Shown one piece after another: positions 1 through 29,603 of a stretch of DNA of 29,603 nucleotides. A model generated the notes under the pieces. The model was given only the letters and a program-made list of their open reading frames with translations, searched no databases and was not told the DNA's origin. The position numbers and the translations under genes were made by a program. The stretch comes from Planctomycetota bacterium (GTDB lineage: Bacteria; Planctomycetota; UBA8108): positions 1 to 29,603 of the forward strand of contig DODI01000617.1 in NCBI GenBank assembly GCA_003509045.1, in the 5' to 3' direction. Each line of letters opens with the position of its first letter. Within the stretch, counting starts at the first letter, position 1.

Positions 1-1918
1 CCTGCCGCAGGGCCAGGCCGGGGACAGGAATCAGGTTCTCATCAAGGCGGTAGGGTTTGAGGTCATCTGCGCCTCTCTTTGCCGGCAGGATCAGGGAAGC
101 CAGGCCAGTGGCTATTCCCGGCAGCGCCAGGAAGATGAGGCTGGCGACGAGGTTGTAGAAGGTGTGGGTCATGGCAATGTGGAACCCGACGTTTTCCTGC
201 AGGGGGTGAAAGAGGCTGCCGGGAGTGACCTGATCAATGAACCAGAGCAGCAGAGATGTGCCATCCCGGGGCATCAATGAGAGGACGGAAAACAGGATCG
301 TTGTCAGGAGGTGAATCACCAGGATGCAGATGCCCAGGCGGCAGGTGTCGCGATTCTTGAAGAAAGACCGAAAGAGGCTGCTCAGTCCCGAGCCCAGGTT
401 GGCTCCGAGGATCAGCGGCACCATTGAGAGGGGGGCGAGGATTCCTCGCGAGGCCAGGAGCACCGCGATGATGACCACCAGGTTCGAGGTGCGAAGAACC
501 AGGCCGATTCCAGCTCCAGCCAGAAGAAGATAGGTGAAGTTTCCGGCCATGACCGCCCAGGGCTGCTGAAAGGACAGCGAGGCCGGGAGCACATCTGATT
601 TGAACCTGGAGCTCATCTCGAGCTGCTCAATACCTGAGCCGAGCAGGCTCCAGCTTGCCAGCGCCAGGGCGGCGCCGAGAAAGATCCTGCTCCAGTGAGC
701 CAGGCCGAACGAGCGCGGCAGAACGACCAGCAGGAGGCCGAGGCCTGCCAGGGGCGCGATGAGGAAATCGATCCGCAAGGCGAGTATCTGGGGGAGGGCT
801 GTCGCGCCCAGCAGGGCTCCAAGAAGGAGCCCCATGGCTCCCTGGGATTTCAGGAGGCCTCCGTTTACGAAGCTCATCAGGTGGGAGGTTACGGCCGAGT
901 GGGATTGGAAGGTGATCCCGGCAAGAATTCCGCCGAGATAGCCAAGGATTCGGTTCTTCGCCATGCGGCCCGTGGCATGGTGCAGGTGAGGGCCGAGGAC
1001 AATCAGGAAACCGTTGGCGAGAAATCTTACGCCGAGCAGGAAGAAGATCAGGCCAACCGAGATCTCGACAGCGATCCGCAGCCAGTCGATCGCCATGACG
1101 GTGAAGATGATTCCCCTGATGGGGGGGTCGTCTTCGCGTCCTTCAATTTCCGCGAGTACGCGATAGGTTCCTGCGCGATCGCCGAGTGTAAGATCTGTTC
1201 CTTTGCGAACACCGTCTTTGCCGGTTTTGGCGCGCCTGTTGTTCAGGCTCGCCGGCTCGCCGCGAACCGGAGGTTCTCCCGCGATTCTCATATGGACAAT
1301 GCGTCCCTCGAGAGGCACCAGTTCTCCGGTGTCCTGGCGGGCCTGCAATCGCAGGGCGATGGGGATCTCCGAGCCTACAGCGGCCTCGATATTGTCAGCC
1401 AGCTTCTCCACACCGCTGACCACCCGGAACTGTTCGTCCAGATCCTTTCGGCCCTGCCTGGGGATGGAGGCTTCTATTCGCCAGTCGCCGTTCTTATTAC
1501 CAAGTCGTATTCGCACGCTGGCGGTTCCGGACGCATCGGTCTTGACCTCGACATTGTCGAGGCGTTCCGCCGTCTCTTTCTCCCCATCCAGGATGAAAGA
1601 TGGTGAATCTTCTGATGGGCCATTCCCGGATTTGGAGTCTTCGGCGAGACCCTCGAGACGAAAACGGAAGGTGACCGATTGGTTTTTCAGCGGCCGTCTT
1701 CGGCCCCTTCGCCCGAGGAAATCCCGGCTGCTCTGGCCAAGCACACGAACGACCAGGGGTTTGGGAAGAATCTCCCCCGGGAGAGCGCATTGGTGGTTTC
1801 CCGAGAGGGATTCAATGAGCGCGGGGCGGTCATCTGTGGGCGGTTTGTAGCATCCGGTAATGGTACAAAGACAGACCGTCAACGCCAGGATGACTGCATT
1901 ATTAGTCAATAAGCGCAT
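1..1918 (-). CDS. Na/Pi-cotransporter (NptA/SLC34-like) family protein with N-terminal lipoprotein signal and two Big_1-like Ig domains; 3'-truncated at the window edge (start of PhoU-like region)
   Basis: Manual translation, absent from the ORF track because it has no stop in the window. An open frame runs from ATG 1918 to base 1: MRLLTNNAVILALTVCLCTITGC... (lipobox ITGC), then about 250 aa of beta-type sequence. From M275 (nt 1096) there is a polytopic region, including VGLIFFLLGVRFLANGF, FQSHSAVTSHLMSFVNGGLL, LILGANLGSG and HIAMTHTFYNLV. It ends in LDENLIPVPGLALRQ, which resembles the linker into the PhoU domain of this family. Confidence 0.85.
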   Translation of the reverse strand, partial: MRLLTNNAVILALTVCLCTITGCYKPPTDDRPALIESLSGNHQCALPGEILPKPLVVRVLGQSSRDFLGRRGRRRPLKNQSVTFRFRLEGLAEDSKSGNGPSEDSPSFILDGEKETAERLDNVEVKTDASGTASVRIRLGNKNGDWRIEASIPRQGRKDLDEQFRVVSGVEKLADNIEAAVGSEIPIALRLQARQDTGELVPLEGRIVHMRIAGEPPVRGEPASLNNRRAKTGKDGVRKGTDLTLGDRAGTYRVLAEIEGREDDPPIRGIIFTVMAIDWLRIAVEISVGLIFFLLGVRFLANGFLIVLGPHLHHATGRMAKNRILGYLGGILAGITFQSHSAVTSHLMSFVNGGLLKSQGAMGLLLGALLGATALPQILALRIDFLIAPLAGLGLLLVVLPRSFGLAHWSRIFLGAALALASWSLLGSGIEQLEMSSRFKSDVLPASLSFQQPWAVMAGNFTYLLLAGAGIGLVLRTSNLVVIIAVLLASRGILAPLSMVPLILGANLGSGLSSLFRSFFKNRDTCRLGICILVIHLLTTILFSVLSLMPRDGTSLLLWFIDQVTPGSLFHPLQENVGFHIAMTHTFYNLVASLIFLALPGIATGLASLILPAKRGADDLKPYRLDENLIPVPGLALRQ

Positions 1919-1961
1919 AGATCTTCGCCTTGGTTTGCCAAATATGAAGTTAGCCTGCACA

Positions 1962-1991
1962 CTTTCACAGGATCTTCACGATAAGTTAACT
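1962..1991 (+). promoter_or_regulatory. Pho-box-like / OmpR-family operator: three direct repeats at 11-bp period
   Basis: TTCAC (1964-68), TTCAC (1975-79) and TTAAC (1986-90) are exactly 11 bp apart, in the divergent intergenic region between the Na/Pi gene and ppx. Confidence 0.5.
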
Positions 1992-2086
1992 GGATAGATT
2001 CTGCCCCCAATTGTTGAATTCGGAAATACACGGAACCATCTGAAGTAGAACCGGGAAATGCGGTAAGAATCTGCCGTATCGGATCC

Positions 2087-2992
2087 ATGAAAAATTATAC
2101 CGGAACGTCTGCTAAAAACGCTTATCTCGAGTTCGGCTCGACCTCGATCAAGCTCTATATCGTACCTTCTGTCTCAGAAGGAGGAGATGGGGTAGAGAGA
2201 GAGCGCAAGGTACCCTGGAGCCTCGGCTACGATGTCTTCAGCTATGGCCGCATCAGTCCACGGACGATGGCGCATTGCGTCTCTACCCTGAAAGAGCTGC
2301 GTGAAGAGTTCTCCGGAATATCTTTCGAAGATGTTACCGCGGTTGGTACGGCGGCCCTGCGGGAGGCGCAGAACGCCGAAATTTTCAGGCGTCTACTCGA
2401 AAACGAGCTCGGGTTGCGGATCCAGGTGATCGAGGGGGGTATCGAGGCTTTCCTGCTGGAGACAGGCTTCAGGAGCATGGTTGAAAAATTCCCAACAGCT
2501 CTCTTCGATCTTGGCGGCGGCAGCAACGAGATTATCGAATATCTCAATCCGGCCTCTACCCGAAAGACAAGTATCCCTGTAGGGGCGATCAGGCTCCACT
2601 GCCAGCTGCGAAGGGCGAGGACGCTCTACAATTACGTAGAGCAGGGACGGGTGATTGTTGAGAGAGAGATGCGGGAGCACATAGCTGGAAGTATGCCCCG
2701 GTATCCGGAGATGCTCGGCACCGGTGGAACAGTCAGGGCTATCGTGAAGAGCCTCGGTAGAGAATCCTTCACCATCGAGGATCTCCAGGGGCTCATCCAG
2801 CGAGAGATTCATGGAGATGTCTGGACCAATATGCCGCGCCACCGCCGCCTGCTGTTTCTCCCCGGGATCCTTTCTGTCGAGGCGCTCTTTATGACCATGG
2901 GGGTGCGAACCATCACCTATCGCAAGGCCTCCGTGAAAGAGGGACTCATCTCCTTTACCAGCATGCTGCCGGCGATGGGGCGGCCCTCTTAG
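2087..2992 (+). CDS. Ppx/GppA family phosphatase (short form, no HD domain)
   Basis: ASKHA motifs LEFGSTSIKL, VGTAALREAQN, IEGGIEAFL (catalytic Glu), FDLGGGSNE, SIPVGAIRL, GTGGTVR and SVKEG. Confidence 0.85.
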   Translation: MKNYTGTSAKNAYLEFGSTSIKLYIVPSVSEGGDGVERERKVPWSLGYDVFSYGRISPRTMAHCVSTLKELREEFSGISFEDVTAVGTAALREAQNAEIFRRLLENELGLRIQVIEGGIEAFLLETGFRSMVEKFPTALFDLGGGSNEIIEYLNPASTRKTSIPVGAIRLHCQLRRARTLYNYVEQGRVIVEREMREHIAGSMPRYPEMLGTGGTVRAIVKSLGRESFTIEDLQGLIQREIHGDVWTNMPRHRRLLFLPGILSVEALFMTMGVRTITYRKASVKEGLISFTSMLPAMGRPS

Positions 2993-3408
2993 GCGCCTGC
3001 CCGGCCCGGCTCCAGCAATTCGAGGGCCCTGGCGAGCAGTTCGCGAACAGGCTCCTTGCGGAGGAGCTCTGATGCCTCCTCGAAACCGCACCAGCGTCTT
3101 GTACGGCAATCGCGCTCCTTCCAGGTTTCCTCTGCTTCGTAGCTCAGCAGGAACATCTGTACCGAACAGGGCTGCTTGCGTCTGCGGTCAGGATAGCTGC
3201 CAACGGCTTCGCCAATGATCGCGCCGCTGATTCCAGCCTCCTCGGCGCACTCTTTCAGGGCTGTTTCTTCCGGGCTCTCTTTATTTCCGATGACACCCTT
3301 TGGGAAGATCCAGTTTCCCTTTCGCGAGGTGATGATGAGGAATTCCCAGCCGGCAGGACCCTGGCGGAAGGGGATGGCGCCCGCCTGCTTGAGTGGCTTC
3401 GTGTTCAT
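2989..3408 (-). CDS. NUDIX hydrolase, DIPP/Ap6A-hydrolase-like
   Basis: QAGAIPFR...FLIITSRKGNWIFPKG followed by the Nudix box GVIGNKESPEETALKECAEEAGI. Its stop codon overlaps the ppx stop. Confidence 0.88.
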   Translation of the reverse strand: MNTKPLKQAGAIPFRQGPAGWEFLIITSRKGNWIFPKGVIGNKESPEETALKECAEEAGISGAIIGEAVGSYPDRRRKQPCSVQMFLLSYEAEETWKERDCRTRRWCGFEEASELLRKEPVRELLARALELLEPGRAGA

Positions 3409-3464
3409 CAGTTTGTATAGCCTGCGCAGGTTTTCACCCGGTGGAAGCGGGAGACGCGAAAAGG

Positions 3465-3510
3465 AAAAAAAACACCCTGCGATTCCGGATGTACCGAAGT
3501 TGCAGGGCGT
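3465..3510 (-). terminator. Rho-independent terminator of the TRASH/YHS gene
   Basis: On the minus strand, the stem ACGCCCUGC/GCAGGGUGU (with inner UUCGG/CCGGA helix) is followed by a U run (A-tract 3465-3472 on +). It lies about 45 nt after the stop at 3557. Confidence 0.75.
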
Positions 3511-3556
3511 TTGCCACCGGGGTGGCTGCCTGGTTGAGGCAAGTGGTCAACCAGTT

Positions 3557-4168
3557 TTACTTCTTGGCAAAGTTCGCCTTGGCGTATTTAGCTTTGCAGT
3601 TGTTGCAGCAGAAGTACTTCGCTTCGCGCTTGGTGTGTACCACCTGCGTGGCAGCGTTGGCCGCTTTACCGCTGATCGGGCATTTGCCTGTGTCAGCCTT
3701 GGCGGCGAGCTTGGCGGAATGCTTTTTCTTGCAGTTACCACAGCAGAAAAAGGTCTTCGTGCCGTTGACGTTCACGAACTGGTCGGCCGTGGCGGCTTTT
3801 CCAGATATGGGGCAGAGCTTCGCCTTACCGGCCTTGGCGCTGAACTTGTTGGCCTTGGCGTATTTGCCGGCGCAATTCTTACAGCAGAAGCTGACAAGCT
3901 GCGAGGTCTCGTGGATTAACTGGGTACCCTTCTTCGAGGCCTTGCCGCTGTACTGGCACTTTCCAGGTCCCGCATCGGCAATCGTCTTGCTGTAGCTCTT
4001 CTTGCAATTATTGCAACAGAAACCGACAGCATTGCCGTTAACTTCGATCGAGATCTTGGGGTTGGCAGCGTTGCCGCTGATGGGGCATTTGGCGGTTTTC
4101 TCAGCCGTAGCCACGCCACCGTAAATCAGTAGTAAAGCAACGGGGATAATCGCTAATTTCTTTTTCAT
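3557..4168 (-). CDS. Secreted Lys/Ala-rich protein with four TRASH/YHS-like Cys repeats (putative metal-binding)
   Basis: Start chosen at MKKKLAII (ATG 4168, with GAGGCAGGA SD-like sequence upstream). Signal peptide ...GGVATA|EK, then four C-(P/Q)-x-S-G...F-C-C-x-N-C motifs. Confidence 0.85.
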   Translation of the reverse strand: MKKKLAIIPVALLLIYGGVATAEKTAKCPISGNAANPKISIEVNGNAVGFCCNNCKKSYSKTIADAGPGKCQYSGKASKKGTQLIHETSQLVSFCCKNCAGKYAKANKFSAKAGKAKLCPISGKAATADQFVNVNGTKTFFCCGNCKKKHSAKLAAKADTGKCPISGKAANAATQVVHTKREAKYFCCNNCKAKYAKANFAKK

Positions 4169-4204
4169 TTCCTGCCTCTTTGTATTTTCCACAGAACCTC
4201 CTCA

Positions 4205-4234
4205 ACTTTAATGGTTTACTCGGCTCTAAGTTAA
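4205..4234 (-). promoter_or_regulatory. Candidate sigma70-type promoter for the TRASH/YHS gene
   Basis: Minus strand TTAACT-18 bp-TAAAGT, about 37 nt upstream of ATG 4168. Confidence 0.35.
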
Positions 4235-4344
4235 GGATTTAGACCAACCTGCGCAAGAAGTAATAGGGGCGGTCGAATAGGAATGAGCTTCCGGAAACAA
4301 GGGGCTAAGCGAGTGAATCCAGGCAGGAAGGTCCAATGTGGGCT

Positions 4345-4372
4345 GTAAGTCACTTAATTACAAGCCACTTAG
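4345..4372. other. 28-bp imperfect palindrome (11-6-11), putative protein-binding site
   Basis: GTAAGTCACTT-AATTAC-AAGCCACTTAG: TAAGT/ACTTA and CTT/AAG are symmetric around a 6-bp spacer. Confidence 0.4.
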
Positions 4373-4475
4373 GCACAGTTATCCCGGTGACGAGCGCTGA
4401 TCGGAGCGAGGAGCCGGCTGGAGAAAAAAGACCTGCCCAATAGAATCCATCCCGGTACTTTAGAGCCGGTCACTT

Positions 4476-6473
4476 TCATTTTCCGGACGTGATGTCATCC
4501 TCTTCATCGAGGTTCTCGGCGAGGTCCTTGAGAAACCCGTTCAATGTGGGGAGCAGGTCAGAGATCGTCAGGTCGATGGCGAGAGCATCCTTTTCTTCCC
4601 GGGTTGAAAGCACCGCGCTCTTCATGTTCTTTAGAGCGAGAATCGGGACACTTTTTTGGAGAACTGACAAGGCGCTGAAGATCGGCTTCGGCCGCAGGTA
4701 GAACACCTTTGATGCTTCCGCTGCCGGCAGGGGTAACCTGTTCCTGCCTTCCACGCTGCGGCTGCGTACGGCAGCCTTCAGGATGGCCGGAGACAGTGCG
4801 ACGATAAACTGGTCCTTGATCCTGATATAGCCGGGACGTATTCCAGGGAGTGGCTGGAGGAAGTGATGGGTCGGGCTGCCTTGCTTTTTCTCCAGCGGTT
4901 CTCGGAGGAAAGAGAGGCTCTCTGATGCTCCCGGCAGGCTGGAGGAGTATTTTTCAATGGCATCTCGAAGGGCCTTTTCTCCAGCTGCCGGATCCTTGAA
5001 CTGGAGCGCGACAAAGTAGAGGGGGCGGTAGATTTGAAGGGCGGAGAGGTTGCCCAGTTCCTTTACCGACGACGAGATCTTGAGTAGAGCGGCGTTCGGG
5101 TAGGAGCCGATGACGACAGAGCGGATCTGGTCAATCAGCAGGCTGAAGGGTTTTTTTTGCAGCAGCCAGGCCATCGCAGCCCGGAGGTTTTTATTCAGGG
5201 GGCTGATCTGGGAGCCCGGGAGCTCTTCGAATCCGGTGATGATATCCGAAAGCTTTTTTCTCAGATCCTTTGAGGAGAATGCGAAGAAGCCGAGGGATTC
5301 TGAAGGTATGGACCTGATGAGCTCCGGGTCAATCGGGTCTGTCGCCAGGCGGCCAAGGAGATCATCCTTCGCAAGGGGGTTTCTCGCCGTCCACATGGTC
5401 GCGTGTAGTGTGTCGGTGTCGGGGACTGTCGAGATGGCCAGAGAAACCGGGCCGATTTCGGCGAGGTTAAAGGCGTTGGCTGTTTCCTTGAAGCCTAGGC
5501 CCGCTGAAAATGGGTAGCCTCCATCGATGAAGAAAAACATCAGGGAGTCTTTTTTTTTCGACCAGGCGTTTACGAAATCAGAATTGGTGGCCAGCGACAT
5601 GGAACGGGCCGAGCGGCGCTTGACGGCCTCTTCAACCAGTTGCCGGGGTCGTCCCAGGACCACCACTTTTTCCCCAGCCGCGAGAAAGTAGTTCTCATCG
5701 ACCTCCTCAACCTCGTAGAGCGGCATATCTTGTATGAAGCCGACGACCCGCGCCTTTTTTTTTGCCAGGGACAGGATCGAGGTAATGTAGCCCGAGAGCG
5801 CGTCGCTTTTTCCGGCTGAAAGCACCGCGAGGTAATCTTTTTCAGGGTCGCCCTTCGCCGGCACTCCAAGCGCGACACCTCCCATTTTTGAGAGCTCTCT
5901 GAACATGGCCTTGCTGAGGAAGGCGGAGATCCATCCGGTGGAACCTGTGCCGGGTATCTGGGCTGGGCCATCTTCCTGGGCCTCTACCGCAAGGGTCCTT
6001 GATGAATCGACAGAGTTCTCAAACGGCGTTCCCCGGATCGAGCTGGAGAGGCGGATGAGCTCGTTTCCGGGTTTTACCATCTCCGCGTAGAAGAGCATCT
6101 TTTCCGGCATATAGCTGGCAGGGGTGTCCCAGAGGCGGCTTGAGAGGTACTCTCGCGCCACCTCGGCGAGCTCCGACTGGCCCGGGTAGCGGGCGAGAAG
6201 CTCGAGGAATTTTCTCCGGGCAGGTTCGTCCTGGCCCAGGGCATCAAGGCAGGTGGCCTCGCCGAGGAGGGTGCGGGCTATGGTCTGCGCGGGCAGTCCG
6301 GTTTTTCGGATGCCCCGATAGAGTCGAAGGGCTTCGCGCGGGTTCCCGTCGATCGATTCAAGGTAGGCCGCCTTCTCAAGGAGCACCTCGGCTTCGGCGG
6401 CATCATCAAGAGCCAGCAGTGAGCCGGTGAGCAGCAGGAGGAAGAAGGTGATGGGGATGCGCGCGAGTCTCAT
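4476..6473 (-). CDS. Secreted protein with N-terminal TPR-like helices and a large DUF3352-like alpha/beta region
   Basis: 665-aa ORF with signal peptide (MRLARIPITFFLLLLTGSLLA). TPR-like segments LLEKAAYLESIDGNPREALRLYRGI and LLGEATCLDALGQDEPARRKFLELLARYP. The start overlaps the regulator stop (ATGA). The DUF3352 likeness is an impression only. Confidence 0.7.
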   Translation of the reverse strand: MRLARIPITFFLLLLTGSLLALDDAAEAEVLLEKAAYLESIDGNPREALRLYRGIRKTGLPAQTIARTLLGEATCLDALGQDEPARRKFLELLARYPGQSELAEVAREYLSSRLWDTPASYMPEKMLFYAEMVKPGNELIRLSSSIRGTPFENSVDSSRTLAVEAQEDGPAQIPGTGSTGWISAFLSKAMFRELSKMGGVALGVPAKGDPEKDYLAVLSAGKSDALSGYITSILSLAKKKARVVGFIQDMPLYEVEEVDENYFLAAGEKVVVLGRPRQLVEEAVKRRSARSMSLATNSDFVNAWSKKKDSLMFFFIDGGYPFSAGLGFKETANAFNLAEIGPVSLAISTVPDTDTLHATMWTARNPLAKDDLLGRLATDPIDPELIRSIPSESLGFFAFSSKDLRKKLSDIITGFEELPGSQISPLNKNLRAAMAWLLQKKPFSLLIDQIRSVVIGSYPNAALLKISSSVKELGNLSALQIYRPLYFVALQFKDPAAGEKALRDAIEKYSSSLPGASESLSFLREPLEKKQGSPTHHFLQPLPGIRPGYIRIKDQFIVALSPAILKAAVRSRSVEGRNRLPLPAAEASKVFYLRPKPIFSALSVLQKSVPILALKNMKSAVLSTREEKDALAIDLTISDLLPTLNGFLKDLAENLDEEDDITSGK

Positions 6474-7159
6474 TTGATCAGCTTGTAGCCGAAGCCATGG
6501 ACAGTGATGATATGCCTGGGGACCTTGGGGTCGTCCTCGATCTTGCGCCGGAGACTGACGATGTGATTGTCGACGCTGCGGTTCAGGGGCTCGTTTTCGA
6601 GCCCCCAGATCTCACTGAGCAGGTGCTGGCGGTCGATGACCGACCCAGGTTCCTCTGAGAGTATTTCCAGGATCTGTGTTTCATAGTGTCCCAGGGGGAC
6701 ATCTTTACCGTCGATCTGCAGGAGGGATCTGTCGAGAAGGATCGTCGCCTTTCCAACGGTGAGCTTCTTTCTCTTCTTCGGCTGCACGATGGGCTCGAAT
6801 CGTCTCAGGGCAGCCCTGATTCTTGCCATGAGTTCCTTGAGATCGAAGGGCTTGGTGATGTAGTCGTCCGCTCCCAGGTCGAGCCCCTTGACCTTGTCGA
6901 CCTCGGTGCTGAGCGCGGTGAGCATGAGGATGGGGGCGCGGATGCCGTTCTTCCTGATAGCGTGGCAGGTCTCGAAACCATCTATGCCCGGCAGCATGAT
7001 GTCCAGCAGGATACAGTGGGGTTGTCCCTTTACCGCGAGGTCGAGTCCATCTTCTCCAGTGTGGGCGATGGCCACCTCGTAGCCTTCAAATTCAAGGTTG
7101 TCCCTCAGGCCCATGGCTAGGTCGGGTTCATCTTCGATCACCAGGATCTTAGCGGTCAT
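6470..7159 (-). CDS. OmpR/PhoB-family response regulator
   Basis: KILVIEDE, LLDIMLPG (phosphoacceptor Asp), GADDYITKPF, and winged-helix RSVDNHIVSLRRKIE...TVHGFGYKL. Confidence 0.95.
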   Translation of the reverse strand: MTAKILVIEDEPDLAMGLRDNLEFEGYEVAIAHTGEDGLDLAVKGQPHCILLDIMLPGIDGFETCHAIRKNGIRAPILMLTALSTEVDKVKGLDLGADDYITKPFDLKELMARIRAALRRFEPIVQPKKRKKLTVGKATILLDRSLLQIDGKDVPLGHYETQILEILSEEPGSVIDRQHLLSEIWGLENEPLNRSVDNHIVSLRRKIEDDPKVPRHIITVHGFGYKLIK

Positions 7160-9197
7160 CTTCTGGCTCCATCTCCGTTCCAGTTTCCAGCGGGAAGGCC
7201 AGCGTAAATTCGCTGCCCTCTCCAGGCTTACTTCTCAGGCGGGTTTCGCCTTCGTGTGCTCTCATGATGTGGCTGACGAGGGAGAGACCCAGGCCGCTTC
7301 CTCTCGTCCCCAGGGCACGGGCCTCCGCGGTGCGATAGTAGTCGTCCCAGATACGCTGCTGCTCCTCTTCAGCTATGCCAATGCCATTGTCGGCAATGCT
7401 GACCAGCAGGAACCTTCCATCGCTCCACCCGCGCACGGTGAGGTCTCCCTTCTCAGGTGAATAACGAACCGCGTTCTGGAGCAGGTTGATGAAGGCCTGG
7501 GCAACGGCCTCTTCATCGGCGAGTACAGCCGGCAGCGATGCGGGAATATCTCGCGTGCAGGAGAAATCCTGCTCCGTGATCTGGAGGAAGTAGGCATCTA
7601 AGGTCTGGTTCAGCACCGGGGCCAGGTCTGTTTTTTTGAGATCGTAGTTTTTTTTGCCGGCGTCTATTCTCGAGAAGTTCAGTACGTTTCCTATGAGATG
7701 GCCCAGGCGATCGCTCTCCCTGTTGATGACCTCGAAGTACTCCTGGCGTTTTTCTTCGCCCTGTACGCGGTCAAACTGCAGGGTCTCCGAGCAGAGCTTG
7801 ATGAGGGAAAGCGGGGTCTTGAGCTCGTGGGACACATTGGCGACAAACTCGGTCTTCATCCTGGACAGGTTCATTTCTTTTCGCATGGCTTGGCGCAATA
7901 CCAGCAACCCGCCTACCAGGGTGAGGCCGAGGATGCCGGATAGAAGCCCTGCTATAGCGAAGGGCCGGCGAGCGGCGCCAAGTCGTTTTTCCCATTCCTC
8001 TTTTGTCTGGCCGATAGCAAACCACCCGAAGTTTCCGCCAAGGCCGTCGTAGGTGATCATGGAGTCCTTCCTGGCCGGGTCCAGCAGGACCACCTGGCGA
8101 GAACCGGATTCACCAAGGCGGAGCAGTTCACTGTTCAGGTCGCTGAGCAGCCTTTCAACATCTACAATCATTCCGGCACCCTTGATCCCGGCAGTGTCGA
8201 CGACTGCGGGCGTGGGCTGCCAGGCGACGCCTACCTTGCTTCCGATCCCGCGCCAGGACCATCTTGGTGAGGAAGAGTCACCTCTTGCTGCCAGCTCCCG
8301 GGGCAGCAAGACATCCCTCACATGCTTCACGGCGAGCTGGATCGGCTTACGGGCATCAAGCTTTTGGAGCGCTTCATTGAGCTCCCTGGTGGGGGAGAGG
8401 CCGAGGTTCTGCAGGAGCTGCATGGAGCCCTGGAGGTAAGACTCTCGCCTGACAAAACCGTTCTTTTGCGGGCCGGAATCTATGAAAGAGAGTCCGCGCG
8501 TAAGAACCTCCTGCACGGCTTTTTTTCTTCCCTGGCTCGACAGGGTCTCGGCCATGGCCAGGCTGAGCTGGGCAGGGGTGGGCCAGGCGCTGTAGGCAAG
8601 CGAGCTGGGGGCGTTCTTCAGCAGGCCAGCGTAGATAGACTCGGCGGCCGCAGGCTGGTCGTGCCGGTTATAGAGCGCCGCCAATTGGGTGCGGGCCCGA
8701 ATCCTCCAGGCCTCCGGAATGCTGGTCCGGTTAGAGGCGGCTTCCAGGGATCGGACCTTGCGCGCGAGGGGAGCCTGGGAATGGGAGAGCCTGACCGCCT
8801 GGCGATATTCCGCCGGCGGCACCCCGGTATCGCTGGACGGGAACGGGGTTGTTCGTGCCGGCTGATCGAGCCCCTCGATCTCTCCATTTGTCCGGATACG
8901 GAAGGGGAGCTCAAAGAAGCTCTCCGGAGTACCGGGAGAAGGGGGCGGATCTTTTGCATCTCCAAGGGCAAAGGCCTCGATCGATTGAAACGCATCTTTT
9001 TCGCGTTTCCTGATATGTGAGCGCAGCTGGCTCGCGAGGGTGGATGAATAGCTCCTCTCGGAGACAAAAAGGAGTACCTCCATGTCACGGTATTGCTTGT
9101 AGGTAAGGTATCCTCCAAGCGAGCAGAGGCCGAGGCAGACGATGATGCTGCCCCAGATGGCTGTCTCGTAGATCCTGATTTTATTGCGAACAGGCAT
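7149..9197 (-). CDS. Membrane sensor histidine kinase (HisKA + HATPase_c) with ~380-aa helical periplasmic domain
   Basis: Two TM segments; H-box EFVANVSHELKTPL; N-box NLLQNAVRYS; G boxes DNGIGI and GSGLGL. Confidence 0.95.
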   Translation of the reverse strand: MPVRNKIRIYETAIWGSIIVCLGLCSLGGYLTYKQYRDMEVLLFVSERSYSSTLASQLRSHIRKREKDAFQSIEAFALGDAKDPPPSPGTPESFFELPFRIRTNGEIEGLDQPARTTPFPSSDTGVPPAEYRQAVRLSHSQAPLARKVRSLEAASNRTSIPEAWRIRARTQLAALYNRHDQPAAAESIYAGLLKNAPSSLAYSAWPTPAQLSLAMAETLSSQGRKKAVQEVLTRGLSFIDSGPQKNGFVRRESYLQGSMQLLQNLGLSPTRELNEALQKLDARKPIQLAVKHVRDVLLPRELAARGDSSSPRWSWRGIGSKVGVAWQPTPAVVDTAGIKGAGMIVDVERLLSDLNSELLRLGESGSRQVVLLDPARKDSMITYDGLGGNFGWFAIGQTKEEWEKRLGAARRPFAIAGLLSGILGLTLVGGLLVLRQAMRKEMNLSRMKTEFVANVSHELKTPLSLIKLCSETLQFDRVQGEEKRQEYFEVINRESDRLGHLIGNVLNFSRIDAGKKNYDLKKTDLAPVLNQTLDAYFLQITEQDFSCTRDIPASLPAVLADEEAVAQAFINLLQNAVRYSPEKGDLTVRGWSDGRFLLVSIADNGIGIAEEEQQRIWDDYYRTAEARALGTRGSGLGLSLVSHIMRAHEGETRLRSKPGEGSEFTLAFPLETGTEMEPEDDR

Positions 9198-9306
9198 AGG
9201 GCCAGTCTACCCGATTGGTGAGGATGGTTTTGTCGCCTCTTGTCGAGGCTTGTATGTTCCGCTAAAGGTGGGTTAGAACCTCTGTTTAGACGAAAGTAGA
9301 GAGCGA

Positions 9307-10113
9307 ATGGAACAGGAAGAGCAAACCCGCTACATAGTCTATGATACCGAATCCGTGGTCGATGGAGAACTTCTGGGTCGAGTGCTCTATCGAGAAGAGG
9401 GGCTCACCGGCGAGGCGGCGATCGAGCGCTATCTCGAGGAACAGGGGGACCCGGACGCGTTTATACCCGTGGCTTTCCAGGTTCCCGTGGCCATCTCCGT
9501 AGCGAGGGTGTCGAGAGATTATCGATTGCTGGATATCTCCTGCCTGGATGATCCCAGCTTTGAGCCGATGGAAATGACCAGGCTCTTCTGGGCAGGTGTG
9601 GAGCATTACAGGGCCGCGGCACTGGTTGACTTCAACGGAAGGGGCTTCGATATTCCGCTGATGACGCTCAACGCCTTTCGGTTTGGAATCTCCTGCCCGG
9701 CCTATTTTGCCGACGACCGATTCGGTCACAGGTATCGCTATACCGACAAGCACATCGATCTCATGGACTGGCTGACCGAGTACGGAGCCTCGCGTATTCG
9801 GGGAGGTCTGAACCTGCTCGCCAAGATGCTCGGCAAGCCCGGCAAGATGGGTACCAGCGGCGCCCAGGTGGCAAGTCTTTACGCAGAGGGAAAGCTTCGC
9901 GAGATCAACGATTATTGCATGCATGATGTGCTCGACACCTATTTCGTCTTCCTGCGCTCCAGGGTGCTTACCGGGGAGCTGCCGCTGGAGCGTGAGCAGG
10001 CTCTCGTTGATGAGGTGCGCGACTGGCTTGTCCAGCGTTCGGACGAGATCGAGGCTCTGCGGGTGTATCTCGACAATTTCGGGGATTGGGATCCCACTCC
10101 ATTCGCCTCCTGA
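9307..10113 (+). CDS. Stand-alone 3'-5' exonuclease related to the PolB proofreading domain (DEDDy)
   Basis: ExoI YDTES, ExoII DFNGRGFD, HIDLMD and ExoIII YCMHDVLDT. Confidence 0.85.
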   Translation: MEQEEQTRYIVYDTESVVDGELLGRVLYREEGLTGEAAIERYLEEQGDPDAFIPVAFQVPVAISVARVSRDYRLLDISCLDDPSFEPMEMTRLFWAGVEHYRAAALVDFNGRGFDIPLMTLNAFRFGISCPAYFADDRFGHRYRYTDKHIDLMDWLTEYGASRIRGGLNLLAKMLGKPGKMGTSGAQVASLYAEGKLREINDYCMHDVLDTYFVFLRSRVLTGELPLEREQALVDEVRDWLVQRSDEIEALRVYLDNFGDWDPTPFAS

Positions 10114-10121
10114 GATTCGGC

Positions 10122-11321
10122 TCAGGTCTTGTCGCAGAGCGCCGTGACCCCGGGCAGGTCGCCGCCCTCGAGGAATTTAAGCGAGGCGCCTCCGCCAGTA
10201 GAGACGTGGGAGACGTCATCGCTCAGGCCGGCGGCCTTGATCGCGGCGGCGGAGTCGCCGCCGCCGACAATGGTCGTCGCGCCGCGCCTGGTCGCCTCGG
10301 CCAGGGCGGTTGCGACCGAGTTGGTGCCGCGCGCGAAGGTCGGCATCTCGAAGACTCCCATCGGGCCGTTCCAGATCACTGTCCCCGCCTCCTTGACGAT
10401 GTCGCTGTAGAGCTCGATGGTTCTCGGCCCGATGTCGAGCCCTTCGAGCTCTGCCGGGATCTCGCCGGCCGGGCAGACCGTTGTGGCGGCATCGTTATCG
10501 AAGGAGTCTGCCGCAAGGATGTCGAGCGGAAGAACCAGGCGGTCGGGGCCGAGAGCTTCAGCTGCCGCGAGGATTCTTTCTGCGTCTGCGATTGAATTTT
10601 CTTCGAGAAGCGACTTTCCGATCTCCAGGCCCATGGCCTTGAAGATAGTGTAGGACATTCCACCTCCGACGATCAGCTGGTCCACCTTGTCGAGAAGATT
10701 TTCGATGACCTTGATCTTACCCGAGACCTTGGAGCCTCCCATTACCGCGACGAGGGGGCGGCGGGGGTCCTGTAGCGCGCCAGCCAGGAGGTCGAGCTCT
10801 TTCCTGAGAAGGTAGCCCATGGCGCATTGGTCGGTCCTCTCGGCCACCCCGGTGATCGAGGCGTGCGAGCGATGCGATGTGCCGAAGGCATCGTTTATAT
10901 AGATCTCCCCCAGGCTTGCCAGCGCATCGGCGAAGGCGGGTTCGTTGGCCGTCTCCCCGGCGTGAAAGCGCAGGTTCTCCAGCAGCAGCACACCGCCATT
11001 CGCAAGACCCTGGAGCCTTGCCTGCGCCTCCGGGCCAATACAGTCATTCGCGAGAGGCACATCGCGCCGCAGCAGCTGGCCCAGGTGCTGGGCCACAGGC
11101 TGCAGGCTGTACTCGTCCACTCGTTCTCCCCCCGGACGGCCCAGGTGGGACATGAGAATGGTGCGTGCTCCGTTCTCCATGAGCCATTGGATGGTAGGGA
11201 GGCACTCCCGGATGCGGCGATCGTCGGTGATCTCTCCATCCTGGAGAGGAACATTGAAGTCGGCTCGCACGAGGACGCGCTTGCCGCGCACATCGAGGTC
11301 GGTAACGAAGAGTTTCTGCAT
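10122..11321 (-). CDS. pgk: Phosphoglycerate kinase
   Basis: RADFNVP, SHLGRP, LLENLRF, NDAFGTSHR, GGSKVSGK, WNGPMGVFE, GGGDS and STGGGASL. Confidence 0.99.
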   Translation of the reverse strand: MQKLFVTDLDVRGKRVLVRADFNVPLQDGEITDDRRIRECLPTIQWLMENGARTILMSHLGRPGGERVDEYSLQPVAQHLGQLLRRDVPLANDCIGPEAQARLQGLANGGVLLLENLRFHAGETANEPAFADALASLGEIYINDAFGTSHRSHASITGVAERTDQCAMGYLLRKELDLLAGALQDPRRPLVAVMGGSKVSGKIKVIENLLDKVDQLIVGGGMSYTIFKAMGLEIGKSLLEENSIADAERILAAAEALGPDRLVLPLDILAADSFDNDAATTVCPAGEIPAELEGLDIGPRTIELYSDIVKEAGTVIWNGPMGVFEMPTFARGTNSVATALAEATRRGATTIVGGGDSAAAIKAAGLSDDVSHVSTGGGASLKFLEGGDLPGVTALCDKT

Positions 11322-11372
11322 GTTGGGTCCTGACTGGTGGTTTTCTGTAGGCGCTGAATCTGCCGGCGCAAC

Positions 11373-11401
11373 ACTCTACGCAGATTGCCGGTTTCCGTCA
11401 A
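11373..11401 (-). promoter_or_regulatory. sigma70-type promoter of pgk
   Basis: Minus strand TTGACG-17 bp-TAGAGT, about 50 nt upstream of the ATG; SD AGGA lies before the start. Confidence 0.7.
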
Positions 11402-11633
11402 TTGTTGCAATGCCTGGCGGCAGTTTCCCGTCTGTGTATTTTTTTGAGAGTTGATGGAATCTCGGTAATCACACCTCTACGATTGAGTTGTCGGGCAGAC
11501 GGTCTTTTTCAGACTCAAGAAGAGGGGGGAGTGGTGATGATCTTTGCCTGGGGGCAGGTATTAAGACGCGATCTTCCCGGCAGCTCAGCGGACGCCACCG
11601 CGGCCTGCTGGAATGCCCGGGACACATCCTCTT

Positions 11634-11854
11634 GCTCTGCCCGGGTCTTTCCCCGCGTTTTGCAGCGCGGGCAGGCGCCGGTTCAATTCGAAATAAACGG
11701 TCTTCGGAGGAACCTGCTCGGAGGGGTCATCTGTCCACAGCCAGGGCCTGTTCGTTCCCGACAGTTGCCCGACTAGGTTCGGCGGGCCTGGTGTTGTATC
11801 AGAGGTCCCTTGATCCCCGACTGGGGTGAAAACGGGGAAAGGTTCCGGGAGAGC
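11634..11854 (+). ncRNA. Candidate structured non-coding RNA (~220 nt), possibly 6S RNA-like; family not established
   Basis: Hand-folded helices. Closing stem 11634-11661/11829-11854 (about 23 bp with bulges). CGGGCAGG 11668-75/CCUGCUCG 11713-20. cUUCGg hairpin 11701-08. Long hairpin 11721-11750/11782-11811. CCCC-GACU-GGGG 11815-26. The non-WC pairs in these helices are G-U on the + strand. Confidence 0.55.
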
Positions 11855-11892
11855 TCCAGGGGCGAAAGCTTCTGTGGGCTCTCCCTCTTTTT
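11847..11892 (+). terminator. Rho-independent terminator for a + strand transcript
   Basis: GGGAGAGCUC-CAGGGGC-GAAA-GCUUCUG-U-GGGCUCUCCC then UCUUUUU, with a GNRA loop. No + strand CDS is supported upstream, which implies an RNA gene. Confidence 0.75.
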
Positions 11893-11934
11893 GCCTGTGG
11901 CTCAAGGGGGCTGGCCTGGAGATCTGACGGAGGT

Positions 11935-12762
11935 TCAGGGCTGGGCGCTTGCGGGGATGATGTTCTCCCGTTCGGCGACCTCGAGCAGATGGTCGACAGC
12001 CTCCCGGCCTTCTCTTCCCAGGTTGATGGTGAAATCGTTTACATAGAGTCCGATATGCGCTGCCGTTACCGCGTCGTCCATTTCCTGTGCGTAATGTCGA
12101 ACATAGTCTCGTGAATCCTCAGGGTGGTTCGTGGCATGGAGAACGCTTCTCGAGAGGGCATCATCAAAGGCCGCTATGGTCTCGCTGCCAATGTCGAGGC
12201 GGGCGATGATTCCGCCCAGAGGGATCGGGTAACCGTGGGTCTCTTCCCACCAGTCACCCAGGTCTGCCAGCTTTCGCAGCCCCAGCTCACCGTAGGTGAA
12301 ACGGCTCTCGTGAATGATCAGGCCCGCGTCCACCTCCCCTGTCTTGACGGCGTCCATGATCCGGTCAAAGGTCATCTCTATCAGGGAGCCAGCGGGAACC
12401 CGGGGGGCGAAGAGGCGCAGCAGCAGGTTTGCACTGGTTAGCTTTCCGGGGATGGCAATCTTCGCGGTGGAGAGATCGCGTTCTTCGTCTCCTTCGCGAA
12501 CGACGATAAGCGGGCCGCAGCCGCGGCCGAGGGCGGCCCCCGCCTGCAGGAGCTTGTAGGTGTCCCGAAGATGACCGTAGGCATGAAAGGAGATTTTTGT
12601 GATCTCCAGCTCTCCGTTCCGCGCCATAACGTTGAGGGTCTCGACATCTTCAAAAACCGGCTCCAGGTGGAAGTCTTCGAGCTCGACGAATCCCTCAAGA
12701 AGGGCGTGAAAGATAAACGTATCGTTCGGGCAGGGGGAGAGGCCCACTCTGAGGGTCTTCAT
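11935..12762 (-). CDS. mqnD: 1,4-dihydroxy-6-naphthoate synthase (futalosine pathway)
   Basis: MKTLRVGLSPCPNDTFIF, DVETLN, LGRGCGP, IHESRF, DLGDWW, PIPLG and HIGLYVNDF. The start at 12762 gives an ATGA overlap with the mqnB stop. Confidence 0.95.
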   Translation of the reverse strand: MKTLRVGLSPCPNDTFIFHALLEGFVELEDFHLEPVFEDVETLNVMARNGELEITKISFHAYGHLRDTYKLLQAGAALGRGCGPLIVVREGDEERDLSTAKIAIPGKLTSANLLLRLFAPRVPAGSLIEMTFDRIMDAVKTGEVDAGLIIHESRFTYGELGLRKLADLGDWWEETHGYPIPLGGIIARLDIGSETIAAFDDALSRSVLHATNHPEDSRDYVRHYAQEMDDAVTAAHIGLYVNDFTINLGREGREAVDHLLEVAERENIIPASAQP

Positions 12763-13454
12763 GCTTGCGTTCTCTCTCTCTCGATCCATACGCCCGCGGC
12801 CGCGGCTGCGGCTTCGCAGGCCTCGGCGATCTTCCAGCTCTCCCGGTTTCGATCGCCTGTCATATTCGAGATGCCGCGTATCTCGCTGAAGCGTACGCGC
12901 TGTCTCCAGGCCACAAGAGCTGCGGCGGCCCCCTCCATGCTTTCAGCGAGCGGGTTCCAGCGTTCCTCTGCCCTCCGAGAGGCCGCATCTGTTCCGCTGC
13001 CGAGGGATACCGTGCAGAAGAGGCCCGCTTCGATACGCGATTGTTGGCCGAGAGAAGACCTTATCTCCTGGATCGTTTCGGCTGTGGGGAAGTCGACAGG
13101 GACCTCGTTGAAGATCAGCTCTCCATCTCGCGAGGCCTGGGGCAGCTCGAGATCTCTCATCGACAGGAAGCCTTCGGGTGTCTCGACGCCTTCATCCGCG
13201 AAGATCTCGACGTTCGCTATGGCGACGTCTGCGATTCCAAGGCCGGAGCCCGGGTAGGCTCCGGCACAGCCGAGCTGGATGATCCAGTCAGGGCGCAGCT
13301 GTCTTGTCAGCTCAAGCGTGGAGATGGCTGCGCTGACCTTTCCCGCTCCGGTCGCAGCGAAGGAGATGCTTTCCGCTGAGTCACCAAGGAGCTTTCTTGC
13401 AGGGGACAGCTCGCCTTCGGTCGCGGCTATGATCAGGATGGTCTGCGGTAACAT
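12759..13454 (-). CDS. mqnB: Futalosine hydrolase
   Basis: IIAATEGE, TGAGKVSAA, GCAGAYPGSGL, AESMEGAA and EIRGISNMTGDRNRESWKI. It is coupled to mqnD. Confidence 0.9.
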   Translation of the reverse strand: MLPQTILIIAATEGELSPARKLLGDSAESISFAATGAGKVSAAISTLELTRQLRPDWIIQLGCAGAYPGSGLGIADVAIANVEIFADEGVETPEGFLSMRDLELPQASRDGELIFNEVPVDFPTAETIQEIRSSLGQQSRIEAGLFCTVSLGSGTDAASRRAEERWNPLAESMEGAAAALVAWRQRVRFSEIRGISNMTGDRNRESWKIAEACEAAAAAAGVWIERERTQA

Positions 13455-13473
13455 CTTGTTTCACCAGGAGTGG

Positions 13474-14163
13474 TCATTGCCCCGGAATGGTCAGGTCGCT
13501 CTCCTCTGCCGACTGATCTTCTTCACCGCTGGTTGGGGGAGTTTCTTCCGTGAGCTCTTCGAGTGGGGAATAGTCCAGGTCTGCTTCAAAATCAAGCTGG
13601 TCGAAATAGTCGCTGAGCTCTTGCAGGTATGATTGGCTTTCTTTGCCGGGTTCGCCAGCCGCATGATTCTGGGCGCAGCTTGCCAGCGCCCCCAGAACCT
13701 TCTTTTTTTGTTCCGGCTCAAAGCCGTTCTTCTCGATGTTGGAGTATCTCTGGCTCCGGCTGAGCAGCTTTCTGATGAAACCAGCAAGATCGTTCTCATC
13801 TCCCGTCGGGCCGTCCGGGTCGGCGGCGGTCGTTTTCAATATCCTGGCGATTTCCTGGTTGGCCAGGCCGCCGTGCCTGGAGCACCACCAGTAGAGATCT
13901 GCCTGGACCATGAACGCGAAACTCTGGGCTTCCTCTGAGTGGAAGCTGGCGCTGGTGCGATAGAGGAACTCTTTCCCGGCTGATTGCGCCTTCTGGTTCC
14001 TTCTTTCCTGCTGGTAGAACTCTGACTGGAGATGTACGCAGTCGGCCGGGCACTGTATTGTCGCGAGCCTGTGGGTCGCGCAGCATTGCGCGCAGATGCC
14101 ATCAGCGAGCGCGGGGCAATAGCGCTTTCCTTTTTTCTGGCCGCAATGAACGCACTTTGCCAT
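13474..14163 (-). CDS. Uncharacterised protein with N-terminal 8-Cys zinc-finger-like domain and acidic tail
   Basis: Start chosen at MAKCVHCG (ATG 14163), supported by an upstream promoter. CVHC-x8-CPA-x5-CAQCC-x9-CPADC. It ends 19 nt before mqnB. Confidence 0.8.
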   Translation of the reverse strand: MAKCVHCGQKKGKRYCPALADGICAQCCATHRLATIQCPADCVHLQSEFYQQERRNQKAQSAGKEFLYRTSASFHSEEAQSFAFMVQADLYWWCSRHGGLANQEIARILKTTAADPDGPTGDENDLAGFIRKLLSRSQRYSNIEKNGFEPEQKKKVLGALASCAQNHAAGEPGKESQSYLQELSDYFDQLDFEADLDYSPLEELTEETPPTSGEEDQSAEESDLTIPGQ

Positions 14164-14197
14164 GGGGGTAGTTCCGGTAAATACTGGGAATTCGCGC

Positions 14198-14226
14198 ATT
14201 GTAGCCTGTTGAGGCTCCAGTCCCAA
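14198..14226 (-). promoter_or_regulatory. sigma70-type promoter for the Zn-finger gene / mqnB / mqnD
   Basis: Minus strand TTGGGA-17 bp-TACAAT, 34 nt upstream of ATG 14163. Confidence 0.55.
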
Positions 14227-14244
14227 CCCTGAAGAGGAGGGGGG

Positions 14245-14274
14245 CTGGCAAATGAGGGCTTCTGCAAATAAAAT
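14245..14274 (+). promoter_or_regulatory. Candidate sigma70-type promoter for the lipoprotein gene
   Basis: CTGGCA-18 bp-TAAAAT, about 55 nt upstream of ATG 14329. Confidence 0.4.
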
Positions 14275-14328
14275 GCAGGCATTGGTATTCGGCGGGCATT
14301 CACGTAACCACAGAAAAGCGGAATTCAA

Positions 14329-15159
14329 ATGCGGCTGATGAAAAGCCTGGTAGTTCTATTCGCTCTCCCGGCTCTCTGCGCCTGCGGCGGAGCGGAGAAG
14401 AGCTCTACCTCTCCCGCTGAGGCCGCGGGGAAGCCAGTGGTGCGTTATTCGCGCGGAGGGGATGCCGAGAGGCGCAGGGTGATTGCCGCGGCCGCGATCG
14501 GCAGGAAGGACGCCGCTCGGAAGCCGAAGGTTCCAGCTGCAGTCGGCGCGAAAGAAGCCGCTCCAGCTGTCCCTGCCCAGGCCGAGCCCGCTGCCAAGGT
14601 GGCTCCCGCGGTTGCTGCCGCCAGGCCCGCGGAGAGCCCCGCGCCATCTTCGGAGGGAGCGGGGAAGGCCAAGGTGAAGCCGCCGGAGGTCCAGAAGTCA
14701 TCGGCCGAAAAAACTCGGCTGATGCTGGGATACCTGACGGGTCCGGCTCCCAAGGCGCAGAAAGCCTACAAGGTTTTATGGGGTATCGATAAAAAACAGA
14801 TTCCGTCTCTGGTGGCCCACGTTGGGGACAATGTCCGGACAAAGATCCGCGAGCTCGACCTGCTGGTGTTGCAACATGACTTCGCTCGCTACGATGAAAA
14901 GAGCCGGCGCTGGTTTTACCTGATTAAAGGGATGGGTAATTTCGTGATCGATGACATTGCCATGAACAAGGTGACCCGCCCGAAGGGCGCGGTGCGCGTG
15001 CGGCTTAAAAACTTCAAGGGGTTTCCTCTCGGAGTCGTTCTCAGGGCAGGCCTTCTGAACCGTTTCCGGTCAACGCGTTTCCCGGGTCTTGATGACCGCA
15101 AGTTTATTGTCCAGTGGTGGCAGCTGTTCTATCGTCAGAACGCATCGAACCTTAAGTGA
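14329..15159 (+). CDS. Hypothetical lipoprotein with Pro/Ala/Lys-rich linker and C-terminal domain of unknown function
   Basis: Signal MRLMKSLVVLFALPALCAC|GG (lipobox-like LCAC), a low-complexity linker at about aa 60-125, and a globular C-terminus. Confidence 0.75.
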   Translation: MRLMKSLVVLFALPALCACGGAEKSSTSPAEAAGKPVVRYSRGGDAERRRVIAAAAIGRKDAARKPKVPAAVGAKEAAPAVPAQAEPAAKVAPAVAAARPAESPAPSSEGAGKAKVKPPEVQKSSAEKTRLMLGYLTGPAPKAQKAYKVLWGIDKKQIPSLVAHVGDNVRTKIRELDLLVLQHDFARYDEKSRRWFYLIKGMGNFVIDDIAMNKVTRPKGAVRVRLKNFKGFPLGVVLRAGLLNRFRSTRFPGLDDRKFIVQWWQLFYRQNASNLK

Positions 15160-15181
15160 GCGGCCGGAGGCCTGTCCCGCC

Positions 15182-16732
15182 TCACTCGCAGTGGAGTCCG
15201 TAACGCACCAGTCGGCGGTAGAGGGTGGCCCTTCCGATCCCAAGGAGCCTGGCCGCCTGGGCTCGGTTGCCGTGTGTTTTTTCGAGCGCCTCGGCTATGG
15301 CTCCGCCGAGGACATCTTTTTCCATTTGATCGAGAGTGCCCGGTCCGGATCGCCCCGAGGAGCCGCGGCTCGAGACGATCTTTTTCGACAGGTGCTCGGG
15401 TTGGACCTCTCCCTCGACCGTCTCGACAAGCCGCCAGATCTCGTTTCCAAGTTCGCGGATGTTTCCGGGCCAGTCATAGGAGCTGAGGACCGAGAGAATT
15501 TCAGCGCTGAAGCGGAGGGCTTCACGGCGCCCCTTACGGCCGTGAATGCTGGCGAAGTGTTCGATCAGTGAGGGGATGTCTTCTCTTCTCTGCCGCAGAG
15601 ATGGCAGGCGAATGGAGGCGACGTTGAGCCGGTAGTAGAGATCCTCGCGAAAGGTCTGTTCTGTGACCATCTTCTCGAGGTCTCGATTGGTCGCAGAGAC
15701 CAGGCGGAAATCCACAGCTTGCGTCTGTAGAGCCCCAACCCGCCGAACAGTCTTTTCCTGCAGAACCCGCAGGAGTTTTTTCTGCAGGGAAGGCGCCATC
15801 TCGCTGACCTCGTCGAGAAAGAGTGTTCCGCGATGGGCTCGTTCAACCAGGCCGGGGCGGGCCATGGAGGCTCCGGTGAAGGCGCCCTTTTCGTGGCCAA
15901 AGATCTCTGCTTCGGCTAATTGCTCAGCGATGGCCCCGCAGTTCTCGCATACGAACGGCATCTTCTTTCGGCTGCCCAGGCGATGGATTGCGGCGGCTAC
16001 GAGCTCTTTTCCAGTTCCGCTTTCCCCCCGGATGAGAACGGGGATGTCAGAATCGGCGACCTGCAGGATGGAGCGAAGGACGGCCTCCAGCTCGGCGCTT
16101 TGACCGATGATCTCCGGGAAGAGCCGCCGGAGCTCGCCAGCCGGGGTCTCTTCGGATGGGCTGTGGCTTCGCTGCCGGGCAGGGTGGAATTTTCCGGGGC
16201 CATCGAGCAGGACGGAGATGGACAGCAGCACGGAGATCCTGTCCTGATGCTCCCGGGTCCAGCTGGCGGTCTGTACCCGGGGGGCAGTGAAATAGAGCTC
16301 CCCGGTCCCGGCCTCTCGGAGGTCTATGCAGGCAGCGATCGGCCAGCGTTGATTGCCGGTGTGGGGAAGACGGCCGCCCTGGCAGTCAGGTAGTGGCCTG
16401 ATCAGGGCTTCGGGGAGGGCCTTTCGGCCCCTGCCGCGAGCAACCCAGACCCTTGGGAGGCCGGGGGGGCTCAAAATGAGAAGGACCCCGTCGGCGCCGG
16501 CTGTCTCGACGAGGGCGTCGAGCACGTGCTCGGTAACCTGTTTGCCTGCTTGCTCGAATCCTTCCAGGAGTATATCCTCCCGAAGCGGGTTCGGTGGCGC
16601 AGTCGGAGGCTTTGAGAAGACGGAGCTTGCGGAGTGCAATGTCGATAGATCCTGATCTTGTGGCCTTGATTTCACGGATGCGGCCCCTCCGCCTGGCGGC
16701 GGTTTCGACGGCCGCGTTCGAGTCCGGTACAT
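15182..16732 (-). CDS. sigma-54-dependent transcriptional activator (GAF-like + AAA+ + Fis-type HTH); start uncertain
   Basis: Walker A GESGTGKE, GHEKGAFTGA, Walker B FLDEV, REDLYYRLNV, WPGNIREL and HTH GNRAQAARLLGIGRATLYRRL. The true start may be downstream, since only 46 nt separate it from the divergent gene. Confidence 0.9.
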   Translation of the reverse strand: MYRTRTRPSKPPPGGGAASVKSRPQDQDLSTLHSASSVFSKPPTAPPNPLREDILLEGFEQAGKQVTEHVLDALVETAGADGVLLILSPPGLPRVWVARGRGRKALPEALIRPLPDCQGGRLPHTGNQRWPIAACIDLREAGTGELYFTAPRVQTASWTREHQDRISVLLSISVLLDGPGKFHPARQRSHSPSEETPAGELRRLFPEIIGQSAELEAVLRSILQVADSDIPVLIRGESGTGKELVAAAIHRLGSRKKMPFVCENCGAIAEQLAEAEIFGHEKGAFTGASMARPGLVERAHRGTLFLDEVSEMAPSLQKKLLRVLQEKTVRRVGALQTQAVDFRLVSATNRDLEKMVTEQTFREDLYYRLNVASIRLPSLRQRREDIPSLIEHFASIHGRKGRREALRFSAEILSVLSSYDWPGNIRELGNEIWRLVETVEGEVQPEHLSKKIVSSRGSSGRSGPGTLDQMEKDVLGGAIAEALEKTHGNRAQAARLLGIGRATLYRRLVRYGLHCE

Positions 16733-16778
16733 TATCTGGGCTGTTTTCCAATAGTCAAATTATTTCCTGAGATATAGA

Positions 16779-17393
16779 ATGGCATTTGGTACTCACTGGG
16801 AATGGCGGGGGTTCGGGCTTCTCTCGGAAGCTCTCGATAAGGAGCTCAGGACGCTTCCGGCTCTGTTTCCGGATTCCCAGGTCGTGACGGATCGTTACCT
16901 CTGGTCTCCTGGCTGCGGGATCAATTTCAAGCTGCGCTTCGGTGACTTCAAGATCAAGCGCTGCCTCGAGGCGGTCGGCGGCGGAGTTTCAAGGTGGGTG
17001 GAGGATCCGGAAGAAAACTACAGCTTTCCCCTGGAAGCTGCGGTCTTTGACGAGGTTGCAGGGGCCCTGGGGGTTGGCTGTTCTCCGGCCGAGGCGCCGG
17101 TGGCTTCCGAGGAGGAACTCCTGGAGTTTCTCTGCGCCGCAGGCGCGGGTTTACGGGTGATCCCGGTAGCCAAGGAACGTTGGCAATATCGCGCTCCTCT
17201 GCACGGGGATGGGATTATTGAGCTGGCTGAGATTTCCGCGCCTGAAAAGATCATATCCGTGTCGGTAGAGCATGAGACCGAGGTCGGGGTTCGGGAAATC
17301 ATGGCCGGCCTCGGGCTTCCAGGGGGCCTGGAATCGGTAAGCTATCTGGAGGCGCTGGAAGTCTGGGGGCAGGAAGGTACCTTCCTCAGTTGA
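16779..17393 (+). CDS. CYTH-like (triphosphate tunnel metalloenzyme) protein
   Basis: The pattern HWEWRGFG...KLR...FKIK...KER...IELAEI...VSVEHE...SYLEAL parallels the CYTH motif order (ExExK becomes WEWR). Confidence 0.55.
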   Translation: MAFGTHWEWRGFGLLSEALDKELRTLPALFPDSQVVTDRYLWSPGCGINFKLRFGDFKIKRCLEAVGGGVSRWVEDPEENYSFPLEAAVFDEVAGALGVGCSPAEAPVASEEELLEFLCAAGAGLRVIPVAKERWQYRAPLHGDGIIELAEISAPEKIISVSVEHETEVGVREIMAGLGLPGGLESVSYLEALEVWGQEGTFLS

Positions 17394-17471
17394 AGAAGAA
17401 TAGATTGCTGGGCATACTGGGCGCTCGCTTGTCCCTTGGTCTGTCCAGCCGGTTTCTACGGGTAATATCTT

Positions 17472-19130
17472 ATGCGTGCGGATGTTGTTGAAAAGCTCCA
17501 GGCTCACTACGAGAAGGTCGCCGATCTTCAGATGCGTGATCTTTTTGAAGGCGATGAGGACAGGTTCACCGAGTTCTCCTGCAGCCTAGGCGACCTCCTT
17601 CTTGATTACTCCAAGAACAGGGTCACTCCCGAGACCATCTCGTTGCTGCTTGAACTGGCTGAAGAGTCCGGTGTTTATGAGAAACGGGCCGAGATGTTCA
17701 GCGGCCAGCGGATCAACTCAACCGAGGGTCGAGCGGTTTTGCACACGGCCCTTCGGAACAGGTCGGGACTGCCTGTTGAGGTCGAAGGGCAGCCTGGCGA
17801 TGTCATGGAGGGTGTCGACAGGGTGCTTGCGCAGATGGGGACGTTTTGCGATGCCGTTCACAGCGGCGAGCGAAAGGGATATACGGACGCTGAATTTACC
17901 GACATCGTCAGCATCGGAATCGGCGGCTCAGCCCTGGGGCCGCTGATGGTGACCGAGGCCTTGAAACCCTACGCTCGGGCGGGCCTGAGGATCCATTTTG
18001 TATCGAATGTAGATGCGACGGATGTCGTTGAGACCTTGAAGGAACTCGATGCCGAATCGACGCTCTTCGTGGTGGTCTCGAAGACCTTCACGACCGAGGA
18101 GACACTGGCCAACGCCCTGAGCGCCCGGGCCTGGTTTCTCGAGAGGGTCGGAGATGTGGAGGCTGTTGAGAAGCATTTTGTCGCGGTCTCGGTGAACGAA
18201 GATGCCGTGACGGAGTTTGGTATCGATGCCGGCAATATGTTCGAGTTCTGGGATTGGGTTGGAGGCCGCTATTCGATCTGGGGCGCGGTAGGGCTGCCGA
18301 TCGCTCTGTACGTTGGCATGGACAATTTCGAGTCCCTGCTGGCGGGAGCACACGACATGGATCTTCACTTCCAGCAGGCTGAGCCGGGGGAGAATATTCC
18401 GCTCCTGCTGGGGCTCCTCGGGGTCTGGTACAACAACTTCTTCGGGATGGAGACCCACGCGGTTCTTCCATATGACCAGTACCTGCGGTTTCTGCCCGAC
18501 TACCTGCAGCAGCTTGACATGGAGAGCTGTGGCAAGTCGGTGACCGTCGCGGGTGAACCGGTCGATGGGGCTACCGGGATGATCATCTGGGGCGGCCCCG
18601 GAACCGATGGGCAGCATGCCTATTTTCAGCTTCTTCACCAGGGAACCCGGGTCGTTCCAGCCGACTTCATCGCCGCGGCCGAGAGCCAGAATCCCCTTGG
18701 CGAGCACCATCTGAAGCTGTTGGCCAATTTCTTCGCCCAGACGGAGGCTCTGATGCTCGGCAAGACGCGGGATGAGGCGCGCAAGGAGCTTCTGGTTGAG
18801 GTGGAGCGCGGCCGGCTGGCTTCTGAGGATGTCGACGACCTTGTCGGGCATAAGGAGTTTCCCGGGAACAGGCCGAGCAATTCAATCTTTGTCCGGCGTC
18901 TTGACCCCCGCACGCTGGGCGCCTTGCTGGCAATGTATGAGCACAAGGTCTTTGTCCAGGGCTGTATATGGGGAATCAATCCCTATGACCAGTGGGGGGT
19001 CGAATTGGGGAAGAGTCTTGCTTCCAGGGTGCTCGAGGAGCTCCGGGACGAGTCGACCGTCAGTTCCCATGACAGCTCAACCAATGGCCTGGTAAACCAC
19101 TACAAGAAGCTCCGCCGTGAGCTCGACTGA
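17472..19130 (+). CDS. pgi: Glucose-6-phosphate isomerase
   Basis: LLLDYSKN, INSTEGRAVLH, IGIGGSALG, SKTFTT, FWDWVGGRYS, QQLDMESCGK, GTDGQHAYFQL and DQWGVELGK. Confidence 0.99.
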   Translation: MRADVVEKLQAHYEKVADLQMRDLFEGDEDRFTEFSCSLGDLLLDYSKNRVTPETISLLLELAEESGVYEKRAEMFSGQRINSTEGRAVLHTALRNRSGLPVEVEGQPGDVMEGVDRVLAQMGTFCDAVHSGERKGYTDAEFTDIVSIGIGGSALGPLMVTEALKPYARAGLRIHFVSNVDATDVVETLKELDAESTLFVVVSKTFTTEETLANALSARAWFLERVGDVEAVEKHFVAVSVNEDAVTEFGIDAGNMFEFWDWVGGRYSIWGAVGLPIALYVGMDNFESLLAGAHDMDLHFQQAEPGENIPLLLGLLGVWYNNFFGMETHAVLPYDQYLRFLPDYLQQLDMESCGKSVTVAGEPVDGATGMIIWGGPGTDGQHAYFQLLHQGTRVVPADFIAAAESQNPLGEHHLKLLANFFAQTEALMLGKTRDEARKELLVEVERGRLASEDVDDLVGHKEFPGNRPSNSIFVRRLDPRTLGALLAMYEHKVFVQGCIWGINPYDQWGVELGKSLASRVLEELRDESTVSSHDSSTNGLVNHYKKLRRELD

Positions 19131-19322
19131 GCCGCCTGGCACCGATCTGTCTGGGATTAAAGTACTTAGGGGGCGCCCCAGGTCCCTCTTTGCAACTGCA
19201 GGTGGAATCTCTACTTGGTGTCCGGTCGATTAATGTGAGAAACTATTGATGGGTTGGGGGGTTTAAGAAAACAGCTCCAGCAATGCAGTTCGGAGCCGAT
19301 TTTTATCGAAGGTTGATTACCT

Positions 19323-21182
19323 ATGCGGAAACCGGGAGCGATCTTTAATTTTCTGTGCGCCGTGCTCGCAGTCTTTGCGACTCTTGGGTTCACCAGCCGT
19401 CTTTTTGGCGAGGACTACAGTCCCCGCAGCGTTGCGGACGGGGTCGATCAAATCATCTCGGAGGCTTTAAAGGCTGAAAAGGTCGAGACGACAGCCCTTG
19501 TTTCTGATGAAGAGTTTCTTCGCCGGGTCAGTCTCGATCTTACCGGCAAGGTTCCCTCTCCCGATGAGTTGACACTCTTTACGCTCGATCCTGATCCCTC
19601 GAAGCGCTCATCGAGGACGTCCTCCCTGCTTGCCAGTGAAGACTATCCTGAAACCTGGGGGCGCTACTGGCGGGATGTCATCGCCTACAGGTCCCAGGAC
19701 CAGCGCTTCGGTATTGTTCGCGAGCAGCTGCGCAGGTGGGTCCGGGACCAGCTCAAAGAGGACCGCGGCTGGGATGAGATTGCGGTCGATCTCCTGACTG
19801 CCAAAGGCGACATCAATACCAATGGCCAGACGGGCCTGGTGCTGGCCCAGATGGGTGAGGCCAACGAGTTGGCTGCTGAGACCTCAAGAATCTTTCTGGG
19901 TATCCAGTTGCAATGCGCGCAGTGCCATGACCATCCCTATGACCGCTGGAAGCGAGAAGAGTTTCACCAGCTTGCCGCCTTCTTCCCTCGCCTGCGGATT
20001 CGGCGCAAGGAAGGTACCGAAGCTAATCAACGCCAGTTCGAGATTGTTTCCACGGACAGCTCTGCCAGGAGCTTCCAGCGCCAGCAGGCCACCCAGGGAA
20101 GCTTTGCAAAACGTTACGGAGACCCGTCTACATGGGTTGAGCGCTACGATCGGAACTCTGATGGAACCGTCTCCTCGCGCGAGGTCCCCAGGGCTCTCTC
20201 AGGTCTCTTCGGGCGCGTTCTGCGGGCAGGGGACAAGGACAAGGACAGGCACCTGAGCGCGGGGGAAATCAAGGCGGTCGCCAGCATGGCGATGTCGGCC
20301 CCCCGAACCCGGGGTAGTGGTGAGCACTATATGCCGGATCTTGAAAATCCCCAGAGCCGCGGGACCCTGGTTCACCCGGAGTTCTTTGTTACCCGTAAAA
20401 GCCCCGGCGAGCGCATCGATGATGCCGACCGTCGTCAGGCCCTGGGTGGATTCCTCACCGGTAAGGATAACCCCTGGTTTGCTCGTGCCCTGGTCAACCG
20501 GGTCTGGAAAGAGCTGATGGGCAAGGGGTTCGTTGAGCCAGTCGATGACATGGGTCCCGACCGAGCCCCTGATTATCCCGAGGCGCTCGACCTGCTTGCA
20601 GAGGGCTGCCGCGAGAACGGATACAGCCTCAAGTGGCTGCTTTCAGCCATCACGTTGACAGAGACTTACCAGAGAAAGATCCGTGAGCCTTCTCCTTCGC
20701 CCGAGGCCCCCTCTTTTGCCGCGGTAACCTGCTCGAGGATGTCAGCAGGCAAGCTCTACAGGGCCATCGTCCGGGTCCTGGAATTGCGTCCGGACAGGTT
20801 TTCCGGTTCGTCCTCGCGCGGGCGCGGGTCGAGAAATTCTCTCGAGAGCAACTTCGAGAGAATTTTCGGTTTCGATCCCTCCACTCCTACGGAGGATGTG
20901 GCCGGGACGATTCCACAGGCTCTCTTCCTGATGAACTCTCCCATCATTACCCAGGCGATCCGTTCGAGTGGTGACACCATGCTGGGCCGCCTGCTCGGCT
21001 CCTATAAAGATGACCGGCTGGTCTTTGATGAATTGTACCTGAAGGTGCACAGCCGGCGTCCAAGCTCGAGGGAGTGGGAGATTTTCAGCAAGTACCGCAA
21101 GTCAGTTCCGGGTCGGGGGGAGGCGTTCGAAGACCTCCTCTGGAGCCTTGTGAACTCGACGGAATTCATCAGCGAGAGGTGA
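19323..21182 (+). CDS. DUF1549/DUF1553 (planctomycete PSD1-type) protein with an inserted EF-hand pair
   Basis: Signal peptide. DUF1549 motifs EEFLRRVSLDLTGKVP and FLGIQLQCAQCHDHPYDRW. DUF1553 motifs NPWFARALVNRVWKELMGKGFVEPVDD and IPQALFLMNS...AFEDLLWSLVNSTEF. EF loops at 20148-20183 and 20232-20267. Confidence 0.9.
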   Translation: MRKPGAIFNFLCAVLAVFATLGFTSRLFGEDYSPRSVADGVDQIISEALKAEKVETTALVSDEEFLRRVSLDLTGKVPSPDELTLFTLDPDPSKRSSRTSSLLASEDYPETWGRYWRDVIAYRSQDQRFGIVREQLRRWVRDQLKEDRGWDEIAVDLLTAKGDINTNGQTGLVLAQMGEANELAAETSRIFLGIQLQCAQCHDHPYDRWKREEFHQLAAFFPRLRIRRKEGTEANQRQFEIVSTDSSARSFQRQQATQGSFAKRYGDPSTWVERYDRNSDGTVSSREVPRALSGLFGRVLRAGDKDKDRHLSAGEIKAVASMAMSAPRTRGSGEHYMPDLENPQSRGTLVHPEFFVTRKSPGERIDDADRRQALGGFLTGKDNPWFARALVNRVWKELMGKGFVEPVDDMGPDRAPDYPEALDLLAEGCRENGYSLKWLLSAITLTETYQRKIREPSPSPEAPSFAAVTCSRMSAGKLYRAIVRVLELRPDRFSGSSSRGRGSRNSLESNFERIFGFDPSTPTEDVAGTIPQALFLMNSPIITQAIRSSGDTMLGRLLGSYKDDRLVFDELYLKVHSRRPSSREWEIFSKYRKSVPGRGEAFEDLLWSLVNSTEFISER

Positions 21183-21186
21183 TTCG

Positions 21187-22500
21187 ATGGAAATGAACCC
21201 AGGACACGAGCAACACGAACAGGGCAGCGTATTTGCTGGGTTGAGTCGCCGAGGGTTCCTGGGCAGCGTGGGTGCCGCGGGTGTCGGTGCCGCCGCAGCC
21301 GGTTCTCTCGGGTTGCGTGACCTCGTTGCCTTGCGGGCTGAAGACCTTCAGAAAAAAGGCATGTCAGTCATTGTCCTGTGGATGCAGGGTGGTCCCAGCC
21401 AGTTCGAAACTTTTGACCCCAAGCCCGGCCATGACAATGGTGGTCCCACCGAGGCGATCAAGACAGCCGTGCGGGGTATCCGGATCGCGGAGCACTGGCC
21501 GCTGGTGGCTGAGCAGATGAAGGACATTGCCCTGGTCCGTTCAATGACGAACCGCGAGGGGAACCATCAGCGGGCCACCTACCAGCTGCACACGGGCTAT
21601 GCCCCAACCGGCAGCGTAAAGCACCCCTCTCTTGGTTCGCTGATTTCAAAGGAAGTTGGCGATGCAAGCCACGACCTGCCCCAGTTTGTCGCCATCGGAA
21701 GCTCCCGGGGGCTCAGCGGTATTAGTGGGGGGTTCCTTGGGGTGGGCTACGATCCGTTCTCTGTCTCATCTCCGGACCGTCCCCCGGAAAATACAACGGT
21801 CTCTGCGGGGAACGCGCGCCTGGGCAGGGCTATCGGGTTGCTGAACAACCTCGAAGGAGAATTTGCCGGCTCGGGGGCGGCAGACAGGGTGAAGGAGCAT
21901 CGCGCTCTGTACGCCAAGGCGCGAAAGCTTGCCACCAGTAAACAGCTCGAGGCCTTTAATGTCTCCGCTGAGTCAGAAAAAACCCGTGAGCTCTACGGCG
22001 ATGGATCTTTCGGCAAGGGCTGCCTGCTGGCTCGCCGCCTTGTAGAGGCCGGTGTTACCTACATCGAGGTGCGTTCGAACGGCTGGGATACTCACAATGA
22101 CAATTTTGAACGAATCAGCACCCTTGCCGGTGGTGTCGACCGCGGCTACGCGGCCCTGATTGCCGATCTGCGCGACAGGGGAATGCTCGACCGGACCCTG
22201 GTGCTCTGGATGGGGGAGTTTGGGCGAACTCCCCGCATCAACGGAAGGACTGGAAGGGATCACTACCCCCGGGTCTTCAACCTCGCAATCTCCGGCGGCG
22301 GCGTGAAGGGCGGGCAGGTAATTGGTTCGAGTACCGACGATGGCTCAAGTGTAAAGGACCGGCCCGTGAAGGTTGAAGATCTCTTCTCTTCAGTCTGCTA
22401 CGCCCTGGATGTCGACACTGACAAGGAGCACAACAGCCCGTTGGGGCGCCCGCTCAAGATTGTCGACGGAGGCGAGACCGTAATGGAATTATTCAGTTGA
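21187..22500 (+). CDS. DUF1501 protein with Tat signal
   Basis: SRRGFL twin-arginine motif, LWMQGGPSQFETFDPKP, GWDTHND, GEFGRTP and GRDHYP. Confidence 0.92.
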   Translation: MEMNPGHEQHEQGSVFAGLSRRGFLGSVGAAGVGAAAAGSLGLRDLVALRAEDLQKKGMSVIVLWMQGGPSQFETFDPKPGHDNGGPTEAIKTAVRGIRIAEHWPLVAEQMKDIALVRSMTNREGNHQRATYQLHTGYAPTGSVKHPSLGSLISKEVGDASHDLPQFVAIGSSRGLSGISGGFLGVGYDPFSVSSPDRPPENTTVSAGNARLGRAIGLLNNLEGEFAGSGAADRVKEHRALYAKARKLATSKQLEAFNVSAESEKTRELYGDGSFGKGCLLARRLVEAGVTYIEVRSNGWDTHNDNFERISTLAGGVDRGYAALIADLRDRGMLDRTLVLWMGEFGRTPRINGRTGRDHYPRVFNLAISGGGVKGGQVIGSSTDDGSSVKDRPVKVEDLFSSVCYALDVDTDKEHNSPLGRPLKIVDGGETVMELFS

Positions 22501-22562
22501 ATCTCGGGGGGTTCCTCGTGCTCTCGGCCTGGGACCCGCGACCAACCAGGAAGGTGAATAAG

Positions 22563-23657
22563 ATGACCATGAGAATCATGCTCGCGGCGCTCGTAGTCGC
22601 TGGACTCTCCGCCGCTAGACTCCAGGCGGAGGATGGCAAGTCCGACCCGGCCGGTGTATTCAAGCGGCTCGATACGAATGGAGACGGCAAGCTCACGGCT
22701 GAGGAGGTGCCCGCGGACAAGCGGGAGTTTTTTGACCGGACCTTGAGGAGTGGAGATGCAGACGGTGATGGCGCCTTGAACGCCGCTGAGTTCGCTAAGG
22801 CCTTCTCATCCGGCAGGGACTCGGAGCGTGAACGAGATTCGCGCAGCGGAAGGCGTCCGGGATCATCCTCTGGCGGCCGCCCCGCCCCATACGCGGCGGA
22901 TCTCATCAGGCGACTCGATAAGGATGGCGATGGCAAGATCTCCAGTGAAGAGCTGCCGCAGACCTACAGGGCGCGCCTGGGTGGAAGATTCGAGGAGTTC
23001 GACAAAAACAAGGATGGAGCTCTCAACCAGGAGGAGGTCGCCGCGATGCTCACGGCATCCAATAGCTCACGCAGGTCCTCCGGGACCCCGTCACGGGAGA
23101 CCGACAGGCCGAGGCCTTCCAGTCGCGATGCCGCCCAGCCTTCGCAGGATGCGCTCTTCGCCATCCTCGACCGGGACCGGGATGGCAAGCTGAGCAGGCG
23201 GGAGCTGGAGGCCGCGGGTTCGATCCTCGCCCGGCTTGACAGGGACAAGGACGGCTCCGTTTCGAAGCGGGAAATCGCCGCGGCCGCCAGTGACAGAGCT
23301 CCCTCGAGCAGGTCTTCACGCGAGCGCTCCAGCCGTGAGCGGGACTCCAGGGGCGGTATCTCCAGCTATGCCCGCCGTCTCGACAAAAATGAAGATGGGA
23401 AGCTCACGAAGGATGAAGCCAGCGGGCCGATCAAGGAACGGTTCGACCGTCTCGATGAAGACGGCGACGGCATCCTCAAGATCGAGGATATCGAGAAGGC
23501 CTTCAGGCGGCCGAGGAGCCGCTCCCCGAAGGACAGCAAGGACTCCGATTCCCGCGAGAGTGACCGCAGGAAACGCTCCCCGAAGGATCGTAAAGATTCC
23601 GATTCCCCCGAGGATGGCGGCAAGGCCCGCCGGTCCTCCGGGCAAAGGGAGTCCTGA
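22563..23657 (+). CDS. Secreted protein with eight EF-hand loops and Arg/Ser-rich linkers
   Basis: ATG 22563 with AGGAAGG upstream and signal MTMRIMLAALVVAGLSAARLQA. Loops DTNGDGKLTAEE, DADGDGALNAAE, DKDGDGKISSEE, DKNKDGALNQEE, DRDRDGKLSRRE, DRDKDGSVSKRE, DKNEDGKLTKDE and DEDGDGILKIED. Confidence 0.9.
   Translation: MTMRIMLAALVVAGLSAARLQAEDGKSDPAGVFKRLDTNGDGKLTAEEVPADKREFFDRTLRSGDADGDGALNAAEFAKAFSSGRDSERERDSRSGRRPGSSSGGRPAPYAADLIRRLDKDGDGKISSEELPQTYRARLGGRFEEFDKNKDGALNQEEVAAMLTASNSSRRSSGTPSRETDRPRPSSRDAAQPSQDALFAILDRDRDGKLSRRELEAAGSILARLDRDKDGSVSKREIAAAASDRAPSSRSSRERSSRERDSRGGISSYARRLDKNEDGKLTKDEASGPIKERFDRLDEDGDGILKIEDIEKAFRRPRSRSPKDSKDSDSRESDRRKRSPKDRKDSDSPEDGGKARRSSGQRES
23520..23607 (+). 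repeat. Intragenic direct repeat, 54-nt period (RSPKDSKDSDS / RSPKDRKDSDS)
   Basis: CGCTCCCCGAAGGACAGCAAGGACTCCGATTCCC (23520-53) versus CGCTCCCCGAAGGATCGTAAAGATTCCGATTCCC (23574-607). Confidence 0.8.
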
Positions 23658-23675
23658 GTCTTCTGCCCGCGGCTG

Positions 23676-23717
23676 AAAAATCCGGCCGGCATCCGGTGGG
23701 ATGCCGGCCGGATTTTT
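23676..23717. terminator. Bidirectional Rho-independent terminator closing the DUF1549/1553-DUF1501-EF-hand operon
   Basis: Perfect 19-bp inverted repeat AAAAATCCGGCCGGCATCC-GGTG-GGATGCCGGCCGGATTTTT. Confidence 0.88.
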
Positions 23718-23843
23718 ATATGCAGATGGGCGCCGCCCAGGCTGCTCTTTGGCTGAATCCTTGGTAAAATCAAGGCAACCCAGTGCGGGTGCGGCTTCCG
23801 CGCACGCCTTACTTTTTACAGGCAACTTCAGAGAGTCACCTAA

Positions 23844-24569
23844 ATGACAGCTTCTTTTTTTGAAGAAACCGGCGTCAAGATCTCGCCATCGTTGATGTGC
23901 GCCGACCAGGCTAACCTCGCCGGCGAGGTGGCCAACCTCGAGGCTATTGGTGCTGACATGATCCATCTTGACATCATGGATGCTCATTTTGCGCCCAACA
24001 TGCCCATGGGACTCGGCGCGTTGAGTGACCTGCGTGGCCGTACTTCGCTGCCTTTTGACGTTCACCTGATGGTGGAGGACAACGACTGGTTTATTTCGCA
24101 ACTCGCCGAGATCGGTGTGCAGCAGGTCGCTGTTCATGCTGAATCAGCCCGCCACCTTGATCGTACCCTCGGGCTCATCCGGGACATCGGGGCAGAGGCT
24201 GGAGTGGCCCTCAATCCCGCTACTCCTCTCGATATCCTCGAGCATGTCCTGGGGCGGCTCGACTTCGTGTTGCTGATGACTGTGAACCCGGGCTTTGCCG
24301 GGCAGAAGCTGGTCCCGTCGGCTTTTGAAAAGATTGCTGCCTGCCGGGATTTCCTGGCAGCCAGGGATACCAATGTCCCGATCAGCGTTGATGGCAATGT
24401 CAGCTTCGAGAATATTCCCCCGATGGTGGGGGCGGGAGCAGGCATCCTGGTGGCCGGCACCAGCAGTATTTATAATTCGGGCGGCGATATTGACGAGAAC
24501 CGTCTCAAAACGGTTGCAGCGGTCGCCGAGGGCGTGGCGCTTGCAGCCGATGGAGCCGGGGATTCATGA
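23844..24569 (+). CDS. Ribulose-phosphate 3-epimerase family protein (Rpe/AlsE-like)
   Basis: SPSLMCAD, HLDIMDAHFAPN, DVHLMV, VHAE, LMTVNPGFAGQ, VDGNV and VAGTS. Confidence 0.9.
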   Translation: MTASFFEETGVKISPSLMCADQANLAGEVANLEAIGADMIHLDIMDAHFAPNMPMGLGALSDLRGRTSLPFDVHLMVEDNDWFISQLAEIGVQQVAVHAESARHLDRTLGLIRDIGAEAGVALNPATPLDILEHVLGRLDFVLLMTVNPGFAGQKLVPSAFEKIAACRDFLAARDTNVPISVDGNVSFENIPPMVGAGAGILVAGTSSIYNSGGDIDENRLKTVAAVAEGVALAADGAGDS

Positions 24570-25660
24570 GCCATCCCGGGGACTCCATGCAGGCACTCGT
24601 TCTCCATGGTGTTGGAGATCTTCGCCTCGATGATGTGCCGCGGCCGGTGCCTGGAGCAGGAGTGGATGAGCGTGGGGTCCTGGTAAGAATCGGTTTTTGT
24701 GGTGTCTGCGGGTCCGACATCCCCCGGATCTTCAGCAAGGGAACCTACAGCTTTCCGACTGTCTGCGGCCATGAGTTTGCCGGTACTGTGGAGGCCGTTG
24801 CCGATGGAGTTGAAGGATTTGTTCCCGGAGACAGGGTCGCGGTTTTCCCGCTTCTGTGGTGCGGTGATTGTGGTCCCTGCAGGGAGGAGAAATACGCCCA
24901 GTGCATCGACTACGACTACCTGGGCTCGCGTTGCGATGGAGCCTTCGCCGAATACGTTACGGCGCCGCCAGCCAATCTCGTGCCGATTCCCGATGGAGTT
25001 TCCCTCGAGGAGGCTGCAATGACCGAGCCGGCTGCCGTGGCTCTCCACGCAGTGCGCCGGGGTGGCGGTTGTGGCGAGGGGGAAACGGTTGCAATCTTCG
25101 GCATCGGCCCGATCGGCCTCATGGTTGCCCAGTGGGTCCGGGCCGCGGGCGCCTCAAGGATCCTGCTTTTTGACCTGGAGGAGGCCAAGCTCGAGCAGGC
25201 CAGGAGGATGGGCTTCGAGGAGGTCTTCGATTCAGGTGCAGCCGACCCGGTTAAGGTGGTTGGGAAATCTACGGCTGGTGAGGGAGTCAGCCTCACCTTT
25301 GATGGGGCCGGCGTCCCACAGACCCTTTTGCAGGCCATGGAGACGGTCTGCCGGGGGGGGAGGGTCGTCATGCTGGGCAATCCTTCCGGCGATGTGACCG
25401 TTCCCGCGGTGCTCATCTCTCAGCTGATGCGTCGCGAGGCCACCCTCCACGGAACCTGGAATTCACATTTTTCGGCCAGCGGGGGTGCCGACGACTGGCG
25501 TGATGTTCTCAGCGCCATGGCCACGGGAGACCTCGATCTCAAGCCGCTCATAACTCACCGGGTTCCCCTTGAGGGAGCGGTTGATGTGCTCGAGGGCATG
25601 AAAGACCGCCGGGAATTTTTCTCCAAGGTCCTGATCCAGCCGGCCCGCCGGGAAGACTGA
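24566..25660 (+). CDS. Zn-dependent medium-chain sugar/polyol(-phosphate) dehydrogenase, galactitol-1-phosphate 5-dehydrogenase-like
   Basis: CGVCGSD, GHE, structural Zn CGDCGPC...C and Rossmann GIGPIG. ATGA overlap with the epimerase; an alternative start is ATG 24587. Confidence 0.9.
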   Translation: MSHPGDSMQALVLHGVGDLRLDDVPRPVPGAGVDERGVLVRIGFCGVCGSDIPRIFSKGTYSFPTVCGHEFAGTVEAVADGVEGFVPGDRVAVFPLLWCGDCGPCREEKYAQCIDYDYLGSRCDGAFAEYVTAPPANLVPIPDGVSLEEAAMTEPAAVALHAVRRGGGCGEGETVAIFGIGPIGLMVAQWVRAAGASRILLFDLEEAKLEQARRMGFEEVFDSGAADPVKVVGKSTAGEGVSLTFDGAGVPQTLLQAMETVCRGGRVVMLGNPSGDVTVPAVLISQLMRREATLHGTWNSHFSASGGADDWRDVLSAMATGDLDLKPLITHRVPLEGAVDVLEGMKDRREFFSKVLIQPARRED

Positions 25661-25671
25661 GGGGGGACGCA

Positions 25672-26148
25672 TTGAATCCCGAGAACCCGAAGCTCTCCCT
25701 GATCCTCGAGCTCCTTGATTGCGAGGGAATCTCCTACCGGCGTATCAGCCACGAGCCGACCCGTACCTCCGAAGACTCCGCTCGGGCGCGCGGTGAAGCC
25801 TTGGAGACAGGAGGGAAGGCGCTGTTGCTCAAGGCAGGTGAATGTTTCTTCGTATTTGTTCTCAGTGCCGCTCTCAAGCTGGATTCTCAAGCCGTCAAAA
25901 AACACCTTGGGGTAAAGTCGCTGCGCTTCGCCACTGCTGAAGAGCTGATGGAATTGACCGGGCTCGTGCCCGGCAGTGTTCCCCCGTTCGGGGAGCCGAT
26001 TCTGCCTTTTTCGCTCTATGTCGACGAATCGATAGAGGCGAACGACAGGATCGCTTTCAATGCAGGCTCGCTCACCGATTCACTGGTCCTCAGCACTGCG
26101 GACTACCTGCGGGTTGCGGGTGGGGAGGTCTTCAGCTTTTCGGCCTGA
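25672..26148 (+). CDS. YbaK-superfamily aminoacyl-tRNA deacylase, YeaK/ProXp-y-like
   Basis: TTG start after GAGGGGGG. HEPTRTSEDSARARG, GGKALLLK, ATAEELMELTG, GSVPPFG and IAFNAGSLTDSLVLSTADYLRVA. Confidence 0.85.
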   Translation: MNPENPKLSLILELLDCEGISYRRISHEPTRTSEDSARARGEALETGGKALLLKAGECFFVFVLSAALKLDSQAVKKHLGVKSLRFATAEELMELTGLVPGSVPPFGEPILPFSLYVDESIEANDRIAFNAGSLTDSLVLSTADYLRVAGGEVFSFSA

Positions 26149-26247
26149 TCTGCGGAGCAGGTCGCGGTGGACGAAGCGGCCGCTCTCAGGTAACTTGTGC
26201 AACCTGTTGAGAAACTGAACTTTGTGTCCCGTGCGGGTTTTTTACCG

Positions 26248-29200
26248 ATGAGCAGAGAACTCCCCAAGCAATACGATCCGGCCTCCGTCGAGGAGGAGAT
26301 CTATTCGCGTTGGATCTCACGCAAGGCCTTCGCGGCTTCCCCGGACGATCGAGAGGAGCGCTATGTCATCATGATGCCCCTGCCGAACGTCACCGGGGCT
26401 CTTCACATGGGGCATGCCATGGACAACGTGATGCAGGATCTCCTGACCCGCTGGCACAGGATGAGGGGAGACAATACCCTCTGGATGGCGGGGACCGATC
26501 ATGCGGGAATCGCCACCCAGGCCGTGGTTGAGAAGCGCCTGCTTGAGCTCGAGGGAAAGACCCGTCACGACATCGGCCGTGAGAAGCTGGTGGAGAGGAT
26601 CTGGGAATGGAAGGACCAGTACCAGAAGCGCATCGTCTCCCAGCAGCAGAGTATGGGTTGCTCCTGTGATTGGGACCGGCAGCGTTTCACCATGGATTCC
26701 GTTTGCGAGCGAGCGGTGCGCCGGACCTTCTTCAATATGTTCAGCGACGGCCTGATCTATCGCGGCAACAGGCTGGTCAACTGGGATTGCCACCTGCAGA
26801 CGGCCGTCAGTGATGATGAGATCTATCACGAGAAGGTCGCCGGTCATTTCTGGCACATCCGCTATCCGGTGATCGACCCGCAGCCGGGTGAGCCGGAGTT
26901 TGTCACGGTCGCCACCACGCGTCCGGAGACCATGCTGGGGGATACGGCGGTGGCCTGCCATCCCGATCCCGGGGGCAGTCTTGACGAGTTGCTGGCACGG
27001 ACTCGTGAGAATCTTGCCGAAGCAGCGGATCGCGACCGGGAGGGGATAGAGGAACAGCTCGCGGGCCTCGAGGCCCGCCGTGAGAGTCACCTGCCCACGC
27101 TGCAGAAACTCACCGAGATGGCATCGGCTGGGAGGATGGTGATGCTTCCCCTGCTCGACAGGCCGATTCCCCTGGTCTGCGATGAGTGGGCCAAGCCGGA
27201 GCTCGGCAGCGGCTGCGTGAAGATCACCCCGGCCCATGATCCGAATGATTACGAGGTCTGGGGGCGGCATAAGGATGAGATTGACATTATCAATATCCTT
27301 GAAACAGATGGCTCGCTTGCTAAGTCGGCCGGATCCTACGCTGGTCTTGATCGCTATGAGGCGCGGAAAAAGGTGGTGGCCGATCTCGACGAGCTTGGAT
27401 TGCTCGAGGCGGTGGAGGAGCGTGAGGTCGAGGTTGGGCACTCTGACCGTTCAAAGACACCAGCCGAGCCTTTCCTTTCGCGGCAGTGGTTCGTTCTGAT
27501 GGGAGACACCCCCGATGGGGTGGTCTGCGGCAGGGGAACCGCTAGAGAATTCCGCACCCCCGGGCTTGCACAGGCTGCGATCGATGCTGTCGAGGGTGAT
27601 TGGAAATCCGCCAGCGGCCGCAAGCTGGTATTCCATCCTGATGCGGTACGCTATGGCAGCACCTACGTGAACTGGCTGGCAGAGAAGAGGGACTGGTGCA
27701 TCAGCCGCCAGCTTTGGTGGGGCCACCAGATCCCCATCTGGAGCGTTGAAGTTGAGGCCGCGGACCTCTCCTCCAGGGTTGACCAGCTTGGCGCCCTGCT
27801 TGGCAGGGACGATGTCTGCGTGAGGGTCGGATCGGCTGGCGGATCGAGCCAGCTGCTGACGGCTGGCGCCGACACGGACGCCATCTCCGGTAAGTTCGAT
27901 GAGGAAACCCTGGAGCTCATGGTCTGTCCGCTGGGAGATGAAGGCGGCGCCGAACTCCAGGCTGAGCTCGGGGAGCTCGGTTTCGAACGTGCTCCCGATG
28001 TTCTCGATACATGGTTCTCGAGCGGCATCTGGCCGCACAGCACGCTTGGCTGGCCGGACCCCGCCACGGCCCGAGTCGAGGATGGACAGTCGCCCCTGGG
28101 TTCCATAGATGGAAACGAAGACTGTCTTTCGTATTACTATCCCGGCTCCTGCCTCGTTACCGGCAGAGACATCATCTCCCTCTGGGTTGCTCGCATGGCG
28201 CTCATGGGGCTCTACAATATCGGCGATCTTCCCTTCACCGACGTCTTTATTCACGCGACGATTCTCGATGGCAAGGGCGAGCGCATGAGCAAGTCCAAGG
28301 GCAACGGGATCGACCCGGTCGATATCATCGAGCGCTACGGAGCCGATGCGATGCGCTACGTGGTCTGCGAGCTGCAGACAGGGATGCAGGATATCCGACT
28401 GCCTGTCCAGGCGATCTCTCCTTTCTCGGGGAACACGGTGGATCTCGCGGCGGCCAAGCATGGCAGCAGCATCTTCACCTACATCTGCCCCGAATCCGGC
28501 AAGGAGTTTGATGTCCTGGGAACGATGGAAGACGTTCCAGCGGCCAAGCTCGTCAGTGACAGATTTGAGGTCGGCAGGAATTTCTGCAACAAGCTCCTCA
28601 ACGCCGCCCGCTTCGCGCTGATGAATCTAGAGGGAGTCTCTTTCGAGCCCCGCGAGCTCGAGGATCTCGCGGTCGAGGACCGCTGGCTCCTCTCGCGGCT
28701 CGCGCTCGCGATCGAGGCTGTGGATGAACAGCTCGAATCCTACAGCCCCGCGGCGGCGATCTCCCTGGCGAGGGAGTTCTTCTGGTCGGAGCTCTGCGAC
28801 TGGTACCTCGAGTTTATCAAGCCAAGAATGAGGGGCGCCGAGAAGGCTCCGCTGGCCCGCCAGGTGCTCGCGGTCGCTCTTGACCAGGTGCTTCGGCTCC
28901 TGCATCCATTTGTTCCGTTCATCACCGAGTTTCTCTGGGAGAGGCTGGGTGAGGAGGCTCCTGAACGGGGAATCGGTGATCGGCTCGGCGTTCCTGAGCT
29001 GCTGGTTCATGCGCCGTGGCCGCAGGCTGCCACTGGCTGGAGGGACCAGGACCTCGAGAAACGCTTCGAGCTTCTGCAGGAGATCATCAGGGCTATTCGG
29101 GATATTCGAAGCAAGAATGAGATTCCGCTCGCGGACAAGCTTCCCGTTCGAATCCGGGCGGATGAGAGCCGCCGCGAGCAGCTTGAGCCGCTTGCTGACC

Positions 29201-29517
29201 TGCTGGTCCATATGGGTGTCCTCGAGTCTCTCGAGATCGCCGGAGATGTAGAGAGGACAGCCGATTCGGCTGTCGCTGTCGTTAGGGATGTCGACATCTA
29301 CATTCCAGGAGCGATTGATATGGAGAAGGAGAGGGCTCGGCTCCTGAAGCAGCGAGACCAGCTCAGCGGGCGCGTCGAGGGCGCGAAGAAAAAATTAGCC
29401 AATGAAAATTTTGTCAGCAAGGCCAGTCCAGATGTGGTCGAGCGAGAGCGCGAGAGATTGATCGAACTCGAGGCGGAGCTCGATAAGGTCGAGGCAAATC
29501 TATGCTCCCTCGATTAA
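26248..29517 (+). CDS. valS: Valine--tRNA ligase with several lineage-type insertions
   Basis: Start chosen at MSRELPKQYDP. PLPNVTGALHMGH (HIGH), GTDHAGIATQ, VATTRPETMLGDTAV, VKITPAHDPND, WCISRQLWWGH, DVLDTWFSS, RMSKSKGN (KMSKS) and a C-terminal coiled-coil arm. Confidence 0.98.
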   Translation: MSRELPKQYDPASVEEEIYSRWISRKAFAASPDDREERYVIMMPLPNVTGALHMGHAMDNVMQDLLTRWHRMRGDNTLWMAGTDHAGIATQAVVEKRLLELEGKTRHDIGREKLVERIWEWKDQYQKRIVSQQQSMGCSCDWDRQRFTMDSVCERAVRRTFFNMFSDGLIYRGNRLVNWDCHLQTAVSDDEIYHEKVAGHFWHIRYPVIDPQPGEPEFVTVATTRPETMLGDTAVACHPDPGGSLDELLARTRENLAEAADRDREGIEEQLAGLEARRESHLPTLQKLTEMASAGRMVMLPLLDRPIPLVCDEWAKPELGSGCVKITPAHDPNDYEVWGRHKDEIDIINILETDGSLAKSAGSYAGLDRYEARKKVVADLDELGLLEAVEEREVEVGHSDRSKTPAEPFLSRQWFVLMGDTPDGVVCGRGTAREFRTPGLAQAAIDAVEGDWKSASGRKLVFHPDAVRYGSTYVNWLAEKRDWCISRQLWWGHQIPIWSVEVEAADLSSRVDQLGALLGRDDVCVRVGSAGGSSQLLTAGADTDAISGKFDEETLELMVCPLGDEGGAELQAELGELGFERAPDVLDTWFSSGIWPHSTLGWPDPATARVEDGQSPLGSIDGNEDCLSYYYPGSCLVTGRDIISLWVARMALMGLYNIGDLPFTDVFIHATILDGKGERMSKSKGNGIDPVDIIERYGADAMRYVVCELQTGMQDIRLPVQAISPFSGNTVDLAAAKHGSSIFTYICPESGKEFDVLGTMEDVPAAKLVSDRFEVGRNFCNKLLNAARFALMNLEGVSFEPRELEDLAVEDRWLLSRLALAIEAVDEQLESYSPAAAISLAREFFWSELCDWYLEFIKPRMRGAEKAPLARQVLAVALDQVLRLLHPFVPFITEFLWERLGEEAPERGIGDRLGVPELLVHAPWPQAATGWRDQDLEKRFELLQEIIRAIRDIRSKNEIPLADKLPVRIRADESRREQLEPLADLLVHMGVLESLEIAGDVERTADSAVAVVRDVDIYIPGAIDMEKERARLLKQRDQLSGRVEGAKKKLANENFVSKASPDVVERERERLIELEAELDKVEANLCSLD

Positions 29518-29603
29518 GCTTTCTTGCCTGCCGGGGTTCTTTGCGTCTAACCTGAACGGCAGTCATTTTTCCCGGCGGTCTGCCGCCGGGGTTCCCGGGA
29601 CTG

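Follow-up and report, generated by a model that had tools for sequence, protein, structure and literature searches.

A clade of Na_Pi_cotrans/PhoU proteins from uncultured marine Planctomycetota carries, in the binding core of the SLC34/NptA transporters, a conserved signature of its own: most phosphate-contacting serines are kept, most sodium ligands are gone and a basic residue has been added. The fusion of these proteins to Ig-like domains came before the change of the core, and their genes are paired with a divergent gene for a Ppx/GppA-family phosphatase. We give about an even chance to the reading, drawn from sequence, that the member described here is still able to transport, carrying phosphate or a related anion, and that its coupling is altered and probably independent of sodium. 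More tentatively, the clade may represent an SLC34/NptA-fold subfamily that uses a built-in basic side chain in place of sodium, yielding a cation-independent carrier of phosphate or condensed phosphate that would form a two-gene module with the Ppx-like phosphatase. No description of the clade turned up in a literature search.

Architecture and motif registration of the transporter gene

The window, that is, the whole stretch of 29,603 nucleotides analyzed, opens within the transporter gene, the 3' end of which is cut by the contig start. The coding sequence begins with ATG, an in-frame GTG lying upstream at 1960; the start of the 99% identical orthologue P0002 (849 aa) matches the ATG at 1918, and positions 1-315 of another contig of the same assembly (C462) match the last 105 aa of the orthologue with 93% identity. 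Structural features were read from an AlphaFold model of the full-length, 99% identical orthologue (pLDDT 82.9), in which both hairpins are present. The features of the gene are as follows.

2..1918, minus strand: coding sequence of the remodelled Na_Pi_cotrans/PhoU protein (639 of about 849 codons)
1850..1918, minus strand: lipoprotein-type signal peptide with lipobox I-T-G-C (helix 2-21 in the model)
1088..1819, minus strand: two all-beta Ig-like domains, predicted periplasmic (model secondary structure, Foldseek)
89..1084, minus strand: transport domain with two inverted Na_Pi_cotrans repeats
896..919, minus strand: hairpin 1 tip, G-I-T-F-Q-S-H-S
788..820, minus strand: TM2 motif, GALLGATALPQ
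479..505, minus strand: hairpin 2 tip, G-L-V-L-R-T-S-N-L
386..406, minus strand: TM5 motif, GANLGSG
311..325, minus strand: TM6 positions equivalent to SLC34A2 H491 (Na4) and N495 (Na3)
2..46, minus strand: linker into the PhoU-like tail, first residues LDENLIPVPGLALRQ

In group A1 the lipobox Cys never varies, and in A2 its conservation reaches at least 90%. The Ig-like domains correspond to orthologue residues 34-168 and 170-277, and the Foldseek matches of this region were tandem beta-sandwich proteins. The PhoU-like tail, described in the first-pass annotation as retained, is present in the orthologues, which carry PF01895 (PhoU) and whose model residues 633-843 match PhoU 4q25_A (Foldseek, TM 0.90), the family profile matching PhoU structures at 2.3e-11; the window itself holds only its first ~15 residues (2-46). 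Around the linker and the start of the tail, L625, P633, A636 and Q639 are conserved across the family. The tail's signature acidic residues are lost in the clade (D722->E, E828->F, D832 variable), E718, conserved at 95% in the family, is variable, and H796 is replaced by W. A tail remodelled in this way would be just as compatible with an altered part in signalling. Its presence, which had been taken as a special clue to function, is not one, since ordinary NptA transporters also carry a PhoU tail (PMC13170248).

Both repeats were recognized by Pfam PF02690 (Na_Pi_cotrans; 8.8e-25, 87.8 bits against a cut-off of 29.1), which corresponds to the PNaS family, TC 2.A.58; the corresponding scan of the protein's own genome gave 76.4 and 24.7 bits. 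Scores fell below the cut-offs of NCBIfam TIGR00704 (Na/Pi-cotransporter II-related; 69 vs 210.1) and NF037997 (Na/Pi symporter; 48.4 vs 50), and the full-length orthologue was likewise below both. The four motifs first reported, QSHS (896-907), GALLGAT (800-820), RTSN (482-493) and GANLGSG (386-406), were found to be exact on the minus strand, and their registration was upheld by phmmer and family-profile alignment (profile E 2.5e-22) with SLC34A2a (PDB 9z60), in which they align with QSSS, GTNIGTS, QSSS and GSNIGTT. Consistently, the helix breaks of the model fall exactly at Q-S and R-T-S, which form the two re-entrant hairpin tips. Searched as a whole with Foldseek, the model matched Ig-like and PhoU structures and no SLC34 chain, so the link to SLC34 is drawn from the sequence and profile alignments.

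The canonical motifs used as reference by the first-pass annotation proved correct for most of the family. Among 117 non-clade representatives, Q/S/S/S were conserved at 98/99/99/85% in hairpin 1 and 94/99/98/74% in hairpin 2, with N at 77% and T at 94% in TM2 and both residues at 94% in TM5. Instead of the QSSS signature, of which Q, S and S reach 94-99% in the family, the window protein has QSHS and RTSN at its hairpin tips; the GxNIGT(T/S) signature is replaced by GALLGAT in TM2, with N and T lost, and by GANLGSG in TM5, with N kept and T changed to S.

A conserved alternative signature in an Ig-fused lineage

With the motif columns left out, tree building places the window gene in a clade that comprises 37 representatives and has a very long stem. 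FastTree with 156 rows recovered the 37-row clade with support 100 and a stem of 0.99, and IQ-TREE (LG+C20, 52 rows, N-terminal module removed from the alignment) with support 100 and a stem of 1.63; in the latter the clade and an Ig-fused canonical group lie together on one side of a branch with support 96. On its sequences, the clade is a descendant of ordinary sodium/phosphate transporters.

The motifs had been called degenerate, a description that the clade contradicts: the replacements constitute an alternative signature conserved under purifying selection. LRTSNL is invariant in the core clade at a mean identity of about 46%: across 25 core sequences only 25 of 336 columns do not vary, and R476, T477, N479 and L480 are four of them, which argues for purifying selection on the new residues. 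The Thr located four residues ahead of the hairpin motif is Gly in both hairpins of the clade; in hairpin 1, where family-wide conservation of this Thr reaches 97%, the motif retains Q and its first and last S while its third position varies freely within the clade (S/H/A/W), and in hairpin 2 the same Thr->Gly change is accompanied by Arg at the equivalent of SLC34A2 Q431. The TM2 signature reads GAxLG(A/G)TxLPQ. Arg or Lys occupies position 476 (equivalent to Q431) or 372 (equivalent to T192) in 37/37 clade members, against 3/119 of the other rows. TM5 position 506 is D or E in 52/119 non-clade rows and never in the clade, in which no compensating conserved acidic residue appears. Altogether, the one very long stem saw the joint change of about 20 core positions conserved in the family, which were frozen from then on, while family-wide scaffold and hinge residues (G296, G303, G330, G354, G367, G371, G394, G415, G505, G509, N507, H585 and N589) were kept. 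Intact full-length orthologues at 32-99% identity occur in many MAGs, and all hosts of the clade are marine MAGs (Planctomycetota).

The motif change had also been tied to the added Ig domains, a connection that was not borne out, as a homologous two-Ig module occurs on fully canonical proteins: 27 representatives with this module keep QSSS/GANIGTT/QSSS/GDNIGTT, and the N-terminal modules of the clade and of its canonical relatives match on their own at E 7.6e-27. The proposed co-occurrence holds in one direction only, in that every remodelled protein complete at its N-terminus has the Ig module (three exceptions are probably truncated records), whereas the 27 canonical representatives have it without remodelling. 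Since the remodelled clade nests within the larger Ig-fused canonical group, the fusion came first, and we rejected the idea that the Ig fusion caused the motif loss or was coupled to it. The uncharacterised Ig-fused canonical relatives (such as P0045, P0048 and P0024) share with the clade the lipobox Cys, the two-Ig module, the two repeats and the PhoU tail, and one such relative has a Pfam Big_1 match; unlike the clade, they keep IQSSSA/GANIGTT/VQSSSA/GDNIGTT, the TM6 His and Asn and the acidic motifs of PhoU.

Two better-known members complete the comparison. The Na/Pi importer NptA of S. aureus also combines a transport domain and a PhoU-like tail in one polypeptide, yet it has neither lipoprotein signal nor Ig module; its motifs were compared through the family consensus only. 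E. coli YjbB, named beforehand as a comparator, itself deviates (QSSN / GADVGTA / YSSL / GANLGSG). It belongs to the same PhoU-tailed family and its TM5 GANLGSG is identical to that of the window protein, but it has no Ig module, carries Tyr rather than Arg at the hairpin 2 position and keeps the TM2 Thr. A kinship based on GANLGSG was discarded: YjbB branches elsewhere in the tree on a long branch of its own, so the likeness is convergent. YjbB, a putative Pi exporter, is described as insufficient for Pi import and as promoting Pi export and polyP loss (PMC13170248; Motomura 2011, cited in PMC7980370). We counted YjbB as a precedent in which deviating motifs accompany reported Pi export.

The substrate and ion site compared with SLC34A2

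Recent SLC34 structures showed that the QSSS hairpins and four sodium ions form the phosphate site without a basic residue, and in SLC34A2 all four Na+ sites are needed (preprint 10.64898/2026.05.25.727688). The clade shares with SLC34A2 (NaPi-IIb, PDB 9z60 series) the inverted-repeat fold, with aligned hairpin tips and TM2/TM5 motifs; it differs in lacking most Na2 and Na3 ligands and the large extracellular loop domain, and in having the additional Arg, the N-terminal Ig domains and the PhoU tail. The residue roles given here were mapped from SLC34A2 in the same preprint, a single vertebrate structure from which the sodium sites of bacterial NptA may differ. Of the six side-chain donors to Pi, four are kept or conservatively replaced (S159, S161, S432->T and T465->S); of the other two, S434->N stays polar and T192->A is lost. 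In TM2, the equivalents of N189 (Na3), T192 (Pi and Na2), T195 and N196 are L, A, L and P, respectively. TM5 keeps the Na3 Asn, with Ser at the T465 equivalent and the following TTT run lost, and in TM6 the equivalents of H491 and N495 are I and H, whereas the rest of the family has H in 108/119 and N in 88/119. By this sequence mapping the window protein lacks the full SLC34 ligand sets of Na2 (T192, N196, T437 and S438 lost), Na3 (N189 and N495 lost) and Na4 (T466 and H491 lost), the N196 equivalent being already missing in canonical bacterial members. The loss of Na4 is partial, as S355, T358, S524 and S527 remain, and together with the kept TM5 Asn of Na3 this means that some sodium coupling could persist. 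The Gln equivalent to R476 makes no contact with Pi in SLC34A2.

The altered specificity or coupling raised by the first-pass annotation is thus a reasonable suggestion, given that the substrate and ion site differs from that of SLC34/NptA, even though the supposed degeneracy on which it leaned did not stand. In the explanation that we favour, the ancestors of the subfamily would be NptA-type proteins that already had the Ig fusion and the PhoU tail, and the subfamily would have emerged when a burst of change hit the binding core. The serine-lined, helix-dipole anion pocket would have been largely kept, the residues building the SLC34A2 Na2 and Na3 sites and part of Na4 replaced, and a fixed positive charge added beside the pocket, through Arg in place of the second QSSS motif's Gln or, in deep branches, through Lys/Arg at the Pi-contacting TM2 Thr. 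Binding of phosphate or a close phosphorus oxyanion would then no longer depend on SLC34-type sodium ions, and, given an inside-negative membrane potential, a sodium-free carrier would favour efflux or exchange. The clade thereby offers a natural, conserved counter-example within the SLC34 fold, with serines kept, most sodium ligands removed and an arginine added, so that residue swaps with its canonical Ig-fused sisters would provide a direct test of the sodium-coupling residues. If sodium has indeed been replaced by a basic side chain, the clade would represent a new oceanic phosphorus-handling route and a natural experiment on the removal of SLC34-type coupling.

The Ppx-like partner gene and competing explanations

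The neighborhood of the transporter gene contains the following features.

2087..2992, plus strand: Ppx/GppA-family phosphatase, 301 aa, no signal peptide (Pfam 4.5e-26)
2989..3408, minus strand: NUDIX hydrolase adjoining the Ppx-like gene
1964..1979, plus strand: direct repeat TTCAC-N6-TTCAC with an 11-bp period, in the shared 168-bp divergent promoter region

The Ppx-like gene is transcribed divergently from the transporter gene, and its product matches PF02541 with 92.4 bits against a threshold of 27, scoring 125 bits vs 307 with the exopolyphosphatase model TIGR03706 and 59 vs 624 with the GppA model. A divergent Ppx/GppA gene adjoins the transporter at every clade locus with flanking sequence (32-99% transporter identity), in contrast to 0/22 canonical loci (L019-L040) and to all Ig-fused canonical relatives examined. 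The partner is more conserved than the transporter and is the only clear Ppx/GppA copy in the genus; the NUDIX hydrolase is kept in many, not all, clade loci. The favoured explanation holds that the transporter would work together with this adjacent, cytoplasmic phosphatase, and the pair would form an unannotated two-gene module of uncultured marine Planctomycetota.

PPK1/PPK2 were not found in two genomes of the same genus (92% complete) or in G128, nor in the 72% complete assembly to which the window belongs (PPK1 only), which weakens a simple scenario of polyP breakdown followed by Pi export. Nor is the partner likely to act as a GppA (on pppGpp), as a search of 13 genomes of the order yielded no RelA_SpoT domain. 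With PPK not found in the genus and RelA/SpoT not found in the order, in the genomes searched, the question becomes which phosphoanhydride these cells process.

The repeat TTCAC-N6-TTCAC is the sole match in the window, with 0.07 expected by chance. The repeat region has been kept in relatives whose proteins are 78-95% identical, the first TTCA being present in 8/8 aligned loci, and beyond ~78% protein identity the intergenic alignment retained no alignable promoter except the TTCA core; a scan for sigma-70 promoters and terminators found nothing. As a candidate response-regulator-type element in the shared promoter, the repeat would suit a non-transporting sensor or transceptor, in which phosphate would bind from the periplasm without sodium and the PhoU-like tail would relay occupancy to a regulator. 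Within the family, S. aureus NptA sets an example of signalling, its PhoU domain modulating the PhoPR system (PMC13170248), the sodium-site ligands required for the SLC34 cycle are largely gone, and the changes in the tail (E718 lost, D722->E, E828->F, H796->W) would fit a new partner. We nevertheless consider a sensor unlikely: transporter-like conservation extends to the hinge glycines, the two hairpins and the TM2 break, and the neighborhood has no conserved signalling partner, the histidine kinase and response regulator at 6470-9197 being absent from L005, L008 and L009. Moreover, the partner that is conserved is an enzyme and no regulator, and the taxa in which PhoPR is reportedly missing include Planctomycetota (PMC13170248).

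A further reading is import from seawater of a different and larger phosphorus anion, be it pyrophosphate, triphosphate or a very short polyphosphate, which the Ppx-like and NUDIX proteins, both predicted from their families to cleave phosphoanhydrides, would hydrolyse. The sole clear Ppx/GppA copy of the genus would be an enzyme without an obvious endogenous substrate, since PPK1/2 and RelA/SpoT were not found in the genomes checked, and the exclusively marine hosts, the more positive pocket provided by the Arg and its enlargement (Thr->Gly ahead of both hairpin motifs, Ala/Gly at the T192 equivalent) fit this reading as well. Against the inside-negative potential, however, the higher charge would presumably need more cation coupling, yet cation ligands were lost, and the gene absences come from incomplete MAGs; we regard such import as rather improbable.

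An ordinary Na+/Pi symporter whose motifs drifted within tolerated limits would account for the family fold, for most Pi-contacting serines being retained, for GAN-G-S in TM5 and for the single deviations seen in other bacterial members. It is harder to reconcile with the joint change and subsequent freezing of some 20 core positions on one stem, with scores under both NCBIfam cut-offs (69 vs 210; 48.4 vs 50) and with human SLC34A2, in which T192A and S434C abolish transport and T192K is disease-causing. We therefore hold this reading to be improbable, and homology alone should not earn these proteins the name "Na/Pi symporter". Decay into a non-functional gene with truly degenerate motifs, suggested only by the surface impression of three deviating motifs out of four, is ruled out for practical purposes by the intact orthologues, the invariant new residues and the conserved synteny.

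Transport motifs and their registration

The subject gene occupies the minus strand of the window (C8:1-29603, from an assembly of 632 contigs and 72% completeness), opens with the ATG at 1918 that its orthologues use as their start, and runs off the contig start. Pfam detected two Na_Pi_cotrans repeats in the encoded protein, which belongs to that family; it does not carry the family signature motifs and scores below both relevant NCBIfam cut-offs. Reading the sequence by hand recovered the four motifs of the first-pass annotation at exactly the positions it reported:

896-907, minus strand: QSHS, hairpin 1
800-820, minus strand: GALLGAT, TM2
482-493, minus strand: RTSN, hairpin 2
386-406, minus strand: GANLGSG, TM5

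Their registration is correct, with the Pfam repeats, the alignment to SLC34A2a and the helix breaks of an AlphaFold model in agreement. The motifs align with QSSS, GTNIGTS, QSSS and GSNIGTT of SLC34A2a (PDB 9z60; phmmer and family profile, profile E 2.5e-22), and in the model of a 99%-identical full-length orthologue (P0002, 849 aa, pLDDT 82.9) the tips of both hairpins coincide with helix breaks, at Q-S and R-T-S. The model also breaks TM2 at G-A-T, matching the description of SLC34A2.

A conserved alternative signature

In all, 175 proteins were collected by word-indexed and exhaustive HMMER searching (3980 matches at E ≤ 1e-3, 128 at E ≤ 1e-30). The family is mostly strictly canonical: across 117 rows outside the clade described here, the Q/S/S/S positions are conserved at 98/99/99/85% in hairpin 1 and 94/99/98/74% in hairpin 2, and the Thr residues of TM2 and TM5 at 94% each. 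Motif tabulation revealed that the window's deviations are common to a set of proteins. In trees built by quick searches without the motif columns, against circularity, FastTree (156 rows) grouped 37 rows into one clade (support 100, stem length 0.99). IQ-TREE (LG+C20, 52 rows, N-terminal module also removed) likewise supported it at 100, its stem measuring 1.63 changes per column; ordinary inner branches of that tree measured approximately 0.05-0.4. The motifs had been called degenerate; they comprise instead a clade-wide, conserved alternative signature, with R476, T477, N479 and L480 (P0002 numbering) among the 25 of 336 columns invariant in 25 non-redundant core members, whose transport domains share a mean identity of 46%.

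Column contrasts further characterized this signature. Both hairpins carry Gly four residues before the motif, where the family (97% and 96%) and SLC34A2a have Thr. TM2 reads GAxLG(A/G)TxLPQ, the TM6 His and Asn of other rows (108/119 and 88/119, respectively) are lost, and TM5 position 506 is always A, G or S, as opposed to D or E in 52/119 other rows.

Residue roles were taken from a single source, a 2026 preprint on the vertebrate homologue SLC34A2 (10.64898/2026.05.25.727688). There, Pi is bound by the backbone NH of S160, S161, S433 and S434 and contacted by the side chains of S159, S161, S432, S434, T192 and T465, while the two Gln residues make no Pi contact and brace TM2 and TM5. The sodium sites comprise Na2 (S433, T437, S438, T192, S193, N196, H220), Na3 (N189, N224, N462, N495) and Na4 (S160, S161, T164, T465, T466, T468, H491), and the same preprint emphasizes that, in contrast to the exporter XPR1, SLC34A2 does without a basic residue. 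Their counterparts in the window protein are as follows:

Unchanged: S159, S161, S433, T164, N462
Conservative: S432 to Thr, T465 to Ser, S193 to Thr
Changed: S160 to His, N189 to Leu, T192 to Ala, T195 to Leu, N196 to Pro, Q431 to Arg, S434 to Asn, T437 to Val, S438 to Ile, T466 to Gly, H491 to Ile, N495 to His

From this ligand mapping, the anion pocket therefore appears largely retained, SLC34-type Na2 and Na3 sites are predicted to be unable to form, and Na4 seems partly eroded. Across the clade, the third hairpin 1 position varies among S, H, A and W, the His of QSHS being limited to the window's close relatives, and this variability fits a backbone-only Pi contact there.

A fixed positive charge at pocket positions is the constant of the clade in the alignment: a basic residue stands at the hairpin 2 Gln or the T192-equivalent position in 37/37 clade rows versus 3/119 others. 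The hairpin Arg is found in the 30 core members, whose TM2 position is Ala or Gly, or Ser in one case, and the seven deep-branching members have Lys or Arg at the T192 equivalent, five of them with the hairpin Arg too. The column contrast between the clade and the rest of the family revealed no conserved acidic partner for this residue. In other folds, sodium-independent relatives carry Lys or Arg at the sodium-binding spot (ApcT and CaiT, LeuT fold). Sporadic hairpin 2 Gln to Lys/Arg changes were also observed outside the clade, in P0128, P0163 and P0129 (LKSSSAS, FKSSTAT and LRSSAAT), and this substitution may be a recurrent solution.

Ig module, PhoU tail and order of events

1850-1918, minus strand: lipoprotein-type signal peptide with conserved lipobox Cys
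1088-1819, minus strand: two Ig-like domains preceding the polytopic transporter

The orthologue's AlphaFold model runs from a signal helix through two all-beta domains (34-168 and 170-277) and the transport domain to a terminal PhoU bundle, and Foldseek returned tandem Ig-like sandwiches as well as PhoU. The first-pass annotation had proposed to check whether motif loss goes with the Ig fusion. Fully canonical motifs are found in 27 representatives whose N-terminal module measures 200 aa or more, and the window's module alone matches that of this canonical Ig-fused group over both domains (E 7.6e-27); the lipobox Cys is kept in both groups. IQ-TREE placed the two groups on one side of a branch (support 96) with the remodelled clade nested in the canonical group (support 85), and from this nesting the Ig fusion predates the rewiring of the site; motif loss and fusion are associated in one direction only. 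In Ig domain 1, a basic loop (LG..RDFLGRRGxRxP) is common to both groups, and an acidic/Pro-rich insert of low model confidence (orthologue residues 89-118) is clade-specific.

As for the PhoU-like tail described as retained, the window holds only its first few linker residues, and the orthologues have it; the last 105 orthologue residues are matched at 93% identity by C462, another contig of this assembly. Relative to the family, E718 (95%) and D832 are variable, D722 is replaced by E, E828 by F and H796 by W, so that the remodelling extends from the transport site to this regulatory tail. Across the clade, the acidic positions of the PhoU signature are altered (P0002 715-722 and 828-836; partly on G000:C462:1-315).

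Gene neighborhood and functional reading

A divergent Ppx/GppA-family gene (301 aa, no signal peptide) lies 168 bp from the transporter gene, followed by a NUDIX gene. A Ppx-like gene is adjacent and divergent at all clade loci with flanking DNA (L005-L018, L042-L053; 32-99% transporter identity) and is conserved more strongly than the transporter; within 1.5 kb of the 22 Planctomycetota canonical-motif loci (L019-L040), none was found. All genome matches come from uncultured marine Planctomycetota or Planctomycetia MAGs, and among 301 sampled genomes of the phylum only the window's order yielded clade members. Within the window's genus, the clade protein is the sole Na_Pi_cotrans member and is accompanied by a PitA-type transporter; one genome also has PstS. 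A Ppx/GppA-family gene was always present in the order's genomes examined, the genus's only clear copy being that adjoining the transporter. The RelA_SpoT domain of RelA/SpoT was found in 0/13 MAGs of the order (the window's assembly and 12 others); two MAGs of the window's genus (92% completeness) and genome G128 yielded neither PPK1 nor PPK2, and the window's MAG yielded no PPK1; both enzymes are present in genomes G232 and G200. These absences make a pppGpp role for the partner unlikely and cast doubt on endogenous polyP as its substrate in the window's genus.

These data agree with neofunctionalization of a transporter, in which scaffold, hinges, hairpins and anion pocket would have been retained, the sodium ligands removed and a fixed charge put in, the rewired site then being frozen by selection. 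We infer that the protein is a carrier of phosphate-type oxyanions whose coupling is altered and probably no longer sodium-dependent, and its function would be linked to the phosphoanhydride hydrolysis carried out by the partner enzyme. Energetically, outward or exchange transport would be expected of an uncoupled anion carrier. The protein may alternatively be a sodium-independent Pi sensor using its PhoU tail, a reading that the likewise remodelled tail would fit, an importer that supplies PPi or short polyP to the adjacent Ppx-like enzyme, or an ordinary symporter.

For the carrier reading, Escherichia coli YjbB (a putative Pi exporter by annotation) offers a loose precedent only, not being closely related to the clade in the IQ-TREE tree. 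Its motifs also deviate (QSSN, GADVGTA, YSSL and GANLGSG; L041:7732-9363, K-12 yjbB), and YjbB has exactly the TM5 motif of the window protein, apparently through convergence. YjbB is reportedly not enough for Pi import (PMC13170248) and promotes Pi export according to Motomura 2011, as cited in PMC7980370. Our literature search found no prior description of the clade.

Four further features were observed around the locus:

6470-9197, minus strand: OmpR-type response regulator and 682-aa histidine kinase (weak, sub-threshold TPR)
4476-6473, minus strand: 665-aa ORF without Pfam hit, directly downstream of the two-component pair
3557-4192, minus strand: 211-aa secreted-looking protein with repeated Cys-rich TRASH-type modules, putatively metal binding
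1964-1979, plus strand: direct repeat TTCAC-N6-TTCAC, between the transporter and Ppx-like genes

The two-component pair is not conserved beside the transporter in L005, L008 and L009, and L005-L007 have a gene similar to the TRASH-type one close to the locus, next to feoB. The direct repeat has an 11-bp periodicity, a spacing typical for OmpR/PhoB-family binding sites, and is the sole match within the window (chance expectation 0.07); it is kept in relatives at 78-95% protein identity, with the TTCA core in 8/8 aligned loci.

Follow-up and report, generated by a model that had tools for sequence, protein, structure and literature searches.

An Ig-like tandem fused to a divergent Na/Pi-cotransporter-type core and a PhoU domain in three related families of Planctomycetota

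Introduction

The described systems closest to the protein reported here are the animal SLC34 transporters and two bacterial proteins, NptA of Staphylococcus aureus and YjbB of Escherichia coli; for its N-terminal part they are the Big_1 domains of intimin and invasin. For SLC34A2, a preprint (10.64898/2026.05.25.727688) describes a pocket that holds one Pi, QSSS serines that bind it, and TS-TNT and TTTT motifs that form the Na sites. In the same text, TM1, TM4 and the extracellular domain make up the moving gate or cap. As regards the bacterial proteins, YjbB was described as a Pi exporter in one source (PMC7980370, crediting Motomura 2011), and according to another it was by itself insufficient for Pi import (PMC13170248). 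In S. aureus NptA, the latter source also reports, signalling is modulated by the PhoU domain (PMC13170248).

Here we analysed a stretch of 29,603 nucleotides from a Planctomycetota bacterium (GCA_003509045.1 DODI01000617.1:1-29603, hereafter the window), at one end of which the original prediction had placed a Na/Pi-cotransporter-family protein with a lipoprotein anchor and two periplasmic Ig-like domains. This architecture was borne out: a lipobox signal, two Ig-like domains, a Na/Pi-cotransporter core and a PhoU domain were found in that order. Ig-bearing proteins of this kind appear in public databases only under the names 'Na/Pi symporter', 'Na/Pi cotransporter family protein' and 'PhoU domain-containing protein', and our literature searches found no paper on the lipobox-Ig-NaPi-PhoU architecture.

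Results

The gene and its fusion

The Ig-NaPi-PhoU gene was read on the minus strand from an ATG at 1918 to window base 2, giving 639 codons with zero stops (2..1918). These are codons 1-639 of about 849. The gene is without its 3' end because contig C8, whose base 1 is window base 1, ends there in the source assembly, a MAG of 632 contigs that is 72% complete. A full-length twin, P0002 (849 aa), showed 99% identity to the window protein (residues 1-285). The recovery of the 3' end, which the original prediction had called for, was achieved from another contig of the assembly: residues 745-849 were found at G000:C462:1-315 with 93% identity to P0002, and about 105 residues between the C8 and C462 pieces are absent from the assembly. 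An alternative start, GTG at 1960, was ruled out, since in an orthologue from the same genus (L011) a stop codon lies shortly before the conserved ATG.

The Ig part and the transporter were joined in a single ORF of 770-925 aa without internal stop in 20/20 genomes of the Planctomycetota families f1-f3, two of which consist of contigs of complete scale (7.9 and 9.2 Mb). The ORF was uninterrupted on 17 named public MAG contigs too. Among the database matches to the N-terminal part, 18/18 carried PF02690 (lengths 748-896 aa), and Na_Pi_cotrans was present in 26 of 30 shorter matches, which were chosen among the 150 phmmer matches listed for query residues 1-274. The proposed fusion, checked as a possible artefact, showed no frame or assembly join; it is genuine and conserved across three related Planctomycetota families.

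A second Ig-bearing group (group I), with more canonical sequences, was found in Brocadiia and Victivallales MAGs, for example HOX39516.1 (Candidatus Brocadiia) and MBT7164478.1 (Victivallales); P0042, P0091 and P0105 belong to it as well. Most planctomycete homologues matched P0042 only from about residue 240-258, i.e. without the Ig part. The expectation that canonical relatives begin directly at the membrane domain also held, as paralogues in related genomes matched from query residue 277-288 in open frames of 562-594 aa. The hosts of the derived clade, to which the window protein belongs, are abundant marine Planctomycetota.

Signal peptide and Ig-like domains

Lipoboxes follow the consensus [LVI][ASTVI][GAS]C after a hydrophobic signal. 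The window protein has a hydrophobic stretch and then ITGC (signal peptide 1850..1918, minus strand; lipobox nt 1850-1861, residues 20-23), the signal sequence MRLLTNNAVILALTVCLCTITG leading up to the lipobox Cys, and ITG-C23 was thus located as claimed. The Cys was kept in 15 of 16 rows of the clade alignment A1, the 16th row being N-terminally truncated, in 17/17 rows of alignment A2 and in 4/4 group-I proteins. Both Lgt (PF01790, E 3.9e-56) and LspA (PF01252, E 5.5e-26) are encoded in the source genome. The N-terminus reads as a lipoprotein-type signal peptide with a predicted lipid anchor at Cys23.

The extension before the first TM helix, put at 274 aa in the original prediction, was about 278 aa long in the AlphaFold2 model, where the helix begins at residue 279; the extension was all-beta, and core and tail were helical. 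It comprises Ig-like domain 1, of Big_1 type with two insertions (residues 33-168; 1415..1822, minus strand) and all-beta in both models, and Ig-like domain 2 (residues 169-277; 1088..1414, minus strand), which matched intimin D0 and runs straight into TM1. Both Big_1-type signatures that had been quoted were present as described, at K126-A150 and K231-A256. When residues 1-274 were searched with phmmer against 1.84 billion proteins, 200 matches were obtained at E<=1e-3, 46 of them at E<=1e-10. Ten of the matches longer than 880 aa were chosen, and 10/10 proved to be Big_1/Invasin_D3 proteins of many repeats, each containing 6-17 Big_1 stretches. For example, P0022, which bears 17 Big_1 stretches, was matched at E 7.6e-40 over 13 stretches, and in BLASTP against it the two signatures lined up in phase with consecutive Big_1 repeats (best E 4e-10). 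The Pfam Big_1 model (PF02369) gave no match at E<=1 in the window protein and matched 0/16 clade members, and the Big_1 homology of the window protein rests on the repeat-protein matches and the fold, not on the Pfam model.

The separate N-terminal model (pLDDT 86.3, pTM 0.80) aligned with intimin D0-D1 (6tpl_B; Z 12.9, rmsd 6.8 A, 184 aligned; Foldseek E 9.2e-8), and Ig domain 2 with intimin D0 (6tqd_A; Z 11.2, rmsd 1.9 A, 91 aligned). The fold search of the tandem also gave 1f02_I (Z 11.2), and residues 5-148 of the N-terminal model matched Ig-like domains of GH2 galactosidases (Z 9.6). The N-terminal part is two Big_1-type Ig-like domains, on evidence far above chance.

One of the two insertions in domain 1 is a conserved basic hairpin, SRDFLGRRGRRRP (residues 64-76; 1691..1729, minus strand), in which D66, G69, R70, G72 and R74 were invariant in alignment A1. 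Ordinary Big_1 repeats are without it, and in P0022 it fell on a 10-residue gap (BLASTP); group I has an equivalent, LLGGKGxRxPV. The other is an acidic variable loop (residues 89-120; 1559..1654, minus strand) of low model confidence (pLDDT <50 at residues 89-100 and 113-117), whose length varied in A1 and which was not present in group I. At the borders of the tandem, nine residues (24-32) lie between the predicted lipidated Cys and the first strand (residues 34-39), and the last Ig2 strand (267-277) passes directly into helix 279-311 with no linker.

Membrane core and PhoU domain

The core is of the NptA/YjbB/SLC34 type (residues 278-612; 83..1087, minus strand). PF02690 matched the window protein in two stretches, best at residues 292-425, with 87.8 bits against a cut-off of 29.1, and it matched 16/16 clade members. 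Only the first 12 residues of the PhoU-type domain (NLIPVPGLALRQ; 2..37, minus strand) lie in the window, the remainder being off the contig, at C462. In P0002, residues 628-849 aligned with PhoU 1t72_A (Z 25.4, rmsd 2.2 A, 211 aligned); the C-terminal PhoU domain scored 26.1 vs 23.5 with Pfam PhoU (PF01895), and its ERIGDH-type motifs were degenerate in the window clade. In the fold searches with the 849-aa model, the best 50 matches of each concerned the Ig or PhoU parts, with no SLC34 chain among them. A phmmer search of P0002 against the PDB gave the SLC34A2 chain 9z60_A at a weak E of 0.055, and the group-I profile matched the same chain at E 2.9e-35, collinear across both repeats.

From the AlphaFold2 model, the core was read as seven TM helices and two re-entrant hairpins with the N-terminus outside. 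Counts of K+R on the predicted cytoplasmic side were 7-13 vs 1-7 on the outer side in 16/16 clade members, and E. coli YjbB has 12 on the cytoplasmic side vs 2 on the outer side. The architecture implies, as far as the model goes, an N-out, C-in core with seven crossings, opposite to animal SLC34.

Altered motifs

Sequence comparison placed QSHS in repeat 1 (896..907, minus strand) and RTSN in repeat 2 (482..493, minus strand) at the sites of the canonical QSSS substrate motifs. Throughout the window clade, the repeat-1 motif was QS[HASW]S and RTSN was invariant, with R476, T477 and N479 invariant in A1; QSSS in both repeats was thus not found. GAxLGAT and GANLGS stood in place of GANIGTT and GDNIGTT. 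E. coli YjbB has QSSN and YSSL at the QSSS sites, and its TM5 motif, GANLGSG, is common to the window clade. The window protein scored below the NCBIfam cut-offs (TIGR00704 69.1 vs 210.1; NF037997 48.5 vs 50), as did full-length P0002 (68 and 48.2, respectively), while the group-I protein P0042 passed both. In the core tree, which was a quick search, the stem branch of the window clade measured 1.04 changes per column (SH-aLRT 100%).

Gene neighbourhood

The divergent intergenic region that the Ig-NaPi-PhoU gene has in common with ppx (1919..2086, without strand) was highly conserved in the genus, with a mean column identity of 88% (7 sequences) and long invariant blocks. Beyond it, the plus strand encodes a short (301 aa) Ppx/GppA-family phosphohydrolase (2087..2992; PF02541 E 4.5e-26, 92.4 vs a cut-off of 27), which reached 124.9 bits vs a cut-off of 307 with TIGR03706 and stayed far under the cut-offs of the GppA and Ppx equivalogs. 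The ppx gene was the divergent neighbour in 19/19 and 17/17 clade loci (overlapping sets), and it was more conserved than the transporter (51-98% vs 32-94% identity). A Nudix hydrolase gene convergent with ppx (2989..3408, minus strand; PF00293 E 9.9e-13) was frequent, not universal, being found in 12/17 clade loci (3-kb flanks). On the downstream side of the Ig-NaPi-PhoU gene the context was not conserved: members of the genus encode a DsbH-like thioredoxin protein there, a distant member encodes ThrRS, and no operon was seen beyond the divergent ppx.

By our reading of the sequence, the Ppx/GppA neighbour has no signal peptide; it is therefore cytoplasmic and excluded as a periplasmic partner. 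Ppx/GppA enzymes act on pppGpp too, and NF008260 was among the NCBIfam matches bearing on this activity. Searches for PPK1 and PPK2 found neither gene in any of the 13 genomes of family f1 that were covered, of which five are at least 90% complete, or in 3/3 genomes of family f3, so that the Ppx/GppA substrate may not be polyphosphate. A chain leading from polyP to Pi and then to export is not supported in family f1. The Ig module is not tied to Ppx either, because group I has the same Ig module and ppx was found in 0/8 of its loci (1.5-kb flanks).

Discussion

Taken as a whole, our results are best explained, with moderate confidence, by an inner-membrane protein of about 849 aa, a divergent oxyanion transporter with a periplasmic Ig cap and a cytoplasmic PhoU domain. 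Such a protein would move phosphate or a close oxyanion under the control of its own PhoU domain, and it would dispose of or balance cytoplasmic Pi freed by the Ppx/GppA (often also Nudix) neighbours. The canonical Na+ sites are probably no longer used; their loss is probable because RTSN carries an invariant Arg and the Na-site motifs of TM2 and TM5 are changed, that of TM5 as in YjbB. The altered motifs could equally mean that transport was lost. Together with the strict Ppx/GppA partner and the lack of any PPK found, RTSN and the altered Na-site motifs suggest that the substrate, the coupling or the part played in phosphate homeostasis has changed.

The original prediction had seen in the N-terminal part a lipid-anchored Ig stalk on a Pi-transporter fold. 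It had further proposed that the stalk could capture a ligand or partner, such as a phosphatase or a polyP/organophosphate source, a role that is conjectural. The Ig domains on such a fold were found; a free stalk is doubtful, since an end-to-end tandem with short linkers on both sides would be tethered to one membrane at both ends. Held by the lipid anchor at one end and TM1 at the other, the tandem would span the outer face as an arch or cap, mechanically coupled to TM1, a geometry deduced only from the linker lengths and the rmsd of 6.8 A to intimin D0-D1. A complex prediction of the tandem (24-278) with the core (279-632) gave a score of 0.00 (mark 0.32), which speaks neither for nor against docking of a cap. 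By analogy, an Ig cap before TM1 may parallel the SLC34 extracellular cap, which lies just before the out-to-in gate helix TM4, and the fusion places a folded domain on a helix that belongs to the moving gate in SLC34A2. The tandem and the PhoU tail together also serve as a topology marker, implying that the core of bacterial NptA/YjbB proteins begins on the outer side and passes through the membrane seven times. In the literature searched, we found no statement of a bacterial core orientation opposite to that of SLC34. An N-out orientation matters when SLC34 structures are used as a guide to the bacterial proteins, and it bears on the exporter behaviour of YjbB.

The tandem could instead be purely structural, serving oligomerisation, spacing or envelope attachment outside the transport cycle. 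Big_1 domains are modules of general use in surface proteins, and the majority of the tandem's conserved residues belong to the Big_1 repeat itself. However, the tandem and its specific hairpin insertion were kept across two deeply diverged groups, and the tandem is joined to TM1 without a linker, and we consider a purely structural role unlikely.

The uptake of condensed phosphate deserves attention as well. Pyrophosphate or very short polyP would be imported from sea water and then cleaved to Pi by the cytoplasmic Ppx/GppA, with the basic hairpin of Ig1 gathering the polyanion and the Arg-containing site replacing Na+ coupling. The strict pairing with ppx in a family whose genomes yielded neither PPK1 nor PPK2 is in keeping with such uptake, under which the Ppx substrate must come from a source other than endogenous PPK, and so are the conserved basic hairpin on the outer domain and the invariant Arg in the substrate hairpin. 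Yet group I has a similar hairpin together with canonical QSSS and no ppx neighbour, and the activity of Ppx/GppA enzymes on pppGpp offers them another substrate. Besides, the SLC34-type pocket is described in the preprint as holding one Pi (10.64898/2026.05.25.727688). We therefore regard import of condensed phosphate as decidedly improbable, and we give a slightly slimmer chance to the fuller proposal that, judging from sequence, the transporter and ppx might together take up condensed phosphate from outside and hydrolyse it, in marine planctomycetes for which our searches gave no PPK. Were it true, the NptA/SLC34 family would gain its first member with a substrate besides orthophosphate, and its first whose outer domain collects the substrate.

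Another reading holds that the core has lost transport and acts as a transceptor, the Ig part sensing an envelope or external cue and PhoU relaying it, e.g. to Ppx/GppA. Degeneracy is seen in both substrate motifs and at the Na sites, the NCBIfam cut-offs were missed, and the window clade sits on a long stem branch; the source genome has a separate PitA-type PHO4 transporter, and a signalling role would fit the modulation by the PhoU domain of S. aureus NptA reported in PMC13170248. On the other hand, H-bond donors were retained at most Pi-contact positions (S339, S341, T477, S478 and N479, with T373 nearly invariant), and the membrane core was strongly conserved within the window clade (alignment A1). 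Moreover, motifs of a similar degeneracy occur in E. coli YjbB, to which PMC7980370 ascribes Pi export. A sensor without transport thus appears about as improbable as the import of condensed phosphate. Finally, an assembly or frame error fusing a lipoprotein gene to a transporter gene, which the position of the gene, where a contig of the fragmented MAG ends, and four short matches (243-345 aa) with the Ig part alone might suggest, is refuted for practical purposes by the same unbroken ORF in the 20/20 related genomes and the 17 named public MAG contigs, and two of the short Ig matches end within the start of Na_Pi_cotrans, which marks them as truncated genes. A divergent oxyanion transporter with an Ig cap is the reading we retain.

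Comparison with known systems

The Ig-like domains of the window protein are alike in fold and sequence signature to the Big_1 domains of intimin and invasin, and the group-I profile matched invasin 1cwv_A at E 8.5e-4. However, intimin and invasin are outer-membrane adhesins, whereas the window protein has just two such domains, placed on an inner-membrane transporter. It also differs from ordinary Big_1 repeats by the basic hairpin and the acidic loop that are added to its first domain.

Group I has the plan of the window clade, from the lipobox through two Ig domains that include the hairpin insertion to the core and PhoU, and it groups with the window clade in the core tree (33 rows, SH-aLRT 85). 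Unlike the window clade, its motifs are all canonical (QSSS in both repeats, GANIGTT/GDNIGTT and the ERIGDH PhoU motifs), TIGR00704 and NF037997 are passed, and Pfam Big_1 matches directly, with P0042, P0090, P0091, P0105 and P0126 above 34.9 bits. A ppx gene within 1.5 kb, fixed in the window clade, was found in 0/8 group-I loci.

NptA of S. aureus and YjbB of E. coli have the same PF02690 core and C-terminal PhoU domain as the window protein, and the same orientation, as implied by the K+R bias. The window protein adds a lipobox signal and about 255 aa of Ig before TM1, whereas E. coli YjbB starts at TM1. It differs further in RTSN as second substrate motif and in falling below the NCBIfam cut-offs. 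Its gene has a fixed divergent Ppx/GppA neighbour, while yjbB of E. coli K-12 lies between metH and pepE.

The two-repeat core of SLC34 with its hairpins HP1 and HP2 (SLC34A2, PDB 9z60) is homologous to the core of the window type, and in both an extracytoplasmic domain would, by analogy, come just before the out-to-in gate helix. In SLC34, however, a helical loop set between the two repeats makes up the cap, in place of an N-terminal Ig tandem, the N and C termini are cytoplasmic with 8 TM helices as against an outside start and 7 crossings in the window protein, and there is no PhoU domain. Set beside these systems, the window protein appears to belong to a known transporter family, as a branch of it that has gone undescribed, and not to a new kind of system.

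Results

The window protein represents a conserved and as yet uncharacterised variant of the NptA/YjbB family, so far found only in PVC bacteria, and the clade formed with its close relatives (the window clade) is further derived. The 5' part of its Ig-NaPi-PhoU transporter gene occupied positions 2..1918 of the minus strand, starting with an ATG at 1918 and continuing for 639 codons without a stop until it left the window at base 2. The 3' end was missing because window base 1 is also base 1 of contig C8, an assembly cut in a MAG of 632 contigs and 72% completeness. The final 105 codons, whose recovery the original prediction had called for, were located on the edge of a second contig (G000:C462:1-315), which leaves an unassembled gap of about 105 codons. 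P0002, a full-length twin of 849 aa in the public protein collection, was 99% identical to the window protein over residues 1-285, versus 93% for the C462 piece. A GTG at 1960 was rejected as the start, since a same-genus orthologue has a stop just 5' of the conserved ATG.

Na_Pi_cotrans was the sole Pfam match of the window protein (score 87.8 bits, cut-off 29.1, in two stretches). The full-length AlphaFold2 model, built from a 16-sequence alignment (pLDDT 80.0, pTM 0.60), placed in order a signal helix, strands at 34-277, membrane helices at 279 to about 610 and, at 633-843, a bundle of helices with the whole of the PhoU fold (211 residues aligned to 1t72_A, Z 25.4, rmsd 2.2 Å). The N-terminal part modelled alone gave two beta-sandwich domains (pLDDT 86.3, pTM 0.80), which as a pair resembled intimin D0-D1 (6tpl_B: Z 12.9, rmsd 6.8 Å, 184 aligned), with domain 2 alone close to intimin D0 (Z 11.2, rmsd 1.9 Å, 91 aligned); Foldseek also returned the intimin likeness. 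The architectural part of the original prediction, a lipoprotein signal and two Ig domains ahead of a Na/Pi core, was borne out. The lipobox (ITG-C23) was likewise present as predicted, following a hydrophobic stretch, and its Cys was conserved in 15/16, 17/17 and 4/4 members of three sequence sets, the lone exception being N-terminally truncated. Both Lgt and LspA were encoded by the genome, and Cys23 is the predicted lipidation site. Membrane proteins combining a lipid modification with further TM helices have a precedent in haem-copper oxidase subunit II (CyoA, QoxA).

Residues 1-274 gave 200 matches at E<=1e-3 among 1.84 billion representatives, and all ten long matches picked by hand carried 6-17 Big_1 repeats. 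In BLASTP against one long repeat protein, the two Big_1 signatures noticed originally fell in register with consecutive repeats, and SRDFLGRRGRRRP was an insertion in Ig domain 1 relative to them. The N-terminal extension thus consists of divergent Ig domains of the Big_1 type, identified by transitive homology and fold while the curated Pfam Big_1 model missed them (no match at E<=1 in the window protein or in any of 16 clade members). When 30 shorter matches were chosen by length and match position from those listed for residues 1-274, 26 carried Na_Pi_cotrans and 11 a direct Pfam Big_1 match.

The core motifs of the window clade were divergent. The canonical QSSS of repeat 1 was QS[HASW]S (QSSN in E. 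coli YjbB), and that of repeat 2 was an invariant RTSN (YSSL in YjbB); GANIGTT in TM2 became GAxLGAT (YjbB GADVGTA), GDNIGTT in TM5 became GANLGS (YjbB GANLGSG), and the ERIGDH motifs of PhoU were likewise degenerate. The clade scored under the cut-offs of both TIGR00704 and NF037997, whereas group I, a second Ig-bearing group with more canonical motifs, passed both. In SLC34A2, according to the preprint on its structure (10.64898/2026.05.25.727688), Pi is coordinated by the QSSS serines and the Na sites are built by TS-TNT and TTTT motifs, which we equate here with the TM2 and TM5 motifs. At most of the positions that contact Pi, the window clade retained a hydroxyl or amide donor; it gained an Arg and lost Na-site residues. 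From these residues we infer a putative oxyanion carrier in which Na+ coupling is altered or absent; the main alternative is that a core so changed has lost transport. A PitA-type PHO4 phosphate transporter was also encoded (G000:C99:1198-2577, E 5.7e-118), which gives this genome another candidate Pi carrier besides the Ig-bearing protein.

Next to the putative carrier, a divergent Ppx/GppA-family gene, ppx (window 2087-2992; 301 aa, PF02541, E 4.5e-26), was the neighbour in 19/19 and 17/17 loci of two overlapping sets, and was better conserved than the transporter. The 168-bp spacer between them (1919-2086) was 88% identical across seven genus members, with extended invariant blocks such as CCCCAATTGTTGAATTCGGAAA, and probably serves both genes as a regulatory region. 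A Nudix gene came next in 12 of the 17 loci. No ppx was found within 1.5 kb in group I (0/8 loci), and the genes downstream of the transporter were not conserved across the loci compared. A further minus-strand gene of the window (3557-4192) encoded a protein of 211 aa that begins with a signal-like stretch, contains four Cys-rich repeats (KCPISGKAA...FCCxNCKxK) and matches TRASH-type metal-binding domains; this gene adjoined the Nudix gene at another locus from the same genus (L030:724-1362).

YjbB is termed a Pi exporter in PMC7980370, citing Motomura 2011, and ppx first suggested a YjbB-like disposal of Pi from polyphosphate. This idea was demoted, as searches found neither PPK1 (PF02503) nor PPK2 (PF03976) in 13/13 genomes of the window's own family f1 (G000-G012, including five with a completeness of 90% or more) or in 3/3 of the related family f3; PPK1/PPK2 were present in some genomes of a third family, f2. 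The Ppx/GppA protein may therefore act on pppGpp, on short polyP taken up from outside or on another substrate, and its strict conservation in f1 genomes with no detected PPK raises the question of what this substrate is. Only the general claim is retained that the transporter is functionally linked to a cytoplasmic phosphohydrolase.

An assembly or frame join of two genes was ruled out, because one unbroken ORF of 770-925 aa was present in 20/20 genomes of the three families, two of these ORFs lying within contigs 7.9 and 9.2 Mb long. The Ig-transporter fusion is real. Public contigs bearing it were titled Planctomycetota or Planctomycetia MAGs, and canonical paralogues in related genomes started at the membrane domain, as had been expected of canonical relatives. 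Among 301 sampled Planctomycetota genomes, 104 had a homologue at E<=1e-20, with the match reaching the Ig region in only 16 of these. Group I, represented among the 30 shorter matches and found in Candidatus Brocadiia and Victivallales MAGs under the database name 'Na/Pi symporter', had the lipobox, two Ig domains and hairpin insertion in common with the window clade. In a rapid maximum-likelihood tree based on the core alone (56 hand-chosen rows; two rows with short cores left out), all 33 Ig-bearing rows grouped together (SH-aLRT 85), and the 19 rows of the window clade stood on a long stem (1.04 changes per column, 100% support). This fits a single origin of the Ig fusion followed by rapid change, at an only moderately supported node and with sampling that was not blind.

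Discussion

Our literature search found no paper on an Ig-bearing NptA/YjbB architecture. In the AlphaFold2 model, the core (window 83-1087) made seven crossings and two hairpins. Together with the exported N-terminus, the cytoplasmic PhoU and the K+R bias (in E. coli YjbB, L043:9732-11360, 12 inside versus 2 outside), this suggests that the window protein is N-out and C-in. Only nine residues (24-32) lay between Cys23 and the first strand (34-39), and Ig2 passed straight into TM1, so that an end-to-end tandem would have both of its ends fixed to one membrane. The free, ligand-capturing stalk of the original prediction is thus geometrically doubtful; we propose that the Ig tandem would instead lie over the membrane as an arch or cap.

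The SLC34A2a sequence aligned collinearly with the group-I profile (E 2.9e-35), and SLC34A2, according to the preprint (10.64898/2026.05.25.727688), has eight TM helices and both termini in the cytoplasm. The bacterial core would therefore be inverted relative to SLC34: NptA/YjbB cores appear to have the N-terminus outside and seven crossings, whereas animal SLC34 has it inside and eight, and repeat 1 of the bacterial core would take the topology of SLC34 repeat 2. No statement of this opposite orientation was found in the literature searched. According to the same preprint, SLC34A2 has a mobile gate or cap made up of TM1, TM4 and the extracellular domain, and the extracellular domain stands before the out-to-in helix TM4. 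In both proteins an out-to-in helix would be preceded by an outer domain, namely the Ig tandem before TM1 here and the extracellular domain before TM4 in SLC34A2.

Follow-up and report, generated by a model that had tools for sequence, protein, structure and literature searches.

Hfq-independent sRNAs that pair with their targets through C-rich loops are represented by 6C RNA in Actinobacteria and by RsaE/RoxS in Firmicutes. Structured elements may also govern antisense transcription, as in the riboswitch-controlled antisense RNAs that are formed by the B12 riboswitch with AspocR in Listeria and by the S-box antisense RNA in Clostridium acetobutylicum. Weinberg et al. described, in 2010, a number of orphan structured RNA motifs of narrow range, for example, Pseudomon-1 and Pyrobac-1 (PMC2864571). 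Regulatory RNAs of the Planctomycetota have been described in very small numbers. A 2022 review puts the annotated sRNAs of the entire PVC group at 8 (PMC9029176), none of which comes from an uncultured marine lineage. A paper on Thermogutta reports that there is no 6S RNA in that organism (PMC5673643), and the same paper cites Wehner 2014 for the absence of 6S RNA in Pirellula and Rhodopirellula.

Here we describe a locus on a contig of a Planctomycetota bacterium; the whole stretch of DNA that was analyzed, 29,603 nucleotides in length, is referred to below as the window. The source genome is fragmented (632 contigs) and 72% complete. An earlier note, made from this single sequence, had proposed that the space between pgk and mqnD holds an independent, highly structured, unannotated plus-strand RNA that ends in an intrinsic terminator, and the conserved fold and terminator described here bear out that proposal. 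The locus thereby adds to the few described for the phylum a well-supported candidate with defined helices, a defined strand, a terminator, and a probable promoter.

Distribution and gene context

The comparison set comprised 14 distinct gap sequences from about four clades of one genus, with homologues recovered by blastn, by pattern scans, and with a covariance model (R1). The RNA locus was present in 10/10 species of this uncultured marine Planctomycetota genus, always between pgk and mqnD; in one species genome (G001), the contig stops just past the 5' block. Scores of model R1 within the genus ranged from 93 to 194 bits. Outside the genus, the model gave nothing credible in the genomes searched from the order (20), the class (58), and the phylum (150), about 200 others, and blastn returned no homologue. 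The RNA was also absent upstream of pgk in four sister-genus genomes and one order-level genome, viral contigs contained no match to it, and exact-pattern scans of public genomes and metagenomes yielded no genus but this one. A weak R1 match of 19 bits beside an mqnD homologue in a genome of another family (G050) was rejected because it lies across the 3' ends of a convergent gene pair, namely, a DUF2344 gene and an apparent minus-strand ferredoxin gene, the latter judged from its translation. Occurrences of the 5' block motif elsewhere in the class were likewise dismissed as look-alikes in coding regions or repeats, and CCTCTACGATTG, found 3 times in the source genome versus 0.4 expected, was set aside, its other sites having no common context. 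In the same order, the complete genome G018 (9.2 Mb) carries four identical copies of GGTCTACGTTTGGGCCGTCGGGCAG, two per strand (L037, L049, L050, and L051); these are probably part of a repeated element and are seemingly unrelated to the RNA.

The RNA gene is oriented on the plus strand, divergent from pgk and convergent with mqnD (Table 1), and the source genome contains one copy. The earlier claim that pgk is served by a promoter of its own was confirmed, and the TTGACG-17-TAGAGT sequence is unchanged in 13/13 gap sequences of the genus. Two minus-strand open reading frames that flank the pgk-mqn cluster, at 9286-9924 (212 aa) and 13474-14328 (284 aa), had no Pfam or NCBIfam match. On one metagenome contig (L021:155-975), the mqnD homologue aligns as two pieces that join at one base, which suggests either a frameshift or an assembly error.

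Table 1. Features of the pgk-mqnD region (positions in the window) and identities to three distant species of the genus
Feature	Positions	Strand	Description	Identity to G006 / G005 / G007
pgk	10122-11321	-	PF00162, E 2.6e-152	
pgk fourfold-degenerate sites				0.50 / 0.42 / 0.40
pgk-mqnD gap	11322-11934		intergenic	
pgk promoter	11401-11373	-	TTGACG, 17 nt, TAGAGT; consensus scan	
Candidate RNA promoter	11449-11489	+	invariant AGTTGATGG (11449-57) and invariant -10-like TACGAT (11478-83)	
Upstream block	11449-11536			0.74 / 0.75 / 0.73
Conserved 5' segment	11490-11536	+	begins with invariant GUCGGGCAG, ends in purine-rich GAGGGGG; in all 10 species	
Variable (intervening) segment	11537-11686	+	lineage-specific hairpins, many indels, large deletions in some species	0.46 / 0.28 / 0.17
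Core	11687-11846			0.74 / 0.67 / 0.61
P0	11687-92 with 11703-08	+	weak hairpin UUCGAA/UUCGGA, enclosing conserved AAUAAACGGUCUU; RNAalifold	
P1	11709-15 with 11840-46	+	GGAACCU/AGGUUCC, invariant	
P2	11717-20 with 11833-36	+	invariant	
P3a	11721-28 with 11804-11	+	consensus fold	
Internal loop	between P3a and P3b	+	8x6; consensus fold	
P3b	11737-41 with 11793-97	+	consensus fold	
P3c	11744-58 with 11776-89	+	consensus fold	
GUUGCCCGA in P3 apical loop	11764-11772	+	invariant in 14/14 sequences; lies in a loop of roughly 17 nt	
P4	11815-18 with 11823-26	+	CCCC-GACU-GGGG, stem invariant	
Intrinsic terminator	11847-11892	+	stem 11847-11885, then UCUUUUU; conserved, covarying	0.70 / 0.63 / 0.72
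mqnD	11935-12789	-	MqnA/MqnD-family gene (PF02621); family match; futalosine hydrolase gene precedes	

Conservation and coding potential

Identities to the distant species were read against those at the fourfold-degenerate sites of pgk, which served as the neutral yardstick (Table 1). By this measure, the 3' domain is evidently under purifying selection. The segment at 11537-11686 is near-neutral (17-46% identity versus 40-50% at the pgk fourfold sites), and its indels are not multiples of three even between close relatives. The 5' boundary that had been proposed for the RNA, at 11634, falls inside this near-neutral segment and was not confirmed.

In every species, both strands contain long open reading frames, which a GC content of 59% would be expected to produce by chance. 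The frame that opens at ATG 11537 lies behind the SD-like GAGGGGG and could be read as a small protein gene with a structured 3' part, all the more as an SD-like purine run followed after 6-9 nt by ATG, GTG, or TTG occurs in all clades, but this frame is disrupted in 5/13 sequences: a 1-nt indel is present in G000 and in the independent same-lineage assemblies L021 and L022, a separate 1-nt indel is present in L017, and 2 nt are deleted in G008. In G007, the core is open in another frame, and the predicted peptides share little sequence. Moreover, core substitutions per codon position (14/12/15, 18/17/15, and 9/16/7) showed neither periodicity nor a third-position excess, and since they are spread evenly over the codon positions, all six frames are excluded as coding. 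We therefore find a small protein gene scarcely credible. The gap is, to judge from these alignments, free of any conserved coding sequence, as had been claimed from the single sequence, and the RNA is non-coding.

Conserved fold, strand, and terminator

A consensus fold was derived with RNAalifold from 11 sequences. Changes on both sides of a pair, compensatory in nature, were found at nine pairs, all of them in P3 (11 distinct sequences; tally with G007 added), a number that was reached by 0/500 shuffles and compared with 1-6 in slid controls. The covariation check on homologous pgk-mqnD gaps that the earlier note had called for was thus positive for the long hairpin it had described (11721-11811), and the CCCC-GACU-GGGG hairpin (11815-11826) was also recovered, with an invariant stem. 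Because P1, P2, and P4 never vary, covariation neither supports nor contradicts these three helices, and because the sequences represent about four clades of one genus, the covariation that is seen rests on few independent events. The P0 hairpin is paired in 89% of cells, and its changes are one-sided only, with some breaks.

Pairing and folding energy both pointed to the plus strand. With G007 included, 94.7% of core cells were paired on the plus strand versus 79.4% on the minus strand, and the corresponding values for the terminator were 97.7% and 81.6%; the drop on the minus strand arises because 79 core cells and 30 terminator cells are G-U, in agreement with the strand previously read from the wobble pairs. 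Against dinucleotide shuffles, the core plus terminator gave plus-strand z scores of -2.8, -2.2, -1.0, -4.3, and -3.7 in five species and minus-strand scores of 0.0 to -2.7 in the same five, weaker than the plus strand every time. The interval originally proposed (11634-11892) also folded below its shuffles on the plus strand (z = -2.29, versus -1.67 on the minus strand).

The terminator consists of a G+C-rich hairpin directly before a U-run on the plus strand. Its pairing is preserved by compensatory changes at 175:199 (CG to UA) and 179:194 (AU to GC), and the U-run is present in all species; the U-tailed hairpin of the earlier description is therefore conserved and covarying, but the GAAA cap attributed to it is not conserved. 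The 3' end of the RNA is predicted to be set by this element at 11847-11892. On these comparative grounds, 11687-11892 is a structured plus-strand RNA in which a 3' domain (11687-11846) is followed by an intrinsic terminator.

Several features that had been seen in the one sequence turned out to be local to it and its close kin. The closing stem formed by 11634-61 and 11829-54 is complete (23/23) here and in the two nearest relatives, but it is not conserved beyond them: near relatives retain 18-21/23 pairs, with uncompensated changes in the 5' arm, and distant ones retain 5-13/23 or have lost it by deletion. The helix of CGGGCAGG with CCUGCUCG is lost in the same way and clashes with the conserved P1 and P2, and the cUUCGg tetraloop is UUUG or UUAG in other species. 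Because the 5' arm of the closing stem lacks conservation, the competition proposed for this stem and the terminator is peculiar to one lineage and does not characterize the RNA family.

Candidate promoter and probable extent of the transcript

Conservation sets in abruptly at 11449 (AGTTGATGG), about 30 nt upstream of TACGAT (73-75% identity versus 33-38% just upstream). TACGAT is the only plus-strand -10-like hexamer that occupies one alignment column in 14/14 sequences. These features suggest a promoter role for 11449-11489. The accompanying -35 is weak, with TGGAAT at 17 nt (3/6 consensus matches) and an invariant TTGATG 21 nt from the -10. No conserved promoter was found just before the core and no terminator was seen between the 5' block and the core, and these two results, with the conserved block that carries TACGAT upstream, favor a primary transcript of ~400 nt. 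The sequences suggest that it starts near 11490; it would join the 5' block and the 3' domain and is perhaps processed. The size of 220-260 nt given previously is less likely: the conserved unit spans 11687-11892, a further block at 11449-11536 probably supplies the promoter and the 5' end, and ~400 nt is accordingly likelier.

Two pairings that would link distant parts of such a transcript were considered and rejected. For a helix closing the variable segment, between the purine run at 11520-28 and a pyrimidine tract, duplex energies were no better than those of shuffles (fractions of 0.26-0.97). The sequence UGCCCGAC (11766-73), which overlaps GUUGCCCGA of the apical loop, is complementary to GUCGGGCA (11490-97) over 8-10 bp; this pairing is invariant on both sides, shows no covariation, and has an energy not beyond that of shuffles (fraction of 0.22), and the single loop change that affects it, in G007, is uncompensated.

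The two promoter regions have in common a motif in the same absolute orientation, namely, ACAC-TCTACG-CAG-ATTG at 11368-11387 and ACACCTCTACG-ATTG at 11471-11485. Both copies are invariant in the genus, and each overlaps the -10 of its own promoter, on opposite strands. This ACAC(C)TCTACG..ATTG motif may be a regulator site common to both promoters. Between the divergent promoters there is also a terminator-like hairpin with a T-run (11416-11441, plus strand), the sequence of which diverges in distant species. If the shared motif is considered together with the invariance of P1, P2, and P4, stems that consequently provide no RNA-level evidence, the conservation might be ascribed to DNA-level sites (operators, a terminator, or an insulator) with no functional RNA at all. 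We regard this as highly improbable, since compensatory changes preserve the pairings of P3 and the terminator, the G-U asymmetry favors one strand, and an operator would be far shorter than the conserved block, which measures about 200 nt.

Relation to the convergent mqnD gene

Within 11847-11934, no U-tailed hairpin belongs to mqnD itself (stop at 11935, minus strand), and transcription of mqnD may run antisense across the RNA gene towards pgk. The sole hairpin between mqnD and pgk is the plus-strand terminator of the RNA; on the minus strand, GGAACCUUUCCCC comes after it.

This arrangement raises the question of a cis-acting module for convergent transcription, with the RNA serving either as antisense to mqnD read-through or as a regulated terminator whose read-through would enter the mqnD-mqnB operon; the latter form would be similar to the riboswitch-controlled antisense RNAs of Listeria and Clostridium. 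The distance between the terminator and the mqnD stop is 42 nt, the two are convergently arranged in all species, and P1 adjoins the terminator as an aptamer adjoins its expression platform. However, inspection of the alignments yielded no conserved antiterminator pairing; the sole alternative found for mutually exclusive pairing of aptamer and terminator, that of the earlier note, is not conserved, and other candidate pairings are invariant and thus uninformative. On the plus strand, nothing follows but the 3' end of mqnD, a convergent gene, and this arrangement does not fit a riboswitch leader. Moreover, no riboswitch family matched, a range of one genus would be unusual for a riboswitch, and plain antisense action needs no covarying fold. 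A cis-acting role is for these reasons quite unlikely in our estimation.

Search for known RNA families

Rfam 15 gave 0 matches over the whole window at the gathering score. At E<=10, the segment 11250-12000 gave only chance matches to mir-486, ACA64, and a fragment of RNase P, none of them to 6S, and ARAGORN found 0 tRNA or tmRNA genes in 11300-11950. By these searches, the RNA belongs to no family in Rfam 15 and is previously undescribed.

The likeness to 6S RNA that had been suggested earlier merited separate consideration. The Rfam 6S model (RF00013 and related 6S-like families) had no match in the source genome and 20 relatives from the genus, family, order, and class. Given that canonical 6S was not detected in these relatives and is reported absent in Thermogutta, Pirellula, and Rhodopirellula, the 6S niche may be vacant, and the rod built from P1, P2, and P3 does contain an 8x6 internal loop, as might be expected of a divergent 6S or of a 6S-like RNA bound to RNA polymerase through mimicry of an open promoter. 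Nevertheless, relaxing the threshold to E<=10 brought up no 6S match in the gap, there is no conservation of the end-to-end closing stem, the large bulge is only on the 3' side and a two-sided central bubble is missing, the internal loop is small, and the RNA occurs in a single genus, whereas the lack of 6S extends across the phylum. The earlier likeness is accordingly not supported, and we consider a 6S or 6S-like identity very improbable. Similarly remote is the prospect that the RNA is an independently evolved 6S analogue that sequesters RNA polymerase or another global factor in a phylum from which canonical 6S has not been recovered; if this were true, other planctomycete genera would have their own unrelated versions.

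Proposed function

Neither an Hfq gene (PF17209) nor a CsrA gene (PF02599) was found in five genomes of the genus (G000, G002, G003, G004, and G007), four of which are >90% complete. The RNA itself contains no repeated array of GGA loops of the CsrB/RsmZ sponge type. Since the two genes were not found, models of Hfq-dependent action and of a Csr sponge are disfavored.

The explanation that we prefer, and to which as a whole we give roughly even chances, is a stand-alone plus-strand noncoding RNA gene between pgk and mqnD. Transcription would begin near 11490 from a promoter with TACGAT (11478-83) and would produce a primary transcript of ~400 nt in which a freely evolving middle separates the conserved 5' end from the conserved 3' domain. 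The RNA would then act in trans without Hfq, in that the invariant C-rich apical loop GUUGCCCGA, held on a rigid covarying stem, would pair with target RNAs in the manner of 6C RNA and RsaE/RoxS. The combination of an unvarying loop with a stem that covaries marks the loop as a candidate interaction site; trans-acting, Hfq-independent base pairing through the C-rich loop is our best guess at what occurs there, albeit a speculative and tentative one. Against the translation start regions of pgk, mqnD, and mqnB, the loop and the core showed no more complementarity than shuffles did.

Invariant junction nucleotides and invariant P1, P2, and P4 fit a protein- or ligand-binding fold better than a seed-pairing sRNA. 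The RNA might therefore bind or sequester a protein in a manner other than that of 6S, with the three-way junction (P1/P2/P4 and the strands GAU and UGAAAA) as the recognition module. Both paired and unpaired nucleotides of the junction are invariant, with variation limited to P3, where it takes the form of covariation, and the transcript is long and structured in a genus with no Hfq or CsrA gene found; yet the gene context points to no partner protein, and the one-genus range suggests no tie to a widely shared protein. Protein binding by the junction thus appears unlikely to us, albeit likelier than any reading other than base pairing, and base pairing through the apical loop is retained as the working model.

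Comparison with known systems

By its conservation, covariation, and distribution, the RNA is a solid candidate family from a phylum that has been little studied; its restriction to one genus limits its wider importance. In a genus without recognizable Hfq, CsrA, or 6S, RNA-based regulation must work differently from the textbook systems.

The RNA resembles 6S RNA in being stand-alone and highly structured, with a long irregular helix. Unlike in 6S RNA, the conserved fold here has no two-sided central bubble: P2 stacks on P3, their 5' strands being contiguous (0 nt) and their 3' strands about 21 nt apart, hairpin P4 included, and the only two-sided loop measures 8x6 nt. The three-way junction with its 3'-side hairpin and the one-genus range also differ from 6S, and in place of end-to-end pairing, the conserved P1 and P2, which are invariant, close only the 3' domain. 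As in the riboswitch-controlled antisense RNAs, a structured element at this locus precedes a terminator that points towards the 3' end of an operon read in the opposite direction; the locus differs from those RNAs in having no known aptamer and no conserved antiterminator, and synteny within one genus carries little information in this respect. The orphan motifs of Weinberg et al. are similar in being intergenic, found by conservation and covariation, and limited to a narrow taxon, whereas the RNA described here matches no motif in Rfam 15 and its host is an uncultured marine member of the Planctomycetota.

Compared with 6C RNA and RsaE/RoxS, with which it has no sequence or Rfam similarity, the RNA is far larger (the 3' domain measures about 200 nt, the whole perhaps 400 nt), it has a single long loop where they have several short C-rich ones, and its junction is also invariant. 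It is like these sRNAs, however, in having its own terminator, in displaying an invariant C-rich loop sequence on a covarying stem, and in residing in a host without detectable Hfq.
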